Shown piece after piece: positions 1-64,000 of a stretch of DNA of 64,000 nt (positions are counted from its first letter, which is position 1; each line of letters starts with the position of its first letter). The notes beneath the pieces were generated by a model, which was not told the DNA's origin, made no database searches, and saw nothing but the letters and a program-made list of their open reading frames with translations. This DNA comes from Armatimonadota bacterium (GTDB taxonomy: Bacteria > Armatimonadota > Fimbriimonadia > Fimbriimonadales > Fimbriimonadaceae), in NCBI GenBank assembly GCA_031400935.1, contig JANNQV010000017.1:62001-126000 (forward strand). The letters are read 5' to 3'. The position numbers were made by a program, and so were the translations under genes.

Positions 1-1060
1 CATTATTGGGCTCCTTCTCACAAGTTATTTTATGATCCAACTCATAGCGTCTCCAAGATGGGGCAAACTGAGCGACCGCATCGGGCGCAAGCCCGTTTTT
101 CTTGTCTGCACCGCTCTTTCTTCCCTCTCAATGGTGATTTATGCTTTTGTCCCAAGCCTGATTGGAATTCTGATTGCACGAATTCTGGGCGGATTGGCGG
201 CTGCCAATGTAGTTGTCGGACAGGCGTACCTAGCGGACCTAACGGATGAAAGAGAACGTGGGGCAGCAATGGGGAGATCAAGTAGCGCACTTTTGCTCGG
301 ATTGGTCGCGGGTCCTGCGATCGGCGGACATCTCGCGGCGACGGGCGGTTCGTATCTTCTCGGAACAGTTGCAGCGACAATGTCTGCACTTGCATGTGTT
401 GCTATCTTGATTTGGATTCCTTGGCAAAAGCCAACGGAAGAAAGAGCGCCGGGAGTTAAGAACTTTGGCTTCGATTTGAGCCTATTGCGAGATATTCCAG
501 CCTTGCGAAGAATATTGGTGATTGCGGTTTCCGGCTGGTTTGTACTAGCATGTTTGGAAGGCACATTTGGTCGCCTAATTCAGCACACGCTTGGATATGG
601 CCAACGGGAATTCGGATGGCTTTTCAGCTATGAATCGTTGTTCGCCGCTGGGATCGGCCTCATTTATGGTTTCCTTTCAAACCGGATTTCCGTAGGCTGG
701 ATGCTACGAATCGGGTTCATTTCTGTTGCCGTTGGAGTGGCCCTAACTCCGGTTGCCCCAAACCTTTTGGGATTGGCGTTGGCAAGCTCATTTTGGGCTT
801 TTGGACTTGGTTTGGCTAATCCAACGATCAACACATATTGCAGCGCCATTACGCCCGAGGATCGGCAAGGAGAGGTTTTCGGGCTGATTCAGTCATCGCG
901 AAGCATTGGGTTCATTGTTGGCCCCATCCTTGGCGGTGTGCTTTTCGATTTGTTGCCCGCACTTCCCTACTACTTTGCTGCGGCCGTCGCATTTGTAGCG
1001 GCGCTCTTTGTGGGGAGTCCAAAAATTGCAAAAAAAGCGGCGATCCAAGAAACAATTTGA
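1..1060 (+). CDS. MFS transporter (TetA/DHA1-like), 5'-truncated by the window
   Basis: MFS motif A (WGKLSDRIGRKP), motif C (GPAIGG), multiple TM helices. Confidence 0.9.
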   Translation, partial: IIGLLLTSYFMIQLIASPRWGKLSDRIGRKPVFLVCTALSSLSMVIYAFVPSLIGILIARILGGLAAANVVVGQAYLADLTDERERGAAMGRSSSALLLGLVAGPAIGGHLAATGGSYLLGTVAATMSALACVAILIWIPWQKPTEERAPGVKNFGFDLSLLRDIPALRRILVIAVSGWFVLACLEGTFGRLIQHTLGYGQREFGWLFSYESLFAAGIGLIYGFLSNRISVGWMLRIGFISVAVGVALTPVAPNLLGLALASSFWAFGLGLANPTINTYCSAITPEDRQGEVFGLIQSSRSIGFIVGPILGGVLFDLLPALPYYFAAAVAFVAALFVGSPKIAKKAAIQETI

Positions 1061-1112
1061 AGCTAGTCTGTCATTAAGCTAAGTTCAGTCATTGGTGTCG
1101 AAGCTCACCACC

Positions 1113-2432
1113 CTACACTTTCCGATTCTTTCGGTTCGCCCACCAAAGGACTCCAACGACTGGGAGCCAGAATGGCGAGTAGACAAAGATGAAGATTACG
1201 ACGCTGCCGAGAAATTGGAGGCCCGCTTGCAAGCCATTGACGGCAGTGTTCCACGTCTCTTCGAATGCGCCTTTCGGTTCTTCGACGGCTTCCCGTTTCT
1301 TAGTCTTTTCTTCAAAAGTCGCAGTAATTGTCGAGAGTGAGGCAAGGTCCTTTAGCGAAAGAACTTGAGCGGTCAGGCTTTCGATCTCTTGTCGAACACC
1401 TGACAGCCGCTCCTTGATTTCGAGCATCTCGCCGACTCTTCGAGCCGCGCGAAGCATTGTGATGTAACTTTCTTCTTCGGCTTTGAGAACCTTGATTCTG
1501 GCGCCGGTGTCGGCGACTTGAGCAGTTACATCTTGCCCGCTGGAACTTTCGTTGATCACATCTCCAAGCGCCCGAATCTGTTTCATCGCAGAATCAAATC
1601 GAACGGCAGGAACTCGCATCACAACCATTCCTGTTGGGTTTTCGCCCTTCAGATCTGAAGAATTGCTGTTGATAACGAAACCACCCAGGCCTTCGGCAAT
1701 CGAACCTGATTTTGCCATAGCATCGGCGACGCTTGGGACTCGGCAGTTTACATCTGCATTCTTGACGACAAGTCGGTTGGAGCCTTTCATCGGAACTGTT
1801 GTTCCGGGTTGTGTTTCCCCTTCCTTGTGCCACTGATTAGTTGCTCCGGTCTTGTCACTTGTTTCGGTGCGAACTCGAGATTTCGCATCTAGCTCAGCAT
1901 TTTGCTGGAATCCAAGTCCACCAGGTATTCGCCCATTATCACTTGGACCACCACCGGCATCGCGACCATTCGCAAAGGCGTATGGAGCTTCCTCAGCGGG
2001 GCTTGCAGTCGCTGGCATATCGGCAGACTTGTTCTTTGCCATTTCACCAGCCGCTGCCTCTTGTTTTGCTCGCGAAAGAGCAGTAGTTCTCAATGCCCCC
2101 GACTTCGACTGGGCAAAGACAGGAAAGAAAACTGCGCCAATAAGCGCACAACAGCCAATAGCAATCGCCGTTTGAAATGCAAACGGCATTTTTAGGAATG
2201 CAAAAGAAGCAAATCGCCCATTCGCATTTCGCACTTTCTCAATGGCAAATGCCCTTCCAGCCACTTCTGGATCTGCGGCTGCACGACGAATCTCAAATCC
2301 TAACATCTTCATGAATTCTGCCTCCTGCGCAAGCTCGGGGTCAGCGGCGATGGCAGCTTCAATTTCGGCGGCGCGAGCCTCGCTCAATTCGCCGTCAACA
2401 TAAGCCTTCAAATCTTCTCGAATATCGTTCAT
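1113..2432 (-). CDS. Anti-sigma factor N-terminus + TM segment + DUF4349 domain
   Basis: LKAYVDGELS anti-sigma start; ATGA overlap with ECF sigma gene; DUF4349-like RVP..DVT..D..AR..IE.L motifs; C-terminal TM. Confidence 0.8.
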   Translation of the reverse strand: MNDIREDLKAYVDGELSEARAAEIEAAIAADPELAQEAEFMKMLGFEIRRAAADPEVAGRAFAIEKVRNANGRFASFAFLKMPFAFQTAIAIGCCALIGAVFFPVFAQSKSGALRTTALSRAKQEAAAGEMAKNKSADMPATASPAEEAPYAFANGRDAGGGPSDNGRIPGGLGFQQNAELDAKSRVRTETSDKTGATNQWHKEGETQPGTTVPMKGSNRLVVKNADVNCRVPSVADAMAKSGSIAEGLGGFVINSNSSDLKGENPTGMVVMRVPAVRFDSAMKQIRALGDVINESSSGQDVTAQVADTGARIKVLKAEEESYITMLRAARRVGEMLEIKERLSGVRQEIESLTAQVLSLKDLASLSTITATFEEKTKKREAVEEPKGAFEETWNTAVNGLQAGLQFLGSVVIFIFVYSPFWLPVVGVLWWANRKNRKV

Positions 2433-2941
2433 GCCATTGCCTCCGCTCCGATGAGCGCTCTGCGCAAAGCCATAAATGCGTGGTGGAGCCTTGATTTGAC
2501 CGTTCCCACCGGAATCCCTAATACTCCAGCCGCCTCTTCATAAGTGAGGCCGTCAATCTCGTGCAAAAGCACAACCTCGCGGTGCTCTTCGCTTAGCGTT
2601 TTCAGGGCCTTGCGAAGCATTTCCCGGTTGATCAGCGTGCTTTCTGGGTTTTCGGTCGGTTCGTTCATGATCCAATCCACTGGTTCGACTTTGCGTTTTC
2701 GAACGGAGTTTCGAACATGGTTGTGCGCGATTCCAAAAAGCCAGGTTGCTATGGTAGACCTTCCTTCAAAGTTCTTGATCGTTTTCTGCGCGGAGATGAA
2801 GGTCTCTTGCGCCAAATCTGGGGCAAGCTCTGTTCCAACCCGCCGCGCTAAAAAGCGAAAAACAGCGTCGTAGTTTTGGTCCACCAGTCGAGCCATCGCA
2901 TCGCGGTCGCCCTTTCTGGCCAATTGAAGATCGGCATCCAT
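2429..2941 (-). CDS. ECF RNA polymerase sigma factor
   Basis: Region 2 DLAQETF/TWLFGIAHN; region 4 LTYEEAAGVLGIPVGTVKSRL. Confidence 0.95.
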   Translation of the reverse strand: MDADLQLARKGDRDAMARLVDQNYDAVFRFLARRVGTELAPDLAQETFISAQKTIKNFEGRSTIATWLFGIAHNHVRNSVRKRKVEPVDWIMNEPTENPESTLINREMLRKALKTLSEEHREVVLLHEIDGLTYEEAAGVLGIPVGTVKSRLHHAFMALRRALIGAEAMA

Positions 2942-3150
2942 GTATGTCCGTTCTGGAAGGTTAGTGTAGGGACGTTGGGAAAGGGTTCAAAGGGATTGCG
3001 GAATTTGGATCGTTGGCGGTTGTCCGTTGTTGGTTGTTGGTTGTCAGTTACCGCTCTCCGCACTCTGACCTCCCCTCGCCGCCAACTGCAATCCGCTAAC
3101 TGCCAACCGCAAATCAAACAACTCAAAAAAAGTGCAAAAATGATTCCGGC

Positions 3151-4098
3151 ATGGCATTCCGCCCAAAAGTAACTCTCTCGAAGTCGAGCATCGGTCTATA
3201 TGAAGAATGCCCGCGAAAGTGGGCGCTCCATTATCAATGCTATCGCACCCCGATGGACATTCGGCGTGAAGTCATGTTTCAAAAACGGCTGATGGGGTAT
3301 TTCGCGCTTGTAGGGCAAGTTGCCGACGATGCGATTACCTATTCTCTTCGCAAATATGTCGAAAAAGGCGAATGGCCCAAAGACTTAGGGAAAGGCATTC
3401 GGAAACTGGTTCAACAGTATCTCGACGAAACGCAAAGATGGCAATACTTGCACGAATCAGGCTCAGATGAGCCCGGCGACGGACGACGTCAGCCGATTGA
3501 CCGATATTTTTTTGACGGGTTGCCGGGCGAGGAAGAAAAGGAAGAAATCGCACTAAAGGTAGCCGAATTTGTGGACGCCTGGTTTGCCTCGCAAGTTCCC
3601 CAAATGCTCATTGATTTTGGCGTTGAAACTTGGGAAGTTCCCATCGTCAACATTACTCCAAACTTTCAATTTGAGAAAATTACCATCTGGGCGAAGTACG
3701 ATTTTGCTATACGAACCAAGGAGGAAACGATCCTGTTCGATTGGAAAACAGGCCGGGTTTCTGATTATTCTGAAAACGAGATTCGGGACCAACTGCACAC
3801 ATACGCAGAGTTTGCTATTCGAGAATGGGGAGCGGAGCCAGGCAAAATCAAGCTCTATGGAGTTTGGCTTGCTGCAGGTGCGGAAAATTGCCTAACGCCG
3901 TATCCGTTTGAAGAATTTCGATTGGGGAACCTGGAACGCGAATGGCTCGCGAAGCATGAAACTTTCGTTCACCTCTTAGAATCTGCAGGCAAGAACTTCG
4001 AGCACCTCTTTGATGTGTTCCCAATGACACAGCAAGTTCATCGTTGCAAGGGATGCAAATTTCGGGTTTGCGAAGGGTTCAGCCGCGTCGAAATTTGA
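3151..4098 (+). CDS. Standalone PD-(D/E)xK nuclease (Cas4/AddB-like, probable Fe-S)
   Basis: N-terminal LSKSSI..YEECPRKW; YDF..FDWKTG; QL..YA; C-terminal CKGCKFRVC. Confidence 0.85.
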   Translation: MAFRPKVTLSKSSIGLYEECPRKWALHYQCYRTPMDIRREVMFQKRLMGYFALVGQVADDAITYSLRKYVEKGEWPKDLGKGIRKLVQQYLDETQRWQYLHESGSDEPGDGRRQPIDRYFFDGLPGEEEKEEIALKVAEFVDAWFASQVPQMLIDFGVETWEVPIVNITPNFQFEKITIWAKYDFAIRTKEETILFDWKTGRVSDYSENEIRDQLHTYAEFAIREWGAEPGKIKLYGVWLAAGAENCLTPYPFEEFRLGNLEREWLAKHETFVHLLESAGKNFEHLFDVFPMTQQVHRCKGCKFRVCEGFSRVEI

Positions 4099-4100
4099 CT

Positions 4101-4165
4101 TGGACTTATAGGACAAAAAGAACAGGTAGGACAAATTTGTTCTACCTGTCCTACCTGTCCTACTG
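4101..4165. repeat. 9-mer tandem/inverted repeat between convergent genes
   Basis: acaggtaggacaaa/tttgttctacctgt imperfect palindrome plus cctacctgt-type repeats. Confidence 0.6.
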
Positions 4166-4186
4166 GTCTGCTCTAGCCAAGCAATC

Positions 4187-5818
4187 CTATGGAGGAGGAG
4201 CCTCGAAGCTTGCTTCAAGCTGAGCAAAGTCCACCGAGTACAGCCACTGCGTTGTTCCGCCAGCGCGGTTCACTGGAATGTGCCCGCGAAGCCGGATCGA
4301 GACAAGTCCATTTGAATCCACATAACGGTTCATGTTTGCAACCGTTACGACAGAGTCGCTTTCCGTTACTCGTGTGGGGAAAGACTTCTTGAAGTCCCAA
4401 CGGTTGAACTGATAGTTCCAAAGCCATACCATTCCAGTTGAGGCGATGGAAGACTTCGTTCGGAACTTGAAGTTGAAGTCGAACAGTTCGTTCAAAGGAC
4501 GATCAAGCTGAGCAGTCATTTCGATGCCGCCTTGCGAGCCTGCGCGGCCTTGCGTAGCCGTGATCATCTGAAGGAACGTGCCGTCTGCGAATTCAAGATC
4601 GGCTGAGCTTCCCGTTGAAGAAGTTCCCACGAACATATCGGCTGTAAGCATAGTAAGCTGGGTTTGGGCGGTGATTGTCGTTGACAAAACAGCCGTATGA
4701 GCGTTCACTCTGCCAAAGATCACATAGTTGCCTTGCACTGGATCACAGGAGTCAGTGATCGCATCAAAAACGTCTTGCGAAGTCATGCTTGGTCCGCCAC
4801 GCGACCAGATAAGTCCAGCAACGCCTGCAACAACTGGGCAAGACATTGAAGTTCCATCCCATGATTCATATCCGCTACCCAATACAGTGCTCAAAATCTG
4901 AGAACCAGGAGCGGTTACATGCACCCAGTTTCCATATTGAGAAAAGCTCGAGCGAGAATCATCTGGGTCGCTTGATGCGACTGCCATGCAACCAACTAAC
5001 GCGGCTGGATATGACTTTTGGGTCGTTCCATTGTTGCCGGCGGAAGCGCAGACAAAAACATTATTGTTTCGCGCATAGGTAACGGCGTCTTGCTCAGCTT
5101 GCGAAGTTCCACTACCGCCAAGTGACATGTTGATTACATTTGCATTGTTATCAGATGCCCAGATTATGGCTTCTAAAAGGTCTGCTTCCGAGAAGCCAAA
5201 GTCACCGGCTCTAATTGCCATAACTTTGATGTTATAGCCAACTCCAGCAATACCAACTGAATTATTGGTCCCCGCTGCGATGATTCCTGAGACGTGGGTG
5301 CCGTGGCCAATTCCGCCTTCATCGGTCGGATCGTTGTCATTATCAACGACATCCCTCGAATCCGACGTAAATTTCCCAAAAAGGTCAGGATGGTCTAACT
5401 GCACGCCTGTATCTATGACGGCGACTTTTACGGTAGGATCGCCTGTTGTTATATCCCATGCCTCCGGCAAATCAATCCGATCAATCACCCATTGTTGACC
5501 AGTCATAGGATCGTTTGGCAAAGCGGTTGGAAACCGAAGCAAATTCTTTTCCACTCTAGAAACAAATGGAAGTCTAGATAGGGCAGTAGATGCTTGACCG
5601 ATTGTACGGCCTGCTACTGAAAACCGAACGCGTACCCACCCGATTTGCGGATACCGCTCCATTTCAGTCATGCCGACAGCCGCCAAAGCAATTACCGTCG
5701 AATTGGCATTTGGCTTCAATTTGAACAAAAGCTCTCCGTCTCGCCATTGCGTCAAAGCATGGCTTGCAACAGAAATCCCTGCTAAAGCAAGGACGCATAT
5801 AAATTTTCTTGCATTCAT
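4187..5818 (-). CDS. Secreted S8 subtilisin-like serine peptidase with C-terminal domain
   Basis: Signal peptide; VAVIDTG, HGTHVSG, GTSMSCP catalytic triad. Confidence 0.95.
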   Translation of the reverse strand: MNARKFICVLALAGISVASHALTQWRDGELLFKLKPNANSTVIALAAVGMTEMERYPQIGWVRVRFSVAGRTIGQASTALSRLPFVSRVEKNLLRFPTALPNDPMTGQQWVIDRIDLPEAWDITTGDPTVKVAVIDTGVQLDHPDLFGKFTSDSRDVVDNDNDPTDEGGIGHGTHVSGIIAAGTNNSVGIAGVGYNIKVMAIRAGDFGFSEADLLEAIIWASDNNANVINMSLGGSGTSQAEQDAVTYARNNNVFVCASAGNNGTTQKSYPAALVGCMAVASSDPDDSRSSFSQYGNWVHVTAPGSQILSTVLGSGYESWDGTSMSCPVVAGVAGLIWSRGGPSMTSQDVFDAITDSCDPVQGNYVIFGRVNAHTAVLSTTITAQTQLTMLTADMFVGTSSTGSSADLEFADGTFLQMITATQGRAGSQGGIEMTAQLDRPLNELFDFNFKFRTKSSIASTGMVWLWNYQFNRWDFKKSFPTRVTESDSVVTVANMNRYVDSNGLVSIRLRGHIPVNRAGGTTQWLYSVDFAQLEASFEAPPP

Positions 5819-5964
5819 GACAAATTCTCCTGATTAGAACTCAGATATTAATAATACACGAACTTCTATCAAAAAGTCGCAATTTCAACTCAATAGATGA
5901 TAGATAATTTGCAATTGTTCCCACCATCTGTTCTGTTCAGATTCCCCTTGGTACAATAGAACCT

Positions 5965-7155
5965 ATGGATTTTTCCCCTACGTCCGAACACGAACTCATT
6001 CGCGAATCGGCATACCAATTCGGTCAGAAAGCGATTGTTCCAGGTTTGCAAATGCGGGATCGGGAATCGAAGTCTGACCCGGACATATTGAAAAAAATGG
6101 GGGAATCAGGGATGCTTGGCGTGAGCATTCCCGCCAAATACGGCGGAAGCGATACCGACTACATCAGCCTCGGAATTGTCAGCGAGGAGCTAGAACGAGC
6201 GGACACTTCGGCTCGGGTTATCATTTCAGTTCACAGCGGGCTGCACAGCATGACACTACTTCAATGGGGAACTGAAGAACAAAAGCAAAGATGGCTTCCA
6301 AAGCTCGCAACGGGAGAACTCGTCGGCGGATTTGGATTGACTGAGCCAAACGCAGGTTCCGATGCAGCAAACCTCAAAACAACTGCAACAAAAGACGGCA
6401 ACCATTACGTTTTGAACGGTCAAAAGGCATGGATTTCGCTGAGTGATTACGCCGATCAGTTTTTGATTGTCACACGACTTGCTAAGACAGATGCAAAAGC
6501 ACCTTTCGCTGCGTTTATTGTTGATCGGAATCTCGCAGGGTTTTCTAGCAAGCCAATTCATGGCAAATTGGGCGTTCGCGCCGGGAATACTGGCGAGCTA
6601 TTCTTTGACAACATGCGAGTTCACAAAGACTGCATGTTGGGTGAAGAGGGCGATGGATTCAAAGTCGCGATGAGCGCTCTCGATCATGGGCGGTATACCG
6701 TTGGGGCAGGTGCTGTTGGAATCATCACGGCTTGCCTAGATGCATCGGTGAAATATGCGAACGAGCGAACGGTCGGCGGCGAAGCGATAGGCAAAAAGCA
6801 GCTTGTGCAGCAAATGATCGCTGCTATGGTTCAGGGACGAGAAGTAGGAAGGCTCCTCTATTACAAGGTCGGCTGGATGAAGAACACCGGTCAGCGTCAT
6901 ACGAAAGAAGTTTCAATGTGCAAATGGGTGAACTGCGCAGCGGCATTTGATGCTGCGAACAAGGCAGTCGAGATTCATGGTGCCTATGGATTTTGCGACG
7001 AGTTTCCTGTCGAGAGGTATTTCCGCAACTCACGCGGTGCGATGATCTATGAAGGGACTCACGAGATTCACACGCTTATGCAAGCGGAATACGAGTTGGG
7101 TTATCGAAGCGATAAGCCGATTGCAAGAGTTCTGCCGCCTTGGCCGGTGAGGTGA
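5965..7155 (+). CDS. Acyl-CoA dehydrogenase
   Basis: FGLTEPNAGSDA, LNGQKAWIS, IHGAYG, IYEGT. Confidence 0.95.
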   Translation: MDFSPTSEHELIRESAYQFGQKAIVPGLQMRDRESKSDPDILKKMGESGMLGVSIPAKYGGSDTDYISLGIVSEELERADTSARVIISVHSGLHSMTLLQWGTEEQKQRWLPKLATGELVGGFGLTEPNAGSDAANLKTTATKDGNHYVLNGQKAWISLSDYADQFLIVTRLAKTDAKAPFAAFIVDRNLAGFSSKPIHGKLGVRAGNTGELFFDNMRVHKDCMLGEEGDGFKVAMSALDHGRYTVGAGAVGIITACLDASVKYANERTVGGEAIGKKQLVQQMIAAMVQGREVGRLLYYKVGWMKNTGQRHTKEVSMCKWVNCAAAFDAANKAVEIHGAYGFCDEFPVERYFRNSRGAMIYEGTHEIHTLMQAEYELGYRSDKPIARVLPPWPVR

Positions 7156-7162
7156 ATTGATT

Positions 7163-7210
7163 CCCCCTCCTCTTTCTCCTTCGTCGAAAAAGGAGGGGGC
7201 TAGGGGGTGG
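7163..7210. repeat. REP-like C/G-rich palindrome (relatives at 24833-24879 and 54219-54260)
   Basis: ccccctcct...aggaggggg followed by a G-rich tail; same layout at the other two sites. Confidence 0.6.
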
Positions 7211-7221
7211 AGTTCCGCGAG

Positions 7222-9027
7222 TTACCTCTGCCATGACCAAACCTTAACTGCAACCTCAGCTAATCGCTCCGAACGCTTTCGAACCGCACCTAAGTTCCAC
7301 AGTCCATCGTGATCTTTCAGATCTCTCGCCAACGCCGTAATCTCCGAATAAGAATTCACCTTTGTAACAAAAATACTTTGACCCGCAAAACTATTCGCTG
7401 GTAGGCTCACGAGGCAGAGATTTCCAATACTGTTGATCAATGTCTCAAATTTCGGATGCTCGACTTCAGTGCCCAAATAAACCGCCCAAGAACTGTCGAG
7501 GGTTTGCGGAATGACATGTTCGATAGTCCGAAGGCTGCTGTAGTCCGGGTACTGGTCGTGTTTTTGCATTCCGCGATCTATTTCGGACAGCACCATTCTC
7601 CCGAAAGCAAGGTCGCGAGTACGATAAAGCGCTTTGTTGACGAAGGCTTCGACAAATTCCTGGTCCGAAACCCAAACTTCGTTCTTTTGAAAATGTTGGT
7701 GTAACGCCTTGACCGGATCGGCTTCGTGAGCAACCTGTACAAAAAGCCTTGGGAACATCGTGTCATACACAGTTGTTGGCTGCTCGGTCATTTTGCGCCG
7801 GACCAGCATAGTGAGCGTTTGGTCCAGAAGTCGCACAGCTAAGTCTTTACCGATGGCTTCTTGATTCAAATTCCGGATGAGGTCGAGCAAAAACGGCGTC
7901 GAACTCTCCATTCTCGTGTTGGCAATGTGCTCCAATATTCTGCGAACATCTTTATCAGGGTAAATGTGCTCCTCTGGCTCAACAATACAGCCGAATAGTT
8001 TCGCGCTGTCGTGGATCTCCTGAAGCTTCTGCCGGGCGACTACAGCATCGAGATCCTTATACCGATTTTTGAAGTGAACGTAGACCTTTCGGCTGGTGCC
8101 CACCATTTTACGTTCGCCAATTGAGAACAAGTTTCGGAGATATTCCTCGAATGTACTTCGATGCCTGAATTCTCGCAACGCCGCAAGCCAAAGATGGTTG
8201 TGAAGCTCCTCAAAATCGGAGACTTCCGTAAGCGGCCTGAAAAGATAGCTGCAAATCAGCTCGCTTGCCGATAGCGGCATGCCCTTATCGTTCAAGCTTT
8301 CGAAGATAGCTTGTGGGTCGTCTTTTCCGTCCTCCAATGGAATCCAAACGATTTTGAGGCAATCGAAAATCGCCGTTGCCAACTGCCACAATTTCGACAC
8401 ATCCTGAAAACCCAGCCGCATTTTCCTTTCGGCATACGCCACAAATGCATCCACTTGATTGGCCCCGGGCTGATAAAGCTCGATGTCGGTGTGATAGTGT
8501 GGAGACCGAGGATTATGCTCTGTTCCGAATATCGCCCGGTAGGTCGGCAGGCGATCGCCCTTTATGGAAAATAGCTTCAATTTTTGATAATCGTCGTCCG
8601 ACGAAGTTTCATTGATTAGCCACTTTCCGATTTCAGAACGGTACTTCGAGGCGTCGCTAGATTTGGTTTGCAAGGCTTCGAGACGGCGATAAATGATTCC
8701 CAAAAGCAAGTAAACCGTGGTTATGCGCTGTTGCCCGTCAATAACAAGAAATCGTTTGATGCCGTCATTGCTTCCCTTCTTTTCCAGCACGACAATTGGG
8801 CCGAAGAAGTGCTCAATTTCACTGGCATGGTCGCCTGCTTCGAGATCGGGAATGATGTGGTCGTTGATGTCTTCGAGAAGCTGGTCCCACTGCCGCCTTT
8901 CCCATGCGTAGCCTCTTTGAAAGAACGGGATTTCAAACTGAATGTCATCGGTGAATACAGAGCGGAATGTCCGGTTGCCGATTGTTTCTGTGCTTTGTTG
9001 CCTTTCAGTTTCAATTGTCATTTCCAT
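7222..9027 (-). CDS. DUF262-DUF1524 (GmrSD-like) modification-dependent restriction nuclease
   Basis: IPFFQRGYAW, VIDGQQRITT, IFESLN (DUF262); IEHVIPQ..IGNLCLV..AN (HNH-type DUF1524); start moved to ATG 9027. Confidence 0.9.
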   Translation of the reverse strand: MEMTIETERQQSTETIGNRTFRSVFTDDIQFEIPFFQRGYAWERRQWDQLLEDINDHIIPDLEAGDHASEIEHFFGPIVVLEKKGSNDGIKRFLVIDGQQRITTVYLLLGIIYRRLEALQTKSSDASKYRSEIGKWLINETSSDDDYQKLKLFSIKGDRLPTYRAIFGTEHNPRSPHYHTDIELYQPGANQVDAFVAYAERKMRLGFQDVSKLWQLATAIFDCLKIVWIPLEDGKDDPQAIFESLNDKGMPLSASELICSYLFRPLTEVSDFEELHNHLWLAALREFRHRSTFEEYLRNLFSIGERKMVGTSRKVYVHFKNRYKDLDAVVARQKLQEIHDSAKLFGCIVEPEEHIYPDKDVRRILEHIANTRMESSTPFLLDLIRNLNQEAIGKDLAVRLLDQTLTMLVRRKMTEQPTTVYDTMFPRLFVQVAHEADPVKALHQHFQKNEVWVSDQEFVEAFVNKALYRTRDLAFGRMVLSEIDRGMQKHDQYPDYSSLRTIEHVIPQTLDSSWAVYLGTEVEHPKFETLINSIGNLCLVSLPANSFAGQSIFVTKVNSYSEITALARDLKDHDGLWNLGAVRKRSERLAEVAVKVWSWQR

Positions 9028-9091
9028 TCTTTTTACACCCTGCCCAACTCCTCCATCATCTTCATACCTCAAATAAGGGAGGAGCTCCCGC

Positions 9092-11662
9092 TCACTTCGC
9101 CCCACTCCTCAATATCGCATTGAAAACCAGCTTAAAAGTCTGAGTTGGCTGGCCACGGAAGAGCACTTCGGGCCCGAAAAGCACAACCCTTCCCTTCCCC
9201 AGCGGAACATCGGCAATTGCGATTGTGTCTTTCAAAATCTCTTGCCCCCATGCCCAGCCAGAACGAAGCGGCTTGGCGGTATCGAATACTGCAACAGTGC
9301 TATCGGGAGGAGGAGTTGGGGTCGTCCACCGAAACGCAGGGCTGTTATCGAACATGGAGTCCACATAATCATTCAGACCCCGCGTAAGGCCGGAAGATAG
9401 TAATAACTGTATTCGAAGCACCGAGCCTGGAACATAGAATTTGGTGTTCGGAAGTCGGCGTGCCGTGCCATCTGGCCCGAGTTCAGTCAAGGCACTTTCT
9501 AAAGGCAATCCAAATGGCCTCAAAAGGTTCTGTGCCGAATCTCCGATCGCGATGATGTGTCCACCATTTTCTGCAAAAGTCTTCAATTCTGCAATCGCCT
9601 TCGCGTTCATGCTGCCCATTCGGGCTCGCCATTCGGCTGGAATGGTCTGATCGTTGCTTTGAGGTTCCCCGCCACCGCCAGGTCCTCCACCACCTTCACG
9701 AACTGCGCCTGGAATCGCGCCAGAAGGAAGCACAATTACATCAAATTTGTCCTTCAAATTGCCCTTCTCAAAGTCGGGCGGGAAGACAAGCTGAAAATCA
9801 AATCCAAATTGTTCGAAGACCCAGCGAGTCCAGCCGGAGGTCATCGAACCGCCGTAGCGATCCCAAAGTGCAATTCGAGGCTTGCCAACTTGCCTCGGAG
9901 TTGTTGGACCTGTGTGCAAGAATCCCCGTCCGGATGCACCATCGCCACGCAAAAATACTTCAGTTCCTGCGTGAAGGGCAGCATTTACTATCTTATAGCT
10001 GTCGAGATCGTGGAAACTTTGCCACTCAGTGAGATTTGCGAACGTAGTCACCCTTTGCCCGCCGATTACAGCCTTCGTTTCCAAACTCACTGGATCAAGA
10101 ACCCTCTCAAACTCGATCCCCATTTGAAACGCCAACGTGTACCCGGCATTGTCATAAGGCGGAATCGGTGGGCCGCCGGGAAACTGAAAGTCGTTCGGAT
10201 GGTCCTGAAACTCGAACATGTCCAATATTTGCGGCCGATAAGCCTGATTGCAGGGAATCACATATGACCCAGCCGGGCAGTTCTTGCCATTGACAGTTGC
10301 CGCCTGAGTGAGCTGCTCGACCTCGACGCCGCAATCCATCAGCCGGTCTACAAACCACCGCATCGAACCTGGATCGCGTTGATCTGCCGGCAAAACGTAC
10401 ATCCGGGCATCGCGCAGTTCTGGCTTCTTGATCGCATCGGCTCCCAACGCCATAACTCGGCTCGAATATCGGGTCCAAGTGTCTTTGTTGCCTCGATCAA
10501 TGGCGTTCTTTGCGGCTTGATAGGTGTCCAGCAGCAGCCTTTCTCGATACCGTGAAGCAAAATCCAAAATCGCATAGTTCGCCTCAACCTCATAGCGCAG
10601 AGAATCGCGCAGATGCCATTCGCCGGGCTCGACAGGCTTCGGAATATCGGTCGTCGGCACCTGGCGATTGTTCAAGAATGGAATCATCGTTGGGTTTGGC
10701 GAACCAAAAGTCTCCGTCAGAATCCCGATCATGTTGTGATAGTAGGTCGTCGTTCTCAGGCCGCCGTTCCACCAGGTCGAATAGTTCGCTGCGTTCCGCA
10801 TCACGGTTCCGCCAAGCCCTTGCACGATCAGCCGTGTGTGCATGTGCATCGCGACCGTATCCGTGGCGACCTGAATGATCGGATCCACATGATAGCTGAA
10901 CGGATTCCGGAATGGCGGGATGAACATAACCGTCCCCGCAGGAGCAGATTGATGGTGGTTGTACAGAATCTGCGGCGACCATTCTTTGTAGAGAATCCGG
11001 TTCATATTCCGCGTTTCGCTCATGTTGTTGGCGTAAAAATCGCGGTTGTTGTCGTGCCCGATGTACTTTTGATACAGCCTCGGAACGCCAGCCAAAGACC
11101 GAGTTTTCGGGTCGGTTTTGCGCATGTACCAATTCGAAACCAGGTCCATTCCATCGGGGTTGGCATGGACGACCAAGATGATCACGTCCTTCAAAATGCG
11201 CTTGTTCTCAGGGTCATTTCGGCTCACCAGCTGATAAGTGGTTTCTAAAAGCTGCTGCGCGCCGAGCACTTCTGTCGCATGCAGCCCGCCATCGATCCAC
11301 ACTACGGTCTTCGCGGTTTTGGCGAGCTTTTCAGCATCCAAATTGTCTTTGAAATCTCGCGCCATAGCGAACTTGCGGCTAGTGGTTCGGTGCTTTTGAA
11401 GGCTCTTCAGGTTCGCCGGATCGCTGATGATCGCCATGTACTGCTCCCTGCCCTCTTCCGTCTTGCCGATGGACTGCAGCATCATGCGGCTGGATTCCTT
11501 GTCGAGCTTTTGCCAATAGGCGGTGAGCTGTTCGTAGTTCGCAAGCCAATAGTCTTCGCAAACCTCATGCCCGAAGAACTGTTTGGGAGTTGTGACTTGG
11601 GCTTGGGCTGAAACGACAAATGCAGCGAGAGCGAGGAGGGGCAATGTACGGCGGAGAACCAT
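9092..11662 (-). CDS. M14 family zinc carboxypeptidase with C-terminal domain
   Basis: Signal peptide from ATG 11662; GLHATE (HxxE), ANPDG, DNNRDF, NHHQ. Confidence 0.88.
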   Translation of the reverse strand: MVLRRTLPLLALAAFVVSAQAQVTTPKQFFGHEVCEDYWLANYEQLTAYWQKLDKESSRMMLQSIGKTEEGREQYMAIISDPANLKSLQKHRTTSRKFAMARDFKDNLDAEKLAKTAKTVVWIDGGLHATEVLGAQQLLETTYQLVSRNDPENKRILKDVIILVVHANPDGMDLVSNWYMRKTDPKTRSLAGVPRLYQKYIGHDNNRDFYANNMSETRNMNRILYKEWSPQILYNHHQSAPAGTVMFIPPFRNPFSYHVDPIIQVATDTVAMHMHTRLIVQGLGGTVMRNAANYSTWWNGGLRTTTYYHNMIGILTETFGSPNPTMIPFLNNRQVPTTDIPKPVEPGEWHLRDSLRYEVEANYAILDFASRYRERLLLDTYQAAKNAIDRGNKDTWTRYSSRVMALGADAIKKPELRDARMYVLPADQRDPGSMRWFVDRLMDCGVEVEQLTQAATVNGKNCPAGSYVIPCNQAYRPQILDMFEFQDHPNDFQFPGGPPIPPYDNAGYTLAFQMGIEFERVLDPVSLETKAVIGGQRVTTFANLTEWQSFHDLDSYKIVNAALHAGTEVFLRGDGASGRGFLHTGPTTPRQVGKPRIALWDRYGGSMTSGWTRWVFEQFGFDFQLVFPPDFEKGNLKDKFDVIVLPSGAIPGAVREGGGGPGGGGEPQSNDQTIPAEWRARMGSMNAKAIAELKTFAENGGHIIAIGDSAQNLLRPFGLPLESALTELGPDGTARRLPNTKFYVPGSVLRIQLLLSSGLTRGLNDYVDSMFDNSPAFRWTTPTPPPDSTVAVFDTAKPLRSGWAWGQEILKDTIAIADVPLGKGRVVLFGPEVLFRGQPTQTFKLVFNAILRSGAK

Positions 11663-11763
11663 AGGAGTAAGTTCGGCGAGGGAGGGCTGGATTCCTGCCG
11701 GTTGTGTGGACACATTGTGCGTACTGATCCTGGTGTAGAGCGAGAGTAGGTTCAATATGTTGA

Positions 11764-13275
11764 CTAACGCGGCACAAATGACTTCCACGGCATGAATGCC
11801 TCACCGTAAAATGCTAGGTAGCGAAGTTTTGCGGCGACCAGGTCTCGAAACGACACATCACCGGAAAGGCAAGCTTCGAAGTCATCCACGTCCATAAGCA
11901 ACACATTTTTCGACGGATTTCGCTTTAGTCCATCTTCAACGTGCTTTGACCAGCCGGACATTGAAATTAAGAGACCAAACACCGTGCTGCCACCACGCTG
12001 GGCTTTCATAGACAGGACGTCGCAAGTTGCGAGGTCTTGTTCCTCTTTATGCCATTTGCATTCGGCAATGAATAGGTGCGAATCCAATTGAAACGCTCCG
12101 TCAATTTGCTCAGAGCGGCCGTGCCTATCAAAACTCTTTTCCGCATAAATAGCTTCGATCCTCAATAATTCGTTTAGGATCTTTTCAAGTTTGATACCTC
12201 GCGGAATCGGTTTCAATTTTTTTGCATCATCGTACATTCTCACTAACTTCGACCTTGCATCGGATCTGAGCGAACCTAGTGATGGGTCCGCCTTTACCGC
12301 AATGTCGATAAGACGCCGAAAGCAAGGTGAATCTGGACCAACAATTGAACGTATATATGCCAAGTGGCCAAGCGCAACGAGCCGAAATTGACCTAGATGA
12401 GAAGGATAACGATGTTTCTTATCATATTTAGCGTGAAACACTTGCTCAGCATTCTTCTCGCCATATTTGTCCCAAGCATGAAGCATTCCCCTAACTTTTG
12501 CTTCATATTCTCTTTTCACATTGACTTTGCTGTTAACTACTAGGCCTGTAACTACCTGTCGTTGATACCACGTCCGAAGGCGAGTCTTGCTTTCGTTTAC
12601 CTTAAACCCTTCCTTTAAGATTATGCCAACCAACAATTCACTTAGCTCTATTTCTGGTTGAAGAGTTGCGATAAACTCGTGACCAAATGGGCGGTTGCTT
12701 GAAAACGTAATGTCATCGGCATATCGAGAATAGCGACAACCTCTCCTACTAGCAAGGTTCTGCAATAATTTGTCAAGCCTGAAGCAAATTGCATTGGAAA
12801 TAATTGGCGAAGTTGGAGCTCCTTGTGGCAAAACACCAAGATTGCAACAAATCCGAGCCATGACGCGTGCTGCATCTGTATCTAAATTAAAGGGTTGACT
12901 CTGCAATAGACCAATCACCCGTTGCAAAGTGATGGTTGGGAAAAAGTTTGCTAAGTCAAGATTCAGCACGAAGCGCCTTCCCACATGCCGAACAGCGTTT
13001 TTATGTATGCCTCCACCTTTAATGAACCCGCATGTAGAATTCCTTGGTTCATATCGATTCTCAAGGAAAACTAACAATCGCCTTTGAAGCTGCTTTAGCG
13101 TCTTATCGGGGGCAAAGATCTCGCGGGATTTACCTTTCGCCTTAATGTTAAAACTAACGTACTTGCTCGCCGGCGAACGCGCCGCATGGTACCGAAGGTT
13201 CTTTTCCGAAGTGCTCAGTTCAGTAGCAACGTCAGCTACAGTTAGTTGAGAAATTGGGGCAACTTTGGAGAACAT
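11764..13275 (-). CDS. Retron reverse transcriptase fused to a C-terminal Mrr-like PD-(D/E)xK restriction endonuclease
   Basis: Retron region X NAVRH, LDLANFF, LPQGAPTSP, YADD, region Y VTGLVV; C-terminal RGIKLE..EQIDG..ECKW..GLLISMSGW. Confidence 0.92.
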   Translation of the reverse strand: MFSKVAPISQLTVADVATELSTSEKNLRYHAARSPASKYVSFNIKAKGKSREIFAPDKTLKQLQRRLLVFLENRYEPRNSTCGFIKGGGIHKNAVRHVGRRFVLNLDLANFFPTITLQRVIGLLQSQPFNLDTDAARVMARICCNLGVLPQGAPTSPIISNAICFRLDKLLQNLASRRGCRYSRYADDITFSSNRPFGHEFIATLQPEIELSELLVGIILKEGFKVNESKTRLRTWYQRQVVTGLVVNSKVNVKREYEAKVRGMLHAWDKYGEKNAEQVFHAKYDKKHRYPSHLGQFRLVALGHLAYIRSIVGPDSPCFRRLIDIAVKADPSLGSLRSDARSKLVRMYDDAKKLKPIPRGIKLEKILNELLRIEAIYAEKSFDRHGRSEQIDGAFQLDSHLFIAECKWHKEEQDLATCDVLSMKAQRGGSTVFGLLISMSGWSKHVEDGLKRNPSKNVLLMDVDDFEACLSGDVSFRDLVAAKLRYLAFYGEAFMPWKSFVPR

Positions 13276-13285
13276 ATCGTATAGT

Positions 13286-13391
13286 GGAGCCGTTCATCTT
13301 TGCGCAAGCCGATGCATAGCGCACAGCAATCTGCCGGATGTACCCTTGTTCAATATCGACGCAGTATCTGCGTCCTCAAGCAACGGCTCCG
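13286..13391 (-). ncRNA. Retron msr-msd ncRNA
   Basis: Perfect 9-bp inverted repeat ggagccgtt (13286-13294)/aacggctcc (13382-13390); G opposite G just inside the stem; 7-bp hairpin 13358-13374; ends 10 nt before the RT ATG. Confidence 0.8.
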
Positions 13392-13396
13392 GTCCG

Positions 13397-13440
13397 ATCT
13401 TACCCATTTCTCGATCAGACGTCAGCTCACAAAAAAAATT
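13397..13440 (-). promoter_or_regulatory. sigma70-type promoter of the retron
   Basis: -35 CTGACG (13425-13420), 17-nt spacer, -10 TAAGAT (13402-13397), upstream A/T tract; predicted start at the 5' arm of the ncRNA. Confidence 0.65.
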
Positions 13441-13474
13441 GGCAATAAATTAAGAGCTTGCTTTTTCTTACCTT

Positions 13475-14041
13475 CTATACCAGGACGAATCGCTTTGGTT
13501 GTTCGAGCACACCAAGGTCTTGAATCGTATCTCGAATTGACATTTCGAAATAGCGAACATAACTGGGAAAGTTGCCCCGAATCAAGGTCTCCATCGTTCG
13601 AGCGTCACCTTCCGATCTGAAGCAAAGAATCGCCCCTAAACGCCACGGCCCGTTTCCTTTAGTTGCAACAGCACCACGCCCCAAATTGTGCTGCCTTATA
13701 CGTTTCGACACATCGTTCGAATACCCAACATACACGAGTCCTTCACTATTCACAATTACGTATACACAGAAAAGTCGCCCAATTACTGAATCTCCGTTGA
13801 TCTCTTTTCGAACCGTCTGCACTCCGAAATACTCGCCGTCAGGACTTTTGCTCGGCGTGGCCTTGATGTTCGGATCGGTATTGAAAAATGCAAGCGCATT
13901 CTTCTGTAATCTCGCCAAAATTGCAGATTGGCTCCGCCCAAAAGTGCACGAAAGCTCGCAAACGGAAGCTCCACGCCGATACATTTGAACTAGGTTTCTC
14001 TCTTCCCCTGAGGACCATGGCACATAAGCTCGGTCATTCAT
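13475..14041 (-). CDS. GIY-YIG nuclease with N-terminal HTH-like domain
   Basis: VYVI..LVYVGYS..KRIRQHN..TK..PW; N-terminal PWSSGEE..FGRS..AILARL. Confidence 0.85.
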   Translation of the reverse strand: MNDRAYVPWSSGEERNLVQMYRRGASVCELSCTFGRSQSAILARLQKNALAFFNTDPNIKATPSKSPDGEYFGVQTVRKEINGDSVIGRLFCVYVIVNSEGLVYVGYSNDVSKRIRQHNLGRGAVATKGNGPWRLGAILCFRSEGDARTMETLIRGNFPSYVRYFEMSIRDTIQDLGVLEQPKRFVLV

Positions 14042-14055
14042 TGTCTTGCCTGAAA

Positions 14056-15267
14056 CTAATGAGCCTTCCCCGCGTTTGCAGCTTTATAAGCATCTGCAAA
14101 GATTTTCACTTGCGCCATCACACCGTCTCGAATCTCGGCATACTTACTAAGAGATGCTCCAAACAATCCATACGTGCCGGTATCCCACACTTTTGCGGAC
14201 TCATATCTTCCTGGGAAGATAAAAACTCCGCGCTGAACGGCAACTTCTATCTTGTAAAAGGTCGTGCCAAGGCTGTTCTCCATTGCACCTACCCGGACAT
14301 ACAAGAGAGTACTTAGGAGGTCATTTCTTCTTAAGACCTCAATCTCCGTAGTGCCCTTGTCATTTCGAAATGCCTCGGTCTGCTTCGTGCTTTCAATAGA
14401 CGTCATTCCTGACCGTTCTAGGGCTTCCTTAACCCACCCTTCAACAGATGACTCTGAGAAACTCACTTTGATTGAACTTGGCAAGTCCTCGACAAGAACG
14501 CGTATTGGACCTAGTTTTTCAAGCACGCTGATCTCTACGGGAAGTGTGCCAATGGTCGGATTCGCAAGTATAGATGTGGTATTTGTGTTGGGTCTGTTTT
14601 CTGTTGATTTAGCGGAGCCACCGGATCCCAAAATGCTGATCGGCACTCCGTTAACACCCTTAAGCTCTTTCGAACTCACTGCAAAGTTGAGTCCTTGGCT
14701 CCCTTCTACACCTGATGTGACCATACCAATCACATCCCCCATCAGGTTCAAAACTGGGCTACCGCTACTTCCATGATCTACTGCCGCAGAGAGCTGTAAG
14801 ATGTTTCCGGACTTGATTGTGCGCTTTGCAGAAACCATGCCTTCTGTAAGCGTTCCTTCCAAACCCAGCGGACTTCCAATTACTAAAATCGTTTCGCCAA
14901 CTTTGGAACTAGCATAATCACCCAATTTGGGGCCCAACTCACGCTGTTGCCAGCCTTGATAGGCTTCGGTCAGCAGGATAGCAATGTCATTAGCGATGTC
15001 CACGTCCTTTACCCAAAGTGCTCGGACTTCCTTGCCGTCAGAGAACTTCACAGAAACAGACTTGGAACCTTCGATTACATGATAGGCTGTGTAGAGATCA
15101 CCTTTTGAGTCGAAGAATCCTGTCCCTCGGGAGCTTTCGGTGACAATCTGAACTACTGACTTACTATACTTCTCATAAATGTCCTTCGCAGTTAAGGTCT
15201 TTGTTGCTTGTTGAAATGGAACCAAGTTCGTTGAAAACAAGCATATTATGGGGACAAGACAAGTCAT
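14056..15267 (-). CDS. Trypsin-like (S1C) serine protease, exported
   Basis: GTGFF, TAYHV, DIAIL, GSSGSP; start placed at ATG 15267 after a TATACT box. Confidence 0.88.
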   Translation of the reverse strand: MTCLVPIICLFSTNLVPFQQATKTLTAKDIYEKYSKSVVQIVTESSRGTGFFDSKGDLYTAYHVIEGSKSVSVKFSDGKEVRALWVKDVDIANDIAILLTEAYQGWQQRELGPKLGDYASSKVGETILVIGSPLGLEGTLTEGMVSAKRTIKSGNILQLSAAVDHGSSGSPVLNLMGDVIGMVTSGVEGSQGLNFAVSSKELKGVNGVPISILGSGGSAKSTENRPNTNTTSILANPTIGTLPVEISVLEKLGPIRVLVEDLPSSIKVSFSESSVEGWVKEALERSGMTSIESTKQTEAFRNDKGTTEIEVLRRNDLLSTLLYVRVGAMENSLGTTFYKIEVAVQRGVFIFPGRYESAKVWDTGTYGLFGASLSKYAEIRDGVMAQVKIFADAYKAANAGKAH

Positions 15268-15328
15268 GCCCAAGTATAGCGATAATTGCGTGAAAGTTCA
15301 ATTGAAACAACTTGGAATGGTCGTCATT

Positions 15329-16159
15329 CTATGAATTTCTGATATGGGTTCCTTTTGTGCCTTCCTGAATCTTGAACGTCCCAATCCTCTCTTTCCCCGG
15401 GCTGAACACCCTCAACTCAAACTGTTTGGCGGGCAGCGATTCAATCGGAATCTCCACCCAATACCACCGGCTGTGAAAATCGCCAAACAGCCCTTCAAAC
15501 CCCTTCGGATCGGGAGCTAGAAATTCGTGAGCCATTGCCTCGGCGATTGGGGAGCGCTGATGCCATGGAAACGGTTCGACATCGCTCTTTTCTCGCCCTC
15601 GAAGTTCTGCGAGAAGATAGGCATGTGGGGCAACTCCCTTAACTTCCCAATCCGAACTGATCTTGCGCTTGAAGAACGGATTTGCTTTGACCAAATAGCC
15701 CTGAGATTCGCGGCGCGGAAGCTCCTTGCCATCCATTGTGATAAGAAATCGAATCTGATCAATTGCGAAAAGTTCTGGCTTTTCGCCATCTTCATCCAGT
15801 AATTTTCGCTTGGGATATGCGGAAAGGCGCACGATTAGGGTGATCTTTCCATCCAGAATCTGGCTGGTTGCGTTCCAGCGTTCTGCCCTTTGCTCTGCTG
15901 ACCATTTCTCTTTAGCGGCTAAGTATCCGTTCCATCGTGCCATCAACGCTGGGGAGAGCCAGATCGCCTCTTCTGTTGCGTGATGCCGGGTTCCATCGAA
16001 CCAGTTTCCGATCACCTGCCGATCTTCCATCCAGCATCTTTCGACGCCTTTGCCTTTGACAAAAACTTCGACCCCGCGCTTGAACTGAGCAGGATCAGGC
16101 GTATCGCCAAATCGCAAAGAATTGAGCACCAAGAAGCTCAGAGGGATTGTGAACACCAT
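15329..16159 (-). CDS. Hypothetical exported protein
   Basis: 276-aa ORF with hydrophobic N-terminus, divergent from pyrC. Confidence 0.6.
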   Translation of the reverse strand: MVFTIPLSFLVLNSLRFGDTPDPAQFKRGVEVFVKGKGVERCWMEDRQVIGNWFDGTRHHATEEAIWLSPALMARWNGYLAAKEKWSAEQRAERWNATSQILDGKITLIVRLSAYPKRKLLDEDGEKPELFAIDQIRFLITMDGKELPRRESQGYLVKANPFFKRKISSDWEVKGVAPHAYLLAELRGREKSDVEPFPWHQRSPIAEAMAHEFLAPDPKGFEGLFGDFHSRWYWVEIPIESLPAKQFELRVFSPGKERIGTFKIQEGTKGTHIRNS

Positions 16160-16192
16160 GCAAGATTGATTATCGGAAGATAGAATGAAGCT

Positions 16193-17521
16193 ATGCAGTT
16201 CGATTTGGTGCTTGCGGGCGGGGAAATTGTCGCGGAAGGGCGCGTCGAGGTTGCCGACATTGGCATCATCGAAGGCTCGATTGCAGCAATCGGTGACCTG
16301 CGAAATGCGCCAACTTCAGAGTTAGTTGATCTTAGTGGGCTCACTGTTTTGCCGGGGCTGATAGATACGCAGGTTCATTTTCGCGAACCTGGAATGACGC
16401 ATAAGGAAGACATCGAGTCAGGAACTCGCGCTGCAATTGCAGGGGGCGTGACAACCGTTTTGGAGATGCCAAACACGATTCCGCCAACAACAACCGCTTC
16501 CGCTTTGCGGGATAAATTGGAACGGGCAACAAGTGGTGCATGGTGCAATATTGGCTTTTTTGTCGGGGCTGCTTTAGACAATTTGGAGCTGCTTTCTGAA
16601 CTCGAAAATCTTCCTGGAACGCCGGGAGTAAAGCTGTTCATGGGTAGTTCAACTGGCCCGCTACTGGTTGGCGATGACGAAGCCGTCAGAAAGGTATTGC
16701 AGAACGGACGAAAGCGGATGCCGGTTCATTCTGAGGATTCGTTTCGGCTAGAAGAACGCAAGAAATTGATTTCGACAAATCCTTCCGTTCACGAGCATCC
16801 CTATCTAAGAGATGCTGAGTGCGCCAGGCTTTGCACCGAGCGGTTGCTTCGTCTTTCATTGGAAACCGGGCGGCCTGTTCATGTGCTTCACGTTTCTACT
16901 CTGGAAGAGATTCCGCTCATTTCCGAGGCTCGGAAGATGGGGATTGACGTGACAACTGAAGTCACTCCACAGCATCTTTGGTTTTCTTCTCCCGAATGTT
17001 ATGATCAGCTTGGAACTCTGGCTCAAATGAACCCGCCGATACGCGGTATCGAGCATCGAGATGCACTTCGGCAAGCACTGAAGGACGGTTTCTTCACCGT
17101 GTTTGGAAGCGATCACGCCCCACATACATTGGAAGAAAAAGTGCTTCCCTACCCCCAAAGCCCAAGCGGAATGCCAGGGGTTCAGACGCTATTCTCGGCT
17201 CTCTGGACACTTGGGGTTCACAATGAGCTTTTTGATATACGCAAGTTCGTAGAGATGGCTTGCTCTCGTCCTGCTACGCTGTATGGAATTCAGAATAAAG
17301 GGGAGATTCGTGTCAGTTTTGATGCTGATTTTGCCATCGTGGATCTCAAATCAGAGTACGTCTTTGAACGTTCCATGGTGCAGTCGAAGTGCGGCTGGTC
17401 GCCATTTGAAGGGGCGCGGTTTGTGGGAAAAAATGTGCATACCCTTGTTGATGGAAAGTTTGTACTTCGAGACTGTCGAATCTCCGGATCGGCATGTGGT
17501 TCGATTCCGAAATTTGTTTGA
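16193..17521 (+). CDS. pyrC: Dihydroorotase (amidohydrolase family)
   Basis: PGLID.QVHFREPG, MPNT, HVLHVS, EVTPQHL, MNPP, SDHAPH. Confidence 0.85.
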   Translation: MQFDLVLAGGEIVAEGRVEVADIGIIEGSIAAIGDLRNAPTSELVDLSGLTVLPGLIDTQVHFREPGMTHKEDIESGTRAAIAGGVTTVLEMPNTIPPTTTASALRDKLERATSGAWCNIGFFVGAALDNLELLSELENLPGTPGVKLFMGSSTGPLLVGDDEAVRKVLQNGRKRMPVHSEDSFRLEERKKLISTNPSVHEHPYLRDAECARLCTERLLRLSLETGRPVHVLHVSTLEEIPLISEARKMGIDVTTEVTPQHLWFSSPECYDQLGTLAQMNPPIRGIEHRDALRQALKDGFFTVFGSDHAPHTLEEKVLPYPQSPSGMPGVQTLFSALWTLGVHNELFDIRKFVEMACSRPATLYGIQNKGEIRVSFDADFAIVDLKSEYVFERSMVQSKCGWSPFEGARFVGKNVHTLVDGKFVLRDCRISGSACGSIPKFV

Positions 17522-17526
17522 ATTTG

Positions 17527-17570
17527 CACGGACTGAGCGTCCGTGGACCTTGTGCGGGCTGAGTGCCCGC
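17527..17570. repeat. Tandem pair of short REP-like hairpins
   Basis: cacggac-tgagc-gtccgtg and gcgggc-tgagt-gcccgc share the TGAG(C/T) loop. Confidence 0.6.
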
Positions 17571-17627
17571 GCTTCCTTGAAAGATCAAATTGAAACTTCC
17601 TTACCTTGAAACTCGTTTCTTGATTCA

Positions 17628-18581
17628 ATGCCGACCGAAGCCCCTATTTCCAAAAAAATTGATGCGCCTGGCGTTTCTGTGATTGTCGTCAGCTTCAACA
17701 CGTGTCCCGAACTCGAAACCACCCTCTCTAGAATCGAATCACACCATGAAGTCATCGTCGTAGATAACGCTTCTTCTGACGGCTCAGCAAAAATGGTTCG
17801 AGAAAAATTTCCAAACATAAAACTCATTGAGGCAGGAAACAACCTCGGATTTGGTGCCGCAAACAACGTTGGATTAAGGCATGCAACCCATCCGCTAACC
17901 CTGTTTCTAAACTCTGACTGCTACCCTTTTGAAGGTGCAATTGACAATTTAGCCCTTGCTTTTGAAAATCCAGAAATTGTAGTTGCAGGTGGCGCCCTAT
18001 TTCATCCGAACGGGAAACTGCAAAACTCAGCGGCAAACATGCTCAATCTTTGGCATGTTTTTCTGGAACAGTCGTTGCTCGAAAAGCTCATTGGAGGCTA
18101 TTGGGTCAAGCCAATGCAAGATTCGACAACTTTGGAAGAGGTGGGCCAAGTAATGGGAGCCTGCATGATGATTCGCACAGGTTCTGCCAAGTTCGACGAG
18201 TCATTTTTCTTATATTGCGAAGATACAGAACTGGAAAACCGTTTGAAAAAAGAAACGGGTCGAAAAATCGTTTATGTCCCGAAAGCCATGTTCACCCACG
18301 AACTCGGAGCCAGTTCAAAAGGGGCAGATCGCTGGGTTGCCGTTGCACGATACAATCGCGGTAAAGAGCTTTATTTCAGAATCCATTTCGGCATTTTTCA
18401 AGCTTGGATCTGCTGGTGGATGAACCGATTTGGTGCATTACTACGCTTGGGAATTTGGTCGTTGCTTTCGCTCGTTACTCTGTTTCAAATGAAGAGTATT
18501 TCTGACCAGATTGGGCTCTGGGGGAACGTGGTTACAGCGCCTCTTTCGGGGCCGCCTCGTCCGACTCGTACCGAGCCATGA
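17628..18581 (+). CDS. Glycosyltransferase family 2
   Basis: VIVVDNASSDGS, NLGFGAANN, LFLNSD, FFLYCEDTE. Confidence 0.92.
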   Translation: MPTEAPISKKIDAPGVSVIVVSFNTCPELETTLSRIESHHEVIVVDNASSDGSAKMVREKFPNIKLIEAGNNLGFGAANNVGLRHATHPLTLFLNSDCYPFEGAIDNLALAFENPEIVVAGGALFHPNGKLQNSAANMLNLWHVFLEQSLLEKLIGGYWVKPMQDSTTLEEVGQVMGACMMIRTGSAKFDESFFLYCEDTELENRLKKETGRKIVYVPKAMFTHELGASSKGADRWVAVARYNRGKELYFRIHFGIFQAWICWWMNRFGALLRLGIWSLLSLVTLFQMKSISDQIGLWGNVVTAPLSGPPRPTRTEP

Positions 18582-19281
18582 TTTCTTTAGGGTCGCCTTC
18601 TGCATGAATCAATCCCTGCTGGAGCCATAGGCAGCGGTCGGCAACTCGGAGAATATAGTCTGCATTGTGACTGACGAAGAGAATGCTCCCACCCTGAGAT
18701 CTAAATTCTGAAATTCGATCAAAGCATTTTTCTTGGAACGAATTGTCGCCGACTGCAAGCACTTCGTCCACTAACAGAATCTCCGCATCAACATGAACTG
18801 CCACTGCGAAACCAAGCCTAGCGAGCATTCCTGAAGAGTACGTTCGAACTGGCGAATCAATATGCTTTTCGAGTTCAGAAAAGGCAATGATGTCGGGCAA
18901 GCGATTCAAGACTTCCTTGCGAGTGAGCCCCAAAATCACTCCGTTGAAAGTTACGTTTTCAATTCCTGTAAGGTCGGGATGAAAGCCTGCTCCAAGCTCC
19001 AGCAGCGGGGCAATGCGTCCTCGAACATCTATCGTTCCGCTTGACGGTTTATAGACCCTTGCTAATAGAGACAGCAGTGTGCTTTTTCCAGCTCCGTTCT
19101 TCCCGACAATGGCAATTGTTTCGCCCTTTTGGAGATCAAAGGAAATTCCCTTCAATACTTCAAGTCGCTCAATTTGCCTCTTGCGCCACCAGAGCAAAGC
19201 AGATTTTAGCCCTCCAGCCCCCGAATGGCTGAGCAGAAACGACTTGCGAAGCTCTTCGACTTGGATAACGACTTCGCTCAT
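18532..19281 (-). CDS. wzt: Polysaccharide ABC exporter ATP-binding subunit
   Basis: GKNGAGKST, YSSGM, LLVDEVLAVGD; start 19281 overlaps the wzm stop. Confidence 0.9.
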   Translation of the reverse strand: MSEVVIQVEELRKSFLLSHSGAGGLKSALLWWRKRQIERLEVLKGISFDLQKGETIAIVGKNGAGKSTLLSLLARVYKPSSGTIDVRGRIAPLLELGAGFHPDLTGIENVTFNGVILGLTRKEVLNRLPDIIAFSELEKHIDSPVRTYSSGMLARLGFAVAVHVDAEILLVDEVLAVGDNSFQEKCFDRISEFRSQGGSILFVSHNADYILRVADRCLWLQQGLIHAEGDPKEIMARYESDEAAPKEAL

Positions 19282-20129
19282 GGACGCTCCACGAACCTCC
19301 ATTTGAGCCGATTGAACACAGCATATCCAATCACTAAAAGTCCAATCGAAAAGACTGCAGTTAAGCCGAGCAGTCCCCAATCAAGCGGCAAGGGATCAAT
19401 CTTCACGTTGTTCGAGATTATTGGCTGAGGATCAAGCAAGATTTTCCTGTAACTTGTACAAAGCGTTGCGACCGGATTCAAATGATACAAAACGTATTTC
19501 CAACTCGAATCTTTGAAACTAAATGCCACATTTTCACTGAAGTACATGATCGGGCAGACGAAAAAAAGCAGATACATCACTACGGTCACGATGTGCTTCA
19601 CATCTTCATAAAATGTGTTTAGAGCGGAAATAATCAGCGATATTCCCGTCGAAAGTGCCAGATGGATGAGCAAAACTATTGGCAACAACAAAGCGGTACT
19701 TGGGATAGGAAAATCCGAAGGATGTCTGAGCCAAACGTAAAATATCAAATATGCAAAGAAGACTAGCAGCGCCAAAACCAAGTGAACGAAATTGCTGAGT
19801 ACCATTGCCAACGGCAAAATTTCCCGTGGAAAGTAAATCTTCCTCACCATCGGCAGAGCAGCCAAAATTGATTGCGCCGAGTCTAATACGCACATTTGAA
19901 AAAACAGAAATGGCAGGTACGCCGCAAGCATGTATGCGCTAAGATTTTCTGTACCGTTGTTGAGGAAGTTCTTGAAAACGACGGTCATCACGAGGACCGT
20001 GATTAGTGGATTCATCAGTGACCAAAAGAAGCCTAAGAAGCTGTTTTTGTATCGAATCCGCAGTTCGCGCTCAACCATTGTAAAGAGCAATTCGCGAAAC
20101 CGCCAAAGCTCCTTCAGTTCAGCCAGCAT
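19278..20129 (-). CDS. wzm: Polysaccharide ABC exporter permease
   Basis: RYKNSFLGFFWSLMNPL, KIYFPRE, TM helices. Confidence 0.9.
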   Translation of the reverse strand: MLAELKELWRFRELLFTMVERELRIRYKNSFLGFFWSLMNPLITVLVMTVVFKNFLNNGTENLSAYMLAAYLPFLFFQMCVLDSAQSILAALPMVRKIYFPREILPLAMVLSNFVHLVLALLVFFAYLIFYVWLRHPSDFPIPSTALLLPIVLLIHLALSTGISLIISALNTFYEDVKHIVTVVMYLLFFVCPIMYFSENVAFSFKDSSWKYVLYHLNPVATLCTSYRKILLDPQPIISNNVKIDPLPLDWGLLGLTAVFSIGLLVIGYAVFNRLKWRFVERP

Positions 20130-20138
20130 CGGTTGAGT

Positions 20139-20579
20139 CTACCTTTCAGTCAATTTACGCGCCAGTGGCTTTGCCCTGACGATCTGGCGCATTTTCAGTC
20201 GAACGGTTAGGTTTGAACTAAGATTTGGGAGTACATCCTTCCCGATGAGCGCAAATCTTTCTTCCTCACGGGCCATTTGGTGCAATACGATATTCCATAG
20301 TCCTTGCGATTTCACCCTGATCGTCATCGGAATGCCCCTACGGCTTGTATCTACGAGCACATTTCCGTTTGCATCAACGACTTTGCAATCAAAAATTGCA
20401 AGGTCGCCTTCCAAAATTGTGCCGCCCTCACCAGGATTTAAGGCTTGAATCCAGCTACCAGGGGCGCGAATCATCGCGACTTCAGAGGCATCCATAAGGC
20501 CGTAGAAATCGCGAGGCATTGGCTGAAAACCCAGCGATACTAGTCCGATATTTCCTGCAAGGGCGATTAGGTAGGTCAT
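20139..20579 (-). CDS. FKBP-type PPIase-like protein (degenerate)
   Basis: GEG..EGD..DANGNVLVDTS..P..M..EEER pattern. Confidence 0.5.
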   Translation of the reverse strand: MTYLIALAGNIGLVSLGFQPMPRDFYGLMDASEVAMIRAPGSWIQALNPGEGGTILEGDLAIFDCKVVDANGNVLVDTSRRGIPMTIRVKSQGLWNIVLHQMAREEERFALIGKDVLPNLSSNLTVRLKMRQIVRAKPLARKLTER

Positions 20580-20687
20580 TTTTGGGAAGGTGTCAAGGTT
20601 TTAGGGTTTTAGGGTCTAGGGTCTAGGGTGGCGGTTATCGGTGTTGCGATTCCCATCATCTCTGCATACCAATCCTACAATGCCAGT

Positions 20688-21386
20688 CTATCCCTGAGAC
20701 GAATCGGGCCGATGAGAAGGCGCAAGGTTTGCAATTTCGCCGGTCACCATAAATGAAACTCGCTCTGCGATGTTCACAGCATGGTCTGCAATTCGTTCTA
20801 AATGATGAATTGCCAAAAGCACCCAACTGTCCGAAATCACGGCGTCTGGTTGAGCCTTCATGTGAGCGTGAATCTGTTCTCGGAGATCGCGATAAAGGTC
20901 GTCAACTTCATCATCTTTTAGAATAATCTCGTTCACAAGTGCGAGGTCGCGGCGAACAAATGCTTCGATCGAAAGCCGAATCATTATTCGGGCTAAAGAG
21001 GCAATCCGTGGAATGTCAACAATCGTCGAAGTGCCAAACTCTTTTTCAATTTTCATTCCAGCTTTGGCGATATCCACTGCAAGATCGCCAATTCTCTCGA
21101 TATCGGTAATCATTTTCATCGCCGTGCTAACTACACGAAGATCGCCAGCAGTGGGCTGCTGAAGCAACAAAAGTCTCAGGCAAAGGTTTTCGATTTCGAC
21201 GTCTCGCGCATCTATTTCATCGTCACGCACTAGTACTGCCTTAGCTTTAGCAACGTCCAGTTCGAGCAGCGATTCGACTGCCGTTGCGACCATGGATTCA
21301 GCAATTGAGGCCATCTCCAAGAGCATGTGTTCGAGTCGTTGCATTTCAACGTCGAGTGCATGTCTTGAGTGGCTTGGTGTTTCCAT
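20688..21386 (-). CDS. phoU: Phosphate signalling protein PhoU
   Basis: QQPTAGDLR, DIERIGD, LERIADHAVNIAE. Confidence 0.95.
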   Translation of the reverse strand: METPSHSRHALDVEMQRLEHMLLEMASIAESMVATAVESLLELDVAKAKAVLVRDDEIDARDVEIENLCLRLLLLQQPTAGDLRVVSTAMKMITDIERIGDLAVDIAKAGMKIEKEFGTSTIVDIPRIASLARIMIRLSIEAFVRRDLALVNEIILKDDEVDDLYRDLREQIHAHMKAQPDAVISDSWVLLAIHHLERIADHAVNIAERVSFMVTGEIANLAPSHRPDSSQG

Positions 21387-21445
21387 TGAATCTTGATTGG
21401 CATAAGTATCGTTACAAACATTAACGACAATATGTTAAGACGTTA

Positions 21446-22372
21446 TCAACATCGCGTTTGCACCGGTTCCAAGGGGAAGTTGCACGAGAACCTCAATTTC
21501 CCATTTACCGTTTCGTTTGGATAGGCATTTCGACATTCTTCCTGAACTCGTGTACAGCGAGATGCAAAATGGCAGCCAACAAGTTTTTCAAACGGATTCG
21601 GAAGCTCTCCAATGGCAGCACCTGGAATTTTTCCCAAAGTTTCCAAAGTTGGAGCAGATTCTATCAGTGCAGAAGTGTACGGATGGCGCGGATTCTGAAA
21701 CAAATCCTCGGTAGGACCGCATTCGACGATCTTTCCTAAATACATCACCGCCATTCGGTCTGCCAAATAGCGAACTGTTGTCAAATCGTGCGAAATGTAC
21801 AAGAAGCTACATCCAAGGTCGCCTTGAATCTTCTTTAGCAAATTCAAAATCTGCGCACGGATGCTCAGGTCAAGTGCCGCTGTTGGCTCGTCGCAAATGA
21901 TAAGAGGTGGGCGTAATGCAATAGCACGAGCAATCGCTACGCGCTGACGTTGCCCTCCGCTCATTTGATGGGGATATCTCGCAAGGTGCTGTTCTGAGAG
22001 TCCAACTTCATCAAACAAGGCCTCGGCATCAACCGATTGACCTTGCAACGCAGCAGGTTCCAAAGCCGAACGCTCAACTGGCCAACGTGGGTCTAAACTT
22101 GCAAACGGGTCTTGCCAGACCATTCCAACTCTTGATGCACTATCGGGGCTCGCACCGTGCACTTCGCGCCCTAAAAGAGAAATTGTGCCTCCAGCCAAAG
22201 GCTGCAACCCTAAAACAGCCCTTGCAAAAGTGGTCTTTCCGCAACCCGATTCACCGACGACAGCCACGATTTCGCCAGGTTCAACCGTAAGACTCACTCC
22301 GTCAAGCGCCCTCACTGTTCCAGCATTTGAATGAAACTCGACCGAAACGTCTTCTGCCACCAACAAGCTCAT
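21446..22372 (-). CDS. Oligopeptide/dipeptide ABC transporter ATP-binding protein
   Basis: GESGCGKT, SGGQRQR, DEPT, HPYT, C-terminal Cys cluster. Confidence 0.92.
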   Translation of the reverse strand: MSLLVAEDVSVEFHSNAGTVRALDGVSLTVEPGEIVAVVGESGCGKTTFARAVLGLQPLAGGTISLLGREVHGASPDSASRVGMVWQDPFASLDPRWPVERSALEPAALQGQSVDAEALFDEVGLSEQHLARYPHQMSGGQRQRVAIARAIALRPPLIICDEPTAALDLSIRAQILNLLKKIQGDLGCSFLYISHDLTTVRYLADRMAVMYLGKIVECGPTEDLFQNPRHPYTSALIESAPTLETLGKIPGAAIGELPNPFEKLVGCHFASRCTRVQEECRNAYPNETVNGKLRFSCNFPLEPVQTRC

Positions 22373-23232
22373 GGTTTGCTCCCGTAGCTTGCGTTCACGC
22401 CGTAAAACAATCGGTTGGATAGCTTTTCAAGAAAATCTTGTCTTTCAACACAAACCAGGCGAGTAATTAAAGGTGAAGCCTTGATTTGCACTTGATCTCC
22501 GGTTAACAAGTGTAGTTTGGTTTGCCCATCAACCGAAAGCACAGCATCGCCAACAGATTGAATTCCTAATGTGATTTCAGCTTCTGCCCTAAGGACCAAT
22601 GTTCGTGCATTCAATGTGTGCGGTGCGAGTGCCGTGAGCATCATTGCTCTCATTTTTGGGTCTACAATCGGGCCGCCAGCAGACAAATTGTATGCCGTTG
22701 AACCAGTTGGCGTCGAAATAAGAACTCCGTCCGCGGGATAGCTTGCTATCGGAAGCCCATCAATCATCACATCAAAAACCATCATTCGCGACGTAACTGC
22801 TCTTTGCAAAACGGTCTCGTTCAGCGAGTGCATCGTGGCAACAGATTTGCCATTTCGCATGAGGTCGGTTTGAAGCATCATTCGTTCTTCGATTGGTGCC
22901 TTGCCATCTAAGACCATGCTAAGGATGGCTCCAATTTCTAACGAGGTCGCTTGCGTCACGAATCCAAAGGAGCCAAAGTAAATACCGAGGACTGGAATCC
23001 CAGAAATGCAAGCGGCGTGAGCTGTTCGGATCAGGGTTCCGTCTCCCCCAAAGCTCATTGCAATATCTGAAGCTGCGATCGCCTCAACCGAGTCGCCGGG
23101 CAACCCAAATTGATCGGCCAATTCCGGTTCGACGCCGACTTCGATCCCACGTCCAACTAAGCTAGTTGCAACTTGTTGAGCGGCTTCAACCGCGTCTGAG
23201 CGACGGGGATTGACTACTAAACTGATTCGCAC
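22369..23232 (-). CDS. nadK: NAD kinase
   Basis: GGDGT, LNE, DGVLISTPTGSTAYNLSAGGP. Confidence 0.95.
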   Translation of the reverse strand: MRISLVVNPRRSDAVEAAQQVATSLVGRGIEVGVEPELADQFGLPGDSVEAIAASDIAMSFGGDGTLIRTAHAACISGIPVLGIYFGSFGFVTQATSLEIGAILSMVLDGKAPIEERMMLQTDLMRNGKSVATMHSLNETVLQRAVTSRMMVFDVMIDGLPIASYPADGVLISTPTGSTAYNLSAGGPIVDPKMRAMMLTALAPHTLNARTLVLRAEAEITLGIQSVGDAVLSVDGQTKLHLLTGDQVQIKASPLITRLVCVERQDFLEKLSNRLFYGVNASYGSKP

Positions 23233-23235
23233 TAC

Positions 23236-24696
23236 TTATTGTGACCGACCAGTGAGCCTCAGCAAATTCTTTTTCGCTTCTTCGTAATTGGGATTCACCT
23301 TAAGAGCTTGCCGAAGTACAGCGATTGCATCCTTTCTCTTGCCCATTCTTTCTAAAGTAACTGCCAAATTGTTGTACGCAGGCATTTCTTTTGGATTCGC
23401 CTTGATGGCATTTCGGAAATACGGCTCGGCTTCGGAAACTTTATGTCCCAAGAGCTTCTCCAATCCGAGTCCGTTCAGCGCGTCAGTACTGTTTGGATCG
23501 CCTTTCAAAATGATTCGAAATTGTTCTATCGCTCCGGCCTTATCGCCAGTCATCCAATAAGCGTTTGCAAGATTTGTTCGAACGTCAAGACGATTCGGCT
23601 TTGAATGTAGGAATCCTTTCCATAGAGCTATGGCTCCTGTTAGGTCATCCGTATTCAGGCAGCAGGCAGCCAAATTTAGCTTGGCTTCGAGGTTGTTTGG
23701 ATTTGCGTCATGAATCTTCTTGAATCGCTCGCCTGCTTTGGCAAAGTCTTTCTTTTCAACGTAAACTAGTCCAACGTTTAAGTCAATTGCCGGATCGTTT
23801 GGATTCAGTTCTTCGGACTTAGCGTACGCTTCTAAGGCACCGTCTAAGTTCCCGGTTTGCTTTCGAAGCACAGCGATGTTGAACCATAGGCTAGCATCTG
23901 CAACGCCTGCTTTCGCGGCATTTTCGTAAAGTTCGGTGGCTCGTCCTCGTTGGCTCGTTGAAACGTAAGCATTACCTAGGGCGATGATGATCTCGGTTGA
24001 GTTGTTACCGAGTGTTACTGCTCGCTCAAGAAATGGAATTGCTTCCACAGATTTCTTCATTCGCACGTAAGCAAAACCTGCGTTCGTCGCGAAGCTTTCA
24101 TTGTTCGTTCTGTAATCTGAAGCTTTGCCATAGTTCAATGCAGCGGAAGCGGATTCGCCAAGCCCTTCGCACGCTGAGCCAAGATTGTTGAGCGCAAATG
24201 CGTCATCCGCTCTGATTTCTAAGGACCGGGTTAAAGCAGCTTTAGCTTGAGGATATGCCTTTGAACGCAAGTGAATCGTCCCGATGTTATACCAACCCTC
24301 AAAGGATGCTGGACGTAGATCAACGAGCCGTGTGAAAATTGCCATTGCACGGTCATGATTCGTTGTCAGCATTTGTGCGCTGCCTAGGTTGACCATGATT
24401 TCAACGTCGTTTGGGCGCTTTGCATAGGCAGTTTCAAGCATCGGAACTGCATCTGCGGGCCGATCTGATCTCAAATAGAGAAATCCTAGCCAGGCGTTAG
24501 CGTCGGTATCTTGGGGGCGGGATTTTTGAAGCAATTCAAATTCTGAAACAGCTTCGGACGTTTTGCCGCTCCGATACAGTGCGACTGCAGCTTGAATATC
24601 TTGCGCAAATTTCCTGTCGGCTTCAGTTTGAGCAAATGCTCCCGAGGCTAACATGATCGCAAGGGTTACTACGCAAAAAATCTTGTTTTTCATCAT
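23236..24696 (-). CDS. Exported TPR-repeat protein
   Basis: Signal peptide (AFA-Q) from ATG 24696; repeated NLG/A..P TPR units. Confidence 0.85.
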   Translation of the reverse strand: MMKNKIFCVVTLAIMLASGAFAQTEADRKFAQDIQAAVALYRSGKTSEAVSEFELLQKSRPQDTDANAWLGFLYLRSDRPADAVPMLETAYAKRPNDVEIMVNLGSAQMLTTNHDRAMAIFTRLVDLRPASFEGWYNIGTIHLRSKAYPQAKAALTRSLEIRADDAFALNNLGSACEGLGESASAALNYGKASDYRTNNESFATNAGFAYVRMKKSVEAIPFLERAVTLGNNSTEIIIALGNAYVSTSQRGRATELYENAAKAGVADASLWFNIAVLRKQTGNLDGALEAYAKSEELNPNDPAIDLNVGLVYVEKKDFAKAGERFKKIHDANPNNLEAKLNLAACCLNTDDLTGAIALWKGFLHSKPNRLDVRTNLANAYWMTGDKAGAIEQFRIILKGDPNSTDALNGLGLEKLLGHKVSEAEPYFRNAIKANPKEMPAYNNLAVTLERMGKRKDAIAVLRQALKVNPNYEEAKKNLLRLTGRSQ

Positions 24697-24939
24697 TTGA
24701 ATTCGCTTATTCGAAAGTTCTGAGGCGTCGTATATCGGAAAGTATAACTTACACATTTTATGCCAAAAGTCGTTTTTTGGTTTTGGGTTGTTGGTTGTTA
24801 GTTATTGGTTATCGTTTTTCGGCGAACGGATTCCCCTCTCCGTGGAGGAACGAGAGGGAGAGGGGGCAAGGGGTGAGGGTTTTCGATTCGCACTATGGTT
24901 TTCGATGTTTCCGCATCCAACGTATCCCATTCATACAAT

Positions 24940-27210
24940 TCATTCCATCAAGTTTGGTATTGCATTCTCGTATGCCGTTCTCAAGGATTCGACGGATGAG
25001 CAAATTTCTATGTTCCGCCAATTGATGCTAACTTGTGTAATTTCAGATTCAATTGCACCTAAAATAGACCCATTCAAACCAGCTTCTTCGATGAGCCTAA
25101 AGACCCGATCCAGATTTGATTCGGTTACTCCAACTAAGACTCGACCCGGCAATTCGCCAAAGTAGGCCGCAATTTCAGATTCGGCGTAGTTGAATTCTGA
25201 TCCTTGGAGCACAATTGAAATTCCGGCATTAGAGGCAATCGCCACTTCAGCCGCAGCAAATGCGATGCCGCCTTCGCTGGAATCATGAGCAAACTCGATG
25301 AGCCTCGCAGAAGCAAGGTATGCAAGGAGGCTACAGAGTTTTCGTTCTCCTTCAAGATTTGGTGGAACTGGCAACCCATCTTCGATTCCACAAATTTCTG
25401 CGGCAAAATCTGATGATCCGAGCCCTTGTTGGCGAACGTCACTTAGCGGAGTAGAAATGAGAACAATTGAGGCCGAATCTGAACTGCACTTCATTGAAAC
25501 AGCATTTGAGGCATCTTCTAACACGCCTGCCATGCCAATCAGGGGAGTCGGCAAAACTTCGAGACCTAGAGCCGAATCTTCGTTGTAAAAACTTACGTTT
25601 CCGCTGATGATCGGGGTTTGCATCGCTTCTGCTGCATCCGCGATTCCCTTCACGGCTTGCTCGAACTGCCAAAAAACGTGGGGCCTTTGCGGGTTCCCAA
25701 AATTCAATCCATCTGTTGCGGCGACTGGCTTTGCTCCAACACAAGCGACGTTTCGAGCCGCTTCGCAGATCGCCAATTGCCCCCCTACATAAGGATCGAA
25801 ATACACGTATCGAGCATTGCCATCAATCTTCAACGCGATTCCTTTTTTCGTGCCGCGAGGAGCCAAAACAGCCGCGTCGCCAACTCCGCTCACGATTGCT
25901 GTTTGAGTCAAAACTTGTTGATCGTACTGCTGCCAAACATACCTTTTGCTTGCCAGGTTCGGACAAGACAAAAGTTTCAACAAGGCTTCCGTCGGGTCTG
26001 CGGTTGGCAAGCTACTTGGGTCAAATTCTTGCGCTTTCCTATAATATTCTGGGATTTCTGATGGCGGCGAATACGTTGGGCAATGATCGGTGAGAAACCT
26101 TGGATCAAGGTCAACTTCCACATTTCCAAATCGCTTGACGACTGCCCTGCAAGCCCCATGTACTTCGCCAACTTGCACGACGTGAAGTCCCCACTTTTTG
26201 AAAACGCCTTCGACTTCCCTTTCTCTTCCACGCCGGACTACGGCGAACATTCTCTCCTGGCTTTCGCTGAGCATAAGCTCGTAGGCGCTCATATCGGATT
26301 CGCGCATTGGCACTTTGTCGAGGTCAATGTGCATTCCGACATCACCCATGCTCGCCATTTCAACTGTGCTGCAAGTCAGGCCAGCTGCACCCATGTCTTG
26401 GATTGCTACTATTGCTCCAGTTGCCAGAGCTTCAAGTGTTGCTTCGATTAACTGCTTTTCTGCGAACGGGTCACCGATTTGGACATTCGGACGCTTGTCT
26501 TCGTCATCCTCTGTAAAGCCAGTACTAGCGAACGATGCGCCGTGAATTCCGTCTTTTCCAGTTGCCGAACCAAGATAATAAACTGGGTTCCCTTCGCCGC
26601 TCGCCGCGGCAGTTGTGATTTCGTCCAGATTCAAAATGCCGACGCACATTGCATTCACCAGTGGATTTCCGCTGAATCTGGAGTGAAAGGCTACTTCTCC
26701 GGCGACAGTTGGAACACCGACGCAATTTCCATATCCAGCTATTCCGGCCACTACATGGTCGAAAAGATAACGGTTTCGCTCGACTACCTCTGGAGCGGCT
26801 TCGCCGTCTCGAATCGGACCGAACCGAAGCGAATTGAGCAAGGCGATGGGCCTTGCTCCCATCGTCAGAATGTCGCGAATAATTCCGCCAACACCGGTTG
26901 CGGCACCCTGATACGGCTCAATTGCGCTTGGGTGGTTATGCGATTCCACTTTCATCGTGATGCCAAGTCCATCGCCGATGTCAATAATTCCAGCGTTTTC
27001 TAAGCCCTTTCCTTCGATGGCTTCTTTGTATTTTTTGAAGTAGGCGAGAACGGGGCGCGAGTACTTGTATCCGCAATGCTCGCTCCACATCACGCTGAAC
27101 ATGCCAAGTTCAGTCAGAGTGGGCTCGCGTTCCAAAAGCTCAAGAATTTTTGAGTATTCCCCGTCATTCAGCCCCATAGACGTGTACACTTCGGGGGTTA
27201 TTGTGGGCAT
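24940..27210 (-). CDS. purL: Phosphoribosylformylglycinamidine synthase subunit PurL
   Basis: MWSEHC, KVESHNHPS, QDMGAAG, SESQERM, SGNVSFYN; real start ATG 27210. Confidence 0.97.
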   Translation of the reverse strand: MPTITPEVYTSMGLNDGEYSKILELLEREPTLTELGMFSVMWSEHCGYKYSRPVLAYFKKYKEAIEGKGLENAGIIDIGDGLGITMKVESHNHPSAIEPYQGAATGVGGIIRDILTMGARPIALLNSLRFGPIRDGEAAPEVVERNRYLFDHVVAGIAGYGNCVGVPTVAGEVAFHSRFSGNPLVNAMCVGILNLDEITTAAASGEGNPVYYLGSATGKDGIHGASFASTGFTEDDEDKRPNVQIGDPFAEKQLIEATLEALATGAIVAIQDMGAAGLTCSTVEMASMGDVGMHIDLDKVPMRESDMSAYELMLSESQERMFAVVRRGREREVEGVFKKWGLHVVQVGEVHGACRAVVKRFGNVEVDLDPRFLTDHCPTYSPPSEIPEYYRKAQEFDPSSLPTADPTEALLKLLSCPNLASKRYVWQQYDQQVLTQTAIVSGVGDAAVLAPRGTKKGIALKIDGNARYVYFDPYVGGQLAICEAARNVACVGAKPVAATDGLNFGNPQRPHVFWQFEQAVKGIADAAEAMQTPIISGNVSFYNEDSALGLEVLPTPLIGMAGVLEDASNAVSMKCSSDSASIVLISTPLSDVRQQGLGSSDFAAEICGIEDGLPVPPNLEGERKLCSLLAYLASARLIEFAHDSSEGGIAFAAAEVAIASNAGISIVLQGSEFNYAESEIAAYFGELPGRVLVGVTESNLDRVFRLIEEAGLNGSILGAIESEITQVSINWRNIEICSSVESLRTAYENAIPNLME

Positions 27211-27640
27211 TGAGAAGATTTTACCGCTTAGCGGCGTTTGTGTCCTGGCACTTCTGTGTCTTTTCAACTGCGGCGGGCCATCGTTCAATTTCGTCGGCGA
27301 ATGGCGAGGATTCCGAGACATAAAAGCCCTTCCCGGCGAAGACCCCACAATCCTTCGCCAGTTGGCGAAACTCGACCTCACAATCAAGCCAAACGGCAAA
27401 TTTGAGCTAATAGAATCCGGGCTGCCGTACGAGGGAAACACAAGAGAACAGGGTGGGAGCATGTACCTGCGAATTCAATATGTGCTTGGGAAGTCAGTAG
27501 AATCGGAACCATCATACAAAAAAGTTGGGGAAATCGAACTCGAGCTAAAACCGCTTGAAAGCGGAAAGCTGCAATTCACTGATCCGGCTGGGTTCGACAA
27601 AAAGCCAATTGTGATGGAAAGGTTGAAGTTAGGGGAGTAG
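27203..27640 (+). CDS. Putative lipoprotein (lipocalin-like); start uncertain
   Basis: Hydrophobic stretch then LFNCGG..FVGEW; GTG 27203 overlaps the purL start. Confidence 0.6.
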   Translation: MGIEKILPLSGVCVLALLCLFNCGGPSFNFVGEWRGFRDIKALPGEDPTILRQLAKLDLTIKPNGKFELIESGLPYEGNTREQGGSMYLRIQYVLGKSVESEPSYKKVGEIELELKPLESGKLQFTDPAGFDKKPIVMERLKLGE

Positions 27641-27670
27641 GGTATGGGGTTTAGGGTTTAGGGTTTAGGA
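27631..27670 (+). repeat. Heptamer tandem repeat (TTTAGGG)n
   Basis: gggtttagggtttagggtttagg; related C-rich copies at about 27737-27765. Confidence 0.75.
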
Positions 27671-27833
27671 CCGGCCGGAAGAAAAGTCGGCCCGATTTTC
27701 GAAAAGGCCTCTATAGTTGCCCCATGACTGAGACTCAAACCCCGAACCCTGTACCCTGAGTCCTAACGAAACCGAACGATAGTAAACTCCGTATGCATCA
27801 TTGAACGTCCCCTAGACGTCAAAAGGTATTAAC

Positions 27834-28382
27834 ATGTGGATTGTCGTATTTATCGTGCTCGCGCTCATTTTAGTTTGGGCGATTGCAACTTATAACGGAC
27901 TGGTTTCCTACCGCCAGCAGACCTCAAATGCTTGGGCGCAGATTGATGTGCAGCTCAAGCGCAGATATGACCTGATTCCGAATCTGGTGGAGACGGTAAA
28001 GGGTTACATGAAGCATGAATCCGACACGCTCACTAAGGTGATCGAAGCGCGAAACATGGCGCTTCAGGCTAAAACTGTGGGTGAAAAGGGCAAAGCCGAA
28101 GCAGCAGTCGGCGCAGCTTTGACTGGCATTTTTGGGCTGACCGAAGCCTACCCCGACCTCAAAGCGAACGAAAACATGCTGTCCTTGCAAGAAGAGCTAA
28201 AGAGCACCGAGAACAAAATCTCCTTCGCCCGGCAGTATTACAACGACATGGTCACCCGCTACAACATCAAGATCGAGGCGTTCCCTTCGAGCATCTTTGC
28301 ATCCGCTGGCGGATTTAAGCCGAAAGAGCTTTTCGAGATTGAAGACGTGAGTCAGAAAGAGCCTGTGAAGGTTAGTTTTTAA
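27834..28382 (+). CDS. lemA: LemA family protein
   Basis: N-terminal TM; IDVQLKRRYDLIPNLV, EAYPDLKAN. Confidence 0.95.
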   Translation: MWIVVFIVLALILVWAIATYNGLVSYRQQTSNAWAQIDVQLKRRYDLIPNLVETVKGYMKHESDTLTKVIEARNMALQAKTVGEKGKAEAAVGAALTGIFGLTEAYPDLKANENMLSLQEELKSTENKISFARQYYNDMVTRYNIKIEAFPSSIFASAGGFKPKELFEIEDVSQKEPVKVSF

Positions 28383-28439
28383 AGACATTTTGTTACCGTT
28401 TGTTGCCATTGGTTCCGAAGTGATGGAGCGGATAGAACG

Positions 28440-28616
28440 TTGAGCGAGCCTTTGCAAAATCGCAATCGGTTCCTTGTCATAAGCTTTATCTGGTTTGTTG
28501 TTCTGCTTTCTATTCAGCTAAGAAGCTCTCGTCCACACGGCTGGTTTCTCATTGGTGCTTACGCCCTCATTTGTTTCGGGCTGTTTCTTTGGCGGCCGAA
28601 GTGGAGGAAATGGTAG
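28440..28616 (+). CDS. Small 58-aa two-TM membrane protein (not in the ORF track)
   Basis: TTG start; translates to LSEPLQNRNRFLVISFIWFVVLL..WFLIGAYALICFGLFLWRPKWRKW. Confidence 0.5.
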   Translation: MSEPLQNRNRFLVISFIWFVVLLSIQLRSSRPHGWFLIGAYALICFGLFLWRPKWRKW

Positions 28617-28619
28617 CAA

Positions 28620-29069
28620 TTGAACTCGCCAACTCCTTTCTACTCGCCACCCGAGATCCCACCTAATGATTCGGACATCAAGTGGTATCACCGACCATTA
28701 TCGAGACAGCGGATGCTCGCATTGGGTCTCTTTTGGGCTTCGATGGAACTCTCGATTGGCCCTCTTGGCTTGTATAAGGTCTTCGATGGCACAATACAGA
28801 ACAGTCTGAACTCGGACCTAGTACGCGACTATTCTGACTTCAATCCTGAATTCGCCAGAGTATCCAAAAGGAATGATATAGAAGTGCATAAGTTCCGAAA
28901 ATCTGTTCTCACTGTCACGATTTCTCTAGATACCTTAGCCTATTTGTCTTCGATTGCAGTCGTACTTTTGGACAAGAAGAACAGTTCGAGGTGCAAGAAA
29001 ATTGCCACGACTTCGTTTGCGCTAATAACACTATTGATCGTCATTAAATGGGGAGTACTGCCTTTATGA
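28620..29069 (+). CDS. Hypothetical membrane protein
   Basis: GGAGG upstream of TTG; three hydrophobic segments. Confidence 0.6.
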   Translation: MNSPTPFYSPPEIPPNDSDIKWYHRPLSRQRMLALGLFWASMELSIGPLGLYKVFDGTIQNSLNSDLVRDYSDFNPEFARVSKRNDIEVHKFRKSVLTVTISLDTLAYLSSIAVVLLDKKNSSRCKKIATTSFALITLLIVIKWGVLPL

Positions 29070-29167
29070 ACGAAATGCGAGCACCTGTAAATGGATCAAC
29101 CGGAATACATAAGTGGAAACTGGCCATTTTGGCTTGAAAAAGATTCTGCCTAGCGTATACTTAACTC

Positions 29168-29407
29168 ATGGAATCGCAAAGTGACAAGAGCCTGAACGAT
29201 CTGATTTGGCAGGATGCCGATCGGATGAGTGGAGCACTTTGCATATTTGGAACTCGGATTCGAGTTCAAGATTTGTTCGACTGGATGGCATCGGGAGGTT
29301 CAGTTGACACTTTTGTTGAAACCTATCCCCATGTTCCACGAGATACGGCCGTCGGCATACTTCGGTTGGCCGAATCTGATCTGCTCAAGCATTTCGAGGC
29401 AGCGTGA
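29168..29407 (+). CDS. DUF433 antitoxin
   Basis: D.DRMSGA.CI.GTRI.V..L.....G.....F...YP. Confidence 0.9.
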   Translation: MESQSDKSLNDLIWQDADRMSGALCIFGTRIRVQDLFDWMASGGSVDTFVETYPHVPRDTAVGILRLAESDLLKHFEAA

Positions 29408-29736
29408 GACGTGTTTTTCTCGATGAAAACGTTGATCTGATTCTAGTTAGTTCGTTGCCAGACCATCATTGTGAATCTGTGCGTTCTCGTGGATGGTACG
29501 GAATTTCAAACGGTGAGCTGATTTCAAAGATTGAAGTCGAATTTGACGTATTAATCTCCCATGACCAGGGACTCGAAAAGCAGCAAAACTGGAAGAATCG
29601 CAAACTTGGGCTGATTATCATCATGGCCACGAGCACAAGTTACGACGCGTATCAGCATCAAGTCTCGAGAATTCAGGATGCGATTGCCGAGATCAAAAAT
29701 GGTCAGGTTATTCACGTGAACCTTCGCGACGAGTGA
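29404..29736 (+). CDS. DUF5615 PIN-like toxin
   Basis: FLDENV, GW.G..NGEL, VLISHD; GTGA overlap with DUF433. Confidence 0.85.
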   Translation: MRRVFLDENVDLILVSSLPDHHCESVRSRGWYGISNGELISKIEVEFDVLISHDQGLEKQQNWKNRKLGLIIIMATSTSYDAYQHQVSRIQDAIAEIKNGQVIHVNLRDE

Positions 29737-29743
29737 AGCCCAG

Positions 29744-30268
29744 CTAATCCTTACAGTAATTGTTCCTTGACAGCGAGTACACCGCACTCAACACCCCTTC
29801 CATCTCGATCTCCATTTCAAACGACAGCCCGGCGCTCATTGCCGTTCGGATCGAAGCCTCATGTTCCGGGTCAATCAGGGCGATCACTTTGGGAAGGCGA
29901 AGCTCGGAAAAGGCGTAGCCAACCAAACCTTTCGCCGCCTCTGAACCGAAACCTTCGCGCCACCGTGATTTGTCAATCATGTAAGCGATCTCGATTTCCA
30001 ATACCCCGTCTATGGTCCATGGCAAGAGTACGCACCTTCCAATAAAACGATTTGAAGACTTTTCAATCGTTGCCCAGAGCCCTAGCCGCAGATCGTCGGG
30101 ATGCCCTTCTAAAAACCATTCCAACTCTTCATTAGTCTCTTCGGCAGTCCGAACCCCGTCTGGGAAATAGCGGCGGATATCGTGGTCGCTGTATAGCCTG
30201 TATAGGTCATCGCAATCCTCAAGCGTAAGGTGCCGAAACCAGAGCCTTGGCGTTTCAAAAATCGTCAT
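29744..30268 (-). CDS. GNAT acetyltransferase (RimJ/RimL family)
   Basis: FETPRL, EIAY..W.EGFGSEAA, ASIR. Confidence 0.9.
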   Translation of the reverse strand: MTIFETPRLWFRHLTLEDCDDLYRLYSDHDIRRYFPDGVRTAEETNEELEWFLEGHPDDLRLGLWATIEKSSNRFIGRCVLLPWTIDGVLEIEIAYMIDKSRWREGFGSEAAKGLVGYAFSELRLPKVIALIDPEHEASIRTAMSAGLSFEMEIEMEGVLSAVYSLSRNNYCKD

Positions 30269-32499
30269 TTCGGAGCATTGACCCGTTTCAACTCATTGAT
30301 CAAAAAGTCAATGTTCATAAACGGATCGCCGCCTGTACGTTTCCAACGAACCTTCCCCGCCTTGTCAATGAGAATTGTTGAGTGCAATTCCATTTCCTCA
30401 AAGTCGTCATAAGAAGAGAAACGCCTTGCGTTTTCGTGGTTCTTGTCGGCAAGAAATGTGACATTGACTCCCTCGAGTACGGTGGACTTGCTGAAGGAAT
30501 CTGGTGCGGCACTGCAAACAGCCAAAACAACCGTTTCCTGAGTCGTAAAATCCGCCATTCGGTCGTTGATTGACTTCAATTGGCCGACACAATGAACGCA
30601 TGCATCGCCTAAAAAGAAGACGAGGACGACGTTTTTGCCCGCATAATTTTCGAGGGTGACTTGCTTTCCCTCACCGTTAACGACGTCGAGTTTTGGCGCA
30701 TTGAACGGTTTCCAGTTCATCGGTCCCAATGTATCAAGCTCAACAGGGCGATAGGTTCGTTCTTTCTCCGGGGTTTCGGCAATTGGCTTCAATTTGAGCC
30801 CAAGTTTTTCAACATCCATAAGCCACTTCAGGTCCTTATCGGCGTTGGACCAGACATAAGCTAATCTTCCGGCAAAATGCTCTGCTCTCTCCTTGTTTCC
30901 AGAAGCAAAATGGGAGAGTGCTAAGCCAGAAAGTGCGAATCCGTCGTTTGGCTCATTCTTCACCGCCCGCTCATAGCATTCGATCGCCAATTTGTGATCC
31001 CCTTGCTTTCGGTAGTGGTCGCCGAGCAAGCGCATCACCGGCCAAGGTTGCGATGGCGGATCGTTTTGAAATGCATACTTGTCGCGCTGCTTCTGCTCGA
31101 TGTCCGCGGCATTTAGTAACGCTCGCTGACCTTCCAAAAACTTCGCTTCTCCTAGAGAAACCAAGCCCTCTGCAGTTTGAACATAGAAGGTTGTCGGCAA
31201 AGTTGGATCGTCAAGGTTTTTGGCATCAGGATTCAGTTTCTTAGCCAACGCTTTCAGGTCTGCCAGCCTTTCCCTAGCTTCCTTAGACTTTCCAAGCCCG
31301 TTGTATGCAAGCGCTTCGACGAATGCCTGTCCGAACTTTCCAAATTCGTCTGCTGCATTCCAACTGATCGTCCCCGGCGTCAATATTTCGTTCCATTTTT
31401 CAAATTTGATAAGTGCGCGAATGAGTGCCTCTTTTCCTTGAGCAACGATGTTCCCAGTCAAATCGGGGTTGTATTCTGGATCCCTGGGAGCTGCTAGCAT
31501 GTCCATCGCACCTTGCATGGAGGCATCTGCCATTCCCAATTGCTCCTGAATGTAGCAAAGGTAGTTCCGGTTGTGGGGGTAGTTCCAGGTTTCGAAGGGC
31601 AATGCAAGCCGATCATTCATGTATCGGAGTTCGATTCGCGTGGCTGAATCCATTGCGATCGCGGCTTCGTGCCACATTCCAATTTTGCTGTAGATGTGCC
31701 CCGGCATGTGGAGCGCATGGCCGATTCCTGGCGCTGACTTGCCATACAATTCACAACTTCGGATAGCTTGTTCAGAAGAAAGTCCATCCCAGTTATGGAT
31801 GCTCGCGTGATGTGCACCTGGGTGCTTTGGATTCTTTGCCAATACTTGTTGAACCACAAGTTCATTCGCAAACGCGCTACCGTTGCCAATGTCAAAAAGG
31901 GCGAGGAGGGCTTTTGCCTCAATGTCGGCAGGGTACTTAATCACGATAGCTTGAAGGTCTACAACGAGCAACTTGACCCGATCGGGCATTGACTGATCTA
32001 CAGCCTTTTCCCATGCTTCAATGTACATTCGCTCTCGTTCAGGAACTTGTGATTTCCTCTTTACCGCTTCCTTCAAGAAGACCTTATAACGGTCGAACAT
32101 TTTGTCGTCAAAGTTTGGAGCAGCCATGCTGAACCAATTCAAACCGCTCCTAGCAAGGCCCCAATATGCCATCGCGCAATCGGGATCGAGTTTGAGGCAC
32201 CACCGAAACGAGCGTTCTGCTTCTTCAAACCAGAACGAATGGAGCAGCACATTGCCTTGGTTGAACCACTTCTGAACTTCAGAATGTTTTGATGTGATTG
32301 GAAATGGAGCGGTGCCAATTCCCGGCATTTCCCATGGCTTCGTCCTCATGCCTGAATCGAAAGCTGATCCGTGACCAGAATGGCCCTGTTTTTCAGGTGC
32401 CTGGCAATAAACCATGGAGGCAATCAGGAGCAAACCAAAAAAGGAATTGATTCGAAGTGAAATGCTTGTTGAATGAGTTCGAATAGGTGTCATGGGCAT
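30265..32499 (-). CDS. TPR-like protein fused to an AhpC/TSA redoxin domain
   Basis: HPGAHH, HALHMPGHIY; C-terminal CVHCVGQL..HSTILID. Confidence 0.8.
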   Translation of the reverse strand: MPMTPIRTHSTSISLRINSFFGLLLIASMVYCQAPEKQGHSGHGSAFDSGMRTKPWEMPGIGTAPFPITSKHSEVQKWFNQGNVLLHSFWFEEAERSFRWCLKLDPDCAMAYWGLARSGLNWFSMAAPNFDDKMFDRYKVFLKEAVKRKSQVPERERMYIEAWEKAVDQSMPDRVKLLVVDLQAIVIKYPADIEAKALLALFDIGNGSAFANELVVQQVLAKNPKHPGAHHASIHNWDGLSSEQAIRSCELYGKSAPGIGHALHMPGHIYSKIGMWHEAAIAMDSATRIELRYMNDRLALPFETWNYPHNRNYLCYIQEQLGMADASMQGAMDMLAAPRDPEYNPDLTGNIVAQGKEALIRALIKFEKWNEILTPGTISWNAADEFGKFGQAFVEALAYNGLGKSKEARERLADLKALAKKLNPDAKNLDDPTLPTTFYVQTAEGLVSLGEAKFLEGQRALLNAADIEQKQRDKYAFQNDPPSQPWPVMRLLGDHYRKQGDHKLAIECYERAVKNEPNDGFALSGLALSHFASGNKERAEHFAGRLAYVWSNADKDLKWLMDVEKLGLKLKPIAETPEKERTYRPVELDTLGPMNWKPFNAPKLDVVNGEGKQVTLENYAGKNVVLVFFLGDACVHCVGQLKSINDRMADFTTQETVVLAVCSAAPDSFSKSTVLEGVNVTFLADKNHENARRFSSYDDFEEMELHSTILIDKAGKVRWKRTGGDPFMNIDFLINELKRVNAPK

Positions 32500-32610
32500 G
32501 GCTAACGTAAGTTACCCCAGAGACCCATCCAGTTTATGATTGAAGATTCCATCCCACCCAAACAACCGCACTACGGCGACAGAGCATATGAAGGCTGAAC
32601 TATCAGCCTC

Positions 32611-34035
32611 ATGGAGGAATCCAGGATGTTTGAATTTGCGAGATTTCGCAGTTTTGTTTGCTTAGCTTCGTCAGGGCTCGCGCTGCTCTTAGGTGCAAAG
32701 GCCAATGCACAACCCGTACTCAACGACCCCAATCTAGAAGCCGTTCCGTTCATTTCGGCATTGAATCAACCAGTAACATTTGCGTTTTTGGATGCAAATC
32801 AGATGTTCCTTTGCGAAAAAGCATCTGGACAAGTCAAGTATTTTGTCAATGGAGTGCTTATCGGGGTTGTCCTTGATTTAGCGGTCAATTCAGCATCCGA
32901 AAGGGGCTTGCTGGGAATCGCTCTCGATCCAAGTTTTGCCAAGAATCCGAAGGTCTATCTATATTGGAGCCAAGACAGCACGGGCGGAGACACGCTCAAT
33001 GCAAGCAATGTCGCACTCTTGGCGAATCGAGTAGATGCATTCGATTGGAATGGCGTCACGCTGACTTTCAGCCACAATTTGTTGCAACTGAGGAGCTTTC
33101 AAGCCGACGCGGGCCAGCCAGTCCGAGGAAACCACAACGGCGGTTCGATGAGGTTCGGCCCCGACGGAAAGCTTTACGTGCTTCAAGGTGACACGGGACG
33201 ACGGGGATACACGCAGAACAATTTGCAAGGCCCAGTGCCTGACGATCCATTCGGCGGACCGGCACCTGACGCCGCTCACACAACTGGCGTTATGTACCGG
33301 ATAAACAAAGATGGCACGTCGCCAGCCGACAACCCGTTTTTCAACACAACGCCTTATCCGAACATGAACAAAGTGTTCGGCTACGGAATCCGAAACGGTT
33401 TCGGATTGATGTTCGATATCGCCACGGGGCACCTCTGGCTCCAAGAGCACGGCGATGACACATTTGACGAAATGAACATCATTCGAGCCGGGCATAACGG
33501 AGGCTGGATTCAAACCATGGGGCCGTTGAGCCGAGTCGCTCAATTTCGAGACATTGAAATCAATCTGAATACAGGCGGGCTGCAGCAGCTTCGTTGGCCG
33601 CCGACTATGATTCAGACGAGCCCAGTTTTGGCGTACAAGCGAATGGTTCACTTTAAGGGTTCGCATTATGCGGAGCCTAAATTCTCCTGGAAATACGCAG
33701 TTGCGCCAGGCGGAATAGCGTTCGTTGATACTTCAAGTTTGGGCCCAGAATATCAGGGCGACATGATCATGGGCGAGTCACGAACGACACTCCTAAACGG
33801 CTACTTAATGAAGTTTGAAATGAATCCAGCGCGAGACGCATTTGCGTTCTCAGATTCGCGTTTGAACGACCTTGTGGCTGACAACTTTGCCAAATTTGAT
33901 CCAATTGAAAGCGAATCGCTAATAATGGGATCAAATTTTGGAGTCGTTACCGATATTGCGACCTCGCCAGGCGGAAGGGTTTTTCTCGTATGCCTTGACC
34001 GCGGAATAGTTTACGAGCTGAGAAGAAGGGTTTAG
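32611..34035 (+). CDS. PQQ-dependent soluble sugar dehydrogenase family protein
   Basis: ERGLLGIALDP, NHNGG..FGPDGKLY, DNPF, YGIRN. Confidence 0.88.
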   Translation: MEESRMFEFARFRSFVCLASSGLALLLGAKANAQPVLNDPNLEAVPFISALNQPVTFAFLDANQMFLCEKASGQVKYFVNGVLIGVVLDLAVNSASERGLLGIALDPSFAKNPKVYLYWSQDSTGGDTLNASNVALLANRVDAFDWNGVTLTFSHNLLQLRSFQADAGQPVRGNHNGGSMRFGPDGKLYVLQGDTGRRGYTQNNLQGPVPDDPFGGPAPDAAHTTGVMYRINKDGTSPADNPFFNTTPYPNMNKVFGYGIRNGFGLMFDIATGHLWLQEHGDDTFDEMNIIRAGHNGGWIQTMGPLSRVAQFRDIEINLNTGGLQQLRWPPTMIQTSPVLAYKRMVHFKGSHYAEPKFSWKYAVAPGGIAFVDTSSLGPEYQGDMIMGESRTTLLNGYLMKFEMNPARDAFAFSDSRLNDLVADNFAKFDPIESESLIMGSNFGVVTDIATSPGGRVFLVCLDRGIVYELRRRV

Positions 34036-34140
34036 GGTTTCGGGTTGGGGATTGTGAATTTTGGATTTTGGGTTTTGGGTTGCGGAAAGTGGATTGCCGG
34101 AAGATGCGTTCAACAACTAACAACCAACAACTAACAACGA
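34030..34140. repeat. Heptamer tandem repeats
   Basis: ggattttggg-type units and caacaac/taacaac units. Confidence 0.7.
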
Positions 34141-34155
34141 ATAAAGGAAAACAAT

Positions 34156-34968
34156 ATGAAACGAACAATTTTTGCATTCACTTGCCTGTTGCTGATCAGT
34201 TCAGCTTCATCGCAAATTAATTTATCCAATGGAAACACGACGGCAACCATTGACCCGACAACGAATCCCCTCAGCTTCCTTAGAGGCATGAATTCATGGG
34301 AGGTTGACGGTGTCGACCAACTGTTTCAGCAGTGGTATTGGTTTAGAATCGGAAATACTGCCGAGCGCACCATTGATAGCGGAGCCGCGCTGAGCGTCAG
34401 TGGCTTAACCGCGAACACTGCTACGATTACTTACATTCATTCTTCGGTTCGATTCGACTTGACTTTCACTTTAGTCGGCGGAGTTGCGGGTAGCGGAACT
34501 GCCGATGTCAGCGAGATCATGCGAGTTACTAATCTTACCAATCAGGTTCTTGATCTCCATTTGTTTGAATATGACGATTTCGATTTGGATGGCACTTTCG
34601 GCGGCGATTCGGCAGTTCGATTAGACCCATCTTCTATTCGACAATCAGATGCGATTTCATCGGTTACTGTTGGAGCTGTTCCTGCCGCTAGTCATTGGCA
34701 GATTGGCGCAGTACCGAGTATTTTCGATGCTATCGAAGACGGCGTTGCGACAACTTTGAGTGATTCTGGTTCCCCGTTCGGACCTGGCGATGCGAGTTTT
34801 GCGATGCAGTGGGATGTTTCGATGAATTCTCATTCCAGCTTTTTGATGAGCAAGAACAAGATCGTCACCGCGGTTCCAGAAGCGGCTTCAATGGCGATTT
34901 TGGGACTGGGAACTGTTGGTTTGTTGAGGCGACGGGCAAAAGCCATCAAGAAGTCCTACGACTCGTAA
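34156..34968 (+). CDS. PEP-CTERM sorting domain protein
   Basis: Signal peptide; C-terminal VPEAASMAILGLGTVGLLRRR. Confidence 0.88.
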   Translation: MKRTIFAFTCLLLISSASSQINLSNGNTTATIDPTTNPLSFLRGMNSWEVDGVDQLFQQWYWFRIGNTAERTIDSGAALSVSGLTANTATITYIHSSVRFDLTFTLVGGVAGSGTADVSEIMRVTNLTNQVLDLHLFEYDDFDLDGTFGGDSAVRLDPSSIRQSDAISSVTVGAVPAASHWQIGAVPSIFDAIEDGVATTLSDSGSPFGPGDASFAMQWDVSMNSHSSFLMSKNKIVTAVPEAASMAILGLGTVGLLRRRAKAIKKSYDS

Positions 34969-35025
34969 GTATTTTGAACTCATCATCCTCAGGCCCTTCC
35001 CCCTATCGGAGGATGGGTTCCCTAT

Positions 35026-36108
35026 TTAACCCTTCAAAAACCTCTTCTTAACAACCAAGCCAGGCTCCATCTTCCCACGAATATCAACTTGGCAATTAAC
35101 GCCAATCGCCACATCTGGATTCAAAAACGCAAAGGCAATTCCACAATCCAGAGCAGGAGAATACACTCCGCTGCTGACTTCGCCAACTTCCCTGCCCTCT
35201 ACAAACACTTTCATTTCAGGCTGGGCGACACGTTTGCTTTCTAGCTTGATTCCTTGCAGCTTTGTAGGAGTACCATTCGCCCTTGCATCTTGAATGATCG
35301 AAGAGCCGATGAACTCTTTGTCCTTCTTGATCACCCATCCGAGCCCGGCGGCGATTGGGGAAAGTTCGTCGTTCAATTCATGTCCGTAAAGCGGCAATCC
35401 TGCCTCAACGCGGAGCGCATCGCGAGAGGCTAAGCCGCATGGCGCCACACCGATACCAACCAGAGTTTCCCAGAGTTCTGGGGCATCCGAGGCTGCGCAG
35501 ATGAGTTCGAATCCATGTTCGCCGGTATATCCGCTGCAAGGCGAAAAGCACGAGATTCCGCCTATTTTTACTGAGTTCAACTGGAACATCGTTGCGGTCT
35601 TTAGAGATTCTGGCTGATCACAAATCTTCCCCAATTTCTCGGCCGTGGCAGGGCCTTGAACAGCGATCATTGCGGTTTCATCCGTTTCGTCTTCAATCTC
35701 GACGCCAAACAAGTTTTGCGCTTTGAGCCACGCAACATCTTTGGCATGATTCGAAGCATTTACCACCATGCGAAACGTAGTCTGATTGACACGATAAACG
35801 ATGATGTCGTCCACACATCCGCCTTGAAAATTGGGCAAAAGCGAATATTGGCCATACCCGTCGGTCAGCTTTCCGATGTCGTTTGTCGTGACCCATTCAA
35901 GGAATTCTATTACTCTCTCGCCTCGAAGCCAAAGCCTCGCCATGTGGCTTACGTCGAACATACCAGCCGATTCGCGAACGACCTTGGATTCTGCAATGAC
36001 CGAACTGTATTGAACTGGCAATTCATAGCCTGCAAACGGAACCATTCGCCCACCCAAAGCGACGTGATTTTCGTAAAGAGGAGTTCGGGCAACTGCTGTT
36101 TCGGTCAT
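35026..36108 (-). CDS. gcvT: Glycine cleavage system aminomethyltransferase T
   Basis: RTPLY, FDVSHM, GYTGE.GFE, RDALRVEAG. Confidence 0.96.
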   Translation of the reverse strand: MTETAVARTPLYENHVALGGRMVPFAGYELPVQYSSVIAESKVVRESAGMFDVSHMARLWLRGERVIEFLEWVTTNDIGKLTDGYGQYSLLPNFQGGCVDDIIVYRVNQTTFRMVVNASNHAKDVAWLKAQNLFGVEIEDETDETAMIAVQGPATAEKLGKICDQPESLKTATMFQLNSVKIGGISCFSPCSGYTGEHGFELICAASDAPELWETLVGIGVAPCGLASRDALRVEAGLPLYGHELNDELSPIAAGLGWVIKKDKEFIGSSIIQDARANGTPTKLQGIKLESKRVAQPEMKVFVEGREVGEVSSGVYSPALDCGIAFAFLNPDVAIGVNCQVDIRGKMEPGLVVKKRFLKG

Positions 36109-36129
36109 GGGGATAGTTTACTTGGGGAG

Positions 36130-36222
36130 GGGAATCGTTATTCGTTATTGGTTATTCGTTATTGGTTATTCGTTATTCGTTGTTGGTTGTTGGATATTGG
36201 TTATCGGTTATCGGTTGTCGGT
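36130..36222. repeat. Heptamer tandem repeats (GTTATTG/GTTATTC/GTTATCG)
   Basis: About 12 degenerate 7-mer units. Confidence 0.8.
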
Positions 36223-36756
36223 TTTCCGCTCTCGAGAAACCGCATCCCACAACCCCGGATTCACTTCCCTCGGAATCGCCTTCAATATCTCGTCGGTCTG
36301 GGCCAGATACCGCTTCAATTTGTCTCCAGTGCGTGATCGTTTGGCGTCAATCACATTCGCCAGGCGATCAGCAAGTTTGATCGTCATGGCTTCGGGGCTC
36401 ATCGTGCGAATTCCGTCGAGCAACATTTTGTTTCGCAACTTGTAAAGCTCCTCAGAATCAATGCTATTCCAAGTTTCCTCATCCGGCTCTGCCCTTGTCA
36501 GCTCAATCACCAAAGCCGTTGCCCGCTTTCCTACTGCTTTGCGAAGCTGTGCAGGCGTAGCATCGGTTTCTTCCAAAGTGTCATGCAGCATCGCAGCGCA
36601 AAGCATCTCCACATCCGTCACCCCTCCACCATGCCTCAAGTTGAGCAAAACTTCCATCGGATGCGTGATGTAGGGCAGCCCGGCTTCCCCGTCGCGATAC
36701 TGCCCTTCATGGAGTTTGGTCGCTAGGCGAATGGCGCGTTCGAGTTTCTTGGACAT
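36208..36756 (-). CDS. HD-domain (p)ppGpp hydrolase-like protein (small alarmone hydrolase/Mesh1-like)
   Basis: H.GQ.R..PYITHP, AAMLHDTLE, IKLADRLAN. Confidence 0.85.
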   Translation of the reverse strand: MSKKLERAIRLATKLHEGQYRDGEAGLPYITHPMEVLLNLRHGGGVTDVEMLCAAMLHDTLEETDATPAQLRKAVGKRATALVIELTRAEPDEETWNSIDSEELYKLRNKMLLDGIRTMSPEAMTIKLADRLANVIDAKRSRTGDKLKRYLAQTDEILKAIPREVNPGLWDAVSRERKTDNR

Positions 36757-36780
36757 GGAATATTGTGGCGCGAATAAGAA

Positions 36781-36990
36781 TTTGAAACCTCACGCAGTGG
36801 TCGCGAAGGTACGCAACGCTAACGAGGCGTATTCTGCGGCCCCGACGTGAGATTCCAAAAACTTCGTAGGCGACGCCGGTCCAACTCGGTGTCGAAGACT
36901 CCGCCGAACGTAAATGTCGCAGACCCCGCAGTAGGGAAATGAGCGTGGCGAATCGGGGAACGAAGTGAATCAGAGGGCACAGCCCTCTGA
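36781..36990. other. Multi-hairpin intergenic element (ncRNA or repeat element)
   Basis: Nested stems 36781-36859, 36871-36894 and 36970-36990. Confidence 0.45.
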
Positions 36991-37020
36991 AAATCAGGTT
37001 GGGGAGAAGTTCAAAAAACA

Positions 37021-37677
37021 CTAGAGCTGGATCAGCTTTCCAAGCACACGACTGATTGGCAACAAGCCCCATGATCTACTGTCAAATGATCCATTGCGGT
37101 TGTCGCCCATCACGATGATGTGCCCTTCCGGAATCGCAGCAGGAACCTGTTTGATCAATGCCGCCCCTTCGTTTTCATCATCCAGCCAAAATTTAGCATC
37201 TGTTTTAGAACCCGAATTGGCAACCGAGTCCTCAATAATGAGCGGAATAATCTCGCCTTTGTATTTGACAAGTTTGAAATGAAACATCGAATGAGACGCA
37301 ACAAACGGCTCGGATACGATTGCTCCGTTTCGATAGAACTTCGATCCATGAATTTCAATCTTATCTCCTGCAACTCCCACGCATCGTTGAATGAACATAT
37401 ACTCTGCCATTTCGCCGTTTTGGATGAAATCAGGCGGATGGAAGACGACGATGTCGTTGACTTTGGGCGATTCGGATTTGTATGCAAAATAATTAACGGC
37501 GTGTACCGATTCACTCTTCAATGTCGGTTCCATGCCTGCTGAAGGAATACGAATCAACGGCTTTGAAGCAACAACTTTAGCCATGTTGGCAAAGACCCAG
37601 ATCGTGATGCAAACACAAGCCAAGAGAGCGGTCAAACCAATTGCCAAACGAATTGAGATTTTTGCCTTTCGTAGCAT
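37021..37677 (-). CDS. lepB: Signal peptidase I family protein with atypical catalytic motifs
   Basis: IPSAGMEPTL, IQRCVGVAGD, MGDNRNGSFDSRSWG. Confidence 0.85.
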   Translation of the reverse strand: MLRKAKISIRLAIGLTALLACVCITIWVFANMAKVVASKPLIRIPSAGMEPTLKSESVHAVNYFAYKSESPKVNDIVVFHPPDFIQNGEMAEYMFIQRCVGVAGDKIEIHGSKFYRNGAIVSEPFVASHSMFHFKLVKYKGEIIPLIIEDSVANSGSKTDAKFWLDDENEGAALIKQVPAAIPEGHIIVMGDNRNGSFDSRSWGLLPISRVLGKLIQL

Positions 37678-37783
37678 GGATCAATATACCGCTCCATTCC
37701 CGTGCCAAATAGCTTAGTTTCTAGGCGGATATCACATTCGAGCTTTTTGGATATTGAAATTGTTGGAGGCTTCCTCGATGCCG

Positions 37784-37981
37784 TTATCGACGCTTTGCAC
37801 GTTGCCGGTGCGCGAACGCGGCGACCAGCCAGGCTAAAGAACCGAGAACGACACTACTGGCCAAACTAGTCTGCCACTCACGTCTTTTGTCAAAGAAAAA
37901 ACCGATGGAGAAAACGATGAGCGCAAACGTAACTCCTGTTGTCCAAGGCCGTTTTTCCATCCAATCATTTACTGCTTTCAT
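37784..37981 (-). CDS. Small two-TM membrane protein
   Basis: 65 aa, two hydrophobic helices, basic C-terminus. Confidence 0.6.
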   Translation of the reverse strand: MKAVNDWMEKRPWTTGVTFALIVFSIGFFFDKRREWQTSLASSVVLGSLAWLVAAFAHRQRAKRR

Positions 37982-38010
37982 TGCCTTTCAAGAGTGCGCG
38001 AACTCATCCC

Positions 38011-38150
38011 CGTCGGGTGGCCAGAATATTTTGGAATCCCCTCGAAACGGGTGCCACGTTTATCCGAGGGACGAGGATGTGCGTGCTCATTTCCCTATCT
38101 TACTCTCGTTGCACTGACAAACTCGTTCCTCGTTTGACAGTGGCACACAC
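38011..38150. repeat. Palindromic element, copy 1
   Basis: gtgccac/gtggcac and cgagggacgag/ctcgttcctcg stems; homologous to 38490-38671. Confidence 0.75.
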
Positions 38151-38184
38151 ATGTGGAGTTATACCGGGCACTTGCGGTTGGTGA

Positions 38185-38454
38185 TTAGACCGGGCGGAGC
38201 CTGTCGTCTGGCGGCCTCATATCTTCGTCCTCTTCGCGCATGAGTTCTGCAACCTCATCCAATTCCGCCTCGGTTAGCGCGTAAAACCCAAAGACTCTCA
38301 TAAGGAGCCCTGCTATGAGGGACGCAAAGCCGAATGCTACTACAACCATTGAGGCGAAGGCTGGTAGCCAGATCCGACTAACATTGAGTAGAACGCCGAC
38401 AATCATCAAAGCCCAAGCGATGAAGAGGTGCTTTGAATTCTGTGAGTTAGGCAT
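38185..38454 (-). CDS. Small two-TM membrane protein with acidic tail
   Basis: 89 aa; GAGGG upstream of ATG. Confidence 0.65.
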   Translation of the reverse strand: MPNSQNSKHLFIAWALMIVGVLLNVSRIWLPAFASMVVVAFGFASLIAGLLMRVFGFYALTEAELDEVAELMREEDEDMRPPDDRLRPV

Positions 38455-38489
38455 GTCACAATCCCTCGACTCTCTTCTCGGGAGCGAAA

Positions 38490-38671
38490 CGACGGGTGGG
38501 CAGGATACCTTTCAAAACCCTCCCATCGGGTGCCACTGTCTTGTGAGGAACGAACAACGCAGTGTTCATTTCCCGATCTTACTCATTTTTCCGTTACTCA
38601 CTGCTATTCTCGTTCCTCGAATAACAGTGGCACCCACAAAAGGGAATTACAAGTTAGGCCTACCACCCGTC
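38490..38671. repeat. Palindromic element, copy 2
   Basis: gacgggtgg/ccacccgtc, gggtgccactgt/acagtggcaccc, gaggaacga/tcgttcctc, gcagtg/cactgc nested stems. Confidence 0.8.
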
Positions 38672-38791
38672 CGGCGTTCGATACGTAGCAAAGCGGGGAC
38701 TATTACATAATGACAAAGTGAAAATGCTGAATATGTTGGCATAAGACTACATTTGTCCAGAATTTATATTGATCTGCCCCAATGAAAGCCA

Positions 38792-39502
38792 ATGGACGAA
38801 ATCTCAAAATCCCTGTTCAGTAATGGTTTTATTGGGGAATATCGGGATCCGAATGGCACTTTCGATATGGAAAATGCAATTCTGTCCGTTTTTGGCAAGA
38901 AACTGTCTCCCAACGAACTAGCCGACCTGATTTCAGCACCATCTGGATGCGAAACTGAGGTTTTCTTGGAAAAGTCAAAGTGTATCAACCAGCTAGATAT
39001 AGTTTGTGTCAATGCTGTGCATCCTGAGACTGGACTGCTATTGAACCGACAATTCTATAGTCATAATGGTTATAGACTTGTATTTCATAACGGATTTATG
39101 CGAGGAGATCATGTCAAAGGAACTGGAATAAGGGTACTAGCCAGAGAAGTTCGTAACTACCGGCAAAGAGGATTTCGCTTGATTTCGACGAAAGCAGGTA
39201 GAAATCCTGATCAGCAAGGCAATTGGAGAGCAGAGGCACCACATGTACAGGAAATCGGTTTTTGGTTTTGGCTTTCACTTGGATTTCGCGCTGACTTTGA
39301 AACTCCGTTACTAGAAAAGGTTCAAAGCGAGTACAGTTATGCAACAAACTCGCACGACCTTTTTGAATTGGATGGCGGCCTGGAATGGTGGAAACAAAAT
39401 GGAGAATCTGTATTTGCGCAATTTGATTTGAGTCCCAAAAGTCATCATTCGCAAATCTTTGCAAAGCAATTACAGTCAAAATTGGTTGATATTGAATTAT
39501 GA
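38792..39502 (+). CDS. Hypothetical protein, possible GNAT-like fold
   Basis: KGTGIRVL...GF..I...AG..IGFWFWLSLGF resembles GNAT motifs A/B. Confidence 0.55.
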   Translation: MDEISKSLFSNGFIGEYRDPNGTFDMENAILSVFGKKLSPNELADLISAPSGCETEVFLEKSKCINQLDIVCVNAVHPETGLLLNRQFYSHNGYRLVFHNGFMRGDHVKGTGIRVLAREVRNYRQRGFRLISTKAGRNPDQQGNWRAEAPHVQEIGFWFWLSLGFRADFETPLLEKVQSEYSYATNSHDLFELDGGLEWWKQNGESVFAQFDLSPKSHHSQIFAKQLQSKLVDIEL

Positions 39503-39945
39503 AAGACAATATAAACATTGAAAATGGCTTTGAAGATGAGCTTGACCAACTGTCGACAATACAAATCTGGACCTCATCTCGCACAATTCGTGCAGTTAGT
39601 TCAAGCTTGGGCACCCAAGATGTTCCGAAAGCAGAGGTTCTTTATCGTACTGCAGCAGATTCGTTTGCTGAAATGAACCGATTGGCGTTGCAATATTTAG
39701 AAACAGAAGAGGCAATTGCAAATGAATTTCAAGTCGAGATAAACTCGGCGCCTCATGCATCTAAGTACGCTACTGTCGAAAGTAGACCGTTAATTGGCGC
39801 GCAAACAAATGCTCCACACTGGATAAGAATCGAAGCCATTACAGCCGGGCGGGAGCTATTTTCGGCACCAGTCTCGAAGGGACTCGGGAGCGTCAGGTTT
39901 GCCAAGCCAAAGGCAAGTACACAAACGATACAAGTGCAACAATGA
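39499..39945 (+). CDS. Hypothetical protein
   Basis: ATGA overlaps at both ends, inside a three-gene operon. Confidence 0.55.
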   Translation: MKDNINIENGFEDELDQLSTIQIWTSSRTIRAVSSSLGTQDVPKAEVLYRTAADSFAEMNRLALQYLETEEAIANEFQVEINSAPHASKYATVESRPLIGAQTNAPHWIRIEAITAGRELFSAPVSKGLGSVRFAKPKASTQTIQVQQ

Positions 39946-40427
39946 AACTTGGATATGTTCTCTTAGCAGAAAAAATATTACTTGAAATGGACGTTTTTAC
40001 GCCCACCGCAATAAACATACTGGATGAAATTGGAGCATTTCAAATGGGACCAAAAGTCGAACCAACTCCAGCTAGGATCGTCCTGCCGTTCCCTTGTTCT
40101 CTACTAACGTTCTGGAAGCGAGAAGATTCGCCAGCAGGAACTTATCCAACTGAGATTGCTTTCATTGGTCCAAATGACATTGAACTGGATAGATTTGATG
40201 GTCCAGAAGTTGTTTGGGGAGGCAAAGACTCGCCATGGCGTTTTTATGGACGACAGAATTTTTTCGGAATTCCTACCGCTGGTTCCGGAGATCATAGAAT
40301 TGCTGTCTATCTGAAAGGTGAGGCAATTCCTGTAGGAGAATGGCAATTTAAGGTTTTGATTACAACCGAGGCTCCCGAAGGTTTTCAAGTGCCACGAGAA
40401 ATGAAGCCGAAAGAATCAGCCAAATAG
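39942..40427 (+). CDS. DUF6941-like beta-sandwich protein
   Basis: LLAE......INI.D..I..P..G.H.I.V pattern. Confidence 0.55.
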   Translation: MKLGYVLLAEKILLEMDVFTPTAINILDEIGAFQMGPKVEPTPARIVLPFPCSLLTFWKREDSPAGTYPTEIAFIGPNDIELDRFDGPEVVWGGKDSPWRFYGRQNFFGIPTAGSGDHRIAVYLKGEAIPVGEWQFKVLITTEAPEGFQVPREMKPKESAK

Positions 40428-40463
40428 CTGAAGTGTTTGATCTCTCAACGTTTGGTTTTCGTT

Positions 40464-41852
40464 CTACTTCGCCTTCATCCACATCGCCTGCAAAATCCCT
40501 CTCGGATTGGTGAACTTCAGCCTCGACTTCTGGTTGGAATAGTTCCCGATCACCATGAACCTGCCGACTTTTGGATCGTTGCCATAGCCCAGAAGGCTGT
40601 ACCTGCCGCCCTTGCTCAGCACGAGTTCATCGTCATCAACCGACCACGTTCCAGCGTCCTTTTCGCGAATGTTGCCTGCCGCACCAACTGCCATGAGCGT
40701 TCGCTTGTACGAACCATCTCCACCAAGATTAAGGTACGAAGCGGTGCTGATCGTGGCGTTGCCAGCGTACGCCCCGCTTCGCGTGACGTAGGTTGCGTAT
40801 TCGGTGCCGGATTCGCTCCATTCGCCCGCCAAGTTTGCAGCAGAAAAGAGTTTGACCTTAGCTGCGGATGCGCCCGGAATCTTAGCCGTGTCCAAGAAAT
40901 TTGCGATCTCATTTTCGACGTCGTTGTTCATCATCCAGTCAATTCCTGTACAAATTCCCATTACCGGAACGACCTTCCCGCCATGGGCGATCATGTAAAG
41001 GGCAACGGTTGCCGTACTTCCATTTTTGGCTGTCGCGCTCCGTTCGCCATCAAAGGCGCAAGCTTGCCCGGATTTCAGGCGTACCAAAAGCGGAACTGGG
41101 GCAATCTTTGTCGTGTAATTCGGGGTCACAAAGTCGTTCCAATAGCCTACAAACTGGCTGCGAAGGTCCGCACCTAAGGTTTCGGTTGGGAAAATCAGAA
41201 GGCTGACTCGGAACTTGGTCCACTGCTCGTTCTTTTCTTTCACCAATAGCGGGTAGCCGTTGATATCTGATTTTGTCCAACCTGGCGGAACAGAATATTG
41301 AAGATCAACGACGCCGGAGCTTGCCGGTGCCGCAGCAGGAGCTACAGTAGTTGCGGTCACACCCATTGCGCGAATCATGGCGGCGAAAGTGTCTGCATAT
41401 TGTGTCATGGTTTCGATGCTTTCAGAAAGCACGATGACAACTCCGCCTTCATCGCCTTTTTTGACAGCCATTAACTGAGAAATGAGGCTCTTGCCGCCAA
41501 CTTCAATGGTTCCTAAAAGAAATTTGTAATCCCATCCGCCATCTGATTTGGACTGCTTGGGATCTATTGCCGCTTTAAATGTTCCCGTTTCTGCTGCCAT
41601 TGCCTTTGCGGAATCGAGGAGCGAATCGAGGCTAGCTGCTTTGCCCTCTGTAGGGGTAATCATCACGACATAGAACTTTCCAGCGCCAACATCCCCAGGG
41701 GTCAAGATAATTGCTTTGTCTTGCTTTTCGGTTTTCCATCCAGCGGGAGCTGTGATCGGTAGGTCTGCAAAATCATTATCGGTGGAAGTGATTCGAGCAG
41801 GATTTGGACTCGAAAAGGCTATAAATGCACATATTGCGGCTACCAGATTCAT
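40464..41852 (-). CDS. Hypothetical secreted protein
   Basis: GGAG RBS, signal peptide, internally repeated P.GW domains, C-terminal LAGEW..G.W domain. Confidence 0.75.
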   Translation of the reverse strand: MNLVAAICAFIAFSSPNPARITSTDNDFADLPITAPAGWKTEKQDKAIILTPGDVGAGKFYVVMITPTEGKAASLDSLLDSAKAMAAETGTFKAAIDPKQSKSDGGWDYKFLLGTIEVGGKSLISQLMAVKKGDEGGVVIVLSESIETMTQYADTFAAMIRAMGVTATTVAPAAAPASSGVVDLQYSVPPGWTKSDINGYPLLVKEKNEQWTKFRVSLLIFPTETLGADLRSQFVGYWNDFVTPNYTTKIAPVPLLVRLKSGQACAFDGERSATAKNGSTATVALYMIAHGGKVVPVMGICTGIDWMMNNDVENEIANFLDTAKIPGASAAKVKLFSAANLAGEWSESGTEYATYVTRSGAYAGNATISTASYLNLGGDGSYKRTLMAVGAAGNIREKDAGTWSVDDDELVLSKGGRYSLLGYGNDPKVGRFMVIGNYSNQKSRLKFTNPRGILQAMWMKAK

Positions 41853-42040
41853 GGTTGAATTCTCCTGAGACCTTCTCGGTAGGTCTTACATTGCAATTAT
41901 AGCAAGGGTTGGGAAATGGTTTGGGATTAGGGGCTAGAGCAGGGAATTGTGGATTGTAGATTGTGGATTGTGGATTGCCGAAAGATGCCTATCACAAATG
42001 CAGCTCTACCAACAACCGAGAACCGACAAAACCAGCGTCT

Positions 42041-43099
42041 TTAGCCCAGTTTCGGCGACCAAGGCGGCTCAGTTAGAGGCTCTACAAGATGCCTTCCCGT
42101 TTGAACGTTATATTCCTTCAGCCTGCCAAAAAGCTGGCGAACCTTTTGCTCGATCAGTTCATAGTTCAATGTTTCAAAGATGGCGCCGGTTCGGAAGTGG
42201 CCTTCCTCGTCAGGGATGTTACGCGATTTGCGAATGCCTTCCTCTACCTTGCGAAGGCTTTCCACGCCCAATTGAGCCAAAGCGACTCTGGCAACATCAC
42301 GACTGTAATTTCGTGGGCCGTAGACGCCGATCCTCATGACGGTTTCAGCAAATTCTGCGAAATTAGGGATGATGTCAGCCGCTGGCATGGCGAAATGACG
42401 CAAGACGTTGCCAAGTGCTTCCAGCGCTTTCACAGGAAAGAAATAGAGTTGAAGACGGGCGCATTCAAGAAAGAAGTGGTAGTGCGCGGCTTCGTCGGCA
42501 GCAATGAGCTTGCAAGCGTGCTCAAGCACGAGGTCAGTGTCAGCTTCCCCGCTGAATCCCTTTCCACGGGCAAGAATTCCAAGATTTAGGTAGTTGACCT
42601 GCGTCGCTCGCTCCTGGAAAACCGTGTAGAAGAGCATGTGCACCGGGTCTTCCCAAGGAAGGACCCACTCATTGTTTCGAAGGGTCTCGCCGTATTCATA
42701 AACCCATTCGGCACTTCGCCTATTTCCCCAAAGGATGGCGTTACGCCATAGCTCCATGTGCTTTTGCTCCTCTGATCCCCAGCGAAGTTGAAAATGCGAT
42801 CGTCCATGAGACTTGCGAACAGTTTCAAGAATCCTGTTGGTATAGTCCGGCACATATTGTTCAACGGCGAAAAACCCTTCAATCGCAATATGGCATTCTT
42901 CCGTATGGTCCTGGCGCATGTCGCCCCATGCGATGGTGCTGTCTGGGTTCCAATTTCGGCTTTCCTGAGACCTAGCTACATACCATCGGTATTGCGAAAC
43001 GATCGCGTCTTCAAGCATTCGATGGCGTTCGGCCTGCGATAAGTTTATTACAGGTGGAAGCTCAAGTTCGGGAGGAGTAAGTGATACGGAAGGAGTCAT
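42041..43099 (-). CDS. Acyl-ACP desaturase (ferritin-like diiron)
   Basis: W..EEQKH, FQERAT, IAADEAAH, FAMP. Confidence 0.88.
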   Translation of the reverse strand: MTPSVSLTPPELELPPVINLSQAERHRMLEDAIVSQYRWYVARSQESRNWNPDSTIAWGDMRQDHTEECHIAIEGFFAVEQYVPDYTNRILETVRKSHGRSHFQLRWGSEEQKHMELWRNAILWGNRRSAEWVYEYGETLRNNEWVLPWEDPVHMLFYTVFQERATQVNYLNLGILARGKGFSGEADTDLVLEHACKLIAADEAAHYHFFLECARLQLYFFPVKALEALGNVLRHFAMPAADIIPNFAEFAETVMRIGVYGPRNYSRDVARVALAQLGVESLRKVEEGIRKSRNIPDEEGHFRTGAIFETLNYELIEQKVRQLFGRLKEYNVQTGRHLVEPLTEPPWSPKLG

Positions 43100-43189
43100 G
43101 TGATCGTCCAGACGGCGGCATAAGCTGAGGAGTGGGGTTTGCCATTTCCCGAAGATACTTACTATTGTAGACCACTTACACGCTCCAAA

Positions 43190-43360
43190 CGTTGTTGGTT
43201 ATTGGTTTTTGGTTATTGGTTGTTGGCTATCATCGCTTAGCAGTTCTCAGTATGCAGTTTGCGATTTTCGGCAATCCACAATCCACAATAGTGCCCAATC
43301 CAAAATCCAAAATCTAAAATCCGCTCTCCACTCTCCACTCTCCACTCTCCACTCTGCACT
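43190..43360. repeat. Cluster of heptamer tandem repeats
   Basis: ttggtta, aatccac, aatccaa and ctccact units. Confidence 0.75.
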
Positions 43361-43387
43361 TTCCCCTTCCCCAAGTACACTAGACCC

Positions 43388-44326
43388 ATGTCACGGGTGT
43401 TCGCAACAGCAGATATTGGAAGCAACACCGTGCATCTTTTGATAGCTTCGGTTGAAGAGAGACGGAATTCGGGAGCGGGGAGCGGAAGGTCGCCAACCGA
43501 CAACCGACAACCCCAAATAGTTACCCGAATCGAAAACCAAAGCGAATGGCTGGCGCTTGGCGAGGCAGTAGCAAGAACAGGCGAAATTCCACTGGATCGT
43601 GCGGAATCGCTCATTCAACTGTTAAGAGATTATGAAGATTCTGCGCAACGTTTCCAGGCGGAGCGGCTGTACGTCTTTGCTACAGAAGCAATGAGAGCAG
43701 CGTTAAACAGCAGTCAAGTCTTAGAACGAATCCGGGTCGAAACGGGCATTGTAGTTGACCTCATTTCGCCTCGCAGAGAAGCTGAACTTTCGCTAAAGGG
43801 CGTGGGAATGGAATCCACTGCGCCACTTGGACTTTTGCTGGAGGTCGGAGGAGGGTCAGCTCAAATCGCCATTTGTAACGACAAACTAATCAACGCAGAG
43901 TACTCATTGCCGATTGGAACCGGGAGGCTTCAAGCCGATTTGAAACTTTCGCAACCCGCAACCAATCAAGCTGTCGCCAATATTCGTGAAATCATCGTTC
44001 GATCACTGCAAGCGGTTCCAAAACAACCGATAAATGGACTAACAGTTGCAAGCGGAGGCATTGCGCGAGGACTGTGGAGAGCACTGCATCCTGATGGCGA
44101 GCAAAATATCGCTTTGCCCGAGATCGAGTTCTTGGAATGGACATGTGCCAGGTTGACACGCGATCAGATCGGCAAGAGATTTGGGGTGAAATCGAAGAGA
44201 GCTGCCGCGATGCTTCCAGGGGCAATTGTTTACGGATCGTTAATGAGGCACTTTAGAATTGAAGAAATTTTTGTAAGCGAGTTTGGGGTGCGTGAGGGCG
44301 CGATTTTGGAGATGGCTGAGGATTAG
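43388..44326 (+). CDS. ppx: Ppx/GppA exopolyphosphatase
   Basis: DIGSNTVHL, ATEAMR, EVGGGS, GVREG. Confidence 0.9.
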   Translation: MSRVFATADIGSNTVHLLIASVEERRNSGAGSGRSPTDNRQPQIVTRIENQSEWLALGEAVARTGEIPLDRAESLIQLLRDYEDSAQRFQAERLYVFATEAMRAALNSSQVLERIRVETGIVVDLISPRREAELSLKGVGMESTAPLGLLLEVGGGSAQIAICNDKLINAEYSLPIGTGRLQADLKLSQPATNQAVANIREIIVRSLQAVPKQPINGLTVASGGIARGLWRALHPDGEQNIALPEIEFLEWTCARLTRDQIGKRFGVKSKRAAAMLPGAIVYGSLMRHFRIEEIFVSEFGVREGAILEMAED

Positions 44327-44357
44327 AAGCGAAGGAAACTCTTCTGGAAGTGCGCGC

Positions 44358-44427
44358 GCTTGACCGCGTTTTTCGGCGATATAGAATGAAAACTAAATTC
44401 AAAAGATAGTTAATAGCGCGGTCAAGC
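44358..44427 (+). promoter_or_regulatory. sigma70 promoter of ppk1 inside an 11-bp inverted repeat
   Basis: TTGACC-N16-TAGAAT; gcttgaccgcg/cgcggtcaagc. Confidence 0.55.
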
Positions 44428-44445
44428 CCGCGACTCCCAGAAAAC

Positions 44446-46560
44446 ATGAGACGAACAAAACGACCGAAAAGAGAGGCCTCACCAGACCAGTACATCAACC
44501 GCGAGTTGAGCTGGCTGGCATTCAATCTTAGAGTTCTTGCAGAAGCTCGCAATGCTGCGAACCCATTGCTGGAAAGGCTCAAATTCTTGGCAATTTTTGA
44601 ATCGAACTTAGATGAATTCTATATGGTTCGCGTTTCAGGATTGATCGAACAACTTGAGAGTGACTATTCAAAACTGACGCCCGACGGACTGACAGTTTCT
44701 GAGCAGCTTAAGAAAATTCACGAAGTCGCAGTTCCAATGCGTCAGCATGCAACGCAGGTTTTTCAAAAGGAACTGATTCCAAATTTGGAAGCTGAGGCGA
44801 TTCGGATCATTTCATACACCGATCTTTCTCCCAGAAAGCGCCGCGAAGTTGACACATATTTCAAGAACGAAATTTTCCCCGTTTGCACCCCTCTTGTTCT
44901 TTATCCGGCTGCCACTACGCCGTTCATTTCCAATCGAAGCTTGAACCTAGTTGTCGTGCTTGAAAATCCATCGGCAGAACTCTGTTTGGCGCGAGTCAAG
45001 ATTCCAAGCATTTTGCCACGGGCAATTCGGACATCTACACGAAACTACGATTATGTGATGATCGAGGACATCATTGCGAACAATCTCGATGCACTTTTCC
45101 CAGGTGTAGAAATTCGTGGGGCCTACCCATTCCGCGTAATTCGAGATGCCGACATTGAAATTCGAGAATTGGAGGCCGCCGACCTCTTAACTGCAGTCGA
45201 GGAGATGACTCGAAGGCGCCGTTTTGGAGCACCTGTTCGAATTGATTTGAACCCCAAAATGCCGCAAAATGTTCGCTCCCGATTGCTGACTATGTTGGAA
45301 CTAGACGAATCAGACGTTTTTGAAGTTTCTGGTTTGATTGGCCTCGATTTCCTTTGGGAGCTTGCGGCCTTGGACCTTCCAAAACTCAAATATTCTCCAT
45401 TCGCGGCGTTTCATCATGAATCGCTTTCGACTTCAGATGCAATTTTTGAATCAATCAAAAAGGGTCCAGTAATTGGTCATCAGCCGTTTGACTCTTTCAG
45501 GCCTGTCGAAGAATTCATCGCCTCGGCAGCCAGAGATCCTAAAGTTATCGGAATCAAACAATCGCTTTACCGGGTCGGATCTCATTCACCCATTGTGGAA
45601 TCGCTTCTCGCAGCCGCAGAAGAAGGCAAGCAAGTAGCTGTAATGGTCGAGCTGAAAGCCCGATTTGATGAGAGTAATAACATCGTTTGGGCGAGGGCGC
45701 TAGAGCGTGCGGGAGCACACGTCAGCTACGGATTCAGTGAACTAAAGACCCATTGCAAACTTTGTTTAATCGTGCGTCGAGAAGGCGGTTCCATGCACAC
45801 ATACGCGCACTTAGGAACAGGCAATTACAATCCAGCTACCGCCCGGCTCTATACCGATTTGGGGATTTTCACTGACAACCCAGATGTTTGCCAAGACATT
45901 GCCGAACTGTTCAACTACTTGACCGGCTTCTCTAAGCAATCGAGTTATCGAACCCTGTTGGTTGCTCCGATCAACTTACGCGAAGGCATTATTGAACGCA
46001 TTGAAAGAGAGATTGAACACCACAAAGAAACAAAGAATGGAAGGATCATTTTTAAGCTGAATTCGCTTGTTGATCCGGAAGTTACCGATGTTCTTTACGA
46101 TGCCTCAAGGGCTGGAATCAAAATTGATTTGATTGTTCGAGGCATCTGTTGTTTGCGACCTGGCATTGTCGGTTTCAGTGAAAATATTACTGTCACAAGT
46201 ATCGTCGGCAGATTTTTAGAACACAGTCGCGCTTACTACTTTGGGAATAACGGCGATCCAGAATTGCTAATCGGAAGTGCCGATCTTATGCGGCGCAACC
46301 TTGATTTGCGAATTGAGGTTCTTGCGCCAGTCCAAAGTGTCGATCTCGTGCGCCTCGTTAAACAAGAAGTTCTCGATATTTGTTTGCGAGACAACACGAA
46401 TGCTTGGAAACTCCAATGCGATGGAACTTATGTTCGGCGAAAACCGACGAAAAACGAGCCTGCATTCAACTCCCATTTGTGGCTGCTTGCAAACCCGACT
46501 TCCAAGAGTGCGTTCGAGAAAACTCGGTCTGATATCCCTGTAAACACACAATCTTCATAA
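44446..46560 (+). CDS. ppk1: Polyphosphate kinase 1
   Basis: NRELSWLAFN.RVL, ELKARFDE, KTHCK, GRFLEHSR, SADLM.RNL. Confidence 0.97.
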   Translation: MRRTKRPKREASPDQYINRELSWLAFNLRVLAEARNAANPLLERLKFLAIFESNLDEFYMVRVSGLIEQLESDYSKLTPDGLTVSEQLKKIHEVAVPMRQHATQVFQKELIPNLEAEAIRIISYTDLSPRKRREVDTYFKNEIFPVCTPLVLYPAATTPFISNRSLNLVVVLENPSAELCLARVKIPSILPRAIRTSTRNYDYVMIEDIIANNLDALFPGVEIRGAYPFRVIRDADIEIRELEAADLLTAVEEMTRRRRFGAPVRIDLNPKMPQNVRSRLLTMLELDESDVFEVSGLIGLDFLWELAALDLPKLKYSPFAAFHHESLSTSDAIFESIKKGPVIGHQPFDSFRPVEEFIASAARDPKVIGIKQSLYRVGSHSPIVESLLAAAEEGKQVAVMVELKARFDESNNIVWARALERAGAHVSYGFSELKTHCKLCLIVRREGGSMHTYAHLGTGNYNPATARLYTDLGIFTDNPDVCQDIAELFNYLTGFSKQSSYRTLLVAPINLREGIIERIEREIEHHKETKNGRIIFKLNSLVDPEVTDVLYDASRAGIKIDLIVRGICCLRPGIVGFSENITVTSIVGRFLEHSRAYYFGNNGDPELLIGSADLMRRNLDLRIEVLAPVQSVDLVRLVKQEVLDICLRDNTNAWKLQCDGTYVRRKPTKNEPAFNSHLWLLANPTSKSAFEKTRSDIPVNTQSS

Positions 46561-46576
46561 ATATTTTCAATATCCA

Positions 46577-46603
46577 TGAAACTGTTAGAGGGTACCAACG
46601 TCC
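46577..46603 (+). promoter_or_regulatory. ECF sigma-type promoter
   Basis: TGAAAC-N16-CGTC upstream of a GGAGG RBS. Confidence 0.55.
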
Positions 46604-46641
46604 TGGTATCGAATCAAGAGTTCTATGGAGGGACTTCACTC

Positions 46642-48096
46642 ATGTTAGCTACTTGGCTGCCCATCGCGGCGGCGGCGGTCTTTGTTCTTGCTGTTTGGTC
46701 TGGCAAACGCCAAATTTCTGAATCACCTGAGTCCAACAGACTGGGCAAATCGGCACATTTGGGGGGCGGGCTGTGCCTTGCAATTGGACTACTCTCGGTT
46801 TTGGCGGGATTCACTTGGCAAACCAGTTTCCCAGGAATTCTGCAAGCTGGCATTGGTGCGCTTATCGGCTCGTTTGTTGCAGCGATCGCAGGCTTTCTTG
46901 GTTCGCGATTTGATTCGAACCATGAAAACCGATACGCACCGATTGCCCTTGGTGCTTTGGCTATTGCGCTTTGCGCTTTCTTCCCTGCCGACGTGCGGAA
47001 TTCGGGCATTCTAGGCGTTTGCTTTGGAATATCTACGGGTGCATGGATTCTCGGAGTCGCACCAAGTGCATGGCCTTCTTCTGCAGCAACAAGCGCTTTT
47101 GGAATCGGTATTACTTCGATTTTTGGGACCTACGGTTATGGTGATTTGGCAAGTCAGTTCCCTATCATCTTTGCTTTGGCTATCGTGGTTGTTGGCATCG
47201 TCGCCGAAACCGCCGTTCCAAAGTCGGCTGCCAATCGCTCCTCATTCCTTCCGATAGTTCTGGCCGTTTTTGGCGCTGGAATCGCCTATTTGTTAGCAAG
47301 CAAATTTGCGGTTGTCGTCGAAGTTGGAAGTCCAGCAACGCCGGTAGAAGGTGGCAATCTTGGAACTCTAGCCATGTTGGCTGCCGGAGGCGCTCTCGTG
47401 ACTCATTGGGTTTTGCCTTCCAACCGAAACGCGAATGGAGCGACTTCCGCTCTCGCCGTTCTTCTCTGGATCGGATTGGCAACCATCGCATTCGGAATCC
47501 AGAGTGGGTTTGGCATCGCCACGCTCTTTGTTTCGGCTTCCATTCTGCTTCTGTGTTTCGGCAACGCTAGGGCGATTTTGGCACTCGGTCCAATCGCAGC
47601 GATAACAGCCTTTCGGCTTCTGAAGGAAATGTCGGATTCCACAAAGGCTCTTGACATCGGCCAGCATTACGGCATGATGGGGCTTGTTGTCGGCGCGACA
47701 ATTGTTGTAATTGGTGTCGAATGGCTGCGAAGCATTGAAGCAAAATCAGACTCAAAAACAGTGATTGCAGGAGCTTTGTGGACCGGAATTTTCATTTCCG
47801 TGCCCGCGTGCATCGCCATCGTATTGGGCGCAAAGGGCTTTGTTGGAGCGGTAGCCGGAATCGGTTTTGGTTCGGTGATTGCGCTCTTGATCGGTTCTAA
47901 TCGAGCACTTCCCTTTCAAGCCCTTACTGCCCTTTTGCCTTTAATGCTTCTGGAATACCCTTGGCTTACTGAAAAACTCGACCTGACCAGAGACCTCAAA
48001 GTGCAAAGCCTAATTGGCTTTGCAGTAGTTCTCGTAACTCTCTCAGCCGCTATCGGCTGGCTATCTCGTCCGGAATCAGCTCCTGATGGAGCGTAA
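46642..48096 (+). CDS. Polytopic membrane protein of unknown function
   Basis: GGAGG RBS then ATG 46642; many TM helices; stop overlaps the next gene. Confidence 0.75.
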   Translation: MLATWLPIAAAAVFVLAVWSGKRQISESPESNRLGKSAHLGGGLCLAIGLLSVLAGFTWQTSFPGILQAGIGALIGSFVAAIAGFLGSRFDSNHENRYAPIALGALAIALCAFFPADVRNSGILGVCFGISTGAWILGVAPSAWPSSAATSAFGIGITSIFGTYGYGDLASQFPIIFALAIVVVGIVAETAVPKSAANRSSFLPIVLAVFGAGIAYLLASKFAVVVEVGSPATPVEGGNLGTLAMLAAGGALVTHWVLPSNRNANGATSALAVLLWIGLATIAFGIQSGFGIATLFVSASILLLCFGNARAILALGPIAAITAFRLLKEMSDSTKALDIGQHYGMMGLVVGATIVVIGVEWLRSIEAKSDSKTVIAGALWTGIFISVPACIAIVLGAKGFVGAVAGIGFGSVIALLIGSNRALPFQALTALLPLMLLEYPWLTEKLDLTRDLKVQSLIGFAVVLVTLSAAIGWLSRPESAPDGA

Positions 48097-51000
48097 AAAA
48101 ATGAAATCATCGTTCTTAAAATCTGTTTTGCCGATTGCAGTCGGCATTGCCGCTGTTCTTGGCGTAATGAGCCATGGAATCACCAAAGAAGTCCCACTCG
48201 GAGGGATTGTTGGCATCGTGACAATGAAGGAAAATGGCCGCGCATTGCCTCATGCCTTTGTCGAGTTAAGGCCGATCTTTCTCTACGCACCAATGCTTGA
48301 TGACAAGATGCAATCACCACAAGGTGGAACGCAAAACTGGAACGAGACCGATGAGCGCCGCGATCATTTGCGATTTGAAGCTGATCAGAAGGGTCACTAC
48401 TCTCTTCGCGATGTTCAGGCAGGCGATTACGAAATTTCAGTTACGACCGCAGCCCACAGAATGGAAAGCCAGTACATTCATATTGACGAAGGCAAGCCGC
48501 AAAACTTTGACATTGAGCTCGAACCCGTGAACGATTATCTGAATTTGATTTGCAATCAGCACGCTTACATGCCATCCGAATCTGTCGAGTTTTATCTAGC
48601 CGGTTTTGGAAAAACAGATAAGGCCAAGATTAGTGTCTACCGACTTGACAAAAACAAGGTCCTTGCTGCGGAAAGCATTGCCGGGGCGCTTTCGCCAATT
48701 TCATCGTCCACGTATCGAGACCGCACAGAGGAACCAAGTTCGCAAGGAGAATTGGTCACCAAATTGGAGCCAGGCATCGAGTCTCGCGACTTTGAAGGCA
48801 TTTTCAATGAAGCCATCAAACTTCCTTCACTCAAACAAGGCACTTATTTGGTTCAATGCAAATATGGCGATCTAGAAAGATCAACATGGATCAGCGTTAC
48901 TGATTTGGCTCTGGTCAGCAAAGAGGCGAATGGCGATCTTCAGATTTTTGCCACGAATCTAAAGTCTGGAGCGCCGGTATCTAACGTTTCGATTGGCTAT
49001 GCGCTGAACGGCAAATTCCGAAAGGTCGCTTCAACGGATTCAAGCGGCATTGCCAAATTCCATGTGGATGCAAATGTAAAGAAAAATGGTGTGCTGATGG
49101 GGCAATCTAGCGATTCAATCGCCTTTGTCAACCTGCAGGTTTCTAAGCCTGCAACAACTGAAACCGTCGGGTTTATCTACACAGATCGTCCGATTTATCG
49201 TCCTGGCGACACCGTCAGTTTCAAGGGAATCTTTAGGGAACTTGATAAAAGCGCCTACCGACTTACAACTAAGACAACTGCTCAAATCGAGATTCGTGAC
49301 GCAGACGATACTTTAATTGACAAACGAACTTTGCCAATTTCCAACAAGGGCGTCATTTTCGGCAAAGTTGACATCTACAAAGAATCAAATCCGGGAGAGT
49401 TTCGAATTCGAGCGTTCGTCGGCGACGACGAATTTTCCCATTCATTTTCCGTTGCTGCATATCGCAAGCCAGAATTTTCGATCAAAGTTGAGCCCGCGAC
49501 TAAATTTGTTCTTCGTGGAGACACTGCTGAAGTCGTTGTTCAATGCGAATACTTCTTTGGCGGCCCAGTTCAAAACGCGGAAGTTACGGCGACGATTTAT
49601 CGGTCGCCGATTTGGTCTTACGGGCCTTCCGCCGAAGATGAGGAAGGATCAGAAAATTACGATGGCGGAGGATACGGCGGCGAATACTTTACAGAAGTCG
49701 AGGCCAAAACTGACAGTTCTGGTCGCGCGATATTGAGATTTCCAACGGTTCAAATCGAGGAACAAAACGCAGAACCACGAAGTAATGATGAGAATTTTCA
49801 GGTCGCAGTTAGCGTCACAGATGGTAGCGGGAAGTACTTCGACGGAGAAGGCTCTGTTCGCGTGATTCGAAGCTTATCGGCTGCCCGAATTCAGACGGAC
49901 GCATACGTTGTCAAAGCCGGCGATCCGTTCGATTTTTCGATTCAATCGTACAGTTCCATAGACGACAAGACAAAGGGCGGCCAAAAAGTCGAGGTCGAGG
50001 CTGGCTATAACGTTTGGGAAGGTAAGAAATCGAATTTTCGGGCTTTCTCAAGGCAAACGGTAACGACAGACAATGATGGCAAATGGGTATTTTCCGTGAC
50101 CCCAAACAGAGGTGGCCAGCTTGAGCTTCGTTGCAAAGTTACAGACGAAAACGGACGAAAGTCCTTTGATTCGACCTATGTTTGGGTAGATAAACTAGGC
50201 GACATCTATGGCGACAATTCTGCAAGCGAAGCGGAATGGAGTATAAAGCTCGACAAACGAAGCTACAAAGCTGGAGACAAAGCAAAGCTAGTGATTCAAT
50301 CTGCCTCACCTGGGGAATCAGCGTGGGTAACCGTGGAAGCCGACAAAATTTATCACTCGGAAGTTGTAAAACTCGAACCGAGCGTGACTGTGATTGAGCT
50401 ACCCGTAAAAGCCGAGTACCTTCCTTCCGCATACGTCCATGTGACATTTGTGAAGGATAAGAAGCTGTTTTTCCGAGAACGAAGGCTGACAGTGGATCTA
50501 GGCGCGAAGGCTTTGAATGTAAAAATCCAGAGCGACAAGCCAACTTACAATCCTGGCGAAACGGCAACTTATTCGATTCAGACAAAAGATGAGAAGGGCA
50601 ATCCTATGCCATCTGAAGTCTCGTTTGGTTTGGTAGATGAGTCCATTTACGCGATTCAAAAGGACGGAACGAACATCGAATCGGCGTTCTATCCCATCCG
50701 GTACAACGAAGTTCGTACTGGATATTCGTTTGAAGAAATCTATTTGGACGGCGGTGACAAAGCACCGAAAAACATTGAAATTCGAAGGCGGTTCAAGGAC
50801 ACCGCCGATTGGCAGCCCTCCATTCAAACCGACGCCCAAGGCCGCGCCCAATTGTCCGTAAAGTTGCCAGACAATTTGACATCGTGGAGAGCAACTGTTG
50901 TTGCTATATCAGACGACACTTCGGTCGGTCAAACCACGTTGAACGTGAAGGCACGAAAACAGCTGATGGTTCGATTGGAAGCACCGGCTTACTTTGTCGA

Positions 51001-52912
51001 AACCGACAAGCAAAGACTAGCCGCTTTAGTGACCAACGACTCTGGAAAAGATGCCGATGTCAATCTCGAAATCTCCGCAATTTCGCTAAAGATGAACGGC
51101 GAATTGAAGCAAAAAAGGCGAATCGCGAATGGAGCAACCGAAACATTCGAATGGGAAGTCGAAGCCAACGTAACGGGAGAGGCCGTTGTAACTGCCAAAA
51201 CTTGGATTGACGCGAACATCAATGACGGAGTCGAATTGCGAATTCCAGTTCAGCCTCACGGCAGGTTGTATACCGAATCTACTGCAGGGACGATTGGCAA
51301 AGAAACGCGCCTAAAGTTCGTAGTCAGGGACAATGCGGACCAGAATTCTGGTCGCTTGAGATTGACGATTACGCCAACTCTGGCGGGCAATTTAGTGAGT
51401 TCGCTCGATGAACTGATTGACTACCCTTATGGTTGCGTCGAGCAAACAATGAGCCGGTTCTTGCCGACTGTAATTGTTTCGCAAGCTGTTTCAAAAGCAG
51501 GATTGCCATGGCCAAAACGTTCGGCCGAGATTCCAGAAATGGTGGCAGAAGGCCTGGCCCGGCTCAAAAAAATGCAGCATGCTGATGGTGGTTGGGGCTG
51601 GTGGGAATATGACGACACTGACGAGTTCATGACTGGCTATGTTTTGGAAGGGCTGGCCATTGCCAAAGATTCCGGGTTCGAAGTGAATCAGTACATGATT
51701 GACAATGCGCTCAAATACTGCGAGGACCAGCTCAAGGAGCATGTAAGTGTTCGATGGGAGGCCAAAATCAAGGACCTTCAATCAGAGACTTTGCGGTACA
51801 CGGCTCAAATTCGCAAAGAAGCGATTGCGGCAAGGATCCAACACGTTTACGGATTAGTTCGTTTTGGAAAGTTGAAAGGGAAAACCGACGCTTTTGACGG
51901 CCTTGAACCTGAGGATGATCAAATTGGCGCAATCGCAACTCTCGCACTTGCTCACAATTTACGAGGCGACAAAGTAAGCGCGCAACTATGGTTTTCCAGA
52001 TTGAAGTCGCTTGCAAACGAGTCCCAGGGACTTGTCTATTGGAATGAAAATTACGGTGTCGAAGAGACTGCCCGCGCTATGCTCGCTTATCTCAGATTTA
52101 CGCCTGACGATCCCGCAATTTCAAAAATCAGCCGATATCTCTTGACCAAAAAGCGCGGGGATTCTTGGTGGAGTACACGCGACACTTCGGCGGCGCTCAT
52201 CGCTTTGACAGGCTATTTGGAACGAACTCGCGAGATTGGAACAACAGGGCAAATGACCGTTTCGGTCAACGGCGAGAGTGTGAAAACTTTCGACTTCAAT
52301 CCAGCTACCGTCTTCGAGCCCGATCAGTGGATCGAAGTTCCTATTTCAAAGCTGAAGCCAGGCTCAAATGAAATCACGTTGACCAGTTCTTCAGGCACTG
52401 GCTATTACGCAACCGATCTAAGACAATATGTCAGACAAGAAAGTTTAGGCGCCTTACTTCTCAAAGACGATTTGAAGGTCGAAAGGAAATACTACAAGCT
52501 CGGAACGACAAAGCTCGAAAACGGACAACTAACACTAATGCCCGGAGAAACTGCCATCAACGATGCCGAAGCAGGGCAGATGGTGAAAGTTGTTTTGACC
52601 ATTGAAACGAAATCCTATCGGCAGTTCGTGATGGTAGAGGACCCAATCCCCAGCAATTGCCGCATCAACGATCGAGGCGATCCAGGAAGCTTTGACGATT
52701 GGGGCTGGTGGTGGGCGCAAACGGTCGTGCGAGACGACCGCGCGGCGTTCTTTATTACTTCGTTGCCTCCAGGAATACATCGGTTGACATACGTTATGCG
52801 AGCGGAGAATCCGGGAATTGGCCATGCGATGCCGACGGTTGTGTCAAATATGTACGATCCAGATTCTCGGGCTTCTTCTGCTGAGACCTTCCTGAAGGTG
52901 GAGAAGAAGTGA
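48086..52912 (+). CDS. Bacterial alpha-2-macroglobulin
   Basis: YTDRPIYRPGD (MG2), YRKPEF, LPDNLTSWR, thioester YPYGCVEQ, DGGWGWW. Confidence 0.95.
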   Translation: MERKKMKSSFLKSVLPIAVGIAAVLGVMSHGITKEVPLGGIVGIVTMKENGRALPHAFVELRPIFLYAPMLDDKMQSPQGGTQNWNETDERRDHLRFEADQKGHYSLRDVQAGDYEISVTTAAHRMESQYIHIDEGKPQNFDIELEPVNDYLNLICNQHAYMPSESVEFYLAGFGKTDKAKISVYRLDKNKVLAAESIAGALSPISSSTYRDRTEEPSSQGELVTKLEPGIESRDFEGIFNEAIKLPSLKQGTYLVQCKYGDLERSTWISVTDLALVSKEANGDLQIFATNLKSGAPVSNVSIGYALNGKFRKVASTDSSGIAKFHVDANVKKNGVLMGQSSDSIAFVNLQVSKPATTETVGFIYTDRPIYRPGDTVSFKGIFRELDKSAYRLTTKTTAQIEIRDADDTLIDKRTLPISNKGVIFGKVDIYKESNPGEFRIRAFVGDDEFSHSFSVAAYRKPEFSIKVEPATKFVLRGDTAEVVVQCEYFFGGPVQNAEVTATIYRSPIWSYGPSAEDEEGSENYDGGGYGGEYFTEVEAKTDSSGRAILRFPTVQIEEQNAEPRSNDENFQVAVSVTDGSGKYFDGEGSVRVIRSLSAARIQTDAYVVKAGDPFDFSIQSYSSIDDKTKGGQKVEVEAGYNVWEGKKSNFRAFSRQTVTTDNDGKWVFSVTPNRGGQLELRCKVTDENGRKSFDSTYVWVDKLGDIYGDNSASEAEWSIKLDKRSYKAGDKAKLVIQSASPGESAWVTVEADKIYHSEVVKLEPSVTVIELPVKAEYLPSAYVHVTFVKDKKLFFRERRLTVDLGAKALNVKIQSDKPTYNPGETATYSIQTKDEKGNPMPSEVSFGLVDESIYAIQKDGTNIESAFYPIRYNEVRTGYSFEEIYLDGGDKAPKNIEIRRRFKDTADWQPSIQTDAQGRAQLSVKLPDNLTSWRATVVAISDDTSVGQTTLNVKARKQLMVRLEAPAYFVETDKQRLAALVTNDSGKDADVNLEISAISLKMNGELKQKRRIANGATETFEWEVEANVTGEAVVTAKTWIDANINDGVELRIPVQPHGRLYTESTAGTIGKETRLKFVVRDNADQNSGRLRLTITPTLAGNLVSSLDELIDYPYGCVEQTMSRFLPTVIVSQAVSKAGLPWPKRSAEIPEMVAEGLARLKKMQHADGGWGWWEYDDTDEFMTGYVLEGLAIAKDSGFEVNQYMIDNALKYCEDQLKEHVSVRWEAKIKDLQSETLRYTAQIRKEAIAARIQHVYGLVRFGKLKGKTDAFDGLEPEDDQIGAIATLALAHNLRGDKVSAQLWFSRLKSLANESQGLVYWNENYGVEETARAMLAYLRFTPDDPAISKISRYLLTKKRGDSWWSTRDTSAALIALTGYLERTREIGTTGQMTVSVNGESVKTFDFNPATVFEPDQWIEVPISKLKPGSNEITLTSSSGTGYYATDLRQYVRQESLGALLLKDDLKVERKYYKLGTTKLENGQLTLMPGETAINDAEAGQMVKVVLTIETKSYRQFVMVEDPIPSNCRINDRGDPGSFDDWGWWWAQTVVRDDRAAFFITSLPPGIHRLTYVMRAENPGIGHAMPTVVSNMYDPDSRASSAETFLKVEKK

Positions 52913-53643
52913 AGCTACCTGGCGTTGCAGCAGGAGCCTTACTTCTTGCAGGAGGCGCATTGCTCCTTTCTCAAAACCCGCGCGAAGTTTGCCTCGGCGA
53001 CTTTTCGACATCTCTGAAAGGCAGAACAAAGAATCAAACGCACAACGCGATTCTGTCAATGTCTAAACTGAGGAAGGTCAAGGTCGCTCCTGGTGAGTCA
53101 ATTTCCTTCAACAAAGTTGTGGGGACATACACAGTAGATGCGGGCTACAGAAAGGCACCTGTGAGCTACAACGGAACGCTTTTGGACGGTTGGGGCGGAG
53201 GAGTTTGCCAGACTTCGACAACGGTCTACAACGCCGCTCTTCTTTCGGGAATGGAAATTGTGAAAAGGGGGAGACATCGCTTCGCGCCCCTATATGCCCC
53301 GCCAGGAAGAGACGCAGCCGTGGCGTATCCGTACATTGATTTAGTCATCCGCAATCCGTTTCCTCATACCGTGGAGCTTAGGGGTAATTGGAGCCATTCG
53401 CGATTAGAAGCCGGGTTTTTCGCCGAAAAGCGATCCGGACTCAAGCCACAAATCGAGACACACATCGTGGATCAGCAGAATCCGAGCAGCTTAGTTTTGG
53501 CATCTGTGGGCAATACGGGAAGGCTGCGGAATTCCGGAAAGAAGGCATTTGAAGTGATTACCTATCGGATTACGGGAAATGTAAGAGAACGAATCTCGCA
53601 TGACTCCTATCCGGCAATGCATCGGTATGTTGAGTATCGGTAG
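52909..53643 (+). CDS. VanW family protein
   Basis: SFNKVVG, GGGVCQTSTTVYNA, PGRDAAV. Confidence 0.92.
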   Translation: MKLPGVAAGALLLAGGALLLSQNPREVCLGDFSTSLKGRTKNQTHNAILSMSKLRKVKVAPGESISFNKVVGTYTVDAGYRKAPVSYNGTLLDGWGGGVCQTSTTVYNAALLSGMEIVKRGRHRFAPLYAPPGRDAAVAYPYIDLVIRNPFPHTVELRGNWSHSRLEAGFFAEKRSGLKPQIETHIVDQQNPSSLVLASVGNTGRLRNSGKKAFEVITYRITGNVRERISHDSYPAMHRYVEYR

Positions 53644-53698
53644 GGTTTGGGATTTGGAAAACTCATTTTCAGATTGGAACTAGATTACGAAACCAGTT

Positions 53699-54136
53699 AT
53701 GTTCAAGGTGATTCTAACAGCTTCATGGGTACTAACCGTTGCTGCAGTGTTCTTGAACTCAACCCTTGAACACACGTTACCTGTTGGTGTTCGTGAGTAC
53801 GTTACTCAGCGAGAATCACTAGATACGACGGTGACCGACACTATCTTTCTAGTCGTTGGTGCCCCTTTGGCCTTTGGGATGATTGCAAGCTACGTCGGAC
53901 ATTACTTCTGGAGACGATGGGCTAGAACCTTGTTTCTCTGGACACTTCCTCCTATCTATCTTTTAACACTCCTTGACCTTGGGCCTGTCATCGATATAGG
54001 AATTGCAAGTTGGCTCGGCGAATTTACCTGTCTCTTGGATGGCGTCCTAATTGCGGCATTATTCTGGATTGAGCCGATTCGAATGAGATTTGATGCGCCA
54101 GCAGAAACTGTGTTGCAAACTGAAATAACCGATTGA
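53699..54136 (+). CDS. Hypothetical membrane protein
   Basis: Four hydrophobic segments. Confidence 0.65.
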   Translation: MFKVILTASWVLTVAAVFLNSTLEHTLPVGVREYVTQRESLDTTVTDTIFLVVGAPLAFGMIASYVGHYFWRRWARTLFLWTLPPIYLLTLLDLGPVIDIGIASWLGEFTCLLDGVLIAALFWIEPIRMRFDAPAETVLQTEITD

Positions 54137-54260
54137 GGGCACTTTTGAGGGATCACCTTCTGCACATGAAATGTGCCAGCCTGCTGAACAAAATACGTGA
54201 GACTAACTTCGATGCAGACCCTCCATCCCCAACCCCATGCCTCCCAGGGGAGGAAGGGGC

Positions 54261-54878
54261 TCATTGCCCTTCCGCAATCGCCTTAAGCCGATTCAAGGCA
54301 TCCGTCCACGCATTTCGCAAGCCATCGGCCTCGCCTCGGGTTTGAATACGCGAGGTCATCACATTCATCAATGTTTTGCCCTTGGCGTCTTGAAACATTA
54401 CGTCCACCGTCATTGGGGCCGTGCATCCGGGATGCTCCCAAGTGAACCGAAGGTCTTTGTTAGGGCGCACTCGAAGGAACGTGCCCTTGCAACCGCCATC
54501 GCAGCTTAGAGTTCCCCCTTCATCTACTTTTTGTTTGCCGTTGTCGCCGAACATTTCTGCGAACTTGGCTGGGTCAGTCCAAACGGAATAGGTCTTTTCA
54601 ACTGGAGCAGAAATAGTCTTCGTAACGCAAATCGAGTAGCCCTCTTGCAGGCCGTCCTTCTTCACGATTCCTTTGTGCTTTTCATATTCGACATAGATTG
54701 TCGGCGGCCACCAGATATGAGCAAATTGTGAGTTAATGTGCTGACAAGAATCTCGCCTTCCTAATTTCAAACCATCAACCTTGTCTAGCTCCGCAAACCA
54801 CTCGGTTAACGATTTTCCAGTTGCAGCCTTGCAAGATGCCTCCGAGACTTCAAAGTCTGGTGTGTTTGTAACTTTCAT
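54261..54878 (-). CDS. DUF4287-like + SRPBCC (AHSA1) domain protein
   Basis: ATGKSLTEW N-domain; KTISAPVEK.Y..WTD..LRFTW..W..AL..LK. Confidence 0.75.
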   Translation of the reverse strand: MKVTNTPDFEVSEASCKAATGKSLTEWFAELDKVDGLKLGRRDSCQHINSQFAHIWWPPTIYVEYEKHKGIVKKDGLQEGYSICVTKTISAPVEKTYSVWTDPAKFAEMFGDNGKQKVDEGGTLSCDGGCKGTFLRVRPNKDLRFTWEHPGCTAPMTVDVMFQDAKGKTLMNVMTSRIQTRGEADGLRNAWTDALNRLKAIAEGQ

Positions 54879-54909
54879 TGTTCAAATTGTACGAGATTGG
54901 AGGAGGGGG

Positions 54910-55155
54910 ATGTTAGCGGTTAGCGGTTGGCAGTTGGCAGTTGGCAGTAAGAAGTTGGTGGCAAGCAGTTGGAAGTAAGCGGTTGGCGGTCGCCGAGACT
55001 TGGATTAGGCAACTGGCCATTTGCCATCCATGGGCCAGCCACTTGCCGAGCACTTGCAAACAACATGCCGACTACCTGCAAACTGCTAACCGCTTACCGC
55101 CAACTGCCGGCTATATGCCGACCAACTGCTTACCGCCAACTGCCATCCGCTAACT
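54910..55155. repeat. Inverted arrays of heptamer repeats
   Basis: gttggca/gttagcg units followed by ccaactg/ctaaccg units. Confidence 0.8.
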
Positions 55156-55160
55156 TCCCC

Positions 55161-55703
55161 CTACCAACTCGCCAATTCAGCGCAATACTTCCGAATATCT
55201 TCGGCATACGACGGCGGCGGGGTGGCAGATTCGCTCAATGCATATCGCAAGATCGCAATTTGCCCCGCGTGATACGAATCGTGATGAGTCATCATCCGAA
55301 TGATCTTCCAGGTCGGCCAAAGCTCTCCGCTGAAATGTGGAACAGAGATTTCTAAATCGGTGTCTTTCAAATGCGACCAGGTTCCCATAAAGTATTCGTG
55401 GGCCTCGTTCAAATGCTGAATTCCACTGTTCCAATCAGGTTCGAAGCTCGCAATATGATCGGCGCATTCGCGCCAGCGAACTTCTGTATCACGAAAAGCG
55501 ATGCTCCCGTACATGATTTTGCAGCTCGCAACATGTAGCAAGATTCCTTGAATTGATCCGTCGGTGTGCAAATATTCGGCTTCAGGGTTCGCCCCAGGCA
55601 TCGTCGCCCAGGCAAGCCCTTCGCTCAATCCTTCGATTACGAGGAGAAGTTCGTGGAAGGCAAGGTCTGATTCTTGAATGAGAAGGTCAATGGTCGTCAT
55701 CAT
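55161..55703 (-). CDS. DinB family protein
   Basis: SI.GILLHVA, HDSYHAGQI. Confidence 0.88.
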   Translation of the reverse strand: MMTTIDLLIQESDLAFHELLLVIEGLSEGLAWATMPGANPEAEYLHTDGSIQGILLHVASCKIMYGSIAFRDTEVRWRECADHIASFEPDWNSGIQHLNEAHEYFMGTWSHLKDTDLEISVPHFSGELWPTWKIIRMMTHHDSYHAGQIAILRYALSESATPPPSYAEDIRKYCAELASW

Positions 55704-55851
55704 TGGGGTTTGATTTTACTTTTGTGACGGTGCAAAAAAATGCATGAGGATGACAAACTCATTACTAGGATTTTGAGAATTGCAGGTTCTTACTGCTATG
55801 AATCGTGATATGATAGTTAGGAAGTGCCGCATAAGGCGTTGTCGAGTTGCT

Positions 55852-56859
55852 ATGAAAGGGTTTATAAGTGCAGTTTTGTTATCCGGCCTCTCGGCTTCGG
55901 CCCTTTGCCAGATTCGCGCCGCATCGAATTTCAACTCAAGCCTCGAAGGCTGGGTAGGCGATACCTGAAACCACGGATATTCCTGGCAGGAGCTAGGAGG
56001 TAGTCCCGATGGTTGGATGAAATGGGTAGAGCCGTGCGGTTCAACTTTCGTCCTTGCGCCGCCTCCATTTCGAGGCGATTGGCGAGATATGAGCGGAGAC
56101 GGTGCTATTGATTTCGAATTTTCGGTTTTAGGTATCGAGCCTGGCCCGAATCCGTTTGAAGTTGTTGCCAGCGGACCTGGCGGTTCGATGAGATGGACGA
56201 CTGCGAATCCGAACACTTTGTTGCCGTGGACACATTTTAGAATTCCCATTCGGCCAACGTCGTGGAACGTAACAAGCGGAGATTTCGCGAGTATTTTAGC
56301 AAACGTTACTGACTTTAAGATTAGGGTTCGAATCTTTAGCGATGAGGGCTGGGGAACTGCAATTGGCATTGACAGCGTCATGCAAAGTGTCCAAGCAAGT
56401 CACCTAATGCCGGCCACCTATGCTGTGCAACAAGGTATTTACTTTGGAGGCAATTTAGGGAGTCTGTTATTTAGCGATAATGACCCGCTTTATGTTCTTT
56501 GTGACGAATTTGATGCTAACAGCCAAGTCGAATTTACAACGACTTCCCCGTTTTTGAATCCAGCAAGTCTGAAGTTCGTGACGGAGACTGGCTCAAGCAG
56601 AAACGATCAAGTAGAGATGCCTCAACTGTTCGACTTCAATGCATCAACTTGGGTGTTAGTTGGCGGCGGAATGTCAACTATAGTTGACACTCGAAGAACG
56701 GGTGCTGCAACGGGCGATTTAAGTCGTTTTGTTCGTGATTCTGACAGTCTTATTCGATATCGGATCACCGATATTCCGACCGCGGACATTGCAAACATAG
56801 ACGGTTGGACGGTAAGAATTGATCAGGTTGACATTCGGATCGCCAATCAACGTGACTAG
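55852..56859 (+). CDS. Secreted laminin-B-like domain protein with in-frame TGA at codon 39 (candidate selenoprotein or pseudogene)
   Basis: The signal-peptide ORF and ORF 56017-56859 are in frame across TGA 55966-55968; SNF...LEGW..W...GG.PDG...APP.F.GD pattern continues through the stop. Confidence 0.65.
55971..56012 (+). promoter_or_regulatory. Candidate SECIS element
   Basis: tcctggc-AGGA-gctagga apical stem with extendable lower stem; loop 19 nt after the TGA. Confidence 0.5.
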
Positions 56860-57455
56860 TCATTGTTGGGCGGCTTCAGCCAAGGTATTGGTTTCAGCTC
56901 AATCTTCTTGATCGATTGAAGGAGGTCCAGCACTTTTTCAGATCGCTTCTGTCCGACTTGAGCGTGAAAATGAAGTGTGAATCCGTGCGGCCCTTTTGCG
57001 TCAATCAAGTTAGGCTGAAGAGTTAGGAACGATTTCACAGCTTCTACCTGCCCCATCATTGCTGCGCAAAAAATATCTATCCGAGCACCCTTTTCCAGTA
57101 AGAATTCAACGATGTCGTGCCTTCCCATGTGAGATGCACCGCCGAGCCCGCATTCCCAATCTCCGTTCCCCCAATCCATCGCCGCATTCAACAAGGCTGG
57201 TTCGCGTTCGAGAAGCTTTTTTACCATCTCAAAATCCGAATGGGCGAAAATCACAAAGTCGGACACCATGCTACGATTCAGTTGCTTGTTACGCCACTTT
57301 GGAGTGAATCCAGGCGGATCATATTCTCTCTTGAAATCAGCTTCTGTTGGACCTGCTTGCGTTGCCTGTCCTGCCAATGCAATAGCTGCTGGGCCGCTCA
57401 ATAGAACCGCCGAACCGGTTGCTAAGACCCGTCTTCGTGAAATTGAATCAGACAT
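56856..57455 (-). CDS. Tat-exported ankyrin-repeat protein
   Basis: SRRRVL Tat motif; GGASHMG...VEFLLEKGA. Confidence 0.85.
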   Translation of the reverse strand: MSDSISRRRVLATGSAVLLSGPAAIALAGQATQAGPTEADFKREYDPPGFTPKWRNKQLNRSMVSDFVIFAHSDFEMVKKLLEREPALLNAAMDWGNGDWECGLGGASHMGRHDIVEFLLEKGARIDIFCAAMMGQVEAVKSFLTLQPNLIDAKGPHGFTLHFHAQVGQKRSEKVLDLLQSIKKIELKPIPWLKPPNND

Positions 57456-57531
57456 TTTGAATTTTCCTCTTTGTTGGTGAGACTCAACACCTTACGTATT
57501 ATGAGTCAAGAATCCTCACCAAGATAAATAA

Positions 57532-57563
57532 AGAAGCCCGATGGAAAATTCCACCGGGCTTCT
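57532..57563 (-). terminator. Intrinsic terminator
   Basis: agaagcccg...cgggcttct hairpin with T-rich tail, downstream of the surface lipoprotein gene. Confidence 0.75.
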
Positions 57564-57585
57564 ATTTTCTCGATGAACCGTTGAA

Positions 57586-59526
57586 TTACGGTACGTCGAG
57601 AGTAGTTGTTCGATTGATGTTGAACGATCCGCCGCCGCCCAATGAACCAAACCAGTTTCCGCTAAACGTGATGGTTGTGGTTCCATCCGCAGATCCTAGT
57701 GTTAGTGCAAATGTTCTTGCCGGAAGCGCTCCGAACACGATGTTTGCGCCTGATAGCGAGTCGGTTGAACCAAGCTTGTTGGTCAATCCGAGTTCGCCAA
57801 GTGGAATTTCGTGTCCTGCACTATCCAAGAACCGTGTTGTGAAGTTGAACGGAGTACCGTTCGAACCGGCAAAGGCTCCTGCTCCATTCACGATTTGGGC
57901 ACCGCTCGAATCATCGGCTCGATAGATCAACTTCGACGGATTACCAAATACAGCAATCGTAAGCAGATTTGATGGCACCGGAAGTACACCGTTTGCACCC
58001 GTTACTTGAACAGTTACTGTTCCTGCTACTGCGCCAGCAGCCAATTGGATCGAAGAACCTGTAGTCGAACCGCTAATTGATGAAGCAGACGTTGACTGAG
58101 TCGTCAAATCGCCAGCATCGCCAATCTGGGTTGCGCTATTGTCAACGTTAATTACTGCCCAAGTAAATGGTCCAGCCGGAGTTGCAACAGGGTCGAGGTC
58201 AACGTCCACGCCACCCGTGACACGGATATTTTGTGGAAGAAGAGTGTTTGAAGTTGTCGTTGTTCCAATGTCTACTCTAGTTGGGCCAACGATTGAGACC
58301 GAACTAAGCGGACGAACGATTGTAACAACAATCGTATTGGAGTTAACTGCGCCAACAAACGCTTGAACGTTGTTGATGCCTTTAGGCTGTTTGTCGCCTG
58401 CCGCCAACGGTCCGACAACCGAAATTGGAGGACTAATTATAGCTGCAGAAAGGCCAGCAGGGTCTGTAACAGCGAAAGCTCCCGAGAACACAGCACCCGC
58501 AGATGGAGTATTCCAAGTGTTAGTTCCTGTATTCACAAATACTCCTGTATCGCCTGCATCGGCTTCTGTACATCGCCAATCAACAGTTATTCCAGCCATA
58601 GGTGCGGAATACTGGTTCCTGACGGTTGCGCCCATTCCATGATTCGTAACTGCTCCAACTTCATGCCATGTAAGTATTGGGTTAGAGCCTGAAACAGATA
58701 CGGATGACACAGTTCCCTGAGAGTAATCGGCATCGTAAGACAGTTCAACTGCCGCACCGACCGCTTCACCAATAGTAAGCGTTACTGTCGCAGCCGTCTG
58801 AGCTGTTGCTGCAGTCAAGAGGTTTGCAGCATAGGTAACTCTAGTTACATCGTCGCTTACGACCGATGGTGTGATACCGCTTTTTGCAGTTCCATCAGCA
58901 TCAAAGAAAGCAACGTTTACATCGTAAGTGTTTCCGCCAATCCATTCGCCGCCAGTAGCAGCTTCAGGAGCTTTGAAAATCTCTGTAGAAGTTCCAGGAT
59001 TGCCTTGTCGGTTTCGCAGCCAAGCTTGAATAGTAGCTGTTGGGCCAGGCGTATACACACCTGCATTGTTTACATTCAACGCAAGAGTAGTCCCGTTATT
59101 CGCAGTTGTTCCAAGCGAAACGTTTTGCGCACCGCCGAACGATCTAGCAATTCCGTTTCTGAACAGTCCGGTTGCACTGATCGTCATGTTGAACGGCGCT
59201 GAGTTCTGTGTTACTGTCGCGGCGATTACGTTGCCGTCGGACATATTAAAGATTTCAGAATCTGGAGCGCGAGTAACTGTTCCGTCCGCAACGGAAATCG
59301 TAACCGAACCAGTTGCATCTGGTATTACATAGCCGGTTGGCGGAACGTTGCTCGGTGAAATAACTACATCGTTTCCTGTTCCGGAACCTGCAGTTCCCTC
59401 AACATAAACGAATCCAACAACGAGGCGTGTTACAGCACTCGTATTGCCGTTCCCTCCGCCACCGCATCCCAACAAGCCGACAACGACTGCTGAGAGAGCG
59501 ATCAATAATCCTAGACCTTTTTTCAT
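57586..59526 (-). CDS. Large surface lipoprotein with Ig-like beta domains (S-layer-like)
   Basis: GAGGAG RBS, ATG 59526, lipobox LLGC-GGGG; Thr/Gly/Val-rich. Confidence 0.75.
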   Translation of the reverse strand: MKKGLGLLIALSAVVVGLLGCGGGGNGNTSAVTRLVVGFVYVEGTAGSGTGNDVVISPSNVPPTGYVIPDATGSVTISVADGTVTRAPDSEIFNMSDGNVIAATVTQNSAPFNMTISATGLFRNGIARSFGGAQNVSLGTTANNGTTLALNVNNAGVYTPGPTATIQAWLRNRQGNPGTSTEIFKAPEAATGGEWIGGNTYDVNVAFFDADGTAKSGITPSVVSDDVTRVTYAANLLTAATAQTAATVTLTIGEAVGAAVELSYDADYSQGTVSSVSVSGSNPILTWHEVGAVTNHGMGATVRNQYSAPMAGITVDWRCTEADAGDTGVFVNTGTNTWNTPSAGAVFSGAFAVTDPAGLSAAIISPPISVVGPLAAGDKQPKGINNVQAFVGAVNSNTIVVTIVRPLSSVSIVGPTRVDIGTTTTSNTLLPQNIRVTGGVDVDLDPVATPAGPFTWAVINVDNSATQIGDAGDLTTQSTSASSISGSTTGSSIQLAAGAVAGTVTVQVTGANGVLPVPSNLLTIAVFGNPSKLIYRADDSSGAQIVNGAGAFAGSNGTPFNFTTRFLDSAGHEIPLGELGLTNKLGSTDSLSGANIVFGALPARTFALTLGSADGTTTITFSGNWFGSLGGGGSFNINRTTTLDVP

Positions 59527-59734
59527 TAAAAAATTTACTCCTCGCTTGGTTGCAGATTCAATTGTAACAATTTCTTCCAGCATCCATGCCTTGCTAGTAA
59601 TTATGACGGCTTTTGTCAGGTTTTTGAGGCTAACTTCTTATGATTTTGCAAAAAAGGTCATATTGTCTCGTTTTTGATTGGCCATTTTGAGGATTCAAGA
59701 AACAACTAGTACAGTAATTGCTTCGAAATCTGAA

Positions 59735-60310
59735 CTAATCTGCAGGCTCGTCAATCTCGATAAAAATTGTCCAATAACTTGACTTTCGGCTCCGGCGGTA
59801 CAATCCGCCACCATCGTTTTGGCTCCCTGAATCGCCAGGATTTGTGTTGCCCTCATAGGAAACAATGTTGCCGGAATTGGGAACAACCCCGGCGACGATT
59901 CCGATATGCCGATTCTGGCTCTTCTTCCCATTTGAATTTGTAACTTGCATCACTCGCACGGCAAGGCGCCCACGGGCAGGTTTTTTTCGTGTTCGGCTGG
60001 ACTGATCGCCCCAACTGCGCCACTGTAGGACCGCTGCTGCAACACCTGGTTTAGGGCCGATTTTCACGTCTGCAATTTGAAAGCAGAATTCAATACTCGC
60101 AGCGCACCACGCAGCGCCTTCAGCAGTACGAGTCGAAGCGAGGATTTCCTTCACATTTGCGCCTTGATTGTTGCCGCCAACCTCGCGAACTTTGATGTCG
60201 TTGGCGAGCACTGACATTGCGAGTAGTACCTTTTCGCCGTTTGCGGACTCGTTATAGTTTGGATACCGCTGTAAAAGTATGAGTTGAACTTGGTCTTTCA
60301 AAGTCGCCAT
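59735..60310 (-). CDS. CHAP/NlpC-like peptidoglycan amidase
   Basis: E.GGNN.G, AAWCAA, HIGIV, YEGNT. Confidence 0.85.
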   Translation of the reverse strand: MATLKDQVQLILLQRYPNYNESANGEKVLLAMSVLANDIKVREVGGNNQGANVKEILASTRTAEGAAWCAASIEFCFQIADVKIGPKPGVAAAVLQWRSWGDQSSRTRKKPARGRLAVRVMQVTNSNGKKSQNRHIGIVAGVVPNSGNIVSYEGNTNPGDSGSQNDGGGLYRRSRKSSYWTIFIEIDEPAD

Positions 60311-60452
60311 AATTCAATCGTTATGAAAACGATCCGATGTCAACGAAATCTAGGTTGTTTCATGAATGTTTGGATTCGCCGGAGCTTCAATTTAGAACAA
60401 AAATGCACTTTTTGCACTTCCGAACCCGTCGAATCCATTGAGGCAAAACAAA

Positions 60453-61682
60453 ATGATTGCAGAACTGCTGATATGCGCAACAATTGTCGTTCAGTCGGCA
60501 CCTGATCGGCTAACGCATCAGAATTACGAATCAATAAAGCAGCACATTTCGTTGAAGCAACGAGATTTGGGATTTCAACAAATAGATTGGAAGTCGAGCG
60601 TATTTGATGGTGCCGTTGCCGCCAACCAACAAGACAAGCCTTCGGTGCTTTGGCTGTACTTCGGCGATCCACGCGGCGGATGCTGACAGAACGGAGTCAA
60701 GACCAGGCAGTTCGTCTGGTCCGATCCCCAAATTCTCGATTTCGTGTCTAAGAATTTCGTTGCGGTTGCTGCAAACGATGTTTCCTATTCGCAGCATTCA
60801 GACAAGAACAATTGGGAATATCGCCTCTTGGCAAGAGTGTTTGAAAGCGAAGGCTACGGGATACATCAAGGAATTTTTGTCGTAACGCCAAGCGGGAAGC
60901 TTATTCGTAACCTCAGATACGGTTGGCCGGCACCCGACCCCGTGAGAACGCTTCAAGGGCTTCGACAGTCCTTATCTGAGTACCAATCTCAATCCAAATC
61001 TGAACGATTGCTTGCCAAAGCGCCGAATCCCTCAACTGACAGGTTGAGATTTGAGAGCGAATCATTTGCGAAGCCCGCCGGAGTGCTTGACTTGAGAGTC
61101 GTCAAACGAAGTTATCCATTTGCCGGAATGACAGCGATGGATGTCCGAAGCCCAGAGTACTTTTCGATTGATCGGCTTTGGTACAAGCCTTCCGAGTATC
61201 GGGCATTGGTGCCAACGAAAATCGCAATTGGCGAATCTGTTTTGGTATCCGCGCCATTTGCACAAAGACTGGTCACGCTTTGTCATTTGATGGTGGATTG
61301 CTCGCCGTGGCGGCCCGACGAAATTCAAAAATCCAGCCTGACAAGCCGTATAGAAAAGATTGAAAGCGATATCGTTACCCTTGCCTTTTCGGCTGATTAT
61401 GCGATGTCGGCGAATTCGCAATGGAACAAAGGGCGATACAACGGCACTTCTTTAGGTTCTGCGAAGTGGGATCGGTCGAAGAGTTCGTTTGTCAGTTTCG
61501 AACTTGTCTCCTACGGAAAACACAACGTCGGCGACATGAAGCCAAACATGCATGTCGGATCGGCTGAGACGATGGTCGGTTCTATCATAACATTGAATCC
61601 GGCGGGATCCGATCCTGACAATCAAATGATTCCAACTCATTGGAAAAACGGTTATCCGAAGGGTTGGGCTGCAGGAGGCTAG
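60453..61682 (+). CDS. Exported thioredoxin-fold protein with in-frame TGA (Cys-Sec motif, U78); candidate selenoprotein
   Basis: IDW....A...DKP.VLW...GGC-TGA-QNG...WSDP.I...V.KNFVAV..QGIFVVTPSGKL is continuous in one frame. Confidence 0.8.
60693..60727 (+). promoter_or_regulatory. Candidate SECIS element
   Basis: gaccaggc-AGTTC-gtctggtc 8-bp stem; loop 22 nt after the TGA; G at loop position 2. Confidence 0.7.
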
Positions 61683-61836
61683 GTGCCTAGCGGATGGCTT
61701 CAATTCTGCCTGCTTTAGGGCATAACTGGCTCTTTCCATTGCGATTCCACATTCAAATCGTGCACCATAATCGTCATTGATGTAAGTTACGAGTAGAAGA
61801 GCCGAAATTCGGCAAATATCAATCAGGAGATTTTCA

Positions 61837-62304
61837 ATGAAAAAGTATTCAATTCTCGCAATCGCAGTTACAATTTGTGCATTAGGCTGCGGCAAGGCAG
61901 GCCGGTCTTTGACGGGCGAATGGAAGGCATCAGGAATCAAAAATATGCCTGAAGGTGCTTCAATGGTTTTTACAATGGCTGAACCAGATAGTCTCAAAAT
62001 GACGATGGATTTTAGTCAAGACGTTCCGGGAGGCAAGCCTATCGCAATTCATGGCGACGTAACGGGATCCTATAAGCTAGAAGGCGAAACGATGACAATC
62101 AAAGCAACAGACGTCAAGTTCTCGGCTACCGGCTTGCCCGAAGCTGCCAAACCAATGTTTGATTCGCAAATAAAGTCTATGAATGAAGGCTTGAAGAAGC
62201 AAATTAACGAGGATGGGGCATCAAAATTCAAGTGGGTCAACGATGACTCATTTACAATGACTGGGAAAGATGGCTCTCCAGCGACATTTACAAGAAAGAA
62301 GTAG
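61837..62304 (+). CDS. Lipoprotein (lipocalin-like)
   Basis: AGGAG RBS; lipobox ALGC; LTGEW. Confidence 0.8.
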   Translation: MKKYSILAIAVTICALGCGKAGRSLTGEWKASGIKNMPEGASMVFTMAEPDSLKMTMDFSQDVPGGKPIAIHGDVTGSYKLEGETMTIKATDVKFSATGLPEAAKPMFDSQIKSMNEGLKKQINEDGASKFKWVNDDSFTMTGKDGSPATFTRKK

Positions 62305-62321
62305 TTTTGATTGCCATATAC

Positions 62322-62359
62322 AAAGAAAACGGGCACCTCAATTGGTGCCCGTTTTCTTT
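62322..62359. terminator. Bidirectional intrinsic terminator
   Basis: aaagaaaacgggcacc-tcaatt-ggtgcccgttttcttt between convergent genes. Confidence 0.88.
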
Positions 62360-62374
62360 AACTGTGCTTAGCGC

Positions 62375-62701
62375 TTAATAGCGTCGTTTGTCGTTGTAGT
62401 CGCCTCGGCCACCGCCGCCGCCACCACCAGATCGGTTGTAGCCACCGCCGCCACCGCCGCCGCCGCTTCGCTCTTCGCGAGGACGTGCTTCGTTAACAGT
62501 CAAAGTTCGACCGTCCATTTGAGTTCCGTTCATTGCGGTGATTGCATCTTGCAATTGTTCGCCGTCAACGTCAACGAAACCGAAGCCTCGACCTTCAACG
62601 ATGCGAGCATTTGCTGCGCCGTATTGGGTGAAAGAAGTGATGAGCTGCGATTCTGTCGCAGAGTAGGGCAAATTGCCTACGTAGAGTGTTTTGTTAGCCA
62701 T
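62375..62701 (-). CDS. RRM RNA-binding protein with Gly-rich tail
   Basis: RNP2 LYVGNL, RNP1 RGFGFV, VNEARPRE. Confidence 0.95.
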   Translation of the reverse strand: MANKTLYVGNLPYSATESQLITSFTQYGAANARIVEGRGFGFVDVDGEQLQDAITAMNGTQMDGRTLTVNEARPREERSGGGGGGGGYNRSGGGGGGGRGDYNDKRRY

Positions 62702-62885
62702 TTATGGCCTCCTTGTTTTAGATTGTTGCGGGTTCGAGTCTGAGAGATCGTTTGAACCTGCACGGATGCTGTAACAAGGCGATATCAAGGCTGGAAAGAT
62801 CGTAACGAAAGTCATTATACCCTTTTGTGGATAATCGGGTAAATGGGGTTTGGGGTATGGGGTGTTTGGGAAGTAGCGATTGGCT

Positions 62886-63587
62886 TTAGCGCTTCTTGTA
62901 CGCAAATGCCGAAACGGCAATCGGATCGTTTAGTTTCATGCTTTTGTGGCATGTTAGACACTCTTTCTTTCGAAGAAAAATCGCCTCAGCGTAGAGTTGC
63001 CAATCGCCGATTTTCTTCTTGAAAGTTCCTTTTGGGCTAGCAGTTAGAAGCTTGACGGATTCGTCGGCAAAATCAAGCAACCTTTGATTGGTAGTTCCCA
63101 TAGAGCGATTTGAATCTCGGAAAAGGCCCTCATAGCCACGGAGCCCGTTGCTAGTATTCCAGAACGAAACTTTATTGGTTTGCTGTTCGCGATTTCCTAA
63201 CTCGATTGAAGAAGCATACAATGATTTTGGACTTATCTTTGTCCAAAGCTCCTGAATTAGAGTAAACACCCCTTCTTCCATCACCCAACCGTCTTTGGCA
63301 AGCTAGGCGCGCGATTTTAAAAGTTCGTTTTCAATCGTAATTTCGGACTCTTTGCGGAAGCCTGAATGAGAATCGAAAGGATTGTTTCTAACACGGCTAA
63401 TTGCGCCAGGCCCGTACTTCCAAAGAAGTTCCAAGTCATTGAAAACGGCATCGTACCCCGCAGCCATCAATGCCCCAGGCTCAGCAGAAGTTGGCACCTT
63501 CTTGTCAGGCACTTTGTCCTGGGTTGGAAGAATTGCAAATCCTAAAATGGCAGTTGCACCTAGTCCAATGAGAATTTCCTTCACCAT
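62886..63587 (-). pseudogene. Exported heme-c (DUF3365-like) protein interrupted by an in-frame TAG
   Basis: ORFs 63303-63587 and 62886-63284 are in frame across TAG 63305-63303; C-terminal CLTCH. Confidence 0.6.
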
Positions 63588-63781
63588 AATTTTGTTATAC
63601 GATAGCACCTACCGATTGTTGTGTTCTTCGTTCATTTACGGTTCGCTTTGCTCCTGCGAAATGGTTGCAAATTTCCATATGATGAGTAAAGTGTCCTGAT
63701 TGGATCATCTCGTTGAACAATCCCGAAGGGATCAAAATCTATCGTCCATCCAAATCTGTTTGCTAACTCAAAATCTTTGTC

Positions 63782-64000
63782 TTATCGCTCTTTCGGCTGA
63801 AACATGCACCACATTGAAGTTTCTCCCAAAAAGCCCGAGCCGACTAGCTCGTATCCTTTGCGCTCATACAAACGGCGACTGTTTGCATTCGCAGTTTCTA
63901 AATACACTCCTGTCGAATTCGAATCATGGGCAGAGAGCTGGGAAAACGCATCCAATAGTCGCCCGCCAATCCCTCGTCCTTGCGATGCAGGATCAACACC
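63782..64000 (-). CDS. GNAT acetyltransferase, C-terminal part (truncated by the window)
   Basis: Manual translation: GVDPASQGRGIGGRLL..GVYLETAN....LYERKGY. Confidence 0.85.
   Translation of the reverse strand, partial: GVDPASQGRGIGGRLLDAFSQLSAHDSNSTGVYLETANANSRRLYERKGYELVGSGFLGETSMWCMFQPKER

Follow-up and report, generated by a model that had tools for sequence, protein, structure and literature searches.

A clade-8 retron reverse transcriptase with a fused PD-(D/E)xK nuclease in an Armatimonadota genome

What is a reverse transcriptase (RT) that continues into a nuclease-like tail doing in the genome of a member of the Fimbriimonadaceae, and how would such a protein be kept in check? In this work, we have used profile searches, structure modelling and comparisons between related loci to analyse a 64,000-nt stretch of an Armatimonadota genome (here called the window), in which an earlier note had seen a complete single-gene retron bearing an Mrr-like restriction endonuclease. 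Many defence systems use PD-(D/E)xK effectors. Our results show that the window does contain a clade-8 retron encoded by a single gene, that its fused effector is new, and that it belongs to a sizeable unnamed family; it is a new effector on a known RT chassis, and not a new kind of system.

A retron RT that continues into a nuclease domain

The fusion gene (P0001; 11764..13275, minus strand) is a single open frame coding for 503 aa, with no internal stops, one match in its own genome and a GC content of 45.3% against 48.7% for the genome. An assembly chimera was rejected, since the locus is spanned by two Logan contigs with zero differences, which may be the source samples, and the fusion recurs in 125 proteins. 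The RT, with its thumb and a helical linker, occupies residues ~12-333 (12277..13242, minus strand). The signatures claimed for it in the earlier note were all located, NAVRH at residues 93-97 (region X), YADD at 185-188 and VTG at 242-244 (region Y), and P0001 has the whole set NAxxH/YxDD/VTG that defines retron RTs in the main text of Mestre 2020 (PMC7736814). Pfam gave RVT_1 alone (residues 45-240). In PADLOC the best profile was RT-Protease_XI (E 5.9e-113, residues 11-324), followed by RT-TIR_XII (E 1.1e-109, residues 12-333) and RT-Toprim I-C; the top 25 were retron RTs without exception, and the best matches all end N-terminal of the C-terminal domain. Retron models of NCBIfam matched at E<=1e-59, as against E>=1e-9 for group II and DRT models. 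The four best structure matches of the model are retrons, and Retron-Eco2 is the best PDB match both in sequence (E 3e-48) and in structure (9i2f: Z 30.2, rmsd 2.7, 319 aligned, residues 7-337). By profile and structure matches, then, the protein groups with retron RTs and not with group II, DGR or DRT enzymes: it is a retron RT of clade 8 (type XI/XII-like) whose motifs are intact, clade 8 being made up, in the main text of Mestre 2020 (PMC7736814), of types XI, XII and I-C.

The C-terminal domain (residues ~340-503; 11767..12258, minus strand) has no Pfam match in P0001 and does not reach the gathering score of PF04471 (Mrr_cat), so its identity had to come from relatives, the Atlas and the fold. 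In alignment A2, composed of P0002 (64% identical to P0001) and 19 of the 149 other listed 50%-identity representatives that reach the C-terminus, Mrr_cat was found in 16 of the 20 full-length relatives at E<=0.01, 13 of them above the gathering score. The nearest Atlas clusters are Mrr_cat proteins of 170-186 aa (best cluster 0.96, 65% Mrr_cat). The core of a PD-(D/E)xK nuclease consists of a helix, three strands, a helix and a strand, with the residues E..D..ExK. The A2-based model (pLDDT 89.4) has this order in the C-terminus, with helix 356-373, strands 377-384, 391-397 and 400-407, helix 415-427 and strand 432-438, and this core bears E364, D392 (QIDG), E405 and K407 (ECKW), the putative catalytic residues and a canonical E..D..ExK. 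Residues 341-501 match R.BspD6I2 (2p14; Z 11.0, rmsd 3.4, 149 aligned) and Nt.BspD6I (Z 10.9). A first model, built on a mixed alignment (A1; RT pLDDT 56.9), was used for C-terminal matches alone, and its isolated domain weakly matched MspJI (E 1.7e-3) and AspBHI (E 1.8e-2), and also FokI and Can2/Card1. The active-site set that the earlier note had read in this region, LE..IDG..ECKW, is thus present in full and in a domain that models as a PD-(D/E)xK fold.

Mrr type IV enzymes carry a separate recognition domain for modified DNA (Mrr_N or SRA-like). No Mrr_N/SRA-like Pfam match was found in P0001 and there is no room for such a domain between RT and core, so the term Mrr-like used in the earlier note holds for the catalytic domain and not for recognition; as modelled, the C-terminus is a bare PD-(D/E)xK catalytic domain.

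P0001 falls outside types I-C, XI and XII. With types XI (RT-trypsin) and XII (RT-TIR; PADLOC PDLC02959-62) it shares the single-gene layout and the RT core to residue ~333, but its C-terminus is a PD-(D/E)xK domain and neither trypsin nor TIR: there is no Trypsin_2 match, the PADLOC type XI match stopping at 324 before a domain that folds as PD-(D/E)xK, and no TIR match, the TIR-fusion matches stopping at 333-336. There is no C-terminal TOPRIM (EGxxD, DxD/E) either, and Toprim-fusion profiles reach residue 332 at most. The protein scored 308.9 bits with NF042941 (retron-TIR; cut-off 600) and 274.7 with NF038237 (Ec67; cut-off 450). Like P0001, Retron-Eco2 (Ec67, type I-C1, RT-TOPRIM; PDB 9I2F, 9LM3) joins a clade-8 RT to a nuclease, but the match ends at residue 337, the nuclease folds are unrelated and Eco2 cuts tRNA (PMC12916289). 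With Mrr_cat (PF04471) and FokI-like domains (R.BspD6I2, Nt.BspD6I and MspJI, and those of SPARDA and STAND effectors) the window nuclease shares the fold and E..D..ExK, with 32% identity to the stand-alone protein P0005, but unlike these enzymes it is fused to an RT and has no DNA-recognition domain.

The earlier note knew of no described retron of this kind, and none with an RT-Mrr or RT-REase fusion was found in the accessible literature. The fusions named in the main text of Mestre 2020 (PMC7736814) are with Toprim, TIR, protease and DUF3800, and 'Mrr' does not occur there. The protease-less clade-8 loci of Toro 2026 share the clade-8 RT and the upstream ncRNA, but are defined in its main text by separate WYL or DnaB_C genes; that text has neither 'nuclease' nor 'Mrr', and its supplement assigns all five of its Mrr entries to types II-A1, II-A3, III-A5, IV and V. 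RT-nuclease members could lie unlabelled among its 207 protease-less loci. The accessible parts of the Millman 2020 preprint, PMC8632793, PMC7159879, PMC12548924, PMC9122126 and PMC13092281 were also covered.

A widespread fusion on a promiscuous chassis

A profile search in which the top 8000 candidates were scored, so that the family counts are lower bounds, listed at least 120 clusters at 90% identity, of which at least 111 carry RT and nuclease. The same fusion was recovered in 125 of the 267 proteins fetched (two of the 125 are cluster mates of others). The RT DD (xxDD), D392 and E405 are invariant in all 125, while residue 407 varies between K (73) and R (52), and residue 364 between E (81) and Q (44). 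A subgroup of 32 has Q364/R407/Q424 in place of E/K/K and keeps D392 and E405, which points to an altered active site or substrate. Distances between RTs and between nucleases are correlated (rho 0.68; reached in 0 of 200 permutations). Named hosts are Syntrophorhabdales, Chloroflexota, Dehalococcoidia, Aliifodinibius salipaludis, Pseudocnuella soli, Thermodesulfobacteriota and Fimbriimonadaceae, and the fusion proteins bear database names of RT or restriction endonuclease and nothing else. Searches for loci with single proteins gave none for P0001 and P0010 and two RT-only loci for P0002; no full-length match occurred among the best 80 viral loci listed, and no longer protein (917-2615 aa) with this nuclease domain was found, which is weak evidence.

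The REase-fused RTs do not form one group in a quick, poorly resolved RT tree (5 changes, mostly at open forks), and the P0017 nuclease groups with stand-alone proteins (support 97). In view of these two observations, the origin of the fusion is probably not single. Among 64 matches with the RT only, the tails were trypsin in 39, TIR in 3, EAD7 in 2, metallophosphoesterase in 2 and Schlafen, DUF4062 and GGDEF in one each, and 15 had no second Pfam match. The clade-8 RT chassis swaps its C-terminal effectors freely, and the PD-(D/E)xK nuclease is one more plug-in; on so promiscuous a chassis, the nuclease fusion is less surprising. The proteins with Schlafen, EAD7, metallophosphoesterase, DUF4062 and GGDEF tails (P0036, P0037, P0063, P0039, P0061, P0045 and P0078) are further unnamed single-gene retron variants.

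The best PhoU matches, at 55-65%, place the host near the Fimbriimonadales. The distribution of the fusion is patchy and mobile. Across 228 genomes of the order a full-length match was seen in 2, and across 401 of the phylum in the window's own genome alone. The same-genus genome G401 (85% complete), in which no A2 match was found, matches window positions 11408-11703 and 15368-16972 with other DNA between them, so the retron occupies a variable slot of 3.7 kb. Directly upstream in this slot lies a gene for an HTH-like protein with a GIY-YIG domain (188 aa; 13475-14041, minus strand). The slot also has an upstream gene for a trypsin-like protease with a hydrophobic N-terminus (14056-15273, minus strand), for which 30 related genomes gave no match at E<=1e-30. 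A GmrSD-family nuclease gene (7222-9105, minus strand) lies 2.7 kb downstream of the retron gene, and a PDDEXK_1 nuclease gene is nearby (3151-4098, plus strand). The HTH/GIY-YIG, trypsin-like and GmrSD genes were considered as partners and rejected, as none recurs at related loci. No partner gene recurs among the 49 neighbouring ORFs of ten related loci, five of which lie beside a gene of defence type (HsdM, Abi_C, ThsB-TIR, Mrr_cat or AbiE).

The upstream non-coding RNA

Fusion loci were found in 5 of 80 metagenome loci, in 6 of 80 genome loci (L086 repeats L003) and in one same-family genome. Ten of them align upstream of the RT, with an a1/a2 stem, a GAT-loop hairpin, a conserved AAGG..CTTTAY and an msd stem, in RNAs of 136-160 nt. 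Over these ten loci 14 of the 20 ncRNA pairs change on both sides, which 0 of 500 shuffles reach, for a structure predicted from those same ten sequences; in slid controls the paired fraction falls to 31-53%. The RNAs of five relatives have fold z values of -3.7 to -5.3, and a regular-expression hairpin scan was positive in 21 of 157 upstream regions versus 6 of 272 controls. The msd sequences are not conserved among relatives and form no array. The model built from the ten REase loci also has matches at E<=0.05 close upstream of the RT at 34 other clade-8 loci, a likeness to types XI and XII from which it follows that the ncRNA belongs to the RT chassis.

In an alignment of 44 clade-8 ncRNAs (A6; for example L096:3759-3908, L103:2167-2313 and L016:781-939), a1 ends in RTT in 42, and the facing bases atop the a1/a2 stem covary, with G.G in 26, A.A in 6, C.A in 5 and T.G in 5 of the 42 scored. 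The branch position is without G in 16 of the 42, L096, L103 and L016 among them, and 14 of these 16 have A at it or one base after, counts that come from kin and are not independent. Type XI RNAs were validated by Khan 2024, where the branch nucleotide is 'most frequently' G. The non-G class may prime from an adenosine, or its register may be shifted. No RT residue convincingly tracks the two classes (best p 4e-4 in 631 tests).

The window has a candidate msr-msd RNA of 105 nt from a1 to a2 (13286..13390, minus strand, as are its elements and the candidate promoter). The a1 arm (13382..13390), the 5' arm of the closing stem, ends in RTT. It forms a perfect inverted repeat of 9 nt with the a2 arm (13286..13294), which lies 10 nt upstream of the start codon. 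The top of the stem is GTT/AAC, with a predicted branching G (13381) opposite the G at 13295, the commonest class in the relatives. Seven nt past a1 begins a 7-bp msr hairpin with a GAT-type loop (13358..13374), seen by hairpin scans, folding and the msr HMM. The predicted msd template, placed by position, is about 45-50 nt (13295..13340), and the predicted msd DNA folds weakly (-7.4 kcal/mol). The whole RNA is 30-55 nt shorter than those of the ten relatives, its fold z is -1.86 (7 of 200 shuffles are as good), and the covariance models R1 (10 relatives) and R2 (44) do not match it at E<=10; Rfam gave nothing meaningful at E<=10. An msr HMM made from relatives only ranks the hairpin first in the window (E 0.43, not significant) and outside the genome-wide top 12. 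A hand-written motif descriptor, which was written after the candidate was known and is weak support, finds the site among 44 in the 2.97-Mb genome and recovers 7 of 44 relatives. At L266, an intact relative with an a1/a2 RNA of ~128 nt, R2 matched the hairpin alone and not the full length, so the covariance models are insensitive on divergent branches.

A candidate sigma-70 promoter, CTGACG-17-TAAGAT (13397..13425), has its -10 hexamer 6 nt upstream of a1, and transcription from it would begin at a1. It agrees with the consensus at 8 of 12 positions, which falls below the threshold of the promoter scan, and the scan called no site upstream. In 8 of 12 loci, for which the start of a1 was set by eye, a TAnnnT hexamer is found 3-9 nt upstream of a1; the background is 3-18%. 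The candidate promoter overlaps an imperfect 8-bp inverted repeat (13393-13420), which could be an operator or a 5' hairpin.

The earlier note had placed a structured RNA and a promoter upstream of the gene and had called the retron complete. For the RNA, the repeat and the hairpin bear this out, but the fold z and the two covariance models do not; for the promoter, the -10 spacing seen in other loci agrees and the scan does not; and as to completeness, the single-gene layout and an upstream ncRNA across the family stand, but the RNA of the window is unusually short and missed by the models. We consider it a probable retron ncRNA, and likely a functional one.

Two of the related loci have an unusual arrangement. 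At L088 (3827-5503) a family member is broken by two stops, its RNA is intact and ThsB-TIR genes adjoin it. At L006 (1536-2936) an HsdM-like frame reads in the same direction into the retron ncRNA, an arrangement that would fit insertion of the retron into a type I methyltransferase gene.

Proposed control of the fused nuclease and its meaning

What might the fused nuclease do in vivo? We propose that this is likely a single-gene anti-phage retron in which msDNA would cage the nuclease until a phage protein disturbs the msDNA. By analogy we infer, for this copy, msDNA production, caging, a trigger, a substrate and a defence phenotype, in the following way. One transcript would carry both the msr-msd RNA and the RT-nuclease mRNA; the RT, going by retron biology, would prime from the G at 13381 and copy about 45-50 nt into msDNA; RT-msDNA units would assemble, probably into an oligomer like that of Eco2, and the msDNA would hold the fused PD-(D/E)xK domain inactive. 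Release would come from a phage protein acting on the msDNA, by cutting, binding or modifying it; the freed nuclease would cleave nucleic acids, DNA most likely, at low specificity, and the infected cell would be arrested or killed. FokI-type domains must pair to cut both strands, and the msDNA could also act by keeping the nuclease domains apart.

Among clade-8 single-protein retrons the mechanism is known for Eco2 only, where msDNA cages the TOPRIM until DenB degrades the msDNA, and its authors expect the same caging in types XI and XII (PMC12916289). Caging and release are the most likely course because the RT-nuclease retron has the same RT scaffold as Eco2 with a nuclease in the same place, and by inference it would work like Eco2. 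The reading is favoured by the recurring fusion with its conserved catalytic residues, the correlated RT and nuclease distances, the covarying RNA of the relatives, the lack of a recurring partner and the patchy distribution; the short, weakly folding RNA of the window, missed by both covariance models, and the scatter of the REase-fused RTs in the tree count against it. The substrate is probably DNA, although the Eco2 nuclease cuts tRNA, and R407 and Q364 occur in 52 and 44 of the 125 fusion proteins. The PD-(D/E)xK effector of SPARDA, once activated, cuts DNA and RNA indiscriminately (bioRxiv 2023.06.08.544223), and on STAND proteins Mrr_cat is interchanged with TIR and SIR2 (PMC9122126).

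An unlikely possibility is that the family works as a caged retron and that the RNA of the window copy is decaying or unusable, which would leave this retron crippled. The perfect a1/a2 repeat with its G opposite G, the GAT hairpin, the -10 in register and the intact ORF speak against decay, as does the lack of a full-length R2 match at the intact L266, although the msd is short, the outer stem is only 9 bp, the fold is weak, R1 and R2 miss the RNA and a broken family member does exist in L088.

It is rather improbable that the RT-msDNA licenses the nuclease or aims it at incoming or modified phage DNA, in a direct restriction that spares the cell and resembles a type IV (Mrr/MspJI-like) or a guide-dependent enzyme. 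An Mrr_cat domain, the weak MspJI and AspBHI matches and the lack of a recurring cognate methyltransferase at the ten loci would suit such an enzyme, but not the lack of a recognition domain between RT and catalytic core, nor msd sequences that are neither conserved nor arranged in an array; moreover, the trypsin and TIR effectors found in the same slot cannot restrict DNA. Unlikely too is the joint proposal of a widespread unnamed type (at least 111 clusters at 90% identity, in several phyla) in which msDNA, beyond caging the nuclease, would license it or aim it at invading DNA and part of the clade would prime from adenosine; 7 of the 9 scored REase relatives have no G at the branch position. 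Very improbable is a nuclease that is no toxin and matures the msDNA by removing its RNA template or trimming it, for all that it is placed like the RNase H of retroviral RTs and that this role was once proposed for the Eco2 TOPRIM, since the role has been excluded for Eco2 (PMC12916289) and, with no other effector gene recurring near the fusion, the system would have no output.

PD-(D/E)xK is a fourth common effector of clade-8 single-protein retrons, after Toprim, trypsin and TIR. As a unit of ~1.7 kb in which the RT, RNA and nuclease sites can each be point-mutated, the retron offers a direct test of msDNA caging as a general feature of fused retrons, and it also asks whether a DNase-type domain can be held by DNA that it might cut. 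The RNAs of the XI/XII chassis long went unrecognised, according to Mestre 2020 (PMC7736814) and Toro 2026, and the conserved ncRNA found here serves that chassis. The switch between G.G and A.A at the priming site bears on whether retrons must branch from G, and the roughly 105-nt RNA of the window would make a compact scaffold for retron-based editing tools.

Follow-up and report, generated by a model that had tools for sequence, protein, structure and literature searches.

A candidate compact msr-msd upstream of a clade-8 retron reverse transcriptase fused to a predicted PD-(D/E)xK nuclease in an Armatimonadota bacterium

The window, by which we mean the whole 64,000-nt stretch of DNA analysed here (Armatimonadota bacterium, GCA_031400935.1, JANNQV010000017.1:62001-126000), carries on its minus strand a 503-aa fusion gene (11764..13275) whose product joins a reverse transcriptase (RT; residues ~11-324) to a predicted C-terminal PD-(D/E)xK nuclease domain (residues ~340-503; 12258-11767). 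The frame is open for 509 codons only and contains no alternative upstream start for the RT ORF. Immediately upstream, on the same strand, fold and position mark out a candidate retron ncRNA (msr-msd) of 105 nt (13286..13390).

The fusion gene lies in a ~9-kb block (7222-16159) flanked by genes for an acyl-CoA dehydrogenase and a dihydroorotase; the block has the same GC content as its flanks (0.49) and looks like a defence island. It also holds a GmrSD gene (type IV restriction; identified by Pfam and PADLOC), an ORF of 276 aa without matches and three further ORFs on the minus strand: an ORF of 898 aa (9092-11788) in which residues 89-257 form part of an M14 carboxypeptidase domain, a 188-aa GIY-YIG ORF (13475-14041) and a 405-aa trypsin-like protease ORF (14056-15273). 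The M14-like ORF has no PADLOC or NCBIfam match, and its GTG start overlaps the RT stop by 25 nt. The trypsin-like ORF, two genes upstream of the RT, matches the protease part of the PADLOC RT-Protease_XI model (6.5e-18) and HtrA/DegP models. Named homologues of the dihydroorotase (16193-17521) belong to Fimbriimonadaceae (Armatimonadota; 58-61% identity). The runs containing the stretch are three DNA metagenome runs, two of them perhaps its source, and no RNA run, and their contigs show no differences. The protease, GIY-YIG and M14-like genes were ruled out as parts of the retron, as none recurs beside the 13 homologous loci described below; GmrSD and the unmatched 276-aa ORF do not recur there either. 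The neighbours of those loci are housekeeping or assorted defence genes that are unrelated among loci, and the RNA and the fusion protein therefore make up the whole unit.

To judge by its profile matches and motifs, the product of 11764-13275(-) is a clade-8 retron RT. Pfam identified RVT_1 in the ORF, and the best PADLOC model was RT-Protease_XI (5.9e-113), followed by RT-TIR_XII and RT-Toprim_I-C, with matches confined to the RT part (residues 11-335). The three motifs that characterize retron-type RTs are all present, namely NAxxH (NAVRH, residues 93-97), YADD (185-188) and VTG (242-244), and they are invariant or nearly so in 40 homologues. The best solved relatives of the RT are those of the retrons Ec67 (3.3e-48, residues 37-274) and Ec86. 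An earlier note, made from the DNA alone, had proposed an msr-msd at this site, and by domain, profile, motifs and solved relatives the gene directly downstream is a true retron-type RT. Its N-terminus is ~9 residues shorter than those of its homologues. The protein keeps every invariant column of the 40-sequence alignment, and so the gene looks functional and would need a template RNA.

The last ~165 residues of the protein form a separate domain (AF2 pLDDT 92.9), which is confidently modelled as a PD-(D/E)xK, Mrr-like nuclease fold. The top four Foldseek matches were MspJI chains (E 1.1e-4 to 6.5e-4), followed by AspBHI (1.6e-3), the small subunit of R.BspD6I (2.3e-3) and FokI (2.5e-3), with EndoMS and McrC at E values above 0.01. 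The modelled fold is accompanied by the D...(D/E)xK motif of PD-(D/E)xK enzymes, here D...E-x-K (D392, E405 and K407). Residues D392 and E405 do not vary across the 40 aligned sequences, nor do the same D and E across an 11-sequence alignment of the C-terminal domain; in many homologues the third residue is R, not K. Pfam Mrr_cat (PF04471) was found in 14 of the 40 homologues; the window protein gave no match to it, even with the E cutoff relaxed to 10.

Of the 119 homologues listed besides the protein itself, 106 (P0002-P0107) align over 81-99% of its length, with identities of 35-65%, and the nearest, P0002 (65% identity), was found in Logan only. Searching genome contigs with the full-length alignment returned mostly relatives of the RT domain only, with two of 79 loci full length (L003 and L007), and metagenomes were queried with the C-domain alignment for further RT-nuclease loci. 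The fusion is rare in this lineage: three overlapping genome sets, comprising 201 relatives, 228 members of the order and 401 members of the phylum, yielded one other full-length RT-nuclease copy (G025, 37% identity). The nuclease domain is also found apart from any RT, in proteins of ~302-343 aa whose N-terminal ~150 aa have no Pfam match and which are encoded on metagenome and viral contigs (L082, L094, L095, L100, L120, L122, L133, L161-L169 and others), as well as in a 504-aa fusion to SIR2_2 (L157:1981-3495). It appears to be an effector module common to several systems.

All elements that the earlier note had listed upstream of the RT are found on the minus strand where that note had placed them, including both hexamers, both arms, the hairpin and the ATG. 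The -35-like hexamer CTGACG (13420..13425) matches four of six consensus positions and is separated by 17 nt from the -10-like hexamer TAAGAT (13397..13402), which ends 6 nt 5' of the a1 arm, GGAGCCGTT (that is, GGAGCCGUU; 13382..13390). The first unpaired base past a1 is the candidate branching (priming) G, G13381, in the context UUGC. A perfect 7-bp hairpin, GACGCAG-AUA-CUGCGUC, occupies 13358..13374 just as had been reported, with its 5' end at 13374, and conforms to the pattern of one to three hairpins of ~7-10 bp expected of an msr. The presumed msd, or template, would extend over 46 nt (13295..13340), where the arms CATC (13340-13337) and GATG (13298-13295) enclose an inner stem formed by TGCGC (13323-13319) and GCGCA (13305-13301). 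It is followed by the a2 arm, AACGGCTCC (that is, AACGGCUCC; 13286..13294), which has G13295 just on its 5' side, is a perfect 9-bp complement of a1 and lies 10 nt before the RT ATG (13275).

Between the GIY-YIG ORF and the RT lies a gap of 199 nt, in which a1/a2 is the only strong inverted repeat; it supplies the terminal repeats that enclose a retron ncRNA next to its RT, and at 9 bp it falls within the published range of ~8-30 nt for each arm (Simon 2019, PMC6868368). The 105-nt RNA folds at -39.2 kcal/mol with the a1/a2 stem closed (z = -2.55; four of 200 shuffles equally good), and the msr part (13340-13381) has a z-score of -2.64. We estimated how often such a repeat would arise by chance by shuffling the 300 nt upstream of the gene and scoring perfect 9-bp repeats with a span of 60-250 nt and a 3' arm no more than 50 nt from the ATG. 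Mononucleotide shuffling produced a repeat so placed 575 times in 20000 and neighbour-preserving shuffling 92 times in 3000 (~3%), and a1/a2 by itself is thus moderately beyond chance expectation. Rfam returned no retron or other relevant family between 12800 and 14200 at E up to 10; its sole match there, shuA_thermo, was rejected as a chance match.

The earlier note had also credited the RNA with a promoter of its own. The two hexamers are indeed in place, but together they match eight of 12 consensus positions, below the 9/12 threshold of our scan, and were not called. The case for them comes instead from recurrence, because a promoter-like element occupies the same position at related loci: taking the best -35/-10-like pair within 70 nt upstream, the top pair ends 3-8 nt before the ncRNA at 14 of 26 family loci, as compared to 121 of 927 control positions (13%) drawn at random from the same loci (binomial P ~9e-7, a value that is overstated since the loci are related). 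This recurrence supports a transcription start at or just before a1, with window hexamers that are weak, and promoter rules in this host may differ from those of E. coli. Shine-Dalgarno-like sequences precede only ~3-4 of the 30 larger ORFs in the window, so having no ribosome-binding site before the RT is normal for this genome.

Evidence on the RNA at the level of the family comes from 13 distinct loci encoding homologues, a set formed after removing duplicates (L114, the same as L003, and L097/L098, the same as L093) and leaving out L110, where too little upstream DNA was available. At 12 of the 13, the top upstream inverted repeat is 12-18 bp long, covers 140-161 nt from end to end and stops 14-45 nt short of the start codon; the remaining locus, L103, has the same repeat with one mismatch. 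From a MAFFT alignment, RNAalifold derived a structure in which 17 of the 23 pairs show compensation. Scored on the MAFFT alignment without fitting, every one of the 13 a1/a2 pairs varies at both of its positions, with 98.8% of cells paired; the observed values were not reached in any of 500 shuffles, and in slid controls 38-47% of cells paired. Covariation of the arms in homologues, which the earlier note had named as a check, is thus established for the family, where a positionally equivalent repeat is present at 13 of 13 loci. The family RNA additionally has an inner helix (NNAUU/AAUNN) past an internal loop, a conserved msr hairpin (GUCGCUG-AUC-CAGCGAC) and a conserved stretch, GAU..AAGGUUAGCUUUA. 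An alternative inner pairing noticed by eye at L103 (AUUUUUG/CAAAAAU) was discarded, being without support in other family members.

From 13 homologue RNAs we built a covariance model (R1), which defines a family of 26 loci, and from 30 sequences a second model covering the msr only (R2). Members of the R1 family also lie upstream of a canonical type XI RT-Trypsin_2 gene (L016:3763-3929), of an RT-Schlafen/AlbA_2 fusion (L018:3703-3847), of RTs of 447-618 aa whose C-termini are unmatched and of RT-only genes of ~320-370 aa; further loci with an R1 RNA are L001, L005, L008-L011, L014, L023, L026, L028 and L043. In the text of Mestre et al., type XI is described with no recognisable ncRNA (Mestre 2020, PMC7736814).

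The window RNA is not a statistically recognizable member of this family. Across the window, R1 gave no full-length match and aligned at the locus with the msr hairpin only (5.9 bits, E = 8.1). When R1 was applied to 301 nt with filters off, the hairpin reached E = 0.038. The whole element scored 2.1 bits, and this on the wrong strand, since to the model the arms read as a palindrome. R2 found nothing at the locus with either default filters or filters off. No family-type RNA was detected elsewhere in the window (R1 and R2) or in the whole genome (R1). The best R1 match in the window (62323-62358(+), E = 0.4) was judged spurious, being an unrelated 13-bp hairpin; this hairpin, AAGAAAACGGGCA...UGCCCGUUUUCUU, is possibly a terminator. 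When the 105 nt were aligned locally to 32 family RNAs, the best score was 26, against the 3' end of the L125 msd, and 10 of 500 shuffles reached it.

The likeness that does exist is one of layout. The window RNA and the R1 family have in common their position and orientation relative to the RT, terminal a1/a2 repeats, a 7-bp msr hairpin with a 3-nt AU(C/A) loop, a GAU...AAGG(G/U)UA stretch after the hairpin and a -10-like element just upstream. Unlike the family, the window RNA escapes both models, lacks the inner NNAUU/AAUNN helix and internal loop, closes on a stem of 9 bp rather than 12-18 bp and has a shorter msd. Its hairpin differs from the family consensus by two flipped pairs and one loop base, a resemblance that is weak by score. 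By eye, GAUAUUGAACAAGGGUA resembles the post-hairpin stretch of the family and the window a1 resembles those of L103 and L087, and L170, from the host's own family, has GAUACUGC in common with the window msr hairpin. These by-eye resemblances are leads, not tests.

At 105 nt, the window RNA is the shortest in its own subfamily and a compact form of it, compared to 140-161 nt in RT-nuclease relatives and 130 nt at L170; it is 25-56 nt shorter than the RNAs of 14 of 14 RT-nuclease relatives examined. The difference amounts to ~13 nt fewer on the 5' side and ~11-13 nt fewer on the 3' side, corresponding to the inner helix and internal loop, and a further ~20 nt in the msd. Compact RNAs of 102-118 nt also occur at six other clade-8 loci (L024:3837-3954, L025:3724-3837, L029:1680-1793, L034:3817-3930, L054:3777-3892 and L070:1862-1963), five labelled alphaproteobacterial and one Caulobacterales/Hyphomonadaceae/Hyphomicrobium-type. 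These six have the conserved msr hairpin of the family, with a UGAUCC loop, no inner helix, a1/a2 stems of 14-16 bp where complete and a perfect 13-14-bp msd stem, and the L024 RNA folds with z = -7.92. Within the wider clade, the complete RNA nearly as short measures 114 nt, as the 102 nt of L070 count the arms only in part. A 48-nt msDNA is, moreover, already known from Ec48. The earlier description of the element as unusually small therefore holds against the 130-161 nt of its family, but not against clade 8 at large or against known msDNAs.

What sets the window RNA apart is an msd without a long stem. Typical msd stems are 10-50 bp (Simon 2019, PMC6868368), as compared to 4-5 bp here, and the weak, short stems described in the earlier note are borne out by folding: the predicted msDNA strand (13295-13345, +) reaches -7.4 kcal/mol (z = -0.53), a value equalled or bettered by 50 of 200 shuffles. 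A predicted msDNA of ~45-50 nt would contain no stable stem, folding no better than shuffles. The lack of a stable msd stem may be a sign of minimalism or, equally, of decay.

We consider it likely that 13286-13390 is a functional msr-msd closed by the arms given above. The element is probably a real retron ncRNA, with support that is positional and architectural. We favour this reading because its position and architecture are those of a retron RNA, because the adjoining RT-nuclease is intact and would need a template and because no family RNA was found elsewhere, and also because a1/a2 is the only strong repeat in the gap and has a promoter-like element suitably placed before it. A reduction of this extent could also be read as the trace of a decayed RNA, in which the repeat was left behind by a deletion within a ~150-nt family-type RNA and msDNA synthesis has been lost. 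The shortfall of 25-56 nt relative to all 14 relatives would fit such a history, as would the missing inner helix and missing stable msd stem of the window RNA, the failure of R1 and R2 on the element, the RT N-terminus shortened by ~9 residues and an a2 arm just 10 nt from the ATG. However, an intact RT-nuclease ORF with every invariant residue kept is not expected beside a dead template; the losses on the 5' and 3' sides are matched and leave a perfect stem, the msr hairpin is also perfect, and RNAs of 102-118 nt without the inner helix exist at other clade-8 loci. We regard this history as improbable.

We give still less credence, amounting to a very small probability, to the idea that the repeat is a product of chance or a regulatory structure in the 5'-UTR, controlling for example translation of the RT, with the template located elsewhere or absent. 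The ~3% chance expectation of the repeat leaves some room for it, R1 and R2 detect no statistical sequence homology to the family RNA, and an a2 arm so close to the start codon could occlude initiation. Yet neither the window nor the genome holds a family-type RNA elsewhere, homologues carry a covarying retron RNA at the equivalent position, and both the hairpin and the GAU..AAGGGUA stretch resemble those of the family by eye.

Provided that the RNA works, G13381 is the best-placed candidate for the branch point, and we lean towards it with modest confidence; the argument is one of geometry, GC context and alignment by eye. This residue adjoins a1, is the only G to lie directly against the end of the stem and is preceded by U and followed by C. 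In known retrons, the priming G lies in or just past the inner end of a1, usually as TAGC, with CAGA (Ec67), CAGC, GAGC and ACGC as exceptions (Simon 2019, PMC6868368), and a priming G after TTA has also been described (Khan et al., PMC10849725); a supplementary table of the latter study (Khan 2024, file 2) lists retrons without ncRNA sequences or RT-DNA coordinates. In the family, a1 ends in UGC, the G of which is the least variable position of the stem (a G-C pair at 12 of 13 loci, with covarying neighbours) and aligns by eye with G13381. Priming could also start at another G of an otherwise genuine a1/a2-closed retron RNA, such as G13375 (in UGAGG) or G13374, which would shift the limits of the msDNA. 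This we find unlikely, though less so than decay of the whole element. No G is fixed right after the outer or inner helix across the 26 family RNAs, in which the most conserved G's are the one within the a1-terminal UGC and the first base of the msr hairpin, and published contexts have A or C before the G (Simon 2019, PMC6868368), as is true of G13375, which follows an A. Against these alternatives, G13375 sits 6 nt from the stem, G13374 is paired within the msr hairpin, and it is G13381 that is followed by C, as in most known contexts.

Taking 13286-13390 as a functional msr-msd, we propose that this gene (minus strand) and the RT-nuclease gene form a self-contained single-protein retron. The two would probably be transcribed together from the weak promoter just upstream, and the RNA would close on its 9-bp a1/a2 stem. 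The RT would then recognise the msr hairpin and take as its primer the 2'-OH of G13381 or, less probably, of another G at the inner a1 end. Copying of the msd (~46 nt) would produce an msDNA of ~45-50 nt, which would remain associated with the protein. On the model of Retron-Eco2, the resulting nucleoprotein would silence the fused PD-(D/E)xK nuclease until a phage factor damages or removes the msDNA, upon which the freed nuclease would act and the infection would be aborted. Relative to the family, the window RNA would have lost the inner helix and internal loop and retained an msd that is shortened and poorly paired.

In its fullest form, this proposal describes a minimal retron that works, whose 105-nt ncRNA would be among the shortest in nature and whose ~45-nt, nearly unstructured msDNA would gate a fused PD-(D/E)xK DNase; in that form we regard the proposal as possible but doubtful. 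Were it true, the long msd stem and the inner helix of the family would be dispensable for priming and effector control, and RT-PD-(D/E)xK would constitute a distinct, unnamed clade-8 type beside RT-Toprim, RT-protease and RT-TIR. An active 105-nt RNA would set a natural lower bound on the size of a retron template and show which family elements are dispensable, and such a bound would be useful in engineering short RT-DNA donors; the use of the element as an editing chassis, raised in the earlier note, is speculation. An inactive RNA would instead illustrate how a template can decay while the adjacent RT gene stays intact. The pairing of an RT with a restriction-enzyme-like nuclease would give clade 8 a fourth effector module, and the RT-less and SIR2-fused forms of the nuclease domain fit a modular exchange of effectors among defence systems.

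Retrons are bacterial anti-phage elements, and those of clade 8 consist of a single protein, with msDNA synthesis and effector combined in one polypeptide; to our knowledge, only the Toprim form (Eco2) is understood mechanistically. The window system resembles this form, Retron-Eco2 (Ec67, type I-C), in being a single protein with a clade-8 RT, a C-terminal nuclease and an ncRNA directly upstream. It differs in that the effector of Eco2 is a Toprim domain and that of the window protein a predicted PD-(D/E)xK (Mrr-like) domain, and in having an RNA of 105 nt without a stable msd stem. The C-terminal Toprim that characterizes type I-C is missing, as the match to Ec67 is limited to the RT (residues 37-274) and Pfam finds no Toprim in the protein. 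In Eco2, priming takes place at G15, which adjoins a1, and the msDNA holds the nuclease caged; degradation of the msDNA by DenB, a phage nuclease, releases it (PMC12916289).

The 13 retron types set out by Mestre et al. place types I-C, XI and XII in RT clade 8 and, for type XI, pair the RT with a trypsin-like protease in one fusion protein (Mestre et al. 2020, PMC7736814). Type XI is a close type by RT, in that RT-Protease_XI is the best PADLOC model for the RT domain of the window protein and in that the R1 RNA family also precedes an RT-Trypsin_2 gene (L016) as well as protease-less RTs. The PADLOC match, however, stops at about residue 324-335, and a C-terminal trypsin-like protease is not part of the window protein. 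RNAs flanked by a1/a2 have been reported upstream of protease-less XI-like RTs, in lineages defined by WYL or DnaB_C neighbours (Toro 2026, PMC13712802); such neighbours are absent at the window locus and at its homologues, and the main text of that study makes no use of the terms nuclease, endonuclease or Mrr. Turning to the effector, the predicted fold and the D...E-x-K motif are common to the window C-terminal domain, MspJI/AspBHI and Mrr (PF04471), but, in contrast to Mrr and type IV enzymes, the window domain is fused to an RT and has no reader domain for DNA modification. An RT-PD-(D/E)xK fusion is not among the 13 types as presented in Mestre's text (PMC7736814), and we found no description of one in the literature, subscription papers and bioRxiv supplements aside. 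The modularity of the RT-nuclease retron fits what is known of clade 8.

Follow-up and report, generated by a model that had tools for sequence, protein, structure and literature searches.

The gene at positions 60453..61682 (+) of the window, the whole stretch of 64,000 nucleotides from an Armatimonadota bacterium that was analysed here, belongs on sequence grounds to an uncatalogued and widespread family of UxxG selenoproteins in the clan of selenoprotein N (SELENON), and the apparent stop within it almost certainly codes for selenocysteine (Sec). From the recoding of this codon to the link with the SELENON clan, the observations are probably best explained by one gene for a two-domain selenoenzyme that is likely to be exported.

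Within the frame 60438-61682 (+) the only internal stop is TGA 60684-60686, which lies in the sequence GDPRGGC-U-QNG. Read from the likely start, ATG 60453, whose Met also begins the orthologue from the same genus, the gene comprises 409 codons, carries the TGA as codon 78 and ends with TAG, as expected from the initial annotation of a single frame broken by the TGA only. A GAGG at 60441..60444 (+), 8 nt upstream of the ATG, resembles a Shine-Dalgarno sequence and may serve as one. Residues 1 to about 16 (60453..60500, +) form a hydrophobic N-terminus and likely signal peptide, the first block of the structural model having low pLDDT. A hydrophobic N-terminal stretch is found in 68 of 79 family loci, and the protein is likely to be exported by means of it.

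An assembly error had been named as one way in which the TGA could mislead. One contig, possibly from the source sample, covers the entire stretch without any difference, and the contig of a second sample over 60585-60748 has no TGA change listed; since these contigs agree, the TGA does not stem from a fault of assembly, and the stronger argument is its presence in 80/80 homologous loci. The sequencing runs that contain this DNA are freshwater sediment metagenomes, and no RNA dataset is among those listed. Scanning for promoters and terminators gave chance level only, and conserved gene neighbours were not found beyond close kin, the largest cluster comprising 7/80 homologous loci. By eye, the flanking ORF 59735-60310 (-) resembles a CHAP-type amidase and the ORF 61837-62304 (+) a lipoprotein.

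The genome itself encodes selA, selB, selD and a tRNA-Sec with anticodon TCA, so that the selA/selB/selC/selD set for which the initial annotation had suggested looking is all present, and its selD itself has an in-frame TGA. Matches were obtained in 24 of 61 related genomes, and the aligned codon in the relatives' loci is TGA in 23/25 and an Asp codon in 2/25. TGA-bearing strong matches to the family profile occur in 22 of 41 selA-positive relatives versus 0 of 20 selA-negative ones, a count in which kin are not independent and for which the profile was built partly from the same genomes. Among selA-negative genomes there is a single strong match, in G034, and the residue at the site is Asp. 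A scan of GTDB found 456 related stretches, and in all 80 loci returned, from Armatimonadota, Planctomycetota, Verrucomicrobiota, Marinimicrobia and Gemmatimonadota, the site is TGA with an open frame behind it. The named relatives nearest to the query are from Fimbriimonadales, which is probably the order of the host as well. Among the 80 GTDB loci, 50 were examined for selA, which is present in 48 of these 50 further carrier genomes. The site is never TAA or TAG, and because TGA closes just 433 of the 1358 long ORFs of the query's own genome, an invariant TGA is not explained by stop-codon preference. There is very little room for doubt that the in-frame TGA encodes Sec78.

The hairpin that would direct this insertion lies at 60701..60721 (+). 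Its stem (60701-60708 with 60714-60721) has eight pairs, one of them G-U, and its loop AGUUC (60709-60713) starts 22 nt past the TGA and holds a conserved G at 60710, so the 8-bp stem and AGTTC loop that had been pointed out 22 nt downstream of the TGA were found as described. Published bSECIS criteria are a loop of 3-9 nt with G among its first two bases, a stem of 4-16 bp, a UGA distance of 16-37 nt and an MFE <= -7.5 (PMC13188914), and the present hairpin falls within all of them (a 5-nt loop whose second base is G, a stem of 8 bp, a distance of 22 nt and -16.6 kcal/mol). Taken alone its folding energy is modest evidence (z -2.35, with 3/200 shuffles equally good). Family-wide codon constraint, analysed in 92 distinct genes of 103, shows that the hairpin exceeds chance. 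For example, 89/92 distinct genes have a G as the second base of the loop, at nt 27 from the T of the TGA, and this G is kept across Gln, Arg, Ala and Val codons. Similarly, Arg at +8 uses a G-ending codon in 36/36 cases against a background of 29%, and Val at +10 uses GTC or GTT in 88/88 against 58%. Compared with synonymous resampling, folding has a mean z of -1.72 and is negative in 85/92 genes, against -0.14 elsewhere in the genes; in the query gene the hairpin window has z -2.34 and ranks 2 of 27 windows.

On the other side stand the covariation tests. With 23 sequences none was detected (465/500 shuffles were as high) and RNAalifold found no consensus on the 23 rows. With 74 sequences the score lies above 499/500 shuffles, though relatedness can produce that; of the six pairs, one holds in all 74 rows, but two fail (in 44 rows and in 36), and one subfamily has an alternative hairpin closer to the TGA. 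As it appears in these alignments, the SECIS signal is a short stem beneath a fixed loop G, with no long conserved helix. The hairpin of selD (G000:C15:155711-156616, -) has an MFE fold without G in the first two loop positions, unlike the consensus model.

The predicted structure of the protein has a pLDDT of 94 and a pTM of 0.91. Residues ~40-185 (60570..61007, +) form a thioredoxin-fold domain of the DsbD-gamma/DsbH/Thioredoxin_7 kind, with DsbD-gamma, DsbH, ERp18 and AGR as the closest fold types. Structural matches include 3f9u (VIA, Z 13.6, rmsd 3.5, 128 residues), 2lst (Z 11.2) and 7tkv (Foldseek, E 6e-4). In sequence searches, no Pfam or NCBIfam family was above cut-off for the query (a Pfam score of 14.6 where 27 is required), weak matches only were seen among 111 rows, PF13192, the domain of the thioredoxin-like selenoproteins Sec.1 (CxU) and Sec.2 (UxC), had no match in these rows at E<=0.05, and the best E of a PDB sequence search was 0.15. 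The fold as modelled bears out the suggestion of a thioredoxin-like domain with the TGA at the redox-motif position: Sec78 (60684..60686, +) stands just ahead of helix 79-87, whose start it marks, in the register of the first Cys of CxxC. In a gapless comparison with the CxxC thioredoxin and the UxxC DsbD of the same genome, Sec78 falls on the first Cys and Gly on the second, hence the family motif UxxG, or U-x-N-G in fuller form; UxxG is found in 79/80 loci and UxxA in one.

Cys77 (60681..60683, +), vicinal to Sec in the sequence, is a candidate resolving residue. The upstream Cys is at -1 in 24/80 loci, at -2 in 51 and at -3 in one, and is missing or masked in 4, so that the vicinal Cys-Sec pair proposed initially stands for this subfamily but not as a trait of the family. 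Besides Sec, the family conserves Asn+2, Gly+3, Arg85, Gln139 and Trp67. Gln139-Gly140 (60867..60872, +; Q in 79/91 and G in 88/92 rows) occupies what, by thioredoxin topology, would be the usual site of the cis-Pro, a residue typical of protein-disulfide oxidoreductases. Judging by this topology and by the alignment with SELENON, Gln seems to replace the cis-Pro.

Residues 195-409 (61035..61679, +) form a C-terminal beta-sheet domain, which reaches a pLDDT of 93 when folded alone. Its conserved residues are Arg219, Asp240, Trp243, Glu248, Pro394 and Tyr401. This is the large part that had been called uncharacterised, and it passes no Pfam or NCBIfam threshold and has no clear PDB match: the best Z against PDB structures is 6.9, to generic barrels, and Foldseek gave none at E<=1e-3. 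A missing PDB match is no proof of a new fold.

The link to SELENON, absent from the initial annotation, was first suggested by a likeness of motif. In the ESM Atlas, the top match of a natural Cys homologue (P0040) is a cluster named 'Selenoprotein N' (score 0.89), which is a lead only. A short motif search gave 32 metagenome loci, including ten long eukaryote-type frames, here called SELENON from SCUG and from the membrane segment and EF-hand-like loop that nine of them have, and one of bacterial type (L142). The motif SCUG is that of SELENON (PMC8584023). With L142 as query, bacterial-type relatives were found in 20 of 401 genomes of the phylum of Bythopirellula. The thioredoxin domain of the query family matches a mostly eukaryotic SELENON alignment (HH 86%, E 4.9e-6) and the bacterial SELENON-type (HH 97.8%, E 1.2e-12), with Sec aligned to Sec. 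Word-indexed protein searches returned no eukaryotic protein for query A1 and one relative only for L142.

The C-terminal beta domain in turn probably matches the part of SELENON-type proteins that precedes their thioredoxin domain (HH 77%, E 2.1e-5, 130 columns), and hence the domain order looks swapped. The family is very probably one of a clan of UxxG thioredoxin-fold selenoproteins to which animal selenoprotein N belongs as well, and both domains are probably common to the two, in reverse order. The likeness could instead reflect a shared thioredoxin subfamily only, with an unrelated C-terminal beta domain, which we regard as possible but rather doubtful. Several results are in its favour. 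The probability of the beta-domain match varies with the profile (91%, E 1.1e-6, with a second; 12% with a third; just 28% with a three-row SELENON-type profile), the match to eukaryotic SELENON alone is not significant (0.4-2%), HMM-to-sequence searches failed to place the partner domain ahead of 30,689 decoy ORFs, and a 15-column block shuffle scored 37.9 against 38.1. Against it, every profile pair gives the same collinear alignment of 121-132 columns, six half-jackknifes remain at 42-74%, and reversed and 8-column-shuffled controls reach <=25.6 versus 38.1.

The tree of the thioredoxin domain (57 rows, 131 columns, rooted at the midpoint, with outgroup branches that are long and with 8 of the 13 bacterial SELENON-type rows included) bears on the same question. 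The UxxG two-domain family forms its own clade (99/99) and eukaryotic SELENON lies among the bacterial SELENON-type rows (98/91). Other bacterial Sec-thioredoxins, which lack the beta domain, are closer to SELENON than the UxxG two-domain family is (94/84), a position that suits a likeness confined to the thioredoxin domain. On balance we lean towards a domain-permuted sister of SELENON, soluble and without EF-hand, in which case SELENON would represent one branch within a large, as yet uncatalogued clan of bacterial proteins and the beta domain the ancient substrate-binding half of the enzyme core. Without SCUG, EF-hand and the SELENON domain order, the protein is a relative of SELENON and not a member or orthologue.

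The thioredoxin domain of SELENON holds its Sec (PMC7474598). The bacterial protein resembles animal SELENON in this domain, in which Sec occupies the equivalent site, Cys directly precedes it and Gly and Arg follow at +3 and +7, and further in what is probably the same beta domain and in a location in the secretory pathway, which for the bacterial protein would follow from its N-terminus. It differs in having no EF-hand family match, where SELENON carries an EF-hand behind an N-terminal type II anchor in the membrane, in a thioredoxin domain that comes directly after the hydrophobic stretch with no membrane anchor, and in the order of domains, which is thioredoxin then beta here and beta then thioredoxin in SELENON. 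Moreover, SCUG is replaced by GCUQ here and mostly CTUN in the family, Gln stands in place of the Pro of the FPV loop, the SECIS is inside the coding region, and the clade is separate. The bacterial SELENON-type (Planctomycetota L150-L159 and metagenome L142) shares the UxxG thioredoxin domain, the in-frame TGA with a downstream hairpin and probably the beta domain, but has the SELENON domain order and a GGUC loop at nt 28-31 as against the 5-nt loop at 26-30 here. It is this type, not the UxxG two-domain family, that encloses the eukaryotic clade.

Among catalogued bacterial families the nearest is that of the VPGUxxT selenoproteins (NF041383, NF041382), with a weak HMM match in 6/111 rows (best E 1.7e-4). 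These share Sec at the attacking site and a Thioredoxin_7-like fold, whereas the query has no NCBIfam match at E<=1, the motif UxxG and an extra beta domain. The fold of residues 40-185 is also like that of DsbD-gamma, DsbH/DUF255 and Thioredoxin_7 proteins (3f9u, 2ju5, 3ira, 2lst; Z 10-13.6), families of which CxxC is typical. Compared with the CxxC of 3ira, the second Cys is a Gly here.

A mechanism can be proposed from these features. SelB with Sec-tRNA would bind the hairpin and insert Sec78, and the hydrophobic N-terminus would carry the protein out of the cytoplasm, presumably to the periplasm. In the model, Sec78 is placed at the start of the active-site helix, the site of the attacking Cys of thioredoxins, with Gly in place of the resolving Cys. 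The selenolate could then attack an envelope substrate at an oxidised sulfur centre, and the mixed intermediate might be resolved as a selenenyl-sulfide by Cys77, or by the -2 Cys in most relatives. This resolving step is not universal, as the upstream Cys is missing or masked in four of the 80 loci and 20/30 full-length homologues have neither Cys nor Sec at the Sec site. Re-reduction would plausibly be by DsbD, encoded in this genome with its own TGA, and the tightly packed C-terminal beta domain may dock the substrate. The DsbD-like gene (G000:C45:89793-91874, +) has its TGA at the first Cys of CxxC (UTNC) and is a candidate electron donor.

By analogy with SEPN1 (PMC7474598) and with the fold neighbours, the protein may be a selenol reductase directed at proteins, a role to which we give an even chance. 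A selenoenzyme of peroxidase or dehalogenase type, with a small molecule or lipid in the beta domain and Sec assisted by conserved Asn, Gln, Arg and Trp, rather than by disulfide exchange with proteins, appears unlikely. The apparent Gln for cis-Pro and the dispensability of the upstream Cys in some members suggest such a small-molecule role, as do the lack of a CxxC partner and the conservation of the five residues listed above, a set that we liken to the Sec-Gln-Trp-Asn of glutathione peroxidases. Against this role, the fold neighbours are DsbD-gamma, DsbH, ERp18 and AGR and not peroxiredoxins or glutathione peroxidases, and the beta domain has no clear match to a ligand-binding fold. Furthermore, PMC7474598 presents SEPN1 as a reductase whose partners are proteins.

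The recoding is reflected in the way the family appears in databases. Their 164 proteins consist of 26 N-terminal pieces, 108 C-terminal pieces and 30 that span the site, and all 26 N-terminal fragments end exactly one residue before the TGA, as anticipated from the earlier remark that gene callers would split the gene. The residue at the site in the 30 spanning proteins is Cys in 10, Ser in 8, Asp in 4, Ala in 3, Trp in 2 and Arg, Gly and Asn in one each. Homologues with TGA or Cys at this position, which had been proposed as a check, were thus obtained in both forms, and the Trp or Arg named as evidence to the contrary touches 3/30 full-length proteins (two Trp, one Arg). That the TGA is a true stop, between two genes or in a pseudogene, or is read as Trp is highly improbable, for although the halves are separate in databases and Trp does occur in full-length homologues, the stop is always TGA and always in frame (80/80 loci), splits a folded domain and in this form is confined to selA genomes, the C-terminal fragments begin at many different positions, the normal stops of the genome include TGA, its tRNA list has Trp with a CCA anticodon only, and the two Trp proteins may be code-4 gene calls. 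These two (P0012 and P0140) keep the TGA-type context apart from the Trp in place of Sec and may represent TGA translated with code 4. Among full-length members, Asp or Ser takes the place of Sec in L027 (G007), L031 (G034), P0038, P0046 and P0049; some of these sit in selA-positive genomes, and they are possibly inactive or repurposed copies.

The family appears to be new to the literature. No matching family is present among the 119 prokaryotic families in the accessible part of Table 1 of PMC13188914, and no description of a UxxG two-domain family or of bacterial SELENON relatives was found in the portions of the literature available. Table S9 of PMC4807772 names a planctomycete 'hypothetical' and two 'thiol-disulfide isomerase-like' candidates, given without sequences and known by label only, and metazoan additions include SelN (PMC7016017). 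The present analysis contributes evidence from profiles for both domains, the position in the tree and the codon-level evidence for the SECIS. A doctoral thesis reportedly deals with a Poribacteria SELENON orthologue, which concerns the SELENON-type, the other bacterial type.

With 456 matching stretches in GTDB genomes and, from a separate search, 320 clusters at 50% identity, the family is widespread, and its gene is split by annotation. Selenoprotein N causes a congenital myopathy and, according to the available part of PMC7474598, had no solved structure as of 2020 and is difficult to purify. The catalysis of SELENON and the role of its large unnamed domain would become testable in a soluble bacterial relative that has natural Cys variants. 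The domain swap, if true, would set the boundaries of the beta domain, and the bacterial protein would open this structurally unsolved domain to crystallography and assay.

The hairpin known as the SRE follows the UGA in eukaryotic SELENON (PMC8584023). Over the 54 nt that start with the TGA (L113-L144, L142, L150-L159), its loop lies over nt 28-29 in 21/23 distinct rows of eukaryotic SELENON, and 7/11 genes of the bacterial SELENON-type form their loop from GGUC at nt 28-31. It is possible that the SRE is what is left of a bacterial SECIS; a shared protein sequence would be another explanation for the likeness.

Related TGA-bearing genes are present in the same 3-Mb genome, which has six clan candidates. 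Two paralogues, G000:C18:104590-105912 and C18:77019-78998 (+), have TGA at the same codon (GCT-U-NNG) and both have the beta domain. Three more genes of thioredoxin-like type, G000:C61:39196-40185 (+, GDT-U), C58:5845-6903 (+, GDW-U) and C17:138673-139857 (-, GHT-U), have their TGA at the attacking site; their C-terminal parts differ, and the one on C61 is nearer to SELENON than the UxxG two-domain family is. In Planctomycetota, L145-L149 represent uncatalogued TGA-bearing thioredoxin families with the motifs QLC-U, DGL-U and EKC-U, whose matches to the SELENON profile have E values from 6e-9 to 6e-6.
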